A stretch of 64,000 bases of DNA, taken from Alphaproteobacteria bacterium (GTDB taxonomy: Bacteria; Pseudomonadota; Alphaproteobacteria; GCA-2731375). Both the position numbers and the translations under genes were made by a program. Under the pieces are notes generated by a model. That model made no database searches and was not told where the DNA came from. It was given only the letters and a program-made list of their open reading frames with translations. The stretch spans positions 1-64,000 of the forward strand of contig CBDDBZ010000028.1 of the NCBI GenBank assembly GCA_965225945.1, read 5' to 3'. Position 1 is the stretch's first letter; every line of letters starts with the position of its first letter. This document shows positions 1-64,000 of the stretch, in pieces.

Positions 1-147
1 CCATCCAGCGGTTCTGCCTCCGAACAATCGAAACCGCTGAACAGCAGGCGAAAATCATGCGAACTTCGGAATCGGGACACTAGGTAGCACGATCGTTACA
101 ATTCTTGTTGGCGCCCCACATCGAATCATTGTATATCGGCGCCCTTC

Positions 148-606
148 ATGCACACTATATCATTCCGACAGTTCATCGAATTTCTAAACGGCCGGGGGCC
201 ACGCTTTATATGTGTCGGCATCCTGCCGAATGAACTCGTGACACATCTGGGAACCAAGGCTGCGGAAATTCATCTGCAATACGATTACGCACGCAAACTT
301 TGGGAACGGCACAACTTGACCCCTCAGCACTACTACGCAATTGGCCGCTCATTAGAGCACGGGGAATGCAGGGCCGACAAAGGCGATTTGGTCTTCTTCT
401 ACGATGATAGCGCGCTTCTACGGACTCGGTTCAAACTGGTGATCAAGACAACAGTATTGAGAAACGAAACGTGGGTGAAAACATTTCATCGCCTAAATGC
501 CTTTGAGTTCAAGAGGCAGTCCGCCAAGTGTGAACTCATACGCCCAGCCCCTAAAAGCCCTTCTGACGGAGCCATGAGGCTTGGCCCCGCCAGAAGAATC
601 GACTAG
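148..606 (+). CDS. Stand-alone PBECR2-like (Barnase-EndoU-ColicinE5/D-RelE superfamily) putative ribonuclease
   Basis: 152-aa low-GC ORF. The pattern VGILPNELVTHLG...KLWERH.LT...Y...LEHGE...LVFF...FKLVIKTT...ETWVKTFHRL resembles the PBECR2 domain usually fused to phage MuF proteins. Recognised by eye, no HMM run. Confidence 0.6.
   Translation: MHTISFRQFIEFLNGRGPRFICVGILPNELVTHLGTKAAEIHLQYDYARKLWERHNLTPQHYYAIGRSLEHGECRADKGDLVFFYDDSALLRTRFKLVIKTTVLRNETWVKTFHRLNAFEFKRQSAKCELIRPAPKSPSDGAMRLGPARRID
553..598 (-). terminator. Putative intrinsic terminator of the candidate sRNA
   Basis: 15-bp stem 560-574/582-596, fully paired only on the minus strand (two G-U pairs), followed by UUUU (556-553). 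Confidence 0.5.
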
Positions 607-703
607 TCACGACCGAGGGACTCCTAGGGCTCCCTCTACTGCACCTGCCACATGAAGCCTCAAGCGGCAGAGCGACGGCCAGGAGATTCACCGAGTCTGT
701 CGC
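553..703 (-). ncRNA. Candidate structured small RNA, convergent with and overlapping the 3' end of the nuclease gene
   Basis: Closing stem 610-613/699-702 and three hairpins (615-620/631-636, 644-651/664-671, 676-679/690-693). Loops 621-626 and 680-685 are complementary. A/C appositions on + become G-U pairs on -. Bounded by a promoter (710-738) and a terminator (553-598). Confidence 0.55.
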
Positions 704-709
704 CCCACA

Positions 710-738
710 AGATTAGACGATTCGTCGCGCAGAATCAA
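710..738 (-). promoter_or_regulatory. Sigma70-like promoter for the candidate sRNA
   Basis: Minus strand TTGATT (738-733), 17-nt spacer, TAATCT (715-710). Predicted start near 703, exactly at the edge of the structured element. Confidence 0.6.
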
Positions 739-932
739 TAGGTTAGGAAAAAGTGACTGATCGATGAATAGTCGAGTCGCTTCAATGGTTTAGCCTGATA
801 TTTCCCGGTACCCCTTCCATTGTCGGCTCACCGGATGCCCAGCAACGGCGACGCGCCAGCGCGACTAGGCAGGGGCGGCGTAACAAATCGTCCGGCGTAG
901 GCGAAGCCCGGCGCGAGCGGGCACCCGCGCGC

Positions 933-1874
933 TCAGACCAGCCCGGGAATCGGCGTCGCGTGCCAGCCGTCGGTCTTCTTGGCCCAGTAGAGCTCGCCGA
1001 TCCGGGTGGTCACCGGCCCCGGCGCGCCGTTCGAGAGGATGGTGTCGTCGATTCTGGTCACCGCCATCACGCCGCCGGCGGTGGAGGAGATGAAGACCTC
1101 GTCCGCCGCCCGCAGCTCGTCGGGCGAGATCACCCGGGCCTCGGCGGCGAGACCGAGCTCGCCCGCCAGCTCCAGCACCGACCGCCGGGTGATCCCCTCC
1201 AGCATGCCGAGCTCCGGTGTGGCCACCCTCTCGCCCAGGACGGAGAAGACGTTGAAGCCCGGCCCCTCGGTGATGTTGCCGGCCATGTCGAGCACCAGGC
1301 AGGTATCGGCGCCACCATCCAACGCCTCCATCAGCGCCCGGGTCAGATCGCCCCGGTGGAAGGTCTTGATCCGGGGATCGAGCGATTCCGGCGGGATCCG
1401 CGCGATGTCGCTGATCGCCACGTGGAGGCCGCGGGCGCCCTCCGGCAGGTTCTTGTCGATCGTGTCCAAGGGCCGGCTGAAGGCCCAGAAGCGGTTCTTG
1501 TTCTGGCTCGGGTCGCGCGGCGCCGCCGGCGAGGTCTGGCCCCGGGTGCAGACGACCTGCACCATCTGCTCGGCCCGCCCGTCGAGCCGGGCCAGCGTCA
1601 CCATGATCTCGCGGATCGCCGCGTCGTCATGTCCCGGATCGAGCTTCAGCGCCTCGCAGGACTGGCGAAAGCGGCGAATGTGGTCGTCCAGCCGGAAGGC
1701 CATGCCGCGCCAGACGTGCGCCGTGTCGAAGCAGGCGTCCGAGCGCAGGAAGCCGAAATCCATGATCGGCACCGCGAGCTCCGCCAGCGGCCGGTATTCG
1801 CCGTCGGTGTAGCCGGCGCCGCCGGCGAAATCCTCGGCCGACCGGCCGAGCTCCAGATCCTCCACCAAGGCCAT
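933..1874 (-). CDS. Class IV aminotransferase (BCAT/D-amino-acid aminotransferase family)
   Basis: Motifs DFGFLRSDACFD, FRLDDHIRRF, EGPGFNVF, LEGITR, ADEVFISSTAGG. RBS precedes the ATG at 1874. Confidence 0.9.
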   Translation of the reverse strand: MALVEDLELGRSAEDFAGGAGYTDGEYRPLAELAVPIMDFGFLRSDACFDTAHVWRGMAFRLDDHIRRFRQSCEALKLDPGHDDAAIREIMVTLARLDGRAEQMVQVVCTRGQTSPAAPRDPSQNKNRFWAFSRPLDTIDKNLPEGARGLHVAISDIARIPPESLDPRIKTFHRGDLTRALMEALDGGADTCLVLDMAGNITEGPGFNVFSVLGERVATPELGMLEGITRRSVLELAGELGLAAEARVISPDELRAADEVFISSTAGGVMAVTRIDDTILSNGAPGPVTTRIGELYWAKKTDGWHATPIPGLV

Positions 1875-1947
1875 CGCATCTCTCCCTCGATTGCTCTGCC
1901 AGGGCGCCATGCTAACCGAGATTCCTCGCGGGCGCGAGGCCGGCGCT

Positions 1948-2586
1948 TCAGGCCAGCGTGGTCTTGGCCTCCCAGCGGCAGAGCTCGGCGACGACGCAGG
2001 CCGGGCAATCGGGCTTGCGCGCCTTGCAGACGTAGCGTCCGTGTAGGATCAGCCAGTGATGGGCGTGCTGCTTGAAGCCTGCCGGCACCACCTCGTCTAG
2101 CTTGCTCTCCACGGCGAACGGGGTCTTGGCGGGCGCCAGGCCGGTGCGGTTGGCGACCCGGAAGACATGGGTGTCGACGGCGATGGTCGGCTCGCCGAAG
2201 GCGTTGTTGAGGACCACGCTGGCGGTCTTGCGGCCGACCCCCGGCAAGCTCTCGAGCTCATCCCGCGTGCTCGGCACCTCGCCGCCGTGCGCCTCGATCA
2301 GGATCCGGCTCAAAGCGATGACGTTCCGGGCCTTGGTGTTGTAGAGGCCGATGGTGCGGATGTAGTCGCGCAGGCCGTCCTCGCCCAGCGCGACCATCTG
2401 CTCCGGCGTCCAGACCACCTCGAAGAGCGGTCCCGTCGCCTTGTTGACGCCGACGTCCGTCGCCTGCGCCGAGAGCACCACGGCGACCAGCAGGGTATAG
2501 GGGTTCTTGAAATCGAGCTCGCTGCGGGGCGCGGGATACTTGGCCGCGAGCCGCGTGAAGAAGCTTTCGACAGCGGCCTTGCGCAT
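1948..2586 (-). CDS. nth: Endonuclease III
   Basis: LLVAVVLSAQATD, HhH motif LPGVGRKTA, AVDTHVFR, and the Fe-S motif C-X6-C-X2-C-X5-C. Confidence 0.95.
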   Translation of the reverse strand: MRKAAVESFFTRLAAKYPAPRSELDFKNPYTLLVAVVLSAQATDVGVNKATGPLFEVVWTPEQMVALGEDGLRDYIRTIGLYNTKARNVIALSRILIEAHGGEVPSTRDELESLPGVGRKTASVVLNNAFGEPTIAVDTHVFRVANRTGLAPAKTPFAVESKLDEVVPAGFKQHAHHWLILHGRYVCKARKPDCPACVVAELCRWEAKTTLA

Positions 2587-2600
2587 CGTCGAGCCGGCCT

Positions 2601-4396
2601 CTAGCGGCGGCCGAACAGCCGCTCGATGTCGGCGAGCTTCAGTTCGATATAGGTCGGGCGGCCGTGGTTGCACTGGCCGGCGTTGGGGGTCCGCTCCATG
2701 TCGCGCAGCAGGGCGTTCATCTCCTCGACACTCAACTGCCGCCCGGCCCTGACCGAGGCGTGACACGCCATGGTCGCTACGACATCGTCGAGGCGCTCCT
2801 TCAGTTCCAGCGCGGCGCCGATTTCCGCCAACTCGTCGGCGAGGTCCCTGACCAGGCCCCGGACCTCGGTCCGCCCCAGCGCCGCCGGCACCTCGCGCAC
2901 CACCACCGCGCCCTCGCCGAAGGCTTCCAGCACCAGGCCCAGTTCGGCCAGCTCGCCGGCCCGGGCAGCCAGCCGGTCGACCGCCGCCGGGTCCAGTTCC
3001 ACCACCTCCGGCAGCAGCAGCATCTGGCGGGCGACGCCGCGGGCGCCGAGTTCGGCCTTCAGCTTTTCCATGACGATGCGCTCGTGCGCCGCGTGCTGGT
3101 CGACGATCACCACCCCGTCCCGGGTCTGGGCGATCACATAGGTCGCATGCAGCTGGGCCCGCGCCGCGCCCAGGGGATGGTCTTGCTCGGCCACGGCCAC
3201 GGCCTCGAGGGGAGCTGCCGAGGGTGCCGCCGTGCCGGCGAGCCGCCAAGCCTCGCCCGACGGCGGCGCCTGGTAGGCGGCCGCCGTCTCGGCCAGGCCG
3301 CTCGCCACTCGCCCGCCATGGCGGGCCGTGTTCCAGGGCAGCGAGGCGCTCGCGCGGACCGCGGCAAGCGCCGCCTCCGAGACCGTGCTCGCCGAGCGAT
3401 GGCCCGCCGCGGCCAGCGCGTGGCGGAGGGCGGAGACGATGAGCCCGCGGACCTCGCCCGCCTCGCGGAACCGCACCTCCGCCTTGGCCGGGTGCACGTT
3501 CACGTCGACCTCGCCGGCCGGCAGATCGAGATAGAGCACGACGGCGGCATGCCGGTCGCGCGCCAGCACGTCGCTATAGGCGCCCCGGATGGCGCCCCCC
3601 AGCAGGCGGTCGCGCACGGCACGGCCGTTGACGAAGAGATATTGTTGCAGCGTGTTCGCCCGGTTGTATGTCGGCAGGGCGACGTAACCGGAGAGCCGGA
3701 GCGCGCCCCGCTCGGCCCGAATCGGAATGGCGTTGTCGGCAAAGCCCCGGCCCAGCACACCGGCGATCCGCTCCAGCCGCCGCGCCTCGCCTTCGCCCGG
3801 CGCCGGCGGCAGCTTGACCAGCGAGCGGGCGCCGTCACCCAGCGCGAAGCCGACGTCGGGCCGCGCGAGCGCCAGTCGGCGCACCGTGTCGGTCGCGTGG
3901 TTGAACTCGGTGCGGGCGGTCTTGAGGAACTTGAGGCGGGCCGGAATGGCGCGAAACAGCTCGCGCACCTCGATTCGGGTGCCGGCGGAATGCGCCGCCG
4001 GGCGGCCCGGCCGCAAGGTGCCGTGCTCGACCTCCAGGCGCCAAGCGTGCGCGTCCTCTCGGCGCCGGCTGGTGATGGCGAGGCGGCTCACGCCTGCGAT
4101 CGCGGGCAGCGCCTCGCCCCGGAAGCCGAGCCAGCGGATGTCCAGCAGGTCGTCGTCGGGAAGCTTAGAGGTGGCATGGCGCTCGAGCGCCAGCGCCATC
4201 TCGTCGGGTCCCATGCCATCGCCGTCGTCGTCGACTTGGATCAGCTCCCGGCCGCCGTCGACCAGCAGGGCCTCGACATGGCGCGCGCCGGCGTCGAGCG
4301 CGTTCTCCACCAGTTCCTTCAAGGCGCTGGCCGGACGCTCGATCACCTCGCCGGCGGCGATCCGGTTGATGGTAGCCTCGGGGAGCCGCCGGATGC

Positions 4397-4400
<4 letters not shown>
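2601..4400 (-). CDS. mutL: DNA mismatch repair endonuclease MutL
   Basis: [39 protein letters not shown]. Confidence 0.97.
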
Positions 4401-5710
<1,310 letters not shown>

Positions 5711-5849
5711 GGCGCGCGGCCGGACTTAGTCGAATCGAGGGTCGAGCCGAGCCTAGCAGGATCGCGCTCGCCTCGAAAGCGGGCCGGCGGCGGCGCGCAA
5801 TCGCGGCCGGCGATCGGGCTATGCTGGCGGGCATGAGGGGACCCAATCG

Positions 5850-6335
5850 ATGAAGACCTTTGTCACCCTGCTCGCGGGCGCGATCCTGGCGGCCTCGGCG
5901 CCGGGCCTCGGCGGGCTTGGCGCGATGCGCCGGGTCGCGGCAATCCCGATGTCGTGGGCGATCGAGCAGCGCATGGATTCCGCGAGCGGTGACAGAAGCT
6001 GCCTGGTGGTCTCGCTGGGCGCCGACGTGACCGCCCGTCTGGCGCGCGAAAGCGGCGCGCAAAGGGCGGCCTGGACGGTGATCGTGGGGCACGACAATTC
6101 CCCGGGATCGCTACGCTATTTGCGCATCGGCAAGGCCTACTACACCTCCCAAGGCCTGAGTTTTCGCGGCGCCGAGGCCAAGGAAATCGTGGCGCGACTG
6201 AGATCGCCGGGCGAATTCGTCTTCGAATGGGCGCGGCGCCCCGACCACGCGAAACAGGGGGGCCTGTTCGGAACCGGCGATTTCGCGGCGAAAGCCGCCA
6301 GGTGCGAAGGCTGGCTCCGCGGCACTCGAATCTAG
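5850..6335 (+). CDS. Hypothetical exported protein
   Basis: Hydrophobic N-terminus and two Cys. Its TAG stop lies within the CTAG target of the adjacent IS. Confidence 0.6.
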   Translation: MKTFVTLLAGAILAASAPGLGGLGAMRRVAAIPMSWAIEQRMDSASGDRSCLVVSLGADVTARLARESGAQRAAWTVIVGHDNSPGSLRYLRIGKAYYTSQGLSFRGAEAKEIVARLRSPGEFVFEWARRPDHAKQGGLFGTGDFAAKAARCEGWLRGTRI

Positions 6336-7948
6336 CAGCCTGTCGGACTTGAGCCGAGGGGTGTGATCTGATTCGATGGCATCGATTGATTCGCCCGCGA
6401 TTGATGGAGGCCGTGATGAGCAACTTCCGAGCGGTGGACCGCGAGACGGGGTTTCTGCTGCCGCCGTCGGTGGATGAATGGCTTCCCGAGCGGCATCTGG
6501 CGCGCTTCGTGGTCGAGGTGATCGAGCAGTTGGACCTCTCGGCGTTCGTGAAGGCCTATCGCGGCTCGGGCTCGGCGTCCTATCACCCGAGCGTGCTGCT
6601 GGGGCTTCTGGTCTACGGCTACGCCACGGGAGTGTTTTCGAGCCGCAAGCTGGAGCGCGCGAGCTATGATTCGGTGGCCTTCCGCTTCATCGCCGCCAAC
6701 GACCATCCCGACCACGACACCATCGCCAGCTTCCGGCGGCGCTTTCTCGTTTCGATCGAAGGGCTGTTCGTCGAGGTGCTGCTGCTGGCTCGGGAAACCG
6801 GGCTGCTGAAGCTGGGCACGGTGGCGCTGGACGGCACCAAGGTGCATGCCAACGCGAGCCGCCACAGTGCCTTGTCGTGGAAACACGCCTGCGAGATCGA
6901 AGCCCGGTTGAAGGCCGAGGTGGTGGAACTGATGAGGCTGGCGGAGGCGGCCGATGCGGCGGATGTGCCGGACGGGATGTCGGTACCGGAAGAACTGGCC
7001 CGGCGCGAGGATCGTCTGGCCCGCATCGCCGAGGCCAAGGCGGCGATCGAGGCGCGGGCGCGCGAACGCCATGAGCGGGAGCGGGCCGAGTACGAGGCGA
7101 AGCTCTAGGCGCGCGCGGAGAAGGCCGAGAAGACGGGCCGCAAGCCGGGCGGCCGTCCGCCCAAGCCGCCGGTGGCCGGGCCCGGGCCGAAGGACCAAGT
7201 CAATCTGACGGACGCGGACTCGCGCATCATGCCGGTGGCCGGCGGTGGCTTCGAACAGTCTTACAACGCCCAGGCCACGGTGGCGGTCGACAGCCTGCTG
7301 GTGGTCACCAACGATGTGGTCCAGGCCCCCAACGACAAGCAACACATCGAGCCGGCGCTGGAAGCGCTCGAGCGGCTCTCCGAGGCGCTGGGCGCGCCCG
7401 AGACCCTGCTGGCGGACAGCGGCTACTTCAGCGAGGCCAACGTGAAGGCCTGCGCCGAGGCCGGGATCGCGCCGCTGATCGCGCCCGCTCGGGAGCACCA
7501 TCATCTCTCCTGGAAGGACCGCTTCGCCGGAGCACCGCCGCCCCCGGAGAACCCGACGCCGCTGGAAGCGATGCGCCATCGACTGGCCTCGCCCGAGGGC
7601 CGGCAACTCTACGCCCTGCGCAAGCAAACGCCGGAACCGGTGTTCGGCATCATCAAATCGGTGATGGGCTTCCGCCAGTTCTCGCTACGCGGCCTGGACA
7701 AGGTCAGGGGCGAATGGAACTTGGTGACCCTGGCTTGGAACATCAAAAGAATGTTCACCCTGCAATACGCGTGAGCAAGCGGCCCAACTCCGTGTCCTCG
7801 CGAAAGGGCCTAAAGTGTATGCTCGCCTCGCGATACACGCGAGCAAGCGGCCGGACGCCATGTCCTCACGAAAGATGCCCGAACCCATGACCTCTCCACA
7901 TCCCGATCCGTCCACACCCCTTCTCGCGGACCTCAGTCCGACAGGCTG
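6336..7948 (+). mobile_element. IS1182-family insertion sequence
   Basis: 14-bp terminal inverted repeats CAGCCTGTCGGACT (6336-6349) and AGTCCGACAGGCTG (7935-7948), with CTAG on both flanks. Confidence 0.9.
6416..7774 (+). pseudogene. IS1182-family DDE transposase with an in-frame amber stop at 7106-7108
   Basis: ORFs 6386-7108 and 7172-7774 share a frame. Motifs SSRKLERA, ALDGTKVHANAS, NLTDADSRIM, LADSGYFS, EPVFGIIK. Confidence 0.88.
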
Positions 7949-7952
7949 CTAG

Positions 7953-10568
7953 TCGGGCAGACCTTCGCGGTGGATGATATTGGCACCCATGAGTTGAAGG
8001 GATTCGATGCCGCGGTGCAGGCATGGCGCATCGCGGGCGAAGTTGTGGCGGAAAGCCGTTTTGAAGCCGCCCACGGTGCCTCGTTGACGCGGTTTGTCGG
8101 TCGCGAAACGGAGTTGCAGCTGCTGGTCGACCGTTGGCGGCTGGCGGAAGGCGGCGAAGGCCAGGCGGTGTTGATCTCCGGCGAGGCGGGCATCGGCAAA
8201 TCCAGATTGATGCAGGGCTTGCGCGATCAGGTGGCGGAAGAGGATCACATTCGCATTCGCTATCAGTGTTCGCCCTACCACACCAACAGCGCGCTCTACC
8301 CGACGATCCACCAGTTGGAGCGTTCGGCCGGCTTCGCACCGGACGACGATGGCGAAGACAAGCTCGACAAGCTGGAAACATTATTGCGCCAAGCGGGTGA
8401 CGACATAGAGGCCGATGCGCCGCTGTTCGCCAATCTGCTGTCGTTGCCTTTCGAGGCGCGCTATGGCGCCCTCGATCAACCGCCGCAGCAGATCAAGGAG
8501 CGCCTGCTGGAGGCGATTATCGCCCAGCTTCTACGGCTGGCGGAGCGCAGCCCTGTATTGTTCCTGTTCGAGGATACCCATTGGATCGATCCCTCCAGCC
8601 AGGAGTTGCTGGAGCTGACCATGGGGCGACTTCAACAGGCACGGGTTTTGCTCATCATCACGCACCGGCCGGAATGGCAGTCACCGTTCACCGGCCACAA
8701 TCATGTCACATCGCTGCAACTCAATCGCCTTGGCAGGGCCCAAGGCGCTGAAATCGTGCGTGCGATCGCCGGTGGTTATGTTTCAGATGATGTGGTCGCG
8801 CGCATCGTCTCCCGCACCGATGGGGTGCCGCTCTTTATCGAGGAACTGACGAAGTCGCTGGTCGAAGGCGGCCTCGACGTCGCGGAAACAGACATCCCGG
8901 CCACATTGCAGGCATCGCTGCTGGCGCGTCTCGACCGGCTCGGCGCCGAAGCCAAGGAAATTGCACAGATTGGTGCCGTGATCGGCCGCGAGTTCAACCA
9001 CGAATTGCTGGTGTCGATTGCTGAAAAATCCACCGAGGACCTCGACATCGCCCTGACCGGCTGATCCACTCCGAACTGGTCTCCCGCGCCGGCACGCCGC
9101 CGGAGGTCAACTACACCTTCAAACATGCGCTGATACAGGACGCGGCACATGCGAGCCTGTTACGCACGCGTCGGCAAAGTCTGCATGGTTCCATTGCGAA
9201 AGCATTGGAATATGATTTTCCGAACCTCGCCAACTCGCAGCCGCAGATACTTTCCCACCACTATTCGAATGCGAGCATGACCGAAAAGGCTGTTGCCAAC
9301 TGGCTGGAAGCGAGCCATCGAGCGGCTCGGACATCCGCCAACGCCGCAGCTTATGAGAGCCTCAAGCGAGGGCTTGTAGACCTGGAAGGCCTACCGGAAG
9401 GGGTTGAACGTGATGAACGTGAACTCGATCTGCAGCTGGCGTTGATCAACCCGCTCATCGCCCTAAAGGGTTACTCGGCGCCTGAAACCACGGCTACCTC
9501 GACGCGTGCCATCGCGTTATGCCGGCAAACCGGACAGGCATCCCGCATCTTTCCGGCTCTGTACGGTCAGTGGAGCAACTTCTATGTGCGCGGCCACATC
9601 GCTCGGACCAAGGAACTCGGTGCCGATTACCTCGAACTGGCGAAATCTCAGCAAGAGATCGTGCCTCGGCTGGTTGGTCACCGCATCATGGGAACATCGT
9701 CCGTGATCGGCGGGTCGCCGAGTGCCGCCTTGCACCATCTCGAACAGGCTCGGGCCTTGTTCGATCCCTCGCGCGATGCCGAAACGGTCTTCAGCTTTGG
9801 CCAGGATGTTAGCGTTGCGGCACTATGCTGGCTGTCTTTGACCTCATGCCTAGTCGGGTATCCCGATCGAGCCGACAGTTGTGCGCAAGAAACGGTTTCA
9901 CGTTCCCGAACAGTCGATCATGCAAGTACCATGTGTTTGACCTTGATGCACATGTTAATAACGGCGTTGCTGTTGCGCGATCGACAAACCTTGGAGCGAT
10001 ATACCGCTGAACTTCAACCGTTGGCTCATGAACATGGCCTGCCGCTATTCCGAGCGGCCGCAATGCCGTTCCAGGGTGTGGTTTTAGGCCTACAAGCACG
10101 ACCACAAAAAGGGCTTGAAGAAGTCGAACAAGGTATCGAAACGATGGCAAGTCTCCAATTCAAAATATACTTGCCGGTTTGGTTGTTGATACGAGTAGAG
10201 CTACTGAGAGACCTGGGGCGTGCAGAGACGCCCTTGCGTCCATCGATGAAGCTATCAAGATCGTTTTCGAAACCGGGGAACATTGGTTTGAGCCGGAATT
10301 AATTCGTGTTCGCGGCGAGATCTATTCCACATTGTCCCGAGAAAGCGAAGCCGAAGTTGCATTCAGTGCGGCACTCGCCATTGCGCGAGATCAGGCGGCC
10401 AAATGGTGGGAAATCAGAACCGCGGTATCGCTCGCTCGGTTTTGGCAAGGTCAGCACAAGGACGGTGAGGCCCGCGACCTGCTTGCCCCGATCTACAATT
10501 GGTTCACCGAGGGCTTCGACACGCCCGACCTGAAGCAGGCGAAGGCGCTCCTTGACGAACTGGCCTGA
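7953..10568 (+). pseudogene. 5'-truncated, frameshifted adenylate/guanylate cyclase-AAA ATPase-TPR protein
   Basis: Begins with the cyclase C-terminal tail (ELKGF) directly at the IS end. Walker A GEAGIGKS; C-terminal FTEGFDTPDLKQAKALL. Split over at least three frames; lower GC. Confidence 0.85.
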
Positions 10569-10588
10569 CTTCTGCTCTTGGCTAAGAA

Positions 10589-11245
10589 TCACCGAATCGG
10601 CCACCCGGGCCGAGCCTTCGTCGTACCTTTCGCGGGTCTCCTCGCCTCGGCCACGAGGGCGCCGATGGCGGCGATGCCGACGGCGCCGGTCGGCCGCAGG
10701 CGCGGCGCGGTCCGAGAATCGATGCCCCCCAAGGCGTAGACCGGCAACGCTGCCTCGCGGACCAGCCGGGCGAAACGGTGGCCCCCCAGCACCGGCGCGT
10801 CGGGATGGCTCGCCGTCGCGAAGACCGGCGAGAGCAGGGCGGCTTCGGCGCCGGCCCTGGCGGCGCGGCGGAGCGCCGGCGCGGAATGCGCCGCCGCCGT
10901 CACCAGCAATCGCGGATCGGCCGGGATCCGGCGCGCGGAGCGAAGCGCGTGTTCCGGCAGATGCAGCCCGTCGGCGCCAAGCGCCGCCGCGAGGCGCGCG
11001 TCGCCGGCGATCGACAGCAGGACACCGGCCCGGCGGCAGACCTCGAGGAGGCGCCGCGCCATGTCGGCACGATTCGCGGCGTCGTGGTGGCGCAGGATCA
11101 CCATGGCGCCCGGCGGCAGGCCCGCGATCACCGGGGCCGGATCGGGCAGGCGGCGCCAATCGGTCATCAGGATCACCGCCGGTAGCCCCGCGCCCTCCGG
11201 GTGGCGCCGATTGAGCACCATCGCCACCTCTGTTACCGTCGCCAT
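10589..11245 (-). CDS. Thiamine phosphate synthase (TMP-TENI) family protein
   Basis: ADGLHLPE, SPVFATASH, PVYALGGI. Confidence 0.8.
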   Translation of the reverse strand: MATVTEVAMVLNRRHPEGAGLPAVILMTDWRRLPDPAPVIAGLPPGAMVILRHHDAANRADMARRLLEVCRRAGVLLSIAGDARLAAALGADGLHLPEHALRSARRIPADPRLLVTAAAHSAPALRRAARAGAEAALLSPVFATASHPDAPVLGGHRFARLVREAALPVYALGGIDSRTAPRLRPTGAVGIAAIGALVAEARRPAKGTTKARPGWPIR

Positions 11246-11276
11246 GTCCCGACCCCCTTGGAGCGCCGAACCTGCC

Positions 11277-11984
11277 ATGAGCGCCGCCGCCTCGCCAGAC
11301 CCCGCCGAGGACACCATCGACGTCGCCGGCAACCTCGCCACGGTCCGGGCCGAGATCGCCGATGCCGCCACCGAGGCTGGCCGCGCGGCCGGAGAGATCG
11401 GCCTGGTCGCCGTGACCAAGACCCACGGGCCGGCGCGTATTCGCCCCGCCCTCGTCGCCGGCCATCGGCTGTTCGGCGAGAACCGGGTGCAGGAAGCCGA
11501 GCGGAAATGGCCGGACCTCCGCGCGGAATGGCCGGACTCGCGGCTGCATCTGGTCGGCCCGCTGCAGGGCAACAAGGCACGAAGCGCGGTCGAGCTGTTC
11601 GACTGCATCGAGACCATCGACCGGCCCCGGATCGCGCGCCGCGTCGCCGACGCGGTCCAGGCGACGGGGCACGGCCTCGACTGCTTCGTCCAGGTCAACA
11701 CCGGGGCGGAAGCGCAGAAGGCCGGCGTCATGCCGGAAGAGGCGGACGGCTTCATCGCCCAGTGCCGCGACGAATTCGGGCTCATCGTCGAGGGCTTGAT
11801 GTGCCTTCCCCCGCTCGACGAGGAGCCGTCGCTGCACTTCGCGCTGTTGGCCGGGATCGCGCGGCGGAACGCCGTCCCGGGGCTCTCGATGGGGATGAGC
11901 GCCGACTATCCCGTGGCCATCCAATTCGGCGCCACGTTGGTCCGCGTCGGCACCGCGATCTTCGGGCCGCGCGGCGCCTACTGA
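11277..11984 (+). CDS. yggS: PLP homeostasis protein, YggS family
   Basis: LVAVTKT, FGENRVQEA, GPLQGNK, LSMGMSAD, VRVGTAIFG. Confidence 0.95.
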   Translation: MSAAASPDPAEDTIDVAGNLATVRAEIADAATEAGRAAGEIGLVAVTKTHGPARIRPALVAGHRLFGENRVQEAERKWPDLRAEWPDSRLHLVGPLQGNKARSAVELFDCIETIDRPRIARRVADAVQATGHGLDCFVQVNTGAEAQKAGVMPEEADGFIAQCRDEFGLIVEGLMCLPPLDEEPSLHFALLAGIARRNAVPGLSMGMSADYPVAIQFGATLVRVGTAIFGPRGAY

Positions 11985-12526
11985 GCGGTTTCAGAGGGAT
12001 CCACCACGCGCAGCCGGCCGTCCGGCCCGACCAGCGCCAAGACCTCCAGCAGGTCCTCCGAGGCGAGCGCGACGCAGCCGGCGGTGGGGCCGAAGTCGGG
12101 CCGCGCCACGTGCAGGAAGATCGCGCTGCCGTGGCCGGGGACCACCGGATCGTCGTTGTGGCCCAGCACCACGACCAGGTCGTAGAGCCGGTCGCGCCGC
12201 CACATTGCCTCGGCGCTGGCCTCGTGCGGCAATTGGACCGGGCGGTTGTAATCCGGATCCTCCGGCGCATCGCACCAGCCGTCGTCGGGGCGGATCGGCG
12301 AGATCGTTAGCCCGGTCCGGGGGCGGATCAGCCGGTCGGGGCGGTAGAGCAGGCGGCGCAAGGCAAAGACGCCGACCGGCGTGGCGCCGTCACCCTCCCG
12401 CGTCTCGGTGGAGATACCGGCTCTGCCGAGGGCGCACCGGAGGACCCGGCCGGCGACACTCAGCCGGCCCTCGCTGACCTCGGCCTCGGCCGTGACGATC
12501 AGTTCCACCCCGTCCATCGCCGCCAA
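11978..12526 (-). CDS. L,D-transpeptidase family protein
   Basis: EGDGATP and GSAIFLH...TAGCVAL (His/Cys catalytic motif). Confidence 0.88.
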   Translation of the reverse strand: MAAMDGVELIVTAEAEVSEGRLSVAGRVLRCALGRAGISTETREGDGATPVGVFALRRLLYRPDRLIRPRTGLTISPIRPDDGWCDAPEDPDYNRPVQLPHEASAEAMWRRDRLYDLVVVLGHNDDPVVPGHGSAIFLHVARPDFGPTAGCVALASEDLLEVLALVGPDGRLRVVDPSETAQ

Positions 12527-12553
12527 CCCCGCTTTCGTTCGACGGGATCGAGC

Positions 12554-12696
12554 CTAGAACGGCATCGGTCCAAAAGGAAATCGCTTTCAGCGATCCAACT
12601 GGCGATTAAAGCGGCTCTGCCAACTTGGAAGAATAGAGAAATTTTATCCCAACGGATGGAACCGCACCGGTTCTATCCGTTCCGATATTGCTCTAG
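12554..12696. repeat. Degenerate CTAG-bounded palindromic intergenic element
   Basis: AT-richer 143-bp insert bounded by CTAG, with weak terminal inverted similarity and an internal 13-bp hairpin (AACGGATGGAACC/GGTTCTATCCGTT). Confidence 0.45.
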
Positions 12697-12706
12697 CGAC
12701 GGCACT

Positions 12707-13510
12707 TCAGTGGGTAAGCCGGCGGCTTTCGCGGGCCTCGCTCGCGCGGCGGGCGAGGCTGGCCTGCTCGCCGTGGCGCTCGGCCAACAGGCGATGGAGC
12801 TCGAGGGCGGCCCGGCGACGCTCGCCGCCGGCGCCGGCGAGCGTGGGCAATTCGCCGGGAACCGAGGCGGGCGTGGCGCGGCTCGGTGCCGGCGTGGCGC
12901 CGAGCTCGCGGACCAGGGCGTCGAAGGCTCGGGGGCTCAGGCGCGGGATCGCGCCGGTGGCGATCGCGGGCGGCCGGGCGACAGGCGTCGGCGCGCGCCG
13001 CGCCCGGGTGATGGCGGGGGGCGTGGCCAGCGGGGCGGCTACCGCCGGTGACGGAGCGACGACGGGCCTCGCCGAATTGTCGGCCAGGGCCACCGCTTGA
13101 ACCGCCGGAGGCGGCGCGCCCTCGGCGACGGTGGTCTCGGCCTCGCCGTCGGCCTCGCCCGTGAGCATGGCGATGGCGTGTTCACCGAGATCGCGTCCCG
13201 TCGCCTCGTCGGCGACCTGGTTGGCGACCGCCGCGATCAGACCCACGGGGCCGCCGAACAGTATCCCGCCGGCGATCCGCGCGGCGGGCGAAATGGTGTC
13301 GCCGGTGATCGCGCGATAGATCGGGCCGATGATCGGCAGGTGCTGCAGCGGATTGATGATGTCGAGGAAGTCGGCGAAGCTGAAACCGTCCGCGCCCCAG
13401 AACTGGGTGCCGTCGACCGGGGCCTCGGCGGCGGAGGTGCTCGCCTCGCCGCCGCTGGGCGCGAAGTCCGGGTTGTTGAGCGGGCGCGCCGCCGTGGTCG
13501 CGATTTCCAT
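12707..13510 (-). CDS. Conserved hypothetical protein with a Pro/Ala-rich tail
   Basis: Conserved-looking block FSFADFLDIINPLQHLPIIGPIYRAITGD...GGILFGGPVG. Confidence 0.7.
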   Translation of the reverse strand: MEIATTAARPLNNPDFAPSGGEASTSAAEAPVDGTQFWGADGFSFADFLDIINPLQHLPIIGPIYRAITGDTISPAARIAGGILFGGPVGLIAAVANQVADEATGRDLGEHAIAMLTGEADGEAETTVAEGAPPPAVQAVALADNSARPVVAPSPAVAAPLATPPAITRARRAPTPVARPPAIATGAIPRLSPRAFDALVRELGATPAPSRATPASVPGELPTLAGAGGERRRAALELHRLLAERHGEQASLARRASEARESRRLTH

Positions 13511-13737
13511 ATCGCGCGTAAGGTCGCAAGCCCCGTGCCAAGCCGCAACCGCTTGATTCCATGCCTCGATGCGCGATCCCAACGGCACAACCCGGCAACC
13601 CTTGCCGGGCGAGGCTCGGCCTCCCGGCCGATTTCGCCCGGCCAGGGCGCTCAGCTCATAGGAATCGACGTAAGTCCCGGCCGCGCTGCTGCAACGGCTT
13701 TGCGCCAACGACGTCGACGTCGCGGTCGGCCGCGTCG

Positions 13738-15294
13738 TCAAACTCCGCCGACCCGACTCTTCCGCCCCTTCCAATAGGGCGCGCGGAGGTCTTTCCGCAT
13801 GATCTTGCCGATCGGCGACTTCGGCAGCGGCCCGGTCTGGAATTCGACCGCCGCCAGCTTCTTGTAGGAGCCCAGGCGATCGGCGCAGAGCCGGATGATC
13901 TCTTCCGCCGCCACGGCCGCGCCTTCCGCCACCTGGCAGACCGCCATCGGCGTCTCGCCCCATTTTTCGTGCGGCACGCCGAAGACCGCCGCCTCGATCA
14001 CCGCCGGATGGTCCACGATCACGTTCTCCAGCTCGGCCGGATAAATGTTGAAGCCGCCCGAGATGATCATGTCGTTGGACCGATCCAGCATGTAGAGGTA
14101 GCCGTTCTGGTCGAGCATGCCGATGTCGCCGGTCTTCACCCAGCCGTCGACCATGCGTTCGCCCGTAGCCTCGGGATTGTTCCAGAAACCGGTCATTTGG
14201 CCATCGCAGCGGACCACGATCTCGCCCTCGGAGCCCAACGGCAGGCGCCGGTTCGACTCGTCCCAAATCTCGATCTCGGCGAAGGGCAGCGCCCGGCCGC
14301 AGGCGCGCAAGGGCTCCGAGCCCTCGATCTCGGCGAACCATTCGCCGGGCCCCATCATCGCCGCCGGCACCGCCTCGGTCTGCCCGTAGAGCTGATAGAG
14401 CACGTCGCCCATGAGTTCGCGGGCGGTGAGCGCGGTCTTGTCGGTGATCGCCGCCGCCGCCGTCTGCAGGCACTCGAGGCGGGAGAAGTCGCGCGGCGCA
14501 CGACCCGCCTCCCGCTCGGCCAGCAGCACGGTATTGATCAAATTGATCATCGTCGGCACCAGGAAGGTCATCTTGATGGCTTCGCGCTCCAAGGTCTCGA
14601 TCGTGCCGGCAGCGTTGAAACCGTCCATCAGCACCGCCGCCCCGCCGCCGAGCCATACCGGCACGAAGAGATAGCCGGAGGCATGGCTGATCGGCGCCAC
14701 GTGCAGGAACTTGTCGCCCGGCCCCATGGTCGGCAGCGCATAGGTCCAATCGCGCCCGGCCGCGAGCCAGGCCTTGTGGGTATAGGCGACCCCCTTGGAG
14801 GGCCCGGTGGTGCCGCCGGTGTGGCGGATGATGTAAATATCGTCCGGGGCGACGGGGATCAGGGGGTCGCCATCGTCGTGGCCGGCGAGCCAGGCCTCGT
14901 AGTCCTGGCCGCGGAAGACGATTCCGCCCAGATCCGGCAGCGCTTCGATCAGGCCCTCGACCTCGCCCGCGTATTTCTCGTCGACGATGGCGAGGCGGCA
15001 GTTGGTGTGGCGCATCATGTGGATTTGCGCCTCGCGCCCGTTCCGGGGGTAGAGCGGTACCCGCACCACGTTGGCGATCGCCGCGCCGAGGAAGAGGTCG
15101 ACGCAGGCGAGCCCGTTGTCCTCCAGCGAGGCGACCCGCTCGCCAGGGCCGAGGCCGAGGCCGATCAGGGCGTTCGCCATCCGGCAGCCCCGGGCCCAGG
15201 CCTCGCGATAGCTGAACCGCCGCTCGCCCATGATCGCCGCCGGCAGGTCGGCATGAAAGATGGCGGAGCGGCGCATCTGATCGGTGACGTTCAT
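13738..15294 (-). CDS. AMP-dependent acyl-CoA synthetase/ligase
   Basis: TGGTTGPSKG, YGQTE, TGDIG, IISGGFNIYPAELE, PKSPIGK. Confidence 0.92.
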   Translation of the reverse strand: MNVTDQMRRSAIFHADLPAAIMGERRFSYREAWARGCRMANALIGLGLGPGERVASLEDNGLACVDLFLGAAIANVVRVPLYPRNGREAQIHMMRHTNCRLAIVDEKYAGEVEGLIEALPDLGGIVFRGQDYEAWLAGHDDGDPLIPVAPDDIYIIRHTGGTTGPSKGVAYTHKAWLAAGRDWTYALPTMGPGDKFLHVAPISHASGYLFVPVWLGGGAAVLMDGFNAAGTIETLEREAIKMTFLVPTMINLINTVLLAEREAGRAPRDFSRLECLQTAAAAITDKTALTARELMGDVLYQLYGQTEAVPAAMMGPGEWFAEIEGSEPLRACGRALPFAEIEIWDESNRRLPLGSEGEIVVRCDGQMTGFWNNPEATGERMVDGWVKTGDIGMLDQNGYLYMLDRSNDMIISGGFNIYPAELENVIVDHPAVIEAAVFGVPHEKWGETPMAVCQVAEGAAVAAEEIIRLCADRLGSYKKLAAVEFQTGPLPKSPIGKIMRKDLRAPYWKGRKSRVGGV

Positions 15295-15328
15295 CGCCCC
15301 TCCGTCGTTCGTTCCCGAGGCATTAGCG

Positions 15329-16435
15329 CTATTCCGCCGCCATGAGAGCCCTCGGCGCCGGCATCGCGACGTCACAAATCTCCGCCAGCGGCTTGCCGAA
15401 GTGGGTCTCGATCATCGGCACGACCAGAGTGGCGAATTGCTCCATCGAGCTCACCACCGCCGTGCTCGCCAAATCGGCGACGGCGAAATAGATGGCCATG
15501 TGACTCGGGCCGTAGAGCTCGATCTCCCGGCACAGCCGTTCGGCCACCACTTCGGCGCTTCCGACGACGATGTTCTCCGCGATCTTTTCGAGCGACGGTT
15601 CCTCCGGGAACGGGACCTCGTCGACCATGTAGTCGTCCACCATGGTCTCGCGGCGGTGGCGGAGCGCCATGGCGATGCGCTTCTGGAATCGCGCCCCGTC
15701 GACGTAGCGCTCGATTTGGGCGCGGTCGTCGCCGACGCAGACGAAGCGGAGCACGCCCAAGGGAATCGTATCAGGGTCCTTGCCTTCGTCCCGGTAGCAC
15801 TGCTCGACCTGGTCGCGCATCCGCTTGATCCGCTCCGGGCTCTCGATTCCGCCGGAGATGAAGGGCACATAGCCGTCCCGCGCGCAGCGCCGGTGGCTGT
15901 TCGGATCGGCGCCGGCGATCCAGATCGGCGGGCGCGGCAACTGCACCGGGCGGACGTTGATCGCCGTGGGCAACTGTTCGAAAAATTCGCCCCGGTAGCT
16001 GAAGTTCGGCTGCCGCAGGCCGAGGTCGATCATGTCGAGCATTTCGTTGAAGACGACCTTGTTCCGCGACATCTCCGCGCCCAGCCGCTCGAACTCGTAG
16101 GTCTGGTAGCCGCTGCCGACGCCGACGTCGAGCCGCCCGCCGGAGAGTGCATCGACCAGCGCGATCTCCGCGATCAGGCGAGCCGGCGCGTGCAGCGGCA
16201 GGATCAGCACCGCGCAGCCGACCCGGATGCGGCTCGTCATGGCCGCGGCCTGGGTGCAGAAGATCAACGGCGAGGGACACAGGCTGTAGTTGGAGAAATG
16301 GTGCTCGGCGAACCAGACCCGGCCAAAGCCCAGCTCCTCGGCGAGCCGCGTGTGCGCCAAGGCCTCCTCGATCACCTCGAGCGGTGACTTGGCGCGGTCG
16401 CGATGCTGCAGCAGATTGAAGACGCCGAAATCCAT
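15329..16435 (-). CDS. Luciferase-like (LLM) flavin-dependent oxidoreductase
   Basis: AEELGF..VWFAEHHF, SGGRLDVGVGSG, PPIWIAG. Confidence 0.9.
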   Translation of the reverse strand: MDFGVFNLLQHRDRAKSPLEVIEEALAHTRLAEELGFGRVWFAEHHFSNYSLCPSPLIFCTQAAAMTSRIRVGCAVLILPLHAPARLIAEIALVDALSGGRLDVGVGSGYQTYEFERLGAEMSRNKVVFNEMLDMIDLGLRQPNFSYRGEFFEQLPTAINVRPVQLPRPPIWIAGADPNSHRRCARDGYVPFISGGIESPERIKRMRDQVEQCYRDEGKDPDTIPLGVLRFVCVGDDRAQIERYVDGARFQKRIAMALRHRRETMVDDYMVDEVPFPEEPSLEKIAENIVVGSAEVVAERLCREIELYGPSHMAIYFAVADLASTAVVSSMEQFATLVVPMIETHFGKPLAEICDVAMPAPRALMAAE

Positions 16436-16567
16436 GAAGTTCCTCGTTTGTCGATGGCGATCCGGCACGTCGCCAGAGCCTAGCGAACCGCCCGCGCCCC
16501 GTCCAACCGGCCGGGGCGTCTGCTATCATGGCGCCCGGCGCGGCAACGGGGATGGGGAGCGGCAGGG

Positions 16568-17416
16568 ATGGCCAAGTTGCGGGGCAAGGTCGCGCTGGTG
16601 ACCGGGGCGAGCCGCGGCATCGGGCAGGCGATCGCCGAGCGCTTCGCCGCCGAGGGGGCAGTTGTGATCTGTGCCGCGCGTACCGTCGCGGACGGCGACC
16701 ATCCGCTGGAAAGCTCGCTCACCCGCACCGTCGAGGCGATCCGCGCCCAGGGCGGCGAGGCGACGGCGGTTTCCGCCGACGTCTCCGAGGAAGCCTCCTG
16801 TCTCGCCCTGGTGGAGCAGGCCCGGAGGCACTACGGGCCAATCGACGTCCTGGTCAACAACGCCGCCCTCAATTATTACATCCCGACCGTCGACTATCCG
16901 ACCAAGCGCTGGATCCGCGCCTTCGCGGTCAACCTCCACGGCCCCTTCATCCTCGCCAAGGCGGTTCTGCCCGAGATGATCGAGGGCCGGGGCGGCCACA
17001 TCGTCAACATCGGCTCGGGCGCGGCGATCGGCCCGGGCCGGGGCCCCTACGAGGACCAGACGGTGCGCGGCGGGGTGATGTACGGCGCGGCTAAGGCCGC
17101 GCTCGAGCGCTTCACCCAGGGCCTGGCGCAGGAGGTCGCGGCGCATGGCGATATCGCGGTGAGCTGCGTCTCGCCCAGCCGCGTGGTGTTGACGCCGGGC
17201 ACCGTATACCACCACTTGGTCGACGGCCCGGACGACCCGCGCGGCGAACCGCCCGAATTGATGGCGCTGGCCGCCCTGCTGCTGGCGAGCGAGCCGGCGG
17301 CGAGCGTGAACGGCCGCGTCACTTACAGCCAACAGATCCTGAAGGAGTTCGGCTGGATCGAGGAGGCGGTCGGCCGGGGTGTCGACAGCGAGGGCTCGGG
17401 GTATTCGCAGATCTAG
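16568..17416 (+). CDS. Short-chain dehydrogenase/reductase
   Basis: TGASRGIG, LVNNA, YGAAK. Confidence 0.92.
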   Translation: MAKLRGKVALVTGASRGIGQAIAERFAAEGAVVICAARTVADGDHPLESSLTRTVEAIRAQGGEATAVSADVSEEASCLALVEQARRHYGPIDVLVNNAALNYYIPTVDYPTKRWIRAFAVNLHGPFILAKAVLPEMIEGRGGHIVNIGSGAAIGPGRGPYEDQTVRGGVMYGAAKAALERFTQGLAQEVAAHGDIAVSCVSPSRVVLTPGTVYHHLVDGPDDPRGEPPELMALAALLLASEPAASVNGRVTYSQQILKEFGWIEEAVGRGVDSEGSGYSQI

Positions 17417-17446
17417 CCGATCCCCGGTCCTCCGGCGCCGTCGCGA

Positions 17447-19510
17447 TCAACGAAGGGCAGCGGCGATATTGCCTCCGTCGACGGTCAGCACGGCGCCGGT
17501 GGTCGCTTCCGCCAAGGCCAGAGCGACGAACGCCTTGGCGACATCGTCGACTTTCACTTCCCGCTTCAGTAGATTGTCGCTTTGTAGGTATTCCTCGACG
17601 CCGATACCGCGGGCGGCGGCGCGTTCCTCCAGAAGACCGTTCGCGAACAACCCCGTATTGACCCGATCTGCGTTGACCGCGTTCGAGCGTATTCCGAGTT
17701 CACCATATTCGAGCGCATACTGCCGTGAAAGTAACAGCGTGGCCGCCTTCGGCAGGCCATACGGCCCGAACCCCTTTCCCGGATTGACCGCTTGTTTCGA
17801 TGCATTGAACAATAAAACACCACCCGTATTCTGGAGCTTGAAAATTCTGACGGCGTTTTGAGCAACCGTTTGATGCGAAAAGAAATTCAGCTCGAAACTT
17901 ATCCGTAGCGTCGCTTCCGAGACGTCGCCAATTTTGCCTTGCCATGCGGCGCCGGCATTCGATATGACAATATCGATTCCGCCAAAACCCGTGCAGGTCT
18001 CATCGAAGGCCTCGCGTACGCTGTCGGGGTCCGTCACATCGCATCGGATCGAGAGAGCGGCACTTCCAATCTGCTCTCGGACCGCCTCCGCTCGATCGAT
18101 ATCATAATCGACGATCGACACATGCGCGCCACGATCCGCGAATTCTCGCGCCGTCGCCGCGCCGATTCCCCCACCACCGCCGGTGATCAAGACAATGTGA
18201 CCCTCCAAGGATTTCGGCGTGGATTTGCCGAGCTTGGCTTGCTCCAGTGACCAGTATTCCAGATCGAACATATCGCCTTCACTGGCGGGACAATGGTTGC
18301 CGATCGATTCGGCATCGGTGATGACTTCGATGTTGTTTTCCTCGAGATCGGCGGCGATGCAAGCATCCTTGGCCGACTTGCCGCCACCGAACATTCCCAT
18401 TCCAGGCACCAAAACGATCTTTGGGATCGGGTCGAGCTTTGTCTTTTTATGCCCCCGTATTCCGTTATATTTTTCGAAGTATTCATTATATTCGGAGATG
18501 TAATTTTTCACGGATGATTTAATGGAATCACCGTATTCCGCGAGTGATCCAGTTTCGGGTGCCGGGAGGATCAGTGGTATATTTTTTATCCTTATCGTAT
18601 GATCCGGCGTTACGACACCTTGTTGGCTATAACGAGTCACCTCCGCGCCGTCGACATAGTTCAAGATTGTCTCGCTGGAGCGATATTCCAGAATTACTCT
18701 ATTCTTCGAATTTCTAGAAGTTTCGTCGCCCCCCGATAACGCACCACGAATTATCGGCGCGACATCGGCGACCTCCGCCACGTTTGGAGGAAGCTCGGCG
18801 CGTGTGAAGGCGGTATCGCGGTTATCGGCTAAATAGTCTTCCGCAATCGATACCAGATCAATCATTCGTTCGTAAGATTCGCGAGCCGAACCAGCAAAAC
18901 TGAAGATTCCATGCTTCAACAGAATCAGCCCCTTGGTCCCTGGATTGGATTGATATATCTCGGCTGCCTTTTTTGCCAATTCAAACCCAGGCATGACATA
19001 GGGAACCAAAGCCGCTTCGTCACCAAAAACCTTTCGGCAAATGTCCTCGCCGTTAGCTTGATTGGTCAAGGACAGAACCGCGGTCGAATGTGAATGATCG
19101 ACGAATTTTTCAGGAATGAATGCGTGGAGCAACGTTTCCACCGAGGGATTTGGAGAGTTCGAATCGAGCAAGCAGCCCCGCATGAAGCTCACCATATCCT
19201 CATCGGAGAGCTCTTCCAGATTCCGGGCCTTCCCCAGGGGCGCCAGCTTCAAGGCAGGCAAACCCGCCGGCTCGATGTCGGCGAGGTCCCAGCCGCTGCC
19301 CTTGACACAGAGAACCGCTACCTCCTCGCCCAACACGTCGCGCATCGTGCTTTTTACCGAAGTATTGCCTCCACCGTGAAGCACGAGTTTCGGATCCCTC
19401 CCGAGAAGACGCGATGTATAGATACGAAGTGCGATATCGACGCTTACACCTTTTTCCTCGTAATCCAAGATGACCTTATTGGCGTCCTCGTCACACCACC
19501 GACTTTCCAT
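17447..19510 (-). CDS. Bifunctional class II aldolase/short-chain dehydrogenase (RhaAD-like)
   Basis: LHGGGNTSVK, PSVETLLH, DHSH, EYWSLEQAKL, then the SDR motifs TGGGGGIG and YGLPK. Markedly lower GC than its neighbours. Confidence 0.9.
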   Translation of the reverse strand: MESRWCDEDANKVILDYEEKGVSVDIALRIYTSRLLGRDPKLVLHGGGNTSVKSTMRDVLGEEVAVLCVKGSGWDLADIEPAGLPALKLAPLGKARNLEELSDEDMVSFMRGCLLDSNSPNPSVETLLHAFIPEKFVDHSHSTAVLSLTNQANGEDICRKVFGDEAALVPYVMPGFELAKKAAEIYQSNPGTKGLILLKHGIFSFAGSARESYERMIDLVSIAEDYLADNRDTAFTRAELPPNVAEVADVAPIIRGALSGGDETSRNSKNRVILEYRSSETILNYVDGAEVTRYSQQGVVTPDHTIRIKNIPLILPAPETGSLAEYGDSIKSSVKNYISEYNEYFEKYNGIRGHKKTKLDPIPKIVLVPGMGMFGGGKSAKDACIAADLEENNIEVITDAESIGNHCPASEGDMFDLEYWSLEQAKLGKSTPKSLEGHIVLITGGGGGIGAATAREFADRGAHVSIVDYDIDRAEAVREQIGSAALSIRCDVTDPDSVREAFDETCTGFGGIDIVISNAGAAWQGKIGDVSEATLRISFELNFFSHQTVAQNAVRIFKLQNTGGVLLFNASKQAVNPGKGFGPYGLPKAATLLLSRQYALEYGELGIRSNAVNADRVNTGLFANGLLEERAAARGIGVEEYLQSDNLLKREVKVDDVAKAFVALALAEATTGAVLTVDGGNIAAALR

Positions 19511-19742
19511 TGAACACTCCTCCGAGGGTCGCGGATTGCGGGCGTCAGAATAGCCATCTGGTCTTTGCGCCGCAATGTAGGGCCGATTCCTGGCCGTGCC
19601 GTATCCGGCGAGCCGACCCCGGGGTGATTTCGAGTCGCCCTGGGCACCAGCTCCCTCGACCCCCCCCCAACGAAGAAGGCCGGCCCGGGCATCCCCCCGA
19701 GCCGGCCCCCCTCGAAGAACCAGGCGAAACCCTCGCCGAGCC

Positions 19743-20003
19743 CTACCCCCCGCCGAGCGCGGGGAGGAAATACACCTCCGAGCCCGCTTCCAGGCTTTCG
19801 AGATAGGCGTCCTCGTGGATCTCGCCGTCGATGGCCACGGACATCCCCGCCATGAGCTGCTCGCCGATACCGGGGAAGCGTGCGTCAAGCTGGCGAATCA
19901 GGTCACGCACGCTCCGGCAATCGATGGTGAACTCGAGCTCGCCGTCGGCGAAGGCCCGGCCCAGCTCCCGCGTCAGCACCACCTTGGCCACCGTTTCGTC
20001 CAA
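19743..20003 (-). CDS. MoaD/ThiS-family sulfur-carrier protein
   Basis: 86 aa, VAIDG motif and C-terminal GG, directly downstream of the molybdoenzyme genes. Confidence 0.85.
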   Translation of the reverse strand: MDETVAKVVLTRELGRAFADGELEFTIDCRSVRDLIRQLDARFPGIGEQLMAGMSVAIDGEIHEDAYLESLEAGSEVYFLPALGGG

Positions 20004-20006
20004 CCT

Positions 20007-40577: not shown

Positions 40578-42185
40578 ATGCCACGAATTTGGACGGCGAC
40601 GCGACGCACCGCGATCGCTGCGTTGGCGGCGGCACCGCTGGCGCTGGGGCTGGGCTTCGGCTCGGCGGCGGCGGAATCGGTGCTCCGCATCGTGCCGCAC
40701 GCGGATCTGAAGAACCTGGATCCGATCTGGACCACGGCCTACATCACGCGCAATCACGGCTACATGGTCTACGACACGCTGTTTGCGCAGGACGAGAATG
40801 GGAAGATCCAGCCCCAGATGGTGGGCGAGCATTCGGTCAGCGCCGACGGCCTGGTTTACACCTTCACGCTTCGCGACGGCCTGAAGTGGCACGACGGGGA
40901 CCCGGTGAAGGCGGAAGACTGCGTCGCCTCGATCAAGCGTTGGGGCAAGCGCGACGGCATGGGCCAAAAGCTCATGGACTTCACCAAGGAGTTGAAGGTC
41001 GTCGACGACAAGACCTTCACCCTGACCCTGAACGAGCCTTACGGCCTGGTGCTCGCTTCGATCGGCAAGATCAGCTCCAACACCCCCTTCATGATGAAGA
41101 AGGTGCACGCCGACGTAGACGCCTTCGAGGCGGTGCCGGAAGTCATCGGCTCGGGTCCGTTCCGCTTCGTCAAGGACGAGTGGGTGCCGGGCGCCAAGGT
41201 GGTCTACGCCAAGAACACCGACTACAAGCCCCGGGCCGAGCCCGCCTCGGGCGCGGCCGGCGGCAAGGTGGTGCATTTCGACCGGGTCGAGTGGATCTAC
41301 ATCCCCGATCCGGCGACGGCGATGAACGCGCTGATCAACGGCGAGGTCGATCTGTGGGAGACCCCGGCGGTCGACATGGTGCCGTTGCTGGCGAAGGATC
41401 CCAACATCGAGATGGCGGTGATCGATCCGCTCGGCACCCAGGGTTGGCTCCGGCCCAATCACCTGCACCCGCCGTTCAATCATCCGAAGGCGCGCCAGGC
41501 GCTGCTCTACGCGGTGAACCAAGAGGAATACCTGCAGGCGATCGTCGGCGATCCGAAGCTCTACAAGGTGTGCGCGGCCTACTTCATCTGTGGCACGCCG
41601 AACGAGTCGGATGTCGGCACGGAGGCCCTTAAGGCGCACGACAAGGCGATGGCCAGGAAGCTCCTGGCCGAGGCCGGCTACAAGGGCGAGAAGATCATCC
41701 TGATGCAGTCGACCGACATTCCGGTGCTGAACAACGCCGCGCTGGTGACGGCGCAGGTGCTGCGCGAGATCGGCATGGAGGTCGAGGTGCAGGCGATGGA
41801 CTGGTCGACGCTGACCTCGCGGCGGGCCGAGAAGAAGAGCCCGGCCGACGGCGGCTGGAACATCTTCCACACCTACGCCACGGGAGCCGACGCCACCTCG
41901 CCGATCGCCAACATCGGCATCTCCGGTGGTGGAGTCGAGAAGGCTTGGTTCGGCTGGCCGACCGACGAGGTTACCGAGAACCTGCGCGACGATTTCGCTC
42001 GCGAAGCCGATCCGGTGAAAAAGAAGGCGATCATCGACAAGCTGCAGGCGCGGCTGTTCAACCACTTGGTGCCCTACGTCAACTATGGCCAGTGGTTCCA
42101 GCCGGTGGCCTGGCGCAAGGGCCTGGACGGTGTCCTGATCTCGCCGGTGCCGTTCTTCTGGAACATCACCAAGAAGACGGGCTGA
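40578..42185 (+). CDS. Peptide/nickel-type ABC transporter substrate-binding protein (family 5)
   Basis: LDPIWTT, YDTLFA, FTLRDGLKWHDG, IGSGPF. Confidence 0.93.
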   Translation: MPRIWTATRRTAIAALAAAPLALGLGFGSAAAESVLRIVPHADLKNLDPIWTTAYITRNHGYMVYDTLFAQDENGKIQPQMVGEHSVSADGLVYTFTLRDGLKWHDGDPVKAEDCVASIKRWGKRDGMGQKLMDFTKELKVVDDKTFTLTLNEPYGLVLASIGKISSNTPFMMKKVHADVDAFEAVPEVIGSGPFRFVKDEWVPGAKVVYAKNTDYKPRAEPASGAAGGKVVHFDRVEWIYIPDPATAMNALINGEVDLWETPAVDMVPLLAKDPNIEMAVIDPLGTQGWLRPNHLHPPFNHPKARQALLYAVNQEEYLQAIVGDPKLYKVCAAYFICGTPNESDVGTEALKAHDKAMARKLLAEAGYKGEKIILMQSTDIPVLNNAALVTAQVLREIGMEVEVQAMDWSTLTSRRAEKKSPADGGWNIFHTYATGADATSPIANIGISGGGVEKAWFGWPTDEVTENLRDDFAREADPVKKKAIIDKLQARLFNHLVPYVNYGQWFQPVAWRKGLDGVLISPVPFFWNITKKTG

Positions 42186-42271
42186 GGCGAACGGGCGTCG
42201 GGGGGCGTCGGGGCGGCCTCGGCCGGCTCCGGCGCCCGCCACCCCCGAAATCGACCATTCGGTACAATTGA

Positions 42272-43213
42272 ATGTATGCCTATATCGCCCGGCGGCTGCT
42301 GGCGACCATCCCGGTCATGGCGGTCGTCGGCATCTTCGTCTTTCTGCTGCTGCATCTGACGCCGGGCGATCCGGCCCAGGTGATTGCCGGCGATTACGCA
42401 CGGCCCGAGGACGTCGAAAAGATCCGCGAGCGCCTGGGCCTGAACCAGCCGATCTACGTCCAGTTCTTCACCTGGGTCGGCAATTTGGCCAGGGGCGATC
42501 TCGGCACCTCGATCTTTTCCAACCTGCCGGTCTCGAAGCTGATCGGCCAGCGCTTGGAGCCGACCTTGGCGCTGGCCATCGCGACCATCATCTTCGCCAT
42601 CCTGGTGGCGGTGCCGATGGGGGTGATCGCGGCGTGGAAGGCGGGCACGCTCACCGACCGGGTGATCATGGTCTTCGCCGTGCTCGGCTTTTCGGTCCCG
42701 GTCTTCGTCATCGGCTACGCCATGATGTGGCTGTTCTCGATCACCCTCGGCTGGTTCCCGGTGCAGGGCTACAAACCGATCGGCGATGGTTTCTGGCCGT
42801 TCCTGCGCTCGATCACGCTGCCGACGGTGGCGCTGGGCATCATCTACGTGGCGCTGATCGCCCGCATCACGCGGGCCAGCATGCTGGAGGTGCTGAACGA
42901 GGACTACATGCGGACGGCCCAGGCCAAGGGCCTCGACACCACCGCACTGCTGATCCGCCACGCGCTCAGAAACGCCTCGGTGCCGATCGTCACCATCATC
43001 GGCATCGGCATTGCGTTGCTGATCGGCGGCGTGGTGGTGACCGAGAGCGTGTTCAACATTCCGGGCCTCGGCCGGCTCACCATCGATGCCGTGCTGCGGC
43101 GCGACTATCCCATCATCCAGGGGGTGATCCTGGTCTTCTCGGGCGCCTACGTGCTCGTGAACCTGTTGATCGATCTCTCTTACACCCTGCTCGATCCCCG
43201 GATTCGTTACTGA
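42272..43213 (+). CDS. ABC permease, DppB-like
   Basis: PGDPA, GDLGTS, RTAQAKGL, RDYPIIQG. Confidence 0.93.
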   Translation: MYAYIARRLLATIPVMAVVGIFVFLLLHLTPGDPAQVIAGDYARPEDVEKIRERLGLNQPIYVQFFTWVGNLARGDLGTSIFSNLPVSKLIGQRLEPTLALAIATIIFAILVAVPMGVIAAWKAGTLTDRVIMVFAVLGFSVPVFVIGYAMMWLFSITLGWFPVQGYKPIGDGFWPFLRSITLPTVALGIIYVALIARITRASMLEVLNEDYMRTAQAKGLDTTALLIRHALRNASVPIVTIIGIGIALLIGGVVVTESVFNIPGLGRLTIDAVLRRDYPIIQGVILVFSGAYVLVNLLIDLSYTLLDPRIRY

Positions 43214-44112
43214 TGACCGAAGCGCCGATCGAAGCCTTCCGCGACGCCGATTTCGAGGAGGCGGGGCCGAGGCCGGGTCTCTGGTGGCGCTGTCGGGACT
43301 ATACCCGCCGTCATCCGACGGTGGTCATCGGCGCCGGCCTGCTGATCGTGATGGCGATCGCCGCCGTCGCAGCACCCCTGATCGCCGCCGATCCGCTGCG
43401 GCTCAATCCGATAAAGCGGCTCACGCCGCCGGGCGAGGATTTCTGGTTCGGCGCCGACTTCCTCGGCCGCGACGTCTTTGCCCGGACCATTTATGGCGGG
43501 CAGATCTCGCTGATGGTCGGATTCGCGGTAGCGGCGATCAGCACCGTCGTCGGCCTCACCATCGGCCTCTTTGCCGGCTACGTCCGCTGGGTCGACGCGA
43601 TCGTGATGCGGATCATGGACGGGCTGATGGCGATTCCCGGCGTGCTGCTGGCGATCGCGCTGATCAGCCTCGCCGGCGCCAGTGTCAGCAACGTCATCAT
43701 CGCCATCACCATTCCCGAAATCCCGCGGGTCGTCCGCCTGGTCCGCGCCGTGGTCTTGACGGTGCGCGAACAACCCTATGTCGAGGCGGCGGTCTCCGTC
43801 GGCACGCGGTTGCCGGCGATTCTGGTGAAGCACATTCTGCCCAACACGCTGGCGCCGCTGATCGTGCAGGCGACCTATGTCTGCGCCTCGGCGGTGGTGG
43901 TCGAGGCCATCCTCTCCTTCCTCGGCGCCGGCACGCCGCCGGAGATCCCGAGCTGGGGCAACATCATCGCCGAGGGGCGGACCTATTTTCAGATCGCGCC
44001 CTGGATGATCTTCTTCCCCGGCGTCTTCCTGGCGGTGACGGTGTTGGCGGTCAACATCCTGGGTGACGGCTTGCGCGATTCGCTCGATCCCCGGATCGCG
44101 CGACGGATGTAG
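43213..44112 (+). CDS. ABC permease, DppC-like
   Basis: GADFLGRD, YVEAA, HILPN, GDGLRDSLDPR. Confidence 0.93.
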   Translation: MTEAPIEAFRDADFEEAGPRPGLWWRCRDYTRRHPTVVIGAGLLIVMAIAAVAAPLIAADPLRLNPIKRLTPPGEDFWFGADFLGRDVFARTIYGGQISLMVGFAVAAISTVVGLTIGLFAGYVRWVDAIVMRIMDGLMAIPGVLLAIALISLAGASVSNVIIAITIPEIPRVVRLVRAVVLTVREQPYVEAAVSVGTRLPAILVKHILPNTLAPLIVQATYVCASAVVVEAILSFLGAGTPPEIPSWGNIIAEGRTYFQIAPWMIFFPGVFLAVTVLAVNILGDGLRDSLDPRIARRM

Positions 44113-44116
44113 CGCG

Positions 44117-45130
44117 ATGGCGAGCGAGGAACGCCCGATCCTGGAGATCGACGACCTGCGCACCTATTTTCACACCCGCGACGGCGTGGTGCGCGCGGTC
44201 GACGGGGTCTCGCTTTCCGTCGGCCGGGGCGAGACGCTCTCGATCGTCGGCGAATCCGGCTGCGGCAAGAGCGTCACCGCGTTGTCCATCCTGCGCCTGC
44301 TGGAGATACCGCCGGCTAGAATCGAGAGCGGGCGAATCCTGTTCCAGGACGAGGATCTGCTGCTCGCCAGCGAGGAGCGGATGCGGGAGATCCGGGGCAA
44401 CCAGATCTCGATGATCTTCCAGGAGCCGATGACCTCGCTCAATCCGGTGATGCCGGCCGGCCGGCAGATCGCCGAATCGCTGGAGCTGCACCAGGGCCTC
44501 TCGCGCCACGCCGCCGCCGATCAGGCGATCGAGATGCTCGATCTGGTACAGATTTCGGAACCGCGCCGGCGCGCCGAGGAATACCCCCATCAGCTGTCCG
44601 GCGGCATGCGCCAGCGGGTGATGATCGCCATGGCGCTCGCCTGCAACCCGGCGATCCTGATCGCGGACGAGCCGACGACGGCGCTCGACGTCACCATCCA
44701 GGCGCAGATTCTCGACCTGATGGGGCAACTGAAGGAGAAGATCGGCGCCGCCATCATCTTCATCACCCACGACCTGGGCGTGGTGGCGGAGACGGCGCAG
44801 CGGGTCGTGGTGATGTACGCCGGCCGCAAGGTGGAGGAGGCGTCCGTCGCCGACCTCTTCGCCCGCCCGCTGCATCCCTACACGCTCGGCCTCATGGGCT
44901 CGATCCCGAAGCTCGCCCACTTGGCGAGAGCGGGGAAGCGCGGCCGTCTGAACGAGATCCCGGGCGTGGTGCCCTCGCTCCGGCGCGCGATTCCCGGCTG
45001 TGCCTTCGCGCCCAGGTGTCCCCACGTCCAGGAACGCTGCCGGGCCGAGGCGCCGAGGCTGGATGCGCCGGGCGACGGCCGCCTGGTGGCCTGTTGGGAG
45101 TGGGCGCGGGTGGCGGAGGAGGCGGCATGA
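44117..45130 (+). CDS. ABC ATPase, DppD-like
   Basis: [29 protein letters not shown]. Confidence 0.94.
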
Positions 45131-46122
45131 GCACGAGCGGACCGGTGCTCGAGGTCCGCGACCTCAAGAAACATTTTCCGGTCTACGCGGGCCTGCTGCG
45201 CCGCCGCGTCGGCTCGGTGCTGGCGGTCGACGGCGTTTCCTTCGAGATCGGCCGGGGCGAGACTTTGGGTCTGGTGGGGGAGAGCGGCTCCGGCAAGACG
45301 ACCGTCGGCAAGACGGTGCTGCGGCTGATCGACCCGACCTCGGGCGAGATCCACGTGAACGGCGAGGACGTGACCCGCGCTCGCCCGGCCCGGATGCGGC
45401 TGGTCCGGCGGCAGATGCAAATGGTCTTTCAGGACCCCTACGCCTCGTTGAACCCTCGGCTCTCGGCGCGGCGTATCGTCGCCGAGCCACTGCTGAATTA
45501 CCACGAAGTCCCACGGCCCGAGATCGAGGGGCGGGTCCGGGCGCTGTTTCAACGGGTCGGCTTGCGCCCCGACCAGATGGCGAAATACCCGCACGAGTTT
45601 TCCGGCGGCCAACGCCAACGTCTCGGCGTGGCCCGGGCGCTGGCGCTGGAGCCGGGGCTGATCGTCGCCGACGAGCCGGTCTCCGCGCTCGACGTCTCGG
45701 TGCAGGCCCAGGTGTTGAACTTGCTGATGGACCTGCAGGACGAGCTGGATCTCGCCTATCTCTTCATCAGCCACGACCTGGCGGTGGTCGAGCACATCAG
45801 CCACCGGGTGGCGGTGATGTATCTCGGCAAGATCGTCGAGCTGACCGACCGACGCTCGCTGTTCGAGGAGCCCCACCATCCCTACACCCGGGCGCTGCTG
45901 TCGGCCAATCCCACGCCCGAGCCCGGTGCCAAGCGCGAGCGGATCATCCTGAAGGGCGACATTCCCTCTCCGATCAACCCGCCGAGCGGCTGCCGCTTCC
46001 ACACCCGCTGTCCCGTGGCCGAGCCGCGCTGCTCGGTGGAGGAGCCGGCGATGCGCCTGGTGGCGCCCGGACACCAGGTCGCGTGCCACCTCAGCCCCGC
46101 GATGGCCCGCGGAAGAGGATAA
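45127..46122 (+). CDS. ABC ATPase, DppF-like
   Basis: [34 protein letters not shown]. Confidence 0.94.
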
Positions 46123-46199
46123 GGGGACACAATACCGGAAGAGGATAAGGGGACACAATACTTAACTTCACGAAGTTAAGTATTGTGTCCCCTTATCCT
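46110..46199. repeat. REP-like perfect hairpin with a duplicated arm
   Basis: 27-bp perfect stem 46142-46168/46173-46199, preceded by a 26-bp direct repeat (46110-46135 = 46136-46161). GGGGACA/TGTCCCC core. Confidence 0.85.
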
Positions 46200-46294
46200 T
46201 GCGTGCCTCGCGATGATGGCGCAGTGCCAGCGGTTCCATAGGATCGAACGGCGGCGCTATGATCCCGCTTTATCCGACAAGGGAGGAGGCTCCG

Positions 46295-47215
46295 ATGACC
46301 CGCCGCTTGACCGTCGCCGCCGCGCAGATGGGCCCGATCGCCCGGGACGAGCCGCGCCAGTCCACCGTCGCCCGGATGTGCGACATGATGCGCGAGGCCA
46401 AGGGCAAGGGCGCCGATCTGGTGGTCTTTCCCGAACTGGCGCTGACCACCTTCTTTCCCCGCTGGTATATCGAGGACGAGGCGGAGCTCGACGCCTTCTA
46501 CGAGACGGCGATGCCGAACGCGGCGACGGCGCCGCTGTTCGCGCTCGCCCGCGAGCTCGGGCTCGGCTTCTACCTCGGCTATGCGGAGTTGGTGGAGGAG
46601 GCGGGCGGAATGCGCCGTTTCAACACCTCGATCCTGGTCGACGCGGGGGGCGAGATCGTCGGCAAGTATCGCAAGGTGCATCTTCCGGGCCACGGCGAGC
46701 ACGAGCCCTGGCGGCCCTTCCAGCACCTGGAGAAGGCCTATTTCGAGCCGGGCGACCTCGGCTTTCCGGTGTTCGAGGCCTTCGACGGCACCTTGGGCAT
46801 GTGCATCTGCAACGATCGCCGCTGGCCGGAGACCTATCGGGTGATGGGCCTCCTCGGCGTGGAGCTGGTCATGCTCGGCTACAACACGCCCACGCACAAT
46901 CCGCCGGTGCCCCAGCACGACCACCTGATGTGGTTCCACAACCACCTCTCGATGCAGGCGGGCGCCTATCAGAACGGCACCTGGGTGGTGGGCGTGGCCA
47001 AGGCCGGCAAGGAGGAGGGCTGCGACCTGATCGGCCAGAGCGTGATCATCGCGCCGACCGGCGAGATCGTCGCCATGTGCGCGACCCTGGAGGACGAGGT
47101 GATCACGGCGGCTTGCGACCTCGACCGCTGCGCCGAGATCAAGCAGCAGATCTTCGATTTCGCACGACATCGCCAGCCCCAGCATTACGCCATCATCGCC
47201 GCGCCGAAGGCGTAG
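46295..47215 (+). CDS. N-carbamoyl-D-amino-acid amidohydrolase (nitrilase family)
   Basis: FPELALTTFFPRW, KYRKVHLPGH, FQHLEK, ICNDRRWPE. Confidence 0.9.
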   Translation: MTRRLTVAAAQMGPIARDEPRQSTVARMCDMMREAKGKGADLVVFPELALTTFFPRWYIEDEAELDAFYETAMPNAATAPLFALARELGLGFYLGYAELVEEAGGMRRFNTSILVDAGGEIVGKYRKVHLPGHGEHEPWRPFQHLEKAYFEPGDLGFPVFEAFDGTLGMCICNDRRWPETYRVMGLLGVELVMLGYNTPTHNPPVPQHDHLMWFHNHLSMQAGAYQNGTWVVGVAKAGKEEGCDLIGQSVIIAPTGEIVAMCATLEDEVITAACDLDRCAEIKQQIFDFARHRQPQHYAIIAAPKA

Positions 47216-47231
47216 TCGATCGCTCGTCGTC

Positions 47232-47915
47232 TCACGGCATCAGGGGAACGCCGGCGATCCATTCGTGCAGCCAGAGCACCAGGGCGCCATAGAGCACGAG
47301 GCCGAGCAGCGGCCGCCACCAGCCGATGGCGCGCCAATCGAGGCGGGTTCGGCCTCGCAGTATCGCGGCGAACGGCAGCCATGAGGTCACCGCCGCGAAG
47401 GCGGCCCAGCCGTCGGGATCCAGGCGGGCCCGCTTGGCGTCGATCAACGACGGCCCCGCCAAGGCCAGGAGACCGAGGCTCGCGAAGAAAACCACCGAGG
47501 CGAGGTCGCCGTTGGCCAGGATATGGGCGCCGGCCCACAGCGCGATCGCCCACATCACCGGGTGGCGGGTGATCGTCAGCACCCCGGACGCCGGCCGCTC
47601 GGCGGCCAGAAGGCGCTCGCCGCCGGCCGACGTCGGAGAGCGCGTCGTCACGCCGATGACCAAAGCCAAGACGGCGAACAGCATGATCAGCGCCGCCCCA
47701 TGCCTCGCCCCGAGGCTCGGCGGCCATAATTCGACGTAGTCCGCCGCCGCGTAGGCAAGGGACATCCACACGAGCAGCCCCAGCGACAGCAGCGAGAAGA
47801 GGGCGAGGTAGGGCTTCTCCCCGATGCGCGCGACGATCCGGCCACGAAGCGACGTGCCCGAGACCCAGAGGTGAAGCGCGGCGAATAGGATGGACGCCAG
47901 CAACAGTGCCGTCAT
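47232..47915 (-). CDS. NnrU-family membrane protein
   Basis: ITRHPVMW, HILANGD, TSWLPF. Confidence 0.88.
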   Translation of the reverse strand: MTALLLASILFAALHLWVSGTSLRGRIVARIGEKPYLALFSLLSLGLLVWMSLAYAAADYVELWPPSLGARHGAALIMLFAVLALVIGVTTRSPTSAGGERLLAAERPASGVLTITRHPVMWAIALWAGAHILANGDLASVVFFASLGLLALAGPSLIDAKRARLDPDGWAAFAAVTSWLPFAAILRGRTRLDWRAIGWWRPLLGLVLYGALVLWLHEWIAGVPLMP

Positions 47916-47955
47916 TGCTTCCCCGGCTCCCTCGCGCGCGTCGCGCGCCGGGTCG

Positions 47956-48222
47956 CTAGGCGCGTTCCCGCGCCGCCAGCACGGCGCGACCCGCGTCGGT
48001 CAGCTTGCAGACCAGCCAGTCGGGCTTCAGCGGGTTGGCGAACCACGGCTCGGCCCAGCCGAAGGCGATGCAGGCGCGAACCGTGCGCGCATCGACTTCC
48101 TGGCCCTCCTCGTCGAAGAGCGGCAGCTTACCTCCCGCCTGCGCCAGGCCGCGCGAAATGTAGCGCAGCTGCGCCGGCGACGGCCGCCGCTCCCCCGTCT
48201 GTTTCCTCCGGGCGACCGCCAT
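47956..48222 (-). CDS. Conserved small hypothetical protein
   Basis: GGKLPLFD...GWAEPWFANPLKPDWLVCKLT; compact and conserved-looking. Confidence 0.7.
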   Translation of the reverse strand: MAVARRKQTGERRPSPAQLRYISRGLAQAGGKLPLFDEEGQEVDARTVRACIAFGWAEPWFANPLKPDWLVCKLTDAGRAVLAARERA

Positions 48223-48278
48223 GACCGGAGACTAGCCCATGCTCGCACCGGGCGGAAGCCGGGGTCGGTTCGACGAGA

Positions 48279-48908
48279 TCAGGCCTGGGCGCTCGGCCGC
48301 GAGGACACCTCGGCGTGCCAGCGCCCGAGGTTGCCGAGCGCCTCGGGTGGACTGGCCTCGACACGTTCGGCGAAATCCACCGTGATCAGGGCCGTGATGT
48401 CGGCGGCCGAATAGGTATCGCCGGCGACGAAGGCGCGGTTGGCCAACTCCGCGTCCAGCATCTCGTGGAAACTCGCCAGGCGGGCCCTGCCGCGTTCCGC
48501 CAGTTCCGGGATCTGCGCCACCTTCGAGGCGCCGCCGAGGGCGCGGCCCTCGAACCTCGGACTGCTGTTCCGCAGGATCTCCAGCGCCGGGTTCATTCCC
48601 TCGTTCTGGACGATGAACTCCCACATTGTGATCCGCGCCGCCGCTTCGGGCGTCCGGCCCAGCAGCGTGGGTTCCGGCTGAAGTTCCTCGAGATAGCGCC
48701 AGATCGCCACCACCTCGCCGATGCCGCTCCCGTCGTCGAGTTCCAGCCAGGGAACCAAGCAGCGTGGGTTCTTGGCCCTGAAGTCGTCCTGGAACTGTTC
48801 GCCGCCGCGCAGGTCGACCTGCTCGGTGGGGATGTCCATCTCCTTCTCGGCCATGAAAATGCGCACCCGCCTCGGATTGGGCGCGGGCTGACAATCATAG
48901 AGTTTCAT
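48279..48908 (-). CDS. Glutathione S-transferase
   Basis: APNPRRVRIFMAEK, NP...VP.LELDDG, YSAADI. Confidence 0.92.
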   Translation of the reverse strand: MKLYDCQPAPNPRRVRIFMAEKEMDIPTEQVDLRGGEQFQDDFRAKNPRCLVPWLELDDGSGIGEVVAIWRYLEELQPEPTLLGRTPEAAARITMWEFIVQNEGMNPALEILRNSSPRFEGRALGGASKVAQIPELAERGRARLASFHEMLDAELANRAFVAGDTYSAADITALITVDFAERVEASPPEALGNLGRWHAEVSSRPSAQA

Positions 48909-49151
48909 GCTTCCTCCCCTTGCCGCGAGCGCCGGGGGCGCGGACCCGCCACCGCCGACCTCGCACCCGCATCTTGCCGGCTTCCCGACGAAGACGCCAT
49001 GGGGGCGCCATGGCAAAGCGCCCGGCCGGGTCCTCGCGAAGCGTGACGGATATGCCGACTTTTGTGGCTGGACGCCCAGCTCGACACGCGATAGCTTGAC
49101 CGTGTGGAGGTTCTGCCCGTCGCTCGCGCGGCGGCGAACGACGGAGACTAG

Positions 49152-49187
49152 AGTGTTGAAAACAGTGTTGAAAACAATGTTGAAAAC
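49152..49187. repeat. 12-bp triple tandem repeat at the cytochrome c start
   Basis: A(G/A)TGTTGAAAAC, three times. Confidence 0.85.
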
Positions 49188-49590
49188 GACGAAAAATCAG
49201 ATGCTTGTCGCCGCCTTCGCGGCGATGTCGCTGCTCGTCGCCGGCGCCGGCGGCGTTTACGCGGCCGAGGCCGACCTCGCCAAGGGCGAGAAGGACTTCA
49301 AGAAGATCTGCTCCAAGTGTCACACCGTGAGCGCCGCCGAGCTCAAGAAGAAAAAACAGGGCCCGGGTCTCCACGGCGTCTTCGGCCGCACGGCCGGCAC
49401 GGTCGAGGGCTTCCGCCGCTTTTCCAAGGCGATCAAGGCCTCCGGCGTCGTCTGGGACGAGGAAACCATGGACAAGTGGCTGACCAAGCCGAAGAAATTC
49501 ATTCCCAAGAGCAAAATGCCCTGGGGCGGCTGGAGGAAGGCCGAACGGCGCGCCAACGTCATCGCCTATTTGATGGAGGCCACCAAATAA
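49153..49590 (+). CDS. Cytochrome c2/c550-type class I cytochrome c
   Basis: Signal peptide, CSKCH heme motif, GPGLHGVFGR, P.SKM axial Met. Start is ambiguous (49153, 49165, 49177 or 49201). Confidence 0.9.
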   Translation: MLKTVLKTMLKTTKNQMLVAAFAAMSLLVAGAGGVYAAEADLAKGEKDFKKICSKCHTVSAAELKKKKQGPGLHGVFGRTAGTVEGFRRFSKAIKASGVVWDEETMDKWLTKPKKFIPKSKMPWGGWRKAERRANVIAYLMEATK

Positions 49591-49676
49591 TCCGCTCACG
49601 CGGCCATCGTTCACGTTGACCTCCGGGCCGCGCGGTATATCTTCTCCCCAGGGACCAGTTCCGCGGGGAAGAGTCG

Positions 49677-50519
49677 ATGTTCATCCAGACCGAGGATACC
49701 GCCAGCGCCGATTCGATGCGCTTCCTGCCCGGCCGAGAGGTACTGGGTGATCGCGAGGTCGCCTTCGCCTCCGCCGAGGAGGCCCAGGCCTCGCCGCTGG
49801 CGCTTCGCCTGTTCCAGGTGGCCGACGTCCGGGCGGTGACGCTCGGGGCTGACGACATCGTGGTCGAAAAGCGCTCCGAGGCGGAATGGCATCACCTGAA
49901 GCCCGAGGTGCTGGCGGCCATCATGGCGCATTTCATGGCCGGCGATGCAGTGCTCGACGATGGCGCCGCCGCGCCCACCCCGCCGGTCGCGGCGACATCG
50001 GAGGCCGACGCCGAGATCATCGCGCAATTGGAGCAGTTGATCGAAGCCCGCGTGCAACCCTCCGTCTCCGCCCAAGGGGGCGAGGTGCGCCTCGCCAGCT
50101 TCCAGGACGGCGTGGTCGAGCTGGAGGTGAGCGGGCCGGCGGTGAGCTTGCTCGGTCCGATCGGCAACATGCTGCGCCACTACGTGCCGGAGGTGACCTC
50201 GGTGCGTGAATACCGCGATACCTCCGCCATGCCCGGGTTGGGAACCGCGACCGGCATCGAGGTCCAGCGTCTGATCGACCAGCAGATCAACCCCGCCGTC
50301 GCCGCGCACGGTGGCCATATCGCCCTGGTCGACGTTAAGGACGAGATCGTCTACATCCGGCTCGAGGGCGGCTGCCAGGGCTGCGGCATGGCGGACGTGA
50401 CCTTGAAGCAGGGGATCGAGTCCACCATTCGCCAACACCTGCCGGATATCGTGGCGGTGCGTGACGTCACCGATCACGCCGGCGGCGACAATCCTTATTA
50501 CCAGCCCTCGCAAAAGTAG
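49677..50519 (+). CDS. NifU/Nfu-family Fe-S scaffold (Nfu_N plus two NifU-C domains)
   Basis: MFIQTE..., SPLA, and a second domain with HGG...GGCQGC. Confidence 0.88.
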   Translation: MFIQTEDTASADSMRFLPGREVLGDREVAFASAEEAQASPLALRLFQVADVRAVTLGADDIVVEKRSEAEWHHLKPEVLAAIMAHFMAGDAVLDDGAAAPTPPVAATSEADAEIIAQLEQLIEARVQPSVSAQGGEVRLASFQDGVVELEVSGPAVSLLGPIGNMLRHYVPEVTSVREYRDTSAMPGLGTATGIEVQRLIDQQINPAVAAHGGHIALVDVKDEIVYIRLEGGCQGCGMADVTLKQGIESTIRQHLPDIVAVRDVTDHAGGDNPYYQPSQK

Positions 50520-50542
50520 CCGCCTCCCCGCCGCCGGGCGAA

Positions 50543-51786
50543 ATGTCCCGCATTCTTCTGCTGATTCCGGTCGCGAGCTACCGGGCCGGGGACTTTCTCG
50601 CCGCCGCGACGCGGCTCGGCATCGACGTCGTCGTCGGCTCCGACCAGGAAATGGTGCTGAGCGAGCTGCGCGGCGCGCGCGGCCTCGCCCTCGATTTCAG
50701 CGATATCGAGGCCGCGGTGACGCGGGTTCGGATCATGGCCAGCAACGCGCCCTTCGAGGCGATCGTCAACGTGGACGACGCGGGCGCGGAATTGGCCGCC
50801 GCGATCGCGGCTGAGCTGGGGCTGGCGCAAAACAGGCCCGAGGCGGTGGCCAGCGCGCGCGACAAATACCGCTTTCGCCGCGCAATCGCCGAGGCCGGAC
50901 TGCCGGGACCGGCCTTCCGGCTGATCTCGCTCGATGACGACCCGAGGGGAATCGCCGGCGAGATCGCCTACCCTTGCGTCGTGAAGCCGCTGACGCTGGC
51001 CATGAGCCGGGGCGTGATCCGCTGCGATGATAGCGCCGCTTTCGTCGACGCCGTCGCCCGGGTTGCCCGCATCATCGCCCGCGACGACGCCGACACGCCC
51101 GGCCGAGCGGGCGATCACCTGCTGGTGGAGGGCTATGTCCCCGGCACCGAATACGCGCTCGAGGGCCTGATTACGCGGGGCCGGCTCAATGTCCTGGCGA
51201 TATTCGACAAGCCCGATGCCCTCGACGGCCCCTTCTTCGAGGAGACGATCTACGTCACCCCGGCCGTCCTCGAGGGGGGCCAGCGGGGGGTGATCCTCGC
51301 GGCCGCCCAAGCCGCTGTCGCGGCCATCGGCCTCATCGACGGTCCGGTCCATGTCGACCTTCGCCTCGATGGCGATGCCGCGGTCGTGCTGGAGGTCGAC
51401 GCCCGCTCGATCGGTGGACATTGTGGCCGCTCGCTCCGCTTCCCGGGCGGGCAGCGGCTCGAGGAAGTCATCCTGCGCCACGCCACGGGCGACGTCTCGG
51501 TCAGTGCCGAGACGGAAGCGGGTGCCGGCGGCGTGATGATGATCCCGATCCAGCGAGCGGGCGGCTGAAGCGAATAGACGGCCTGGCCGCCGCCGAGGGG
51601 GTGGGGGGGATATCGGAGATCTCGATCACCATTCCCCTCGGCCATCCGGTCGAGACCCTGCCGGAGGGGGGCCGCTACCTGGGTTTCATCATCGCCCACG
51701 CCGAGAGCGCCGAAGCGGTCGTGACAGCGCTACGCGCGGCCCACGCGCATCTTCGTTTCGATATCTTGCCCGAGGCCATGGCCTGA
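50543..51786 (+). pseudogene. ATP-grasp domain protein frameshifted near 51563
   Basis: RDK, YPCVVKP..SRGVIR, VEGYVPG.E, FEETIYVTP. The C-terminus (LPEGGRYLGFI) is in another frame; possible sequencing indel. Confidence 0.8.
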
Positions 51787-52099
51787 AGCCGAACCGGCGT
51801 GGCCCGGCGTGGCTCGCCACGAGCGGTCGGACCCGGGCGATCCCTTCGCTGAGCGCCGGGCGCGTCTCGCGAAGGGGGTCATTCTCACTTGGAATGCACC
51901 CCTAGAATGACACCAAGAATCAGGGACAGTTGACCTAATATGGCGCCAAGTTAGTGCTTTTGCTGTTTTTCGCGCTGCCGGCGATGCCTCTCGCGCGCCC
52001 CTGCCTCGGCCTCTTCGCGCGCACGCTCCAGGGTCAGCCGCATGTCGATTTCGAGACGCCCACGGCCGAGGACTTGGCGCGTCGACCGCACCGCATTCC

Positions 52100-52669
52100 T
52101 CATCTGGGAGTGAGAGCCGGAAAAAGCCACTTAATCAACGGGCTGTCCAGGGTCAGCCGCATGTCGAGCACCCACTCCGGTGCCAACCAGTCCAGCATGT
52201 CGGCCCCCTCGGCCATCAACGGCGTCGCCATTGCCTGCCTGAGCCAATTCGGATGGGCCTGCGGCGGCTGCAGAATTCCGGCGAGCAGATAGGCCACCGA
52301 GAGGATGAAGCCGCCGCGCAACAAGCCCAGGAAAAAGCCGAAGATTCGATTGATGACACCGACGTCATCGTGCTCGAACCAACGCCCGACGAAATAGGCC
52401 GCGAGCAAAAAAGCTGCAAGCAGCGAAACGAGCAGCGATACGTCGAGAATGACATCATCGAGCGCGGTCGGTGGCGAGCCGGGACCGCCGGAAGGCTCCA
52501 TGATCGGGAAGATCAGCGCGCAGAGCCCGATGGCGAGGAGCCAAGCAGCGAGCGAGAGCACCGCCCCGACCAAGCCGGCCTTGGCGCTCAAGACCGCCGA
52601 CAACACCAGGAACGCCGCAACGGCGAGGTCGAGGTAGATCGCCTCCTGGTAAATTCCGCTTCCTTCCAT
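52100..52669 (-). CDS. CvpA (colicin V production) family membrane protein
   Basis: Four TM segments and NRIFGFFLGLLRG. Confidence 0.75.
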   Translation of the reverse strand: MEGSGIYQEAIYLDLAVAAFLVLSAVLSAKAGLVGAVLSLAAWLLAIGLCALIFPIMEPSGGPGSPPTALDDVILDVSLLVSLLAAFLLAAYFVGRWFEHDDVGVINRIFGFFLGLLRGGFILSVAYLLAGILQPPQAHPNWLRQAMATPLMAEGADMLDWLAPEWVLDMRLTLDSPLIKWLFPALTPR

Positions 52670-52727
52670 CGCCCCTCAGCCGAATTTCTCCCCAGACGAC
52701 CGCCCCCTTGCCGGGTGGTTAGCATAA

Positions 52728-53730
52728 GGCTCAATTCGTGAATTGTATGCATTAGTGATAGAGTGCCTGGAACGTCAGGAGGTTGGGTTATGGACGGCAA
52801 GGGTTTCCAGGTGTGGCTTTCGGCGGCGCGCGGGCTGACGCGCGCGCAGCGGCGCGAGGCGCTCGCGGTGCTGTCGGGCCGGAGCGAGGGCGAGGCATCG
52901 AAGGCCGCGATCGAGCTTGGTGTGGACGAGGCCCGGCGCTGTCCGCACTGCGTGAGCGAAGGGGCGGTTTCGCGCGGTATGGCGCGGGGTCTGCGGCGCT
53001 ACCAGTGCAAGGGCTGCGGCAGGACCTTCAACGCGCTGAGCGGTACGCCGCTGTCGGGCTTGCACCACAAGGAACGCTGGCTGTCGTTCGGGGCGTCGCT
53101 CAGGCCTCGGCGGCGCGCTGCGACGTGGCGGTGAGCACGGCGTTCCGCTGGCGTCACCGGTTTCTGGCGGCGGCGCGGAGCGATTCGAGGTGCTCAAGGG
53201 GATCGTGGAAGCGGACGAGACCTACGTCCTGGAGAGCCGGAAGGGCGCGCGCGGGCTGGGGCGCAAGGCACGGCGGCGGGGCGGCAAGGCGAAGAAGCGC
53301 GGCCTCTCGCGCGAGCAGGTACCGGTTCTCATGGCGGCGGACCGGAGCGGAACGACGGTCAGCGCGGTGCTGCCCAGGGTCGATGCGGCGGCGCTCACGG
53401 CTGCCCTCGACCCGGTGGTCGCGAAACGCCCTGCTGGTCTCCGACGGCGGCGCGAGCTACCCACCGTGCGCCGCCGCGCTCGGGGTGAGCCACGAAGCAC
53501 TCAACCGCTCGATGGGGGAACGGGTTCGGGGCGATCTGCATGTGCAGACGGTGAACAGCCGCCACAGCCGGTTGAAGGACTTCCTGCGTCCCCGCCGCGG
53601 CATCGCCACCCGCTATCTGGACAACTACCTGAGCTGGTTCCACCTCGTCGGCCTCGCCCCCGGCGCCAATGACCGAGCCTGCCTCGCCGCCGCCGTAACA
53701 AGGTGACGCATACAATTCACGAATTGAGCC
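52728..53730 (+). mobile_element. IS1595-family insertion sequence with frameshifted transposase
   Basis: Perfect 23-bp inverted repeats GGCTCAATTCGTGAATTGTATGC and an 8-bp target duplication TAGCATAA. Zn finger CPHC...CKGC, EADETY, SDG, GIATRYL are spread over several frames. Confidence 0.92.
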
Positions 53731-53774
53731 TAGCATAATGGGTATCCGGCCGCGCAATTCCGCCGGAATGGTTG

Positions 53775-54149
53775 TCAGTCGAACTTGAATTGCGCACCGA
53801 AGACGACTGCCACCACCCCCAGGGCGGTGGCGGCGGCGAGGGCATACATCACGACCACGGCGGCGCCCAGAAACACCATGTTCTTCATGGTCTTGATCGG
53901 ATGGATCTTTCGGTCCTGATCACGGCGGTCGGGATCGCGCCGATTTGGGCCGGCGACCAGGGTAATGAAAAGGTGCTGGAAGCTGGCGCGTATGTCGACA
54001 GGGTGATCGCGCCATGGCCTTGTTTCGGTGATCACCCGACGCAGCCTCGCCAACTGATCTTCCGACAAAGCATCGATGATGTCGCGTGGCAGCCGTTCCG
54101 TCACGTCCTTGGCGTGTAGCTCGTCGCGACTGGCTTCTTCCCTCGCCAT
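53775..54149 (-). CDS. Hypothetical membrane protein
   Basis: HPVDIR...LVAG..RR motif followed by a C-terminal TM region. Confidence 0.7.
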   Translation of the reverse strand: MAREEASRDELHAKDVTERLPRDIIDALSEDQLARLRRVITETRPWRDHPVDIRASFQHLFITLVAGPNRRDPDRRDQDRKIHPIKTMKNMVFLGAAVVVMYALAAATALGVVAVVFGAQFKFD

Positions 54150-54271
54150 GAGCCGTCCCCGTTGCCGCACCCGCAATCTTCTTAATCGATATTTCCCAGA
54201 TGACAGCCGGTTCTCGGTATCAGAGTAACCATTTGGGCTCTCGACAGCAATCTGGAGGCCGACGGAAGAGT

Positions 54272-54523
54272 GGCGTCAGATCTTGGAGGCCCAGGGTCAG
54301 GTCTTGAATGTTGAATTGGCTCGGGCTTCCCAGGCCTCGATGATCTTGCCGGCGGAGGAATAGGGCAGCCCCGCCTCGTCGGCGATCCGGCGCATGGTAT
54401 CGCCATGGTCGCGATACGCCCGCGCCATCCCTTCCGCGCATCGAGCGCCGTGCCGAGCGCGTTGCCGCGGCCGGTCACATGATGGAGCGCGCCCGGAAAC
54501 TCGATGCGGAGCGGTCTCGACGT
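54272..54523 (-). pseudogene. Internally deleted RAYT (REP-associated Y1 transposase) relic with adjacent REP-type end
   Basis: N-terminal SRPLRIEFPGALHHVTGRGNA (start mutated to ACG) fused out of frame to a C-terminal HTH (AYRDHGDTMRRIADEAGL), followed by CAAGACCTGACCC and CAAGATCTGACGC. Confidence 0.75.
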
Positions 54524-54696
54524 GCCTCGCCACGATAGCGCGCGGGCCGGAGACGACAAAAAATTCGAGCCGCGAGGGGGGATTCGCGGCTCGAAGTACA
54601 GGGAGGCGTCAACAAACTGGATTAGATCCAGTGATCAAACCGTGGCAGTCAAACCATAGCGTCGGCCTGATCGAGTGTGATGATAGGGCGCAATCG

Positions 54697-54712
54697 TTAA
54701 TCAACCGTTAAC
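54697..54712. promoter_or_regulatory. CtrA-type binding site
   Basis: TTAA-TCAACCG-TTAAC matches TTAA-N7-TTAAC in intergenic DNA of a high-GC alphaproteobacterium. Confidence 0.7.
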
Positions 54713-54751
54713 GACGAGAAGAAATTTCGGACGCCCGCGCGGGTCGCACCA

Positions 54752-54931
54752 TCAGCTCTTGAAGAACGATTCGGCCGTGCCCCGATGCGAGGTCTTGGCG
54801 CCGATCATCTCGCGCGCACGGGCAATCTCGCCCTCGAGGTCGGCGATATAGGCCTCGAGCTCCGCGATCCCCATGATTTCCAGGTTGGGCCGCTCCAGTT
54901 GCGGCCGGCGTACCTCTTCCTCGTCCATCAT
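54752..54931 (-). CDS. DUF1192 family small protein (59 aa, absent from the ORF track)
   Basis: MMDEEE...LEIMGIAELEAYIADLEGEIAR...AESFFKS, divergent from the quinone oxidoreductase gene. Confidence 0.85.
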   Translation of the reverse strand: MMDEEEVRRPQLERPNLEIMGIAELEAYIADLEGEIARAREMIGAKTSHRGTAESFFKS

Positions 54932-55029
54932 CGCGCCCCATTCCGCGGGATTGCCATCCCCGCTCCAACATACTAGACGATCCGGCGTTTCCGAATTGCC
55001 TTGAACCCCCCTGCGAGGACCCCCGAGCG

Positions 55030-56031
55030 ATGACCCGACTTCCCGAAACCATGACTGCCATCGAGATCACCAAGCCCGGCGCGCCGGAGGTCCTGAAGCC
55101 GACCACCCGGCCGGTGCCGGTCGCGGGGCCGGGCGAGGTGCTGATCAGGGTCGCCGCGGCCGGCGTCAACCGGCCCGACGTCGCCCAGCGCGAGGGCAAC
55201 TACGCACCCCCGCCGGGCGTCACCGATATCCCGGGCTTGGAGATCGCCGGCGAGATCGTCGCGCTCGGCGAGGGCGTCGACGACTGGCGCATCGGCGAGT
55301 GCGCCTGCGCCCTGGTCGCGGGCGGCGGCTATGCCGAATATTGCCCCGCGCCGGCGGCGCAGTGCCTGGCGGTGCCGAAAGGCCTGGACCTGGTCCAGGC
55401 GGCGGCGCTGCCGGAGACCTTCATGACGGTGTGGACCAACGTCTTCCAACGCGGCCGACTGCAAGCCGGCGAATGGGTGCTGATTCATGGCGGCTCCAGC
55501 GGGATCGGCACCACGGCGATCCAACTCGCCCACGCCTTCGGCGCCCGCGTGCTGGCGACCGCCGGCACGGGCGAGAAATGCCGGGTTTGCGCCGAACTCG
55601 GCGCGGTGCGCGCGATCAACTACCGGGAAGAGGATTTCGTGGCGATCGCCAAGCAGGCGACCGGCGGCAAGGGCGTCGATGTGATCCTCGACATGGTGGG
55701 TGGCGAATACATCCAGCGCAACCTCTCGGCGCTGGCGCTCGAGGGCCGGCTGGTGCAGATCGCCTTCCTCGAGAGCCCCAGGGTCGCCTCGATGAACTTC
55801 ATGCCGTTGATGTTGAAGCGACTGACCATTACCGGCTCGACGCTCAGGCCCCGCACGGTCGAAGAGAAGGGGAAAATCGCGGCCGAGTTGCGCGAGAAGG
55901 TTTGGCCGCTGATCGAGGCGGGCGAGATCGCCCCGGTGATGGACTCGAGCTATCCGCTGGCCGAGGCGAGCGCCGCGCACGCGCGCATGGAATCGAGCCT
56001 CCACATCGGCAAGATCATGCTCACCACCTAG
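55030..56031 (+). CDS. NAD(P)H:quinone oxidoreductase, PIG3 family
   Basis: GVNRPD, PGLE, HGGSSGIG, GSTLRPR, HIGKI. Confidence 0.92.
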   Translation: MTRLPETMTAIEITKPGAPEVLKPTTRPVPVAGPGEVLIRVAAAGVNRPDVAQREGNYAPPPGVTDIPGLEIAGEIVALGEGVDDWRIGECACALVAGGGYAEYCPAPAAQCLAVPKGLDLVQAAALPETFMTVWTNVFQRGRLQAGEWVLIHGGSSGIGTTAIQLAHAFGARVLATAGTGEKCRVCAELGAVRAINYREEDFVAIAKQATGGKGVDVILDMVGGEYIQRNLSALALEGRLVQIAFLESPRVASMNFMPLMLKRLTITGSTLRPRTVEEKGKIAAELREKVWPLIEAGEIAPVMDSSYPLAEASAAHARMESSLHIGKIMLTT

Positions 56032-56102
56032 AGCATGATCCGACGGCGCGATAAGCCTGCCAATGACGGTGAATGTCGTCATTCGAAGAGCCGAATGAAG
56101 GC

Positions 56103-56504
56103 TCAGCCTATGGCGGCGAGCAGGTCTTCCAGGTGCCGCGCGCGGGCTTCCGCCTTGAGCCGGGCCTCGTCGTCCTTGGCGTCCTCGATGTCCTCGCGGG
56201 CGTCCTGGATCCGCTGTTCCAGGCCCGCGCGGTCGAGTTCGGCCACGGGGATCGCCTCGTCGGCCAGGACCACGAGCTTGTCGCGGGCCACCTCCAGGAC
56301 GCCGCCGGCGACGAAGATCCGCTCGGCGCCGGATTCGCTTCCCCCGACCTCGATCACGCCGGGTCTGAGGGTGGCGATCATCGGCGCGTGACCGGGCAGG
56401 ATGCCCATGTCGCCCTCGGCGCCGGGCAGCGACACCATCGCCGCCTCGACCGCAAGCAGCAGCCGTTCCGGCGAGACCAGCTCGAAGGCCAGCATGTCGG
56501 CCAT
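56103..56504 (-). CDS. atpC: ATP synthase epsilon subunit
   Basis: FELVSPER, GILPGHAP; operon position. Confidence 0.95.
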   Translation of the reverse strand: MADMLAFELVSPERLLLAVEAAMVSLPGAEGDMGILPGHAPMIATLRPGVIEVGGSESGAERIFVAGGVLEVARDKLVVLADEAIPVAELDRAGLEQRIQDAREDIEDAKDDEARLKAEARARHLEDLLAAIG

Positions 56505-56535
56505 CCTCCTCCTCCGCTTTCCGCTTTCCGCGCGC

Positions 56536-57990
<1,455 letters not shown>

Positions 57991-58278
57991 CTAGTGGATA
58001 GAATCCAACATATGGTACCCCTAAACGATCCCATATCCTGGTTTCTCGCCAGGAGGGCGCCCGCCGGCGATGCCGGGGCATCGTCAAGGGTGCCCGACGC
58101 CCCGAGAAGCCAGGATTTGGGAGAAGCCAGGATATGGGACCCGAAGGGCGGCTTCCCGAGCCCGCCGGAGGCGTTGCCCGGCGCTTGTGATGCGCCCCCA
58201 TCACGGCGCACCGGGCGCCTTTCCGGACGAGCTCGGGAAACCGTCGTAGGGGTGCCATATGTTGGATTCTATCCACTG
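57991..58278. mobile_element. MITE family A, copy 1 (inside the atp operon)
   Basis: Long inverted repeats TGGATAGAATCCAACATATGGTACCCC and two internal hairpins; near-identical to 63240-63509. Confidence 0.9.
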
Positions 58279-59177
58279 AGGGCTTCCGCGCCGGAGACGA
58301 TTTCGATCAACTCCCTGGTGATCATCGCCTGGCGCGTTCGGTTGTATTGCAAACTGAGCTTGTCGATCATATCGCCCGCGTTGCGGGTCGCGTTGTCCAT
58401 CGCCGTCATCCGCGCCGCCTGCTCGGCGGCGCCGCTCTCCAGCATCGCCTTGAAGATCTGGACGGCGAGGTTGCGCGGCAACAGATCGGCCAGCAACTCG
58501 GTCTCTTCCGGCTCATACTCGTAGATCGCGCCACCGAGATCAGGGGCCCCCGCCTCGCTCTCGTCGTCACGCGCGCCCTCCGGCGCCAGCAGCGGGATCA
58601 ACTGCCGCACGTTCAGCTCCTGGCTGATGACGCTCTTGAAGGCATTGAAGATGATGGTGCAGACGTCGAACTCGCCGGCCTCGAAGCGGCCGATGACGCC
58701 CTGGGCGATCTCGTTGGCGCGCGCGTAGCTCGGCGTCCGCATCTCCCGGAGCGTGATGTAGTCGACGATGATCGCCTCGAACTCGCGACGCAGGGTGTCG
58801 TTGCCCTTCTTGCCGACCAGCAGCAGCTCGACCTGCTTGCCCGCCTCCCTGAGCTCGCCGATCAGGCGCCGGGCCCGGCGCGTTACCTGGGAATTGAAGG
58901 CACCACAGAGGCCGCGCTCCGCTGTCATCACCACGACCAGATGCACCGCGTCGCGACCGCTGCCGACCATCAGCGGCGGCGCCCCCTCGAGGCTCGCGAG
59001 GTTGGCGGCGACGGAGCCCAGCAGACGCGCCATGCGCTCGGAATAGGGTCGCGCCTGCTCCGCCGATTCCTGCGCCCGGCGCAGCTTGGCGGCGGAGACC
59101 ATCTGCATCGCGCGGGTGATCTTCTGCGTCGACTTGACGCTGGTGATCCGGTTGCGCAGGTCCTTGAGGTTGGCCAT
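58269..59177 (-). CDS. atpG: ATP synthase gamma subunit
   Basis: KITRAMQMV, RGLCGAFN, ARMTAMDNATRNA, RQAMITREL. Confidence 0.97.
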   Translation of the reverse strand: MANLKDLRNRITSVKSTQKITRAMQMVSAAKLRRAQESAEQARPYSERMARLLGSVAANLASLEGAPPLMVGSGRDAVHLVVVMTAERGLCGAFNSQVTRRARRLIGELREAGKQVELLLVGKKGNDTLRREFEAIIVDYITLREMRTPSYARANEIAQGVIGRFEAGEFDVCTIIFNAFKSVISQELNVRQLIPLLAPEGARDDESEAGAPDLGGAIYEYEPEETELLADLLPRNLAVQIFKAMLESGAAEQAARMTAMDNATRNAGDMIDKLSLQYNRTRQAMITRELIEIVSGAEALSG

Positions 59178-59213
59178 GGCGGTTCGGCGCCTCTATTCGC
59201 GTCCCACGCCGGC

Positions 59214-60742
<1,529 letters not shown>

Positions 60743-60746
<4 letters not shown>

Positions 60747-61303
60747 TCAACCCCTTTCATGGCGAAACGAAGATTCCGCAGCTTGGTGCGGAGGGAGGAA
60801 TCGATCATCCGCGAGCCGATCTTGACGATCAGCCCGCCGAGGATGTTCGGGTCGACGCGCGCCGCCACCGAAACCTCGGTCCGCATCGCCGCCGTGAGCT
60901 CGGTCCTGACGGCGGCCGTTTGGCCCTCGTCGAGCGGCCAGGCGCTGGTGACCTCGGCCACCACCTCCCCCCGGTGGCGAGACAGGAGGCGCTGGAAGCC
61001 CAGCGCCATGCCGTCGAGCGCGAAGAGCCGGCGGTTGCCGGCGACCACGCCGACGAAATTGGCGACCAGCGTGCCGACGCCGAGCGCGGCCAAAACAGCG
61101 GCCATGGCCGTGCTCTGGGTCTTGGCGTCGTAGATCGGGTTGCTCACCAGGCGGCGGAGATCGGCGCTTTCGGCGATCGCGGCGCGGATCGTCGCCACGT
61201 CGCCCGCGACCGCGTCCAGCCCGTCCTGGTCACGCGCAAGCTCGAACAGCGCCGTCGCGTAACGTCCGGCGATGTCCGATACCAGAGTCGTTGCCGTGGC
61301 CAC
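60743..61303 (-). CDS. atpH: ATP synthase delta subunit
   Basis: [24 protein letters not shown]. Confidence 0.95.
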
Positions 61304-61546
61304 CCGCGGATCGCCCCCACCTTGGTCGGTCGGCCACCGGCCGTCGACATCTAAACTATTGTTCCGCTTGTAAAAAACAACGTCGAGATGGCCGACCCGC
61401 CGCCCCTCCGGCGGCGCGCGGGCTATCTAGCATGGTCCATCGGGGCGTGCAAGGCGACTTGGGCGCGGCCCTCGACATCCGCGCGCGACGCGCGCCGGCC
61501 AGCCTGCTTATCGAGGGACGCGCGCCTTCGAGCGGCGGCGGAAGGC

Positions 61547-62362
61547 TCAAAGCGCCGCCAGTTCGGCGTTCCGCAGGTCGGTCACCAGCATGCAGGCCGG
61601 CTTGTGGGTGATGCAGATCGGCGGCTTGGCCTGCTCCACCACCGATTGCGGCGTGACGCCGCAGGCCCAGAAGACCGGGATCTCGTCGTCCCGGATATCG
61701 GGCGTGCCGCACTGCCAGGACTGATTGACGTCGTCGATGCCGATCAGATCCGGCCGGCCGATGTGCACCGGCGCGCCGTGGACGCCGGGGAAGCGCGTGG
61801 TGATCTGGATCGCGCGAATCGCATCCGCCGGCGAGAACGGCCGCATCGACACCACGAGCTTACCTGCGAAGCGTCCCGCCGGCTTGCAGTCGATGTCGGT
61901 GAGGTAGATCGGCACGTTCTCGCGGTTGTCGAAATGACGCAGCGGCAGGCCGCCTTCGATCAGCGCCTCCTCGAAGGAGAGCGAGCAGCCCATCGCGAAG
62001 GTCACCATGTCGTCCCGCCAGAGCTGGCGAATATCGCTCACGTCCTCGACGAATTGGCCGTCGCGAAAAATCCGGTATTGCGGCACGTCGGTGCGGATGT
62101 CGATGTCCTCGCCCAGCTCCGGCAGCGCCGGATCGCCCGGCGCCGACATCGCCAGAAGCGGACAGGGCCGGGGATTGCGCTGACAGAAGGTTTGGAACTC
62201 GTACGCGTAGTCGAGCGGCAGGATGCAGATGTTGGTATGCACATAGCCCGGCACCTGGCCGACGGTGTAATGCTCGAAGTCGCCCTCCCGGATCGCCCGG
62301 CGCAGGTCGCGCGGCTGGTCGAAAAAGGGAATTTCGTTGCCCTCGACGGCGGCAATAGACAT
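61547..62362 (-). CDS. DUF1445 putative hydro-lyase (D-glutamate cyclase-like)
   Basis: FCQRNPRPCPLL, GCSLSFE, HGAPVH, FWACGVTPQ, ITHKP. Confidence 0.9.
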   Translation of the reverse strand: MSIAAVEGNEIPFFDQPRDLRRAIREGDFEHYTVGQVPGYVHTNICILPLDYAYEFQTFCQRNPRPCPLLAMSAPGDPALPELGEDIDIRTDVPQYRIFRDGQFVEDVSDIRQLWRDDMVTFAMGCSLSFEEALIEGGLPLRHFDNRENVPIYLTDIDCKPAGRFAGKLVVSMRPFSPADAIRAIQITTRFPGVHGAPVHIGRPDLIGIDDVNQSWQCGTPDIRDDEIPVFWACGVTPQSVVEQAKPPICITHKPACMLVTDLRNAELAAL

Positions 62363-62387
62363 TTTCGTCGCTCCTTCTCGCCTGGGC

Positions 62388-63152
62388 TCAGCTTCCGGCG
62401 TGGATCTCGGCCCAGTATTCGTGTGTCAGGGAATCGATCATGGCGTCGTGGCGCAGGCGAAGACAGACCCGCACGGCCTCGCCGCTCGCGTGGCTCATGG
62501 TAAGGGCGCAATCATCGAAGGCGGCCCGGGCCAGCGCCAGGCCCTGGGCGTCCGCCCCGGCGAAGGGCCGCGCGACGACACGAGCCCAGATGGCCTGGGC
62601 GCGCTTCGGCAGGCCGCCGGCGGACATCGCGTTGATCAACGCGTTGGTGGCGCCGAGGGCGACGAATCGCGGCCCTTGCTCCACCACCCGGCGGCCGATC
62701 GCCCGGAGCGCGCCGGTGCTCCGCGCGACCGCGTCCATGTCGTCCTCGCCCCTCGGCACCAGGGAGACCTCGGGCCCGACCTCGATCCAGGCGGCGCGCG
62801 CGCCCTCCCGTTCCAGGGTCGCGCTCGGAACCCGGACAGCCACGGCGGCGAAGCTGCGGGCGCTCCGAAACGTGACCAGGCCCTCGACCCCGAGGCGGCG
62901 GACCGTGCCGTCGCCGCGCCGGAGCACGAGCGTCACCCGGCCGGCGCCGGCGAGGTCGTAGGCGGTGCCCCGGCGCGGCGCCACTCGGCCTTGCTGTAGG
63001 CAAAACGCCGTGAGCTCGGCCCGGCAGCTCTCGCCGGCGCACACCAACGCCACCGGCATCGAGGTTTGCACCAGAGCCAGGATTTGCGGCGAGGCCGCCA
63101 GCGCGCCCGTCGACGAGGCGGCGAGGAGGAGCGCCCATATGAACTGCCGCAT
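62388..63152 (-). CDS. Hypothetical exported Cys-containing protein
   Basis: Signal peptide, C-x4-C...FCLQ..R..P, and further C-terminal Cys. Confidence 0.7.
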   Translation of the reverse strand: MRQFIWALLLAASSTGALAASPQILALVQTSMPVALVCAGESCRAELTAFCLQQGRVAPRRGTAYDLAGAGRVTLVLRRGDGTVRRLGVEGLVTFRSARSFAAVAVRVPSATLEREGARAAWIEVGPEVSLVPRGEDDMDAVARSTGALRAIGRRVVEQGPRFVALGATNALINAMSAGGLPKRAQAIWARVVARPFAGADAQGLALARAAFDDCALTMSHASGEAVRVCLRLRHDAMIDSLTHEYWAEIHAGS

Positions 63153-63239
63153 CGTTTTTCCTCTCGTCGTCGCGAGACCGCGGCGCTTGCCGTCGGAGCC
63201 ATAATTGCGCCCAAATACGGCTCTAGGGCATGATCCGAC

Positions 63240-63509
63240 CTGGTGGATAGAATCCAACATATGGTACCCCTACGATCCCATATCCTGGTTTCTCGGCAGG
63301 AGGGCGCCCGTCGGCGATGCCGGCACATCGTCAAGGGTGCCCGACGCCCCGAGAAGCCAGGATATGGGACCCGAAGGGCGGCTTCCCGAGCCCGCCGGAC
63401 GCGTTGCCCGGCGCTTGTGATGCGCCAGCATCACGGCGCACCGGGCGCCTTTCCGGACGAACTCGGGAAACCGTCGTAGGGGTACCATATGTTGGATTCT
63501 ATCCACTAG
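63240..63509. mobile_element. MITE family A, copy 2
   Basis: Perfect 32-bp inverted repeats 63244-63275/63474-63505, flanked by CTGG and CTAG. Confidence 0.92.
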
Positions 63510-63546
63510 GTAATGATTCTGCCGCTCTCCGTCGCGAGGCGTCAAC

Positions 63547-64000
63547 ATGGAAACGCAACGAGGCGCCGCCCGACGAGTCTGGTGGCGCCGGACGGGCACC
63601 TCGATGATCGCGGCAGTGTCGATGCTCATGGCGGCGCCAAGCCGAGCCGAGCCGGTCGCGCTCGAGCTGTTGCTCGCGGTCGACGTCTCGCCGAGCATCA
63701 ATCGGGGCGAATACATTCTGCAAATGCAGGGCCTCGCGGCCGCCGTCCGCGGCCCGGAGGTGATCGAGGCGATCGGGAGCCTGGCGCCGCGTGGGGTGGC
63801 GATGGCGCTGCTGATGTGGGCGGGCGTCGGCGAGGTGCGGCTGGTCCTCGACTGGCGTCGGGTGGCGAACCGCGCGGGCGCGGAAGCCTTCGCCGACGAG
63901 ATCGATCTGGCGCCGCGGCTACGCTCGAGCGGCGGCACCGCGATCGGCGATGCGATTCGACACGGTGCGCGCCTGCTCGCCGCGAACCGGTTCGAGGGTG
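63547..64000 (+). CDS. DUF1194 (vWA-like) protein, runs off the window end
   Basis: LELLLAVDVSPSI...EY.LQ..GLA...W...GGTAIGDAI. Confidence 0.85.
   Translation, partial: METQRGAARRVWWRRTGTSMIAAVSMLMAAPSRAEPVALELLLAVDVSPSINRGEYILQMQGLAAAVRGPEVIEAIGSLAPRGVAMALLMWAGVGEVRLVLDWRRVANRAGAEAFADEIDLAPRLRSSGGTAIGDAIRHGARLLAANRFEG

Follow-up and report, generated by a model that had tools for sequence, protein, structure and literature searches.

Near its start, the 64,000-nt stretch of alphaproteobacterial DNA analyzed here (the window) carries an intact gene for a putative RNase of the PBECR type and, tail-to-tail with it, a divergent copy of a conserved pseudoknotted RNA family encoded on the opposite strand. 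We interpret the pair as a two-part cassette of phage origin in which the RNA is the partner of the nuclease, most likely binding and neutralizing the enzyme as an immunity factor or antitoxin, and we rate the chances of this interpretation as about even. It addresses a gap left by Iyer et al. 2017 (PMC5512222) and Jamet et al. 2017 (PMC5576092): a covarying pseudoknotted RNA stands where an immunity gene would be expected, and this RNA stays with the nuclease domain when the pair leaves the phage. The analysis also adds a widespread structured RNA family that is absent from Rfam 15.

A stand-alone PBECR-like protein

The lone 152-aa ORF of low GC content reported in an earlier note on this DNA was found at positions 148–606 of the plus strand, with an ATG start and an intact reading frame. 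The conserved domain spans residues 5–135, and residues 136–152 form a tail without conservation that reads through a terminator-like hairpin. At E ≤ 1e-3 the protein has 99 relatives, nearly all of them stand-alone and 130–146 aa long. It carries K50, H55, K100, T112, and R115, of which the helix His (H55), the Lys K100, and the last-strand Thr and Arg (T112 and R115) are conserved. As for the putative catalytic residues among the RNA-linked domains, H55 is kept in 78/83, K100 in 79/83, and S/T112 in 80/83. In the structural model and the alignment, H55 is located in the helix 45–54/55 and T112 in the strand 108–116. The protein thus has the N-terminal-helix His and the C-terminal-strand Ser/Thr that Iyer et al. 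2017 (PMC5512222) report as conserved in the PBECR superfamily. On the basis of its relatives, model, and residues, we describe the product of 148–606 as a stand-alone PBECR-like putative RNase of the BECR fold and the MuF-C type.

The models of Pfam, PHROGs, NCBIfam, and PADLOC yielded no match to this protein at E ≤ 10, and the ToxN/AbiQ, CptN, and TenpN families were likewise unmatched in PADLOC, Pfam, and NCBIfam. A word-index protein search returned only the query, and a profile search of PDB sequences returned nothing. None of the 83 alignment members (the protein and 82 relatives) matches a PBECR Pfam model at E ≤ 0.01. The only signal for PBECR2 (PF18810), the family named in the earlier note, was 15.3 bits (E = 0.024; cut-off 27.1), and the distant relative that gives this signal scores 62.8 bits to PBECR3. 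The protein is of the PBECR superfamily but not demonstrably PBECR2. For PBECR3 (PF18812; cut-off 30), two relatives exceed the cut-off (L017 at 62.8 bits and L018 at 48.7 bits) and two score below it (L013 at 23.7 bits and L014 at 17.6 bits); the protein itself is unmatched. It thus appears nearer to PBECR3 than to PBECR2 through a link that is transitive only, via these relatives. Its neighbors in the ESM Atlas bear PBECR2, PBECR3, or MuF_C labels. The polypeptide stands alone, without an N-terminal MuF domain (PF04233); this domain is present in 8 of the 9 relative loci of the phylum sample and in P0096.

The BECR fold, also suggested in the earlier note, was borne out by structure prediction. 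The AlphaFold model has a pLDDT of 93.8 (a model built from the single sequence, with a pLDDT of 35, was discarded) and shows a compact alpha/beta fold in which a meandering beta-sheet comes after an N-terminal helix. A search of BFVD with this model gave 14 matches at E ≤ 1e-3 with TMq of about 0.6, namely MuF C-terminal domains, proteins labeled “nuclease,” and polyvalent proteins. Foldseek returned nothing from the PDB at E ≤ 1e-3. In a wide structural alignment against the PDB, 15 of the 16 top rows were BECR/RelE-type toxins (Z from 6.6 to 3.8), including CdiA-CT of NC101 (6.6), BrnT (6.3), colicin D (5.0), and RelE (4.3), at identities of 6–19%; Z values below 8 are weak taken singly, and it is the consistency of the row list that carries the assignment. 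The protein is a predicted metal-independent endoRNase.

A conserved pseudoknotted RNA family

An alignment search with the family found no relatives in genome or metagenome contigs; contexts were gathered by a genome search and a DNA pattern. The pattern occurs at no fewer than 118 sites in genome contigs and at least 95 in viral contigs. We confirmed 146 instances, comprising 66/80 of the fetched genome loci and 80/80 of the fetched viral loci. The RNA is about 100 nt long, folds into four helices and a pseudoknot, and is a single unit with no tandem repeats.

This structure, including the pseudoknot, is supported by covariation. Paired cells make up 93.1 and 93.8% of the RNA alignments versus 36–49% in slid controls, and the covariation scores are 0.554 and 0.505 versus 0.05–0.12 in controls. 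At the pseudoknot pair 31–119, 39 sequences have G-C and 26 have C-G. Three kinds of sequence signal indicate that the RNA is encoded on the strand opposite the nuclease gene. Firstly, in the anti-gene orientation, G-U pairs outnumber A-C combinations by 95:22 and 114:30 in two locus sets. Secondly, promoter-like sites precede the RNA at 21/68 and 34/67 loci, as compared with 6.5 and 3.6% of shuffles. Thirdly, when the loci are read in the sense of the RNA, a hairpin and T-rich tail come after it at 26/65 and 18/64 loci; read in the sense of the gene, the figures are 6/65 and 3/64. Upstream of the RNA, an information scan by column produced no signal because the spacing varies, and the promoter scan checked against shuffles took its place.

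The nucleotides of the unpaired junctions are conserved across phyla, which argues for one conserved binding partner rather than shifting base-pairing targets. The RNA has no variable single-stranded segment suited as a guide. No published description of the family was found in the openly searchable article texts. Rfam 15 has no family matching the RNA core: a scan of window positions 1–1200 at E ≤ 10 returned chance-level microRNA and snoRNA rows, none of them on 601–711 (the row on the hairpin 560–596, mir-3158, has 17.7 bits for a gathering score of 97). Rfam 15 likewise gave nothing for loci L023 and L035 at E ≤ 1, or for 12 motif loci at the gathering score. Two RNA instances compared by blastn had no match in cultured phage genomes and one match in plasmids.

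The copy in the window

A covariance model built from viral contigs only, from which the window sequence was excluded, has its best match in the whole 6.27-Mb genome at positions 601–711 of the minus strand (19.2 bits; E = 0.25 genome-wide and 0.0026 in the window), directly behind the sole PBECR-like gene of that genome. Here the RNA can form all five helices of the family on the minus strand through compensatory differences: P1 (703–699/613–609), P4 (693–691/678–676), the pseudoknot (685–681/625–621), P3 (670–664/651–645), and P2 (636–631/620–615). The copy is divergent, with changed junction nucleotides, a weakly matching promoter, and a tract of only four U's. The earlier note had proposed a multi-stem fold of about 95 nt at 703–609. 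It survives as a divergent copy of the conserved family, but not as a fold significant in itself, since in the single-sequence test its z score is −1.14 and 24 of 200 shuffles fold equally well. It is comparison, and not the fold of one sequence, that places the RNA of the window beyond chance.

The proposed signals at both ends of this RNA are present as described in that note. The candidate promoter TTGATT-17-TAATCT (738–710, minus strand; −35 box at 738–733, −10 box at 715–710) agrees with the sigma-70 consensus at 7 of 12 positions and is absent from the promoter-scan list; its −10 box ends 6 nt ahead of P1, and TTGATT is also the −35 box in five further RNA loci. The putative 3′ end of the RNA lies at a terminator-like element (553–596, minus strand), a 14-bp hairpin (596–560) followed by GGC and then UUUU (556–553). 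The hairpin includes two G-U pairs that can form on the minus strand alone, overlaps codons 138–150 of the nuclease gene, and fails the T-run rule of the terminator scanner. Assembled, unstranded contigs of RNA libraries cover positions 522–699, and this piece is absent from library X19, which derives from the same sample as X18; such contigs give no strand, ends, or level, and the uncovered positions 89–160 are uninformative.

Base 1 of the window is also base 1 of the contig, which opens inside an insertion sequence (IS). Positions 1–83 (plus strand) are the 3′ end of this multicopy element, recognized by repeat matching at 27 other genome sites with 96–100% identity, and contain the end of a 392-aa transposase ORF; in the IS copy L002, an ORF (405–1583) with DDE_3 and HTH domains ends with this repeat. 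The IS lies 65 nt from the nuclease ORF, on its upstream side. Across the end of the IS, the promoter scan listed a site GGGACA-17-TACAAT (74–102, plus strand; 9/12), the sole listing within 1–1200 (0.4 expected from shuffles), which could drive the nuclease ORF. The GC content is about 50% from position 1 to about 900 and about 70% from 900 onward. Compared with 32 genomes from the same order, the islet 84–932 gave no DNA match other than one of 34 nt at chance level.

The position of the IS suggests that the window copy may be decaying. One could go further and propose that the window holds no functional module at all, either since both ORF and RNA are in decay or because what is conserved is not an RNA but a DNA site, for example one for recombination or packaging. 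The weakness of the RNA copy, the adjacent IS, the read-through tail of the protein, and the lack of the islet in the 32 related genomes all fit this proposal. It is nevertheless highly improbable in our judgment: the ORF is intact and keeps the conserved residues, the five helices are retained through compensatory differences, and a DNA site would be expected to show neither covariation in a pseudoknot nor one strand on which G-U outnumbers A-C by 4:1. The RNA-library contigs over 522–699 point the same way, as a weak point.

Linkage of gene and RNA

A PBECR-like ORF lies tail-to-tail beside the RNA at 31/66 genome loci and 55/80 viral loci, always in the same geometry, compared with 0/14 chance matches of the pattern; PBECR-like genes occur in about 2% of genomes. 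Counted from the protein side, the RNA was detected at 10 of the 19 testable PBECR-like loci and not at the other 9. A covarying motif with promoter-like sites on the reverse strand, for which the earlier note proposed to look behind homologues of the gene, is present at part of the loci, and the central idea of that note, a convergent structured RNA with transcription signals of its own that is coupled to the nuclease gene, is upheld by the covariation, strand, and adjacency counts. The view that the gene lacks a protein partner also held: across 66 + 23 loci we found no conserved ORF upstream or downstream that could encode an immunity protein, and the RNA fills the space.

Most PBECR-like genes adjacent to the RNA are MuF fusions in Mu-like head modules, where the RNA abuts the stop codon. 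The module is not a peculiarity of its island, and its origin is the MuF-to-gpG junction of the head modules of Mu-like phages. In the genome set, 24 of 33 PBECR-like ORFs are shorter than 200 aa (stop-to-stop length), and the stand-alone cassettes keep exactly the nuclease domain and the RNA with no other part of the head module. Cultured carriers of such a cassette are Methylorubrum suomiense DSM 14458, Siculibacillus lacustris SA-279, Maricaulis virginensis VKM B-1513, Methylobacterium trifolii DSM 23632, and M. mesophilicum NBRC 15688. The covariance model found no match in phages Mu, VW-6B, and B23 at E ≤ 0.01; in Mu and VW-6B, the F and G genes overlap and there is no RNA. SuMu gave a weak match. 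Part of this linkage may stem from common descent from a single phage module.

At 35/66 genome loci, the RNA has no PBECR-like gene next to it (one of these loci has such a gene 1.5 kb away). Of five genomes checked that have the RNA but no neighboring nuclease gene, four contain no PBECR-like gene anywhere; there, the RNA cannot depend on a resident protein. The RNA-only loci adjoin integrases, tRNA ends, restriction-modification genes, a LexA-like repressor, and Mu gene I. No second protein family was found beside them, and the candidate ORFs look spurious.

These loci bear on a different explanation, by which the RNA is an independent “moron” of phages and mobile elements with targets unrelated to the nuclease, and the linkage was inherited from an insertion at the F-G junction. 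Such an element would be expected to have its own promoter and terminator and to be oriented against the late operon, as the RNA is, and could readily account for the many RNA-only loci and their varied neighbors, for the lack of the protein in 4/5 RNA-only genomes, and for the lack of the RNA at 9/19 nuclease genes. On the other hand, it does not account for non-phage cassettes that have retained just the nuclease domain and the RNA, for a geometry that is invariant across Alpha-, Beta-, and Gammaproteobacteria, Desulfobacterota, and others, or for junction nucleotides conserved across phyla. We regard it as rather unlikely. Even if the RNA does not neutralize the enzyme, it is an abundant phage-borne small RNA set against a Mu-like late operon.

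Proposed function

In the mechanism that we favor, the ORF 148–606 would be a free-standing copy of the PBECR-type C-terminal domain of the MuF protein of Mu-like phages. An RNA of about 100–150 nt would be transcribed on the opposite strand from a promoter of its own, up to a hairpin that adjoins the 3′ end of the gene or overlaps it. This RNA would bind the PBECR-like nuclease and block its activity, following a logic similar to that of type III toxin-antitoxin systems, so that cells and mobile elements bearing the RNA would be protected from the enzyme. Copies of the RNA without the gene would, on this view, act as orphan immunity genes.

Since the RNA is directed against the late operon, it is probably expressed while the late genes are silent. 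A more specific scenario, which we put forward tentatively as possible rather than probable, is that Mu-like phages deliver an active MuF-borne RNase and that the RNA, made when late genes are silent, blocks it as an RNA immunity factor. If so, the RNA would serve prophages for self-protection and for immunity to superinfection, the RNA-only copies in other mobile elements and in chromosomes would be orphan immunity genes, and the nuclease-RNA cassettes, the present one included, would represent a new class of toxin/RNA-antitoxin systems with a role in addiction or abortive infection. It would then be the first case of a polymorphic-toxin-like effector countered by RNA-based immunity, and would give the proteobacterial MuF C-terminal domain its first function.

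Two other roles can be proposed for an RNA in this position. The RNA might be a cis-antisense regulator of the type I kind. Its 3′ part would base-pair with the 3′ end of an mRNA for the nuclease or for MuF, or with the late transcript at the F-G junction, leading to cleavage or blocked expression in lysogens. The tail-to-tail geometry suits this role, as do the overlap of the window hairpin with the last 13 or so codons and the position of the RNA against the stop codon of MuF fusions, where any late transcript that reaches gpG carries the full complement of the RNA. Yet pairing requires neither a conserved sequence nor a pseudoknot, whereas this RNA has covarying helices, and junctions that are conserved from phylum to phylum; moreover, the coding region does not reach the structured core, and where the RNA stands alone there is no such mRNA for it to pair with. 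We consider regulation of this kind improbable.

Alternatively, the RNA might serve as a substrate, cofactor, or cargo, so that the PBECR domain processes it or carries it as a ribonucleoprotein via the MuF capsid into the next host. Iyer et al. 2017 (PMC5512222) proposed RNA binding by the MuF-C of Mu and virion delivery of PBECR domains, and the linkage in viral contigs (55/80) is tight. Against this, genomes exist with the RNA alone, transcription of the RNA runs counter to the late operon, and the RNA lacks a variable single-stranded guide segment. This possibility appears to us very unlikely.

Comparison with known systems

Among described proteins, the closest are the PBECR/MuF-C domains (PF18809–PF18812, PF18819), which share the BECR fold, the helix His, and the Ser/Thr of the last strand, and which likewise occur both as the C-terminus of MuF in Mu-like head modules and as solo proteins. 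They were predicted to be phage-delivered RNases or RNA binders, with RNA binding proposed for the inactive MuF-C of Mu (Iyer et al. 2017, PMC5512222). The present case differs in that the ORF product and its 82 scanned relatives match no PBECR Pfam model, and in the RNA partner, which goes unmentioned in the portions of Iyer et al. 2017 (PMC5512222) drawn on here.

MuF polymorphic toxins of temperate phages have the same MuF N-terminus joined to a variable C-terminal effector, e.g., MuF-RelA_SpoT of phage SPNA45 (meeting report, PMC11806420), with self-protection expected just downstream. For the proteobacterial MuF C-terminal extension (“Ct_MAD”), Jamet et al. 2017 (PMC5576092) left toxicity open and reasoned that a toxin would require an immunity factor. 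In our loci the downstream position holds an RNA gene on the opposite strand, and no conserved ORF. Colicin D/ImmD, CdiA-CT/CdiI, and RelE/RelB supply the best structural matches, and the expected chemistry is likewise metal-independent RNA cleavage, though the likeness is modest (Z 4–6.6; identity 6–19%). Their inhibitors are proteins encoded by adjacent genes, whereas no conserved one is found here.

The geometry resembles that of the type I toxin-antitoxin system txpA/RatA, in which a convergent antisense RNA overlaps the 3′ end of the toxin gene; here, too, a convergent small RNA ends in or at the 3′ end of the nuclease gene. In type I systems, however, the toxin is a small membrane peptide rather than a 15-kDa enzyme, and the conserved part of our RNA is structured and does not overlap the gene.

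Finally, the type III systems (ToxIN, CptIN, TenpIN) combine an endoRNase with a pseudoknotted RNA antitoxin. This antitoxin binds directly to the toxin protein and is encoded as tandem repeats ahead of the toxin gene, within one operon. The cassette described here would likewise pair an endoRNase with a pseudoknotted RNA; it is carried by mobile elements, and orphan or decoy RNAs are conceivable. It differs in the toxin-like protein, which has a BECR fold and is not of the ToxN/AbiQ type, and in the RNA, which is single-copy, downstream, and convergent with its own promoter. The distinction from type III drawn in the earlier note is therefore sound: a single downstream RNA lies on the opposite strand between promoter-like and terminator-like signals of its own. 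Should this RNA indeed neutralize the enzyme, the principle of a toxin countered by an RNA antitoxin would reach a toxin fold and a gene arrangement that are both new to it.

The pseudoknotted RNA family

Comparison of the DNA behind the stand-alone PBECR-like genes of G404, G726 and the window revealed a common element with compensatory changes, from which a search pattern of 28 IUPAC letters (19 specified bases) was derived. The pattern matches at least 118 places in genome contigs, against a roughly estimated chance expectation of about 4, and 95 places in IMG/VR. The entire motif was found in 66 of 80 fetched genome loci, in agreement with a viral-only covariance model (52–115 bits), and in all 80 fetched viral loci (62–104 bits). 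The remaining 14 genome loci are chance pattern matches. No match in Rfam 15 was obtained for the window, for two stand-alone loci (E ≤ 1), or for 12 motif loci at the gathering score.

In the RNA, helix P1 closes the structure, helix P4 is short, P3 is a variable hairpin, and the loop of hairpin P2 pairs with the P4 loop to form the pseudoknot. Pairing holds in 93.1% of cells in the set of 66 sequences (36–49% when partners are slid by 1–3 columns) and in 93.8% in 72 distinct viral sequences (37–48%), the viral alignment having been fitted to the model, which somewhat favours the structure. Compensatory-change cells number 419 (71–107 when slid) and 374 (51–80), respectively, and the covariation scores are 0.554 (0.08–0.12) and 0.505 (0.05–0.10); none of 500 shuffles attained the observed value in either set. 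The pseudoknot pair 31–119 is G-C in 39 and C-G in 26 members of the 66-sequence set. It is very improbable that the element is a DNA site or that the locus reflects decay.

Pseudoknots of the CUCCC/GGGAG type mostly have an extra hairpin within the P2 loop (columns 97–113 of RNA alignment A5; also in A6), and this hairpin is mostly absent with CUGCC/GGCAG pseudoknots (both alignments); the RNA appears to fall into two structural subtypes. An Acetobacteraceae locus (L127:1785–2025) contains two copies on opposite strands, separated by about 35 nt, 1785–1888 (+, 88.7 bits) and 1923–2025 (−, 63 bits), with no adjacent nuclease gene.

Strand and transcription signals

Three independent signs in the sequences agree in placing the RNA opposite the strand of the nuclease gene, as the earlier note had proposed. 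Firstly, the 29 pairs read in the anti-gene orientation include 95 G-U versus 22 A-C combinations (114 versus 30 in the viral set), and these counts would swap on the gene strand. Secondly, sigma-70-like sites matching at least 8 of 12 consensus positions, with the −10 element ending a few bases before P1, precede the RNA in 21 of 68 loci of the genome set and in 34 of 67 viral ones, compared to 6.5% and 3.6%, respectively, of mononucleotide shuffles. Thirdly, when loci are read in the sense of the RNA, 26/65 and 18/64 have a downstream hairpin with a T-rich tail, compared to 6/65 and 3/64 in the gene sense.

Metatranscriptome contigs from two studies cover the RNA region of the window (475–1300 in library run X12 and 522–1300 in X14), and a 178-nt contig from X18 corresponds exactly to 522–699, so that X14 and X18 both end at 522; being unstranded, possibly derived from DNA, and of low depth, these contigs are only a hint of transcription. 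The X12 and X14 contigs lack one base of the window, at 885 in a non-coding stretch, owing either to strain variation or to a fault in assembly.

Linkage of the RNA and the nuclease gene

PBECR-like ORFs were called with the family profile (E ≤ 1e-3) and considered adjacent if they end within about 120 nt of the 3' side of the RNA. Such an ORF adjoins the RNA in 31 of 66 genome loci and 55 of 80 viral loci, always tail-to-tail, and in none of the 14 chance loci; in one additional genome locus it lies 1.5 kb away. Most adjoining genes in genomes are stand-alone (24 of 33 PBECR-like ORFs are shorter than 200 aa, stop to stop), and those of viral contigs are mostly fusions, about 400 aa long, with MuF, the minor head protein of Mu-like phages. 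Starting from the protein search alone, the RNA is present at 10 of 19 testable loci and absent at 9, one more locus being situated at a contig end. In the genome loci examined, no other protein family recurs among the neighbours of the RNA or in front of the stand-alone genes, in keeping with the earlier observation that no protein partner lies downstream. At one locus (L037:4584–5398, G706), the RNA (64.3 bits) still lies behind a PBECR-like gene in two frames, apparently split by a frameshift.

The RNA occurs without an adjacent nuclease gene in 35 of 66 genome loci, where its neighbours include tRNA 3' ends and genes for an integrase, a photolyase, a LexA-like repressor, a methylase/restriction enzyme, and a Mu gene I protein, and the PBECR-like gene is absent genome-wide from four of five RNA-only genomes searched. 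These loci and protein-free genomes count against an obligate pair. They would suit a phage small RNA unrelated to the nuclease, which we consider an unlikely explanation. A cis-antisense regulator would suit the tail-to-tail order and not the solitary copies; we regard it as distinctly unlikely, and likewise a role of the RNA as a substrate or cargo of the nuclease.

RNA-only copies begin right after apparent tRNA 3' ends (T-arm and CCA-like sequence) in L110:262–420 and L120:1810–1870, and in L062 an integrase gene is followed, about 160 nt downstream, by the RNA; hence, the RNA is often found at the edge of integrated elements. Another RNA-only copy (L265:3990–4092, 83 bits), on plasmid pKE1446-1 of Komagataeibacter europaeus, neighbours an Imm45 immunity gene and a hemagglutinin-repeat fragment, and is overlapped by an annotated hypothetical CDS (4055–4276) that may be a mis-call.

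Cultured phages, too, speak against an obligate pair: the covariance model found no RNA in Mu, where genes F and G overlap and whose MuF-C domain is called inactive in the available text of Iyer et al. 2017 (PMC5512222), nor was any found in VW-6B and B23, which have related MuF proteins. SuMu, another phage with a related MuF, has a weak match at the expected place and strand (21.2 bits, E 2.5e-4).

Distribution of the domain

A profile search detected the domain in 10 of 401 genomes drawn from the whole phylum, the window's own included. The other nine occurrences are all C-terminal in long open frames, eight of which carry an N-terminal Phage_Mu_F domain; the fused MuF genes are flanked by a Mu-type portal gene on one side and a gpG-type virion morphogenesis gene on the other. 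Within the window's own order, the domain is present in 3 of 32 other genomes, twice stand-alone in small low-GC islets, and a class-wide sample added eight further genomes with stand-alone and fused forms. No more than about 2% of the genomes sampled have the gene. In G404 (L023:1151–2135), the low-GC islet of the cassette also contains a gene for a SocA/Panacea-domain antitoxin and, overlapping it, a 211-aa ORF without a Pfam match, which probably form a separate toxin-antitoxin pair. In a MuF protein with a PBECR-like C-terminus (L016:46–1902), sub-cut-off Pfam matches to intein-splicing and pretoxin-HINT domains lie between both domains; the covariance model detected no RNA at this locus.

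Fold and conserved residues of the protein

The window's ORF 148–606 has no match at E ≤ 10 in Pfam, PHROGs, NCBIfam, or PADLOC, and matched itself alone in a word-index protein search. A full phmmer search of 1.84 billion cluster representatives yielded 99 relatives at E ≤ 1e-3, of which 20 reach E ≤ 1e-10; the best one shares 45% identity (E 1.3e-30). Almost all are 130–146 aa long and align to residues 5–135; hence, the last 17 residues are a non-conserved tail, which coincides exactly with the position of the terminator-like hairpin. In an alignment of the ORF with 82 relatives (17 short fragments excluded), K50, H55, G72, and K100 are near-invariant and the motifs YAxKxxxKH and WVxTFHR stand out. 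The putative catalytic residues are retained in most of 83 distinct RNA-linked domains (H55 in 78, K100 in 79, S/T112 in 80, R/K115 in 74).

AlphaFold with the alignment gave a confident model (pLDDT 93.8, pTM 0.85); without it, the model was useless (pLDDT 35). Foldseek matched 14 viral models at E ≤ 1e-3, annotated as MuF C-terminal domain, 'nuclease', or polyvalent proteins, and no PDB entry at that threshold, weak rows including BrnT, RelE, and CdiA-CT. A PDB-wide aligner placed CdiA-CT NC101 on top (Z 6.6, rmsd 3.5, 83 aligned), followed by BrnT (6.3), a Salmonella toxin (6.3), and colicin D (5.0), then other CdiA-CTs, colicin E5, RelE, and YoeB. Each Z is modest, yet for the predicted model the list consists almost purely of BECR toxins. 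Together with the viral-model matches, it bears out the BECR fold claimed earlier, and ORF 148–606 belongs to the PBECR superfamily. ESM-Atlas neighbours are labelled PBECR2, PBECR3, or MuF_C (score 0.92, 193 shared features). The narrower PBECR2 label is not sustained: the PBECR Pfam models match none of the 83 aligned proteins, and more distant genome relatives reach 62.8 and 48.7 bits with PBECR3 (cut-off 30) and at most 15.3 bits with PBECR2.

The window locus

The window comprises the first 64 kb of its contig in a draft genome of 6.27 Mb. Bases 1–83 are an IS 3' end with 27 further matches in the genome (96–100% identity) and, in the IS copy L002, form the end of a 392-aa DDE_3/HTH transposase ORF; since the contig starts inside an IS copy, the left flank of the locus lies outside the assembly. 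The GC content is about 50% from base 1 to approximately 900 and about 70% beyond, where a domain scan identified a class IV aminotransferase gene (933–1910) and translations judged by eye suggest endonuclease III-like and mutL-like ORFs to the right, all on the minus strand. The islet 84–932 has no DNA counterpart in any of the 32 further genomes from its order. Two of these belong to the same genus, and in both the aminotransferase gene has different neighbours. The only promoter-like site that a promoter scan lists in 1–1200 (GGGACA-17-TACAAT, 74–102) points at the ORF; it extends across the end of the IS and is possibly a hybrid promoter.

The first covariance model, whose 66 seed sequences include the window's copy, matches 601–711 (−) at 31.9 bits as the sole match in the genome; with the viral-only model, the same segment ranks first in the 6.27 Mb at 19.2 bits (E 0.25 genome-wide, 0.0026 in the window). 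Manual reading of the sequence shows that it permits all five helices: P1 (703–699/613–609), P4 (693–691/678–676), the pseudoknot (685–681/625–621), P3 (670–664/651–645), and P2 (636–631/620–615). Conserved junction letters are altered and the P4 loop lacks two bases, marking this copy as a divergent member next to a divergent protein. The promoter proposed earlier at 738–710 occupies the same position as the family promoters but matches only 7 of 12 consensus bases, and the terminator-like hairpin (596–560, followed by UUUU at 556–553) is positioned like the family terminators.

Possible function and relation to known MuF systems

The analysis shows a domain of BECR fold, its catalytic-type residues conserved, that is recurrently coupled tail-to-tail with a structured RNA that has its own transcription signals, and no protein partner. 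An RNA partner is not mentioned in the available text of Iyer et al. 2017 (PMC5512222), of a 2026 bioRxiv classification of BECR domains (10.64898/2026.08.28.747851), of Jamet et al. 2017 (PMC5576092), or of a meeting report (PMC11806420), and full-text searches of the accessible literature gave no paper on the RNA. The PBECR-like domain is likely identical with Ct_MAD, the C-terminal extension of proteobacterial MuF proteins (Jamet et al. 2017).

We propose that the RNA may bind the PBECR-like domain and block it; counting in a weaker 'partner' form, we give this an even chance, and the specific reading of the RNA as an immunity factor is more tentative. The proposal is suggested by the persistence of the pair when all other phage parts are lost, and by RNA-only copies, which fit orphan immunity genes. 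Further, the RNA, opposed to the late operon and having its own promoter, could be made while the late genes are silent. Finally, the RNA sits where, according to the available text of Jamet et al. 2017 (PMC5576092) and of the meeting report (PMC11806420), other MuF toxin systems carry their immunity gene.

Follow-up and report, generated by a model that had tools for sequence, protein, structure and literature searches.

A covarying small RNA family usually encoded tail-to-tail with PBECR/MuF-C RNase-domain genes, and its very probable diverged member in an alphaproteobacterial islet

Introduction

ToxI, the RNA of the type III toxin-antitoxin (TA) system ToxIN, is an array of short repeats that lies upstream of the toxin gene on the same strand and is cut by the toxin. 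As far as the consulted part of PMC3475682 describes ToxI/ToxIN, the RNA described here is comparable in that its gene neighbours that of an endoribonuclease, it has a pseudoknot, it is linked to phages, and protein-RNA neutralisation is its proposed mode of action. Unlike ToxI, it is single and convergent with its partner gene, with a promoter of its own, and the toxin fold is BECR rather than ToxN-like. By analogy, the closest parallel to how the RNA would work is an RNA antitoxin that counters an RNase toxin, without the features that define type III.

Two further RNAs share part of the architecture. The phi29 pRNA is built on a three-way junction, and its loops pair between molecules. The present RNA is alike in being a phage head-module RNA with two complementary, covarying loops, and differs in being found outside phages as well. 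Its likeness to tRNA lies in a four-way junction with a terminal stem, first and last hairpin loops that are paired like the D and T loops, and a core of ~95 nt; in contrast to tRNA, the loop contact consists of 5 Watson-Crick pairs of free sequence, and neither the length nor the sequence of the middle hairpin is constant. The RNA copies inspected show no CCA end.

The gene arrangement also has precedents. In the convergent type I TA systems RatA/txpA and SR4/bsrG, the genes are likewise tail-to-tail with a common terminator region, and at the locus analysed here the RNA overlaps the 3' end of the putative toxin gene; unlike here, the type I toxins are small hydrophobic peptides and their RNAs need no conserved tertiary fold. 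CreTA, as portrayed in the excerpted text of PMC8501985, resembles the present family in having a small structured RNA gene that abuts CRISPR repeats. The differences are that only ~2% of the present copies are so placed, that no crRNA-like guide partner was identified, and that no array lies near the locus analysed. The protein partner fits the description of PBECR/MuF-C domains in the sections of PMC5512222 consulted, an account that in those sections mentions neither a partner RNA nor an immunity factor.

We analysed a 64,000-nucleotide stretch of an Alphaproteobacteria genome (contig CBDDBZ010000028.1 of assembly GCA_965225945.1; hereafter the window), near the start of which a sequence-only reading had proposed a cloverleaf RNA with a kissing-loop pseudoknot.

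Results

A predicted RNase gene in a low-GC islet

The contig starts within an insertion sequence, with bases 1-83 forming its right end; the genome contains 27 other full or partial copies, and the transposase, with DDE_3 and HTH domains, indicates an IS630-like element. To the right lie core genes, the first of which encodes a class IV aminotransferase. The islet between the insertion sequence end and the core genes contains a single ORF, and its GC content is ~50% over bases 84 to ~830, compared to 66% genome-wide. The islet DNA (84-930) has no DNA match among 32 genomes of the same family.

148-606, plus strand: solo PBECR/MuF-C-type (BECR-fold) predicted RNase of 152 aa (ORF, relatives and fold matches)

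A full HMMER scan recovered 99 representative relatives at E ≤ 1e-3, 20 of them at ≤ 1e-10. The relatives are mostly ~135 aa long and match query residues ~5-134; the family-conserved part of the ORF corresponds to nt 160-549, while the final 18-19 codons extend it through the terminator hairpin of the RNA (see below). In an alignment of 69 sequences, K50, H55, G72, F83 and K100 are invariant or nearly so and a TFHR motif is found, with H55 present in at least 90% of the sequences; the window protein reads KTFHR at 111-115. This residue layout agrees with the active-site description of PBECR (MuF-C) domains in the consulted sections of Iyer et al. 2017 (PMC5512222), and the same layout of Lys-His plus a terminal-strand His is given for colicin-like BECR RNases in the accessible portion of a 2026 preprint. 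Relatives often form the C-terminal domain of ~400-aa proteins, with an N-terminal Phage_Mu_F domain detected by Pfam in all four tested.

The AF2 model of the window protein displays a confident alpha/beta fold (pLDDT 93.6). Foldseek returned nothing at E ≤ 1e-3, with RelE/HigB toxins among the top rows at E ≥ 0.05. In a VIA-align comparison to 48,161 chains, the top rows are almost all BECR/RelE-type toxins with moderate Z values of 6.5-3.8, below the level that the tool treats as distinctive: CdiA-CT 5i4q (6.5), BrnT (6.5), colicin D (5.0) and colicin E5 (4.5), as well as other CDI toxins and RelE. Pfam assigns no family to the window protein, and its PBECR models match just one of the 69 relatives (PBECR3, E 0.011). 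A word-based protein search found the window's own protein alone, PHROGs and PADLOC gave no match to it, and a PDB sequence profile search gave myoglobin only (E 1.6). The ORF at 148-606 is a real gene, and both its sequence relatives and the structural model point to a solo PBECR/MuF-C-type domain for which RNase activity is predicted.

The RNA element and its single-sequence folding

Directly downstream of this ORF lies the proposed RNA, the core of which comprises the following features, with helices numbered as in the family described below.

609-703, minus strand: structured RNA core with a four-way junction (sequence, covariance-model matches at 610-702, family covariation)
699-703 with 609-613, minus strand: helix P1
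690-693 with 676-679, minus strand: helix P4
665-671 with 644-650, minus strand: helix P3
631-636 with 615-620, minus strand: helix P2
681-685 with 621-625, plus a 680/626 G-U pair, minus strand: loop-loop pseudoknot

The sequence-only reading had described a closing stem (CGAC 610-613 with GTCG 699-702) around three hairpin stems (GAGGGA 615-620 with TCCCTC 631-636, CTGCC 645-649 with GGCAG 666-670 and CGG 676-678 with CCG 691-693), complementary outer loops (CTCCT 621-625 and AGGAG 681-685) and five A/C appositions on the plus strand (609/703, 644/671, 650/665, 679/690 and 626/680). All of these are present in the sequence, the five appositions included. Compared to shuffled controls, the single sequence folds no better than chance on either strand: the MFE z-score is -0.87 on the plus strand (35/200 shuffles fold equally well) and -0.18 on the minus strand (79/200). 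The nested part of the proposed structure evaluates to -19.9 kcal/mol on the plus strand and -25.0 on the minus strand with G-U pairs counted, compared to MFE values of -34.4 and -39.2, placing the family fold ~14 kcal/mol above the nested MFE on both strands. These insignificant thermodynamics are not evidence against an RNA, since a pseudoknot is beyond what nested folding can represent.

Searches against described RNA classes were negative. Rfam gave 0 matches at gathering thresholds in the 64-kb window and, at E ≤ 10 in bases 1-1000, one chance row (E 3.6) and no tRNA match; with the gathering and E ≤ 10 settings applied to the window and 12 homologous loci, only chance rows appeared (mir-3158, Giardia snoRNA). 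A match to a known Rfam family of unrelated function, which the sequence-only reading had named as a refuting outcome, was thus not obtained. ARAGORN found 0 tRNAs in bases 1-5000, and tRNA, tmRNA and YrlA were rejected on the ARAGORN result and the Rfam result for the window and the 12 loci. A phi29-type pRNA was likewise rejected for want of an Rfam match in the window or these loci. A type III antitoxin RNA was rejected given the lack of an Rfam match and of tandem direct repeats beside the toxin gene (TRF, 0 rows in bases 1-1200), and a type I TA system because the partner, at 152 aa and with an alpha/beta fold predicted confidently, is not a small hydrophobic peptide.

A conserved, covarying RNA family

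The DNA downstream of 12 homologous RNase genes contains a common motif with the same architecture as the window element. Read in the plus sense, it consists of a P1 strand, P2 (GGGG..CCCC) with a loop starting CCUNNN, a variable P3, then CUACGG, a loop and CACCGUGUCAC, and the second P1 strand. The sequences of the P2 and P4 loops vary in concert between the 12 loci. An exact-pattern scan for the P4 core yielded at least 119 stretches in one-genome-per-species contigs and at least 120 in viral contigs.

For the genome set, 66 of the 120 matches listed passed a filter that required a P1 of at least 6 and a 5-mer loop complement, and removal of two by eye (L029 and L135) left an alignment of 64 copies (A2). 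This filter biases P1 and the pseudoknot, and the viral set is therefore the clean test. A covariance model without the pseudoknot (R1), built from homologues with the window excluded, confirmed 75 of 80 viral loci, which gave 72 distinct rows (alignment A3). The pseudoknot was part of neither the search pattern nor R1, whereas P4 is invariant by construction, its sequence having been fixed by the search pattern. A second model (R2) was built from 72 more varied matches.

In the 72 viral rows, 94.2% of the cells assigned to helices are paired, compared to 73.2% after shuffling and 33-51% when partners are slid; the corresponding values for the 64 genome copies are 94.6% and 76.3% shuffled. Compensatory changes were found in 8/9 pairs of P1, 3-4/6 pairs of P2 (3/6 in the viral set), 6/7 pairs of P3 and 4-5/5 pairs of the pseudoknot (4/5 in the viral set). 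The pseudoknot forms five of five Watson-Crick pairs in 70 of the 72 distinct viral copies and does so with 17 different words; permuting the partners gives full pairing in a mean of 15.4 and a maximum of 24 copies. The junction nucleotides are strongly conserved. The covariation among homologues on which the earlier proposal hinged is thus present in P1, P2, P3 and the pseudoknot. The family consensus is a P1 of 4-9 bp that encloses P2, P3 and P4, with the P2 and P4 loops joined by a 5-bp Watson-Crick kissing pseudoknot, and it is this consensus that the closing stem, three hairpins and loop-loop contact of the window element reproduce.

The family is one of structured small RNAs, mainly of Mu-like phages and prophages. 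When one RNA copy was compared by blastn to 50,697 phage records, none matched. With filters off, R1 placed a hit of 15.6 bits (E 0.057) in Ochrobactrum phage POA1180, directly following the head-morphogenesis gene, and found no credible copy in phages B23, Rhodovulum P1 and Mu. The last result bears on a packaging-type RNA, which would oligomerise hand in hand like phi29 pRNA, with the MuF-C domain binding it inside the prohead. Such a role would suit the location in the portal-MuF head module, intermolecular pairing would equally produce covarying loop-loop words, and the consulted sections of PMC5512222 suggest that the inactive MuF-C domain of Mu may bind RNA. We nevertheless consider packaging very improbable: Mu itself shows no credible copy, no Rfam pRNA match was obtained, and one copy stands in an isolated chromosomal islet while others adjoin CRISPR arrays where head genes are lacking.

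Neither Rfam 15 nor the literature searched, motif-catalogue supplements aside, lists the RNA. The main text of PMC5737381 (224 motifs) contains no Mu or head-gene motif, while its supplement could hold a related motif under another name, and no description of the RNA was found in the consulted parts of PMC5576092 and of the 2026 BECR preprint. With no published description found, this is a previously unlisted RNA family.

The window copy is a diverged member

R1 has a single match in the 64-kb window; it is full length, covers 610-702 and scores 21.1 bits (E 0.0093, or 0.015 in a 106-kb search set). It is also the sole match at E ≤ 1 in the 6.27-Mb genome (E 0.92). The only match of R2 in the window falls on the same copy, with 25.2 bits (E 0.002), and both alignments coincide end to end with the four helices of the sequence-only reading. 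The score of 21-25 bits compares to 41-96 for other members and the copy is diverged, with a P1 of 4-5 bp where 7-9 is usual and a P4 of 3-4 bp. In the plus sense, the P4 and junction region reads CUACGG...CACCGUGUCAC in the family and CGACGG...CACCGAGUC in the window, with most letters kept and two P4 pairs broken. At the aligned positions, the window has the pseudoknot word CUCCU/AGGAG where the consensus has CUCCC/GGGAG, two substitutions that compensate each other. The element lies ~3-4 nt after the stop codon of the RNase gene (604-606), with the RNA core ending at 609-610 in a convergent arrangement.

We therefore regard 609-703, with great confidence, as a diverged but intact member that has the family fold; the element is real despite the single-sequence result because the comparative evidence of models and homologues supports it. 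That same result, a fold no better than shuffles, is what favours reading the stems as chance features just 3' of an orphan gene. Chance is nonetheless an extremely remote explanation for a full-length, syntenic match that is the only one in window and genome and has a compensated pseudoknot.

The RNA is very probably encoded opposite the RNase gene

A -35/-10 match at 8 or more of 12 positions was found on the minus strand of 37/64 copies of the genome set (plus strand 9/64, shuffled 14/64) and of 39/69 in the viral set (plus strand 4/69, shuffled 10/69). The promoter signal was thereby replicated in two independent sets. Within the 70 nt upstream on the minus strand, the family -10 element ends 11-18 nt from the core anchor, and TTG and TA peaks stand at fixed distances. 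At the other end, at least 5 U within 10 nt past P1 occur on the minus strand of 12/69 viral copies and on the plus strand of 1/69. A separate hairpin with U-run is frequent in copies that lack the U-tract (L012, L015, L052, L100 and L108), and in the solo relatives L012 and L015 it occupies the same place as the terminator hairpin of the window.

Base pairing is similarly asymmetric. RNAalifold gives -33.8 on the minus and -26.9 on the plus strand. A count over the variable helices of A3 yields 73 A/C cells, which become G-U on the minus strand, compared to 20 G-U cells on the plus strand. The apposition that matches 626/680 is A/C at the same alignment position in 25/64 and 21/72 copies. At the junction column pair 64/102, C-G in 46 copies is replaced by A/C in 13, a change that is legal on the minus strand only, and in two L121 copies a P4 A-U has turned into A/C, giving G-U on the minus strand. 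Against the minus strand, a P4 U-G pair forms on the plus strand only, in all copies, though it was fixed by the search pattern. The family promoter signal, the U-tract or terminator and the excess of G-U pairs together back the strand originally called from the window alone, and we consider it highly likely that the RNA is encoded on the minus strand, opposite the RNase gene.

The window itself has the corresponding signals:

733-738, minus strand: -35-like hexamer TTGATT, read from the sequence, with a 17-nt spacer to the -10 and the family TTG peak at a matching distance
710-715, minus strand: -10-like hexamer TAATCT, read from the sequence, 7 nt before P1; predicted start ~G703-G705
558-598, minus strand: terminator-like hairpin of 17 uninterrupted pairs, including two G-U pairs (A/C mismatches on the plus strand)
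553-556, minus strand: U-run (CUUUUAG), one base after the hairpin; likely 3' end

The promoter is a weak match (7 of 12) and is absent from the output of a stricter promoter scan. The hairpin at 558-598 reaches -28.1 kcal/mol on the minus strand (z -4.56, with 0/200 shuffles as good) compared to -20.0 on the plus strand; the U-run went unlisted by a terminator scan because it has only 4 U. The window RNA is likely ~150 nt long, as predicted from ~704 to ~553, overlapping the last 54 nt of the ORF.

These strand data also weigh on a plus-strand mRNA element, that is, a 3' stabiliser, processing site or intercistronic regulator within the late-operon or RNase mRNA. We find this improbable given that promoter and U-tract signals lie on the opposite strand, that A/C cells outnumber plus-strand G-U cells 73 to 20 in the variable helices, and that RNAalifold performs worse on the plus strand; moreover, no upstream plus-side gene is present in L277 or in copies where the next gene is encoded on the same strand as the RNA. 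In favour of a plus-strand element, phage late operons certainly produce plus-strand transcripts, Watson-Crick pairs form on either strand, the P4 U-G pair is specific to the plus strand, and metatranscriptome contigs, which are strandless, span the region. In four metatranscriptome runs of one study, such contigs extend from beyond 1100 down to 475, 476, 522 and 630. Being strandless and without defined ends, and with DNA carry-over possible, they indicate presence in RNA libraries and not a transcript.

Association with the RNase gene

Twenty protein-anchored loci were taken from three genome samples, 19 of which could be assessed. A strong RNA match lies directly downstream of the gene in 10/19, with constant relative orientation, a weak match is found at the expected place in 4/19 and no RNA match in 5/19. 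The four weak ones (L013, L016, L017 and L276) score 12-16 bits with R1 and were not recovered by R2 at E ≤ 1. L013 and L016, candidate members inspected by eye, show the same architecture with other sequences.

Anchoring on the RNA instead, a gene of the RNase family ends within 260 nt of 46/75 viral copies, and 3 further copies have the gene overlapping or 356 nt away; it is absent from the fetched flanks of the remaining 26/75, 5 of which have less than 450 nt of flank. Two of three model-only copies from the class sample (151 genomes) similarly have no family gene within their 3.1-kb loci. The neighbours of orphan copies are varied (HNH, DUF6378 and unrelated genes), and clustering the neighbours of 22 RNA copies without the RNase gene revealed no common partner. 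The pair is maintained both with a solo RNase domain (window, L012, L015) and with one fused to Phage_Mu_F. Usually, the RNA gene and a gene whose product terminates in a PBECR/MuF-C RNase domain are arranged tail-to-tail, and the association is strong but not obligatory. An inspection by eye of intact catalytic residues against RNA presence in downstream-printed homologues showed no clear pattern.

The same layout could be read as type-I-like cis-antisense regulation, in which the minus-strand RNA pairs with the RNase/MuF mRNA, at its 3' end or in its intercistronic part, where the two are fully complementary. Pairing would either trigger cleavage or block the RNase or the next late gene, and the structure would serve just fast loop-loop recognition and stability. 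The genes are indeed convergent, with the RNA 3' end abutting or overlapping the stop codon and 31-92 nt from stop to core; the terminator hairpin of the window falls within the last 54 nt of the ORF, and the RNA promoter is independent of the late operon. Antisense pairing, however, needs no intramolecular loop complementarity, yet this pairing covaries in 70/72 copies; it also sits poorly with the strong conservation of the junction nucleotides, with about a third of the copies not being beside the gene, and with a toxin that is a 152-aa soluble RNase rather than the small membrane peptide of type I systems. We judge both the antisense pairing and the effects ascribed to it unlikely.

The orphan copies, in turn, lend themselves to a free-standing tRNA-like decoy or counter-defence RNA that soaks up tRNases of host or rival, or other RNA-binding defence proteins, with the place next to MuF being merely a convenient slot in the head module. 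The RNA occurs without the RNase gene beside HNH, DUF6378 and unknown genes; it has its own constitutive-type promoter and a tRNA-like topology; and it can be present in tandem, each copy with its own pseudoknot word (four copies in L121, two in L028). A decoy would not account for adjacency to one protein domain in fused, solo and non-phage islet (window) contexts, and ARAGORN and the Rfam tRNA models are blind to the RNA, making this reading in our view somewhat less likely still than antisense regulation.

Discussion

The explanation that we prefer is that the RNA is an antidote to the RNase encoded opposite. In the window, the minus strand is likely transcribed from its own sigma-70-type promoter (-35 at 733-738, -10 at 710-715), with transcription starting at the foot of P1 and ending at the hairpin 598-558 and its U-run. 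The folded, tRNA-like RNA may then bind the RNase domain as a pseudo-substrate and keep it harmless, which would make the RNA an antidote or immunity factor and the two genes a stand-alone, toxin/antidote-like islet of ~750 bp. That the RNA mimics an RNase substrate, as the sequence-only reading had suggested, is something we infer; the idea gains weight because the neighbouring gene encodes an RNase domain of the BECR fold, with tRNases among its closest solved structures. No hint of the other option in that reading, a ribozyme-like fold, surfaced. The antidote proposal fits these tRNase matches, the TA-like look of the two-gene islet and the sigma-70-type promoter, which leads one to expect expression in lysogens. 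Orphan RNA copies would behave as orphan immunity genes, again in line with the proposal. Taken as a whole, from family, fold and minus-strand RNA to the putative antidote role, this explanation is offered tentatively, as plausible though short of probable.

If the RNA neutralises the RNase, RNA-antitoxin logic would also cover another toxin fold and effectors delivered by virions. The Mu F protein carries a MuF-C/PBECR domain whose role has been open since 2017, and the RNA is a concrete candidate partner for it. The family is widespread, with strong covariation that includes the pseudoknot, and for annotation this means that what lies between F and the protease/I genes in many Mu-like phages is not empty space.

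A further, doubtful extension of the antidote proposal is that Mu-like phages inject a head-borne MuF-C/PBECR RNase, that the constitutive tRNA-like RNA made by the lysogen is the immunity factor, and that bacteria have captured orphan guards, some of them at the ends of CRISPR arrays. The placement at CRISPR ends would, on this extension, hint that the injected RNase attacks crRNA or tRNA; if true, this would be the first case of a virion-delivered toxin domain with RNA as its immunity factor. Adjacency to CRISPR arrays would also make the proposed link of PBECR domains to CRISPR RNA testable. RNA copies abut CRISPR repeats at 4-5 loci (~2% of copies), and in L095 the copy is located between the last CRISPR repeat and a degenerate repeat.

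Covariation and tandem gene copies

Columns 63 and 103 of A2, the alignment of 64 genome-set copies of the RNA, form a conserved junction G-C pair that extends P3, the variable middle hairpin. This pair is replaced by A-U in the homologous loci L274 and L271, whose RNA copies are protein-anchored and do not derive from the pattern-ascertained sets. The replacement is an additional compensatory change.

The RNA gene also occurs in tandem, with four copies in one locus and two in another (coordinates here and below are those within each locus, unless given for the window). The pseudoknot words, i.e. the 5-nt P2-loop sequences pairing with the P4 loop, differ between tandem copies, and each is compensated internally. 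A separate promoter-like site accompanies each of the two L028 copies.

Pseudoknot words of the tandem RNA genes
L121, 5114-5738: CUUGC, GUCCC, CUGCC, CUUCC
L028, 3333-3560: CUCCC, CUCGC

Placement beside CRISPR arrays

CRISPR-associated placement was found for 5 of the 246 loci with the core (the conserved P4 pattern used to collect loci), among the matches listed. By a rough, non-formal estimate, this is far above random expectation.

RNA loci with CRISPR arrays
L036, ~3604-3706
L095, 271-447
L125, ~915-1025
L277, 1380-1597
L137, 1-1310

At four loci the RNA gene directly adjoins the trailer end of the array; three of these arrays are type I-E-like, while the other has 36-nt repeats and 30-nt spacers. 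In L095 the RNA and its promoter are flanked by the final repeat on one side and by a degenerate repeat on the other. L137 carries an array, then a truncated MuF-PBECR gene and the RNA.

Named phages

In two named phages, an unannotated gap separates the protease/I gene from the F/head-morphogenesis gene.

Unannotated gaps in named phages
Ochrobactrum phage POA1180 (L266), 3165-3472, 309 nt
Alteromonadaceae phage B23 (L267), 3240-3512, 274 nt

A shorter variant of the RNA element is located directly after the stop codon in the POA1180 gap (15.6 bits, E 0.057), with a -10-like box, CATATT, seen on the opposite strand.

Surroundings of the RNase ORF in the window

1-83, IS630-like element with a DDE_3 transposase (right end)
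74-102, promoter-like site, GGGACA-17-TACAAT
148-606 (+), predicted RNase ORF

The contig begins inside the IS630-like element, of which the genome holds 27 further copies. As the promoter-like site spans the IS end and is directed at the RNase ORF, the IS may drive transcription of this ORF.

At its other end (550-606), the RNase ORF runs 18-19 codons beyond the usual family end, crossing the RNA terminator hairpin; the gene likewise reaches into or over the RNA gene in L017, L186 and L204. At intergenic position 885, a single base present in the window is missing from the contigs of three of the four metatranscriptome runs, owing either to strain variation or to misassembly. The 45 nt at 809-853 are 84% identical to positions 8289-8333 of contig C4 from the same genome.
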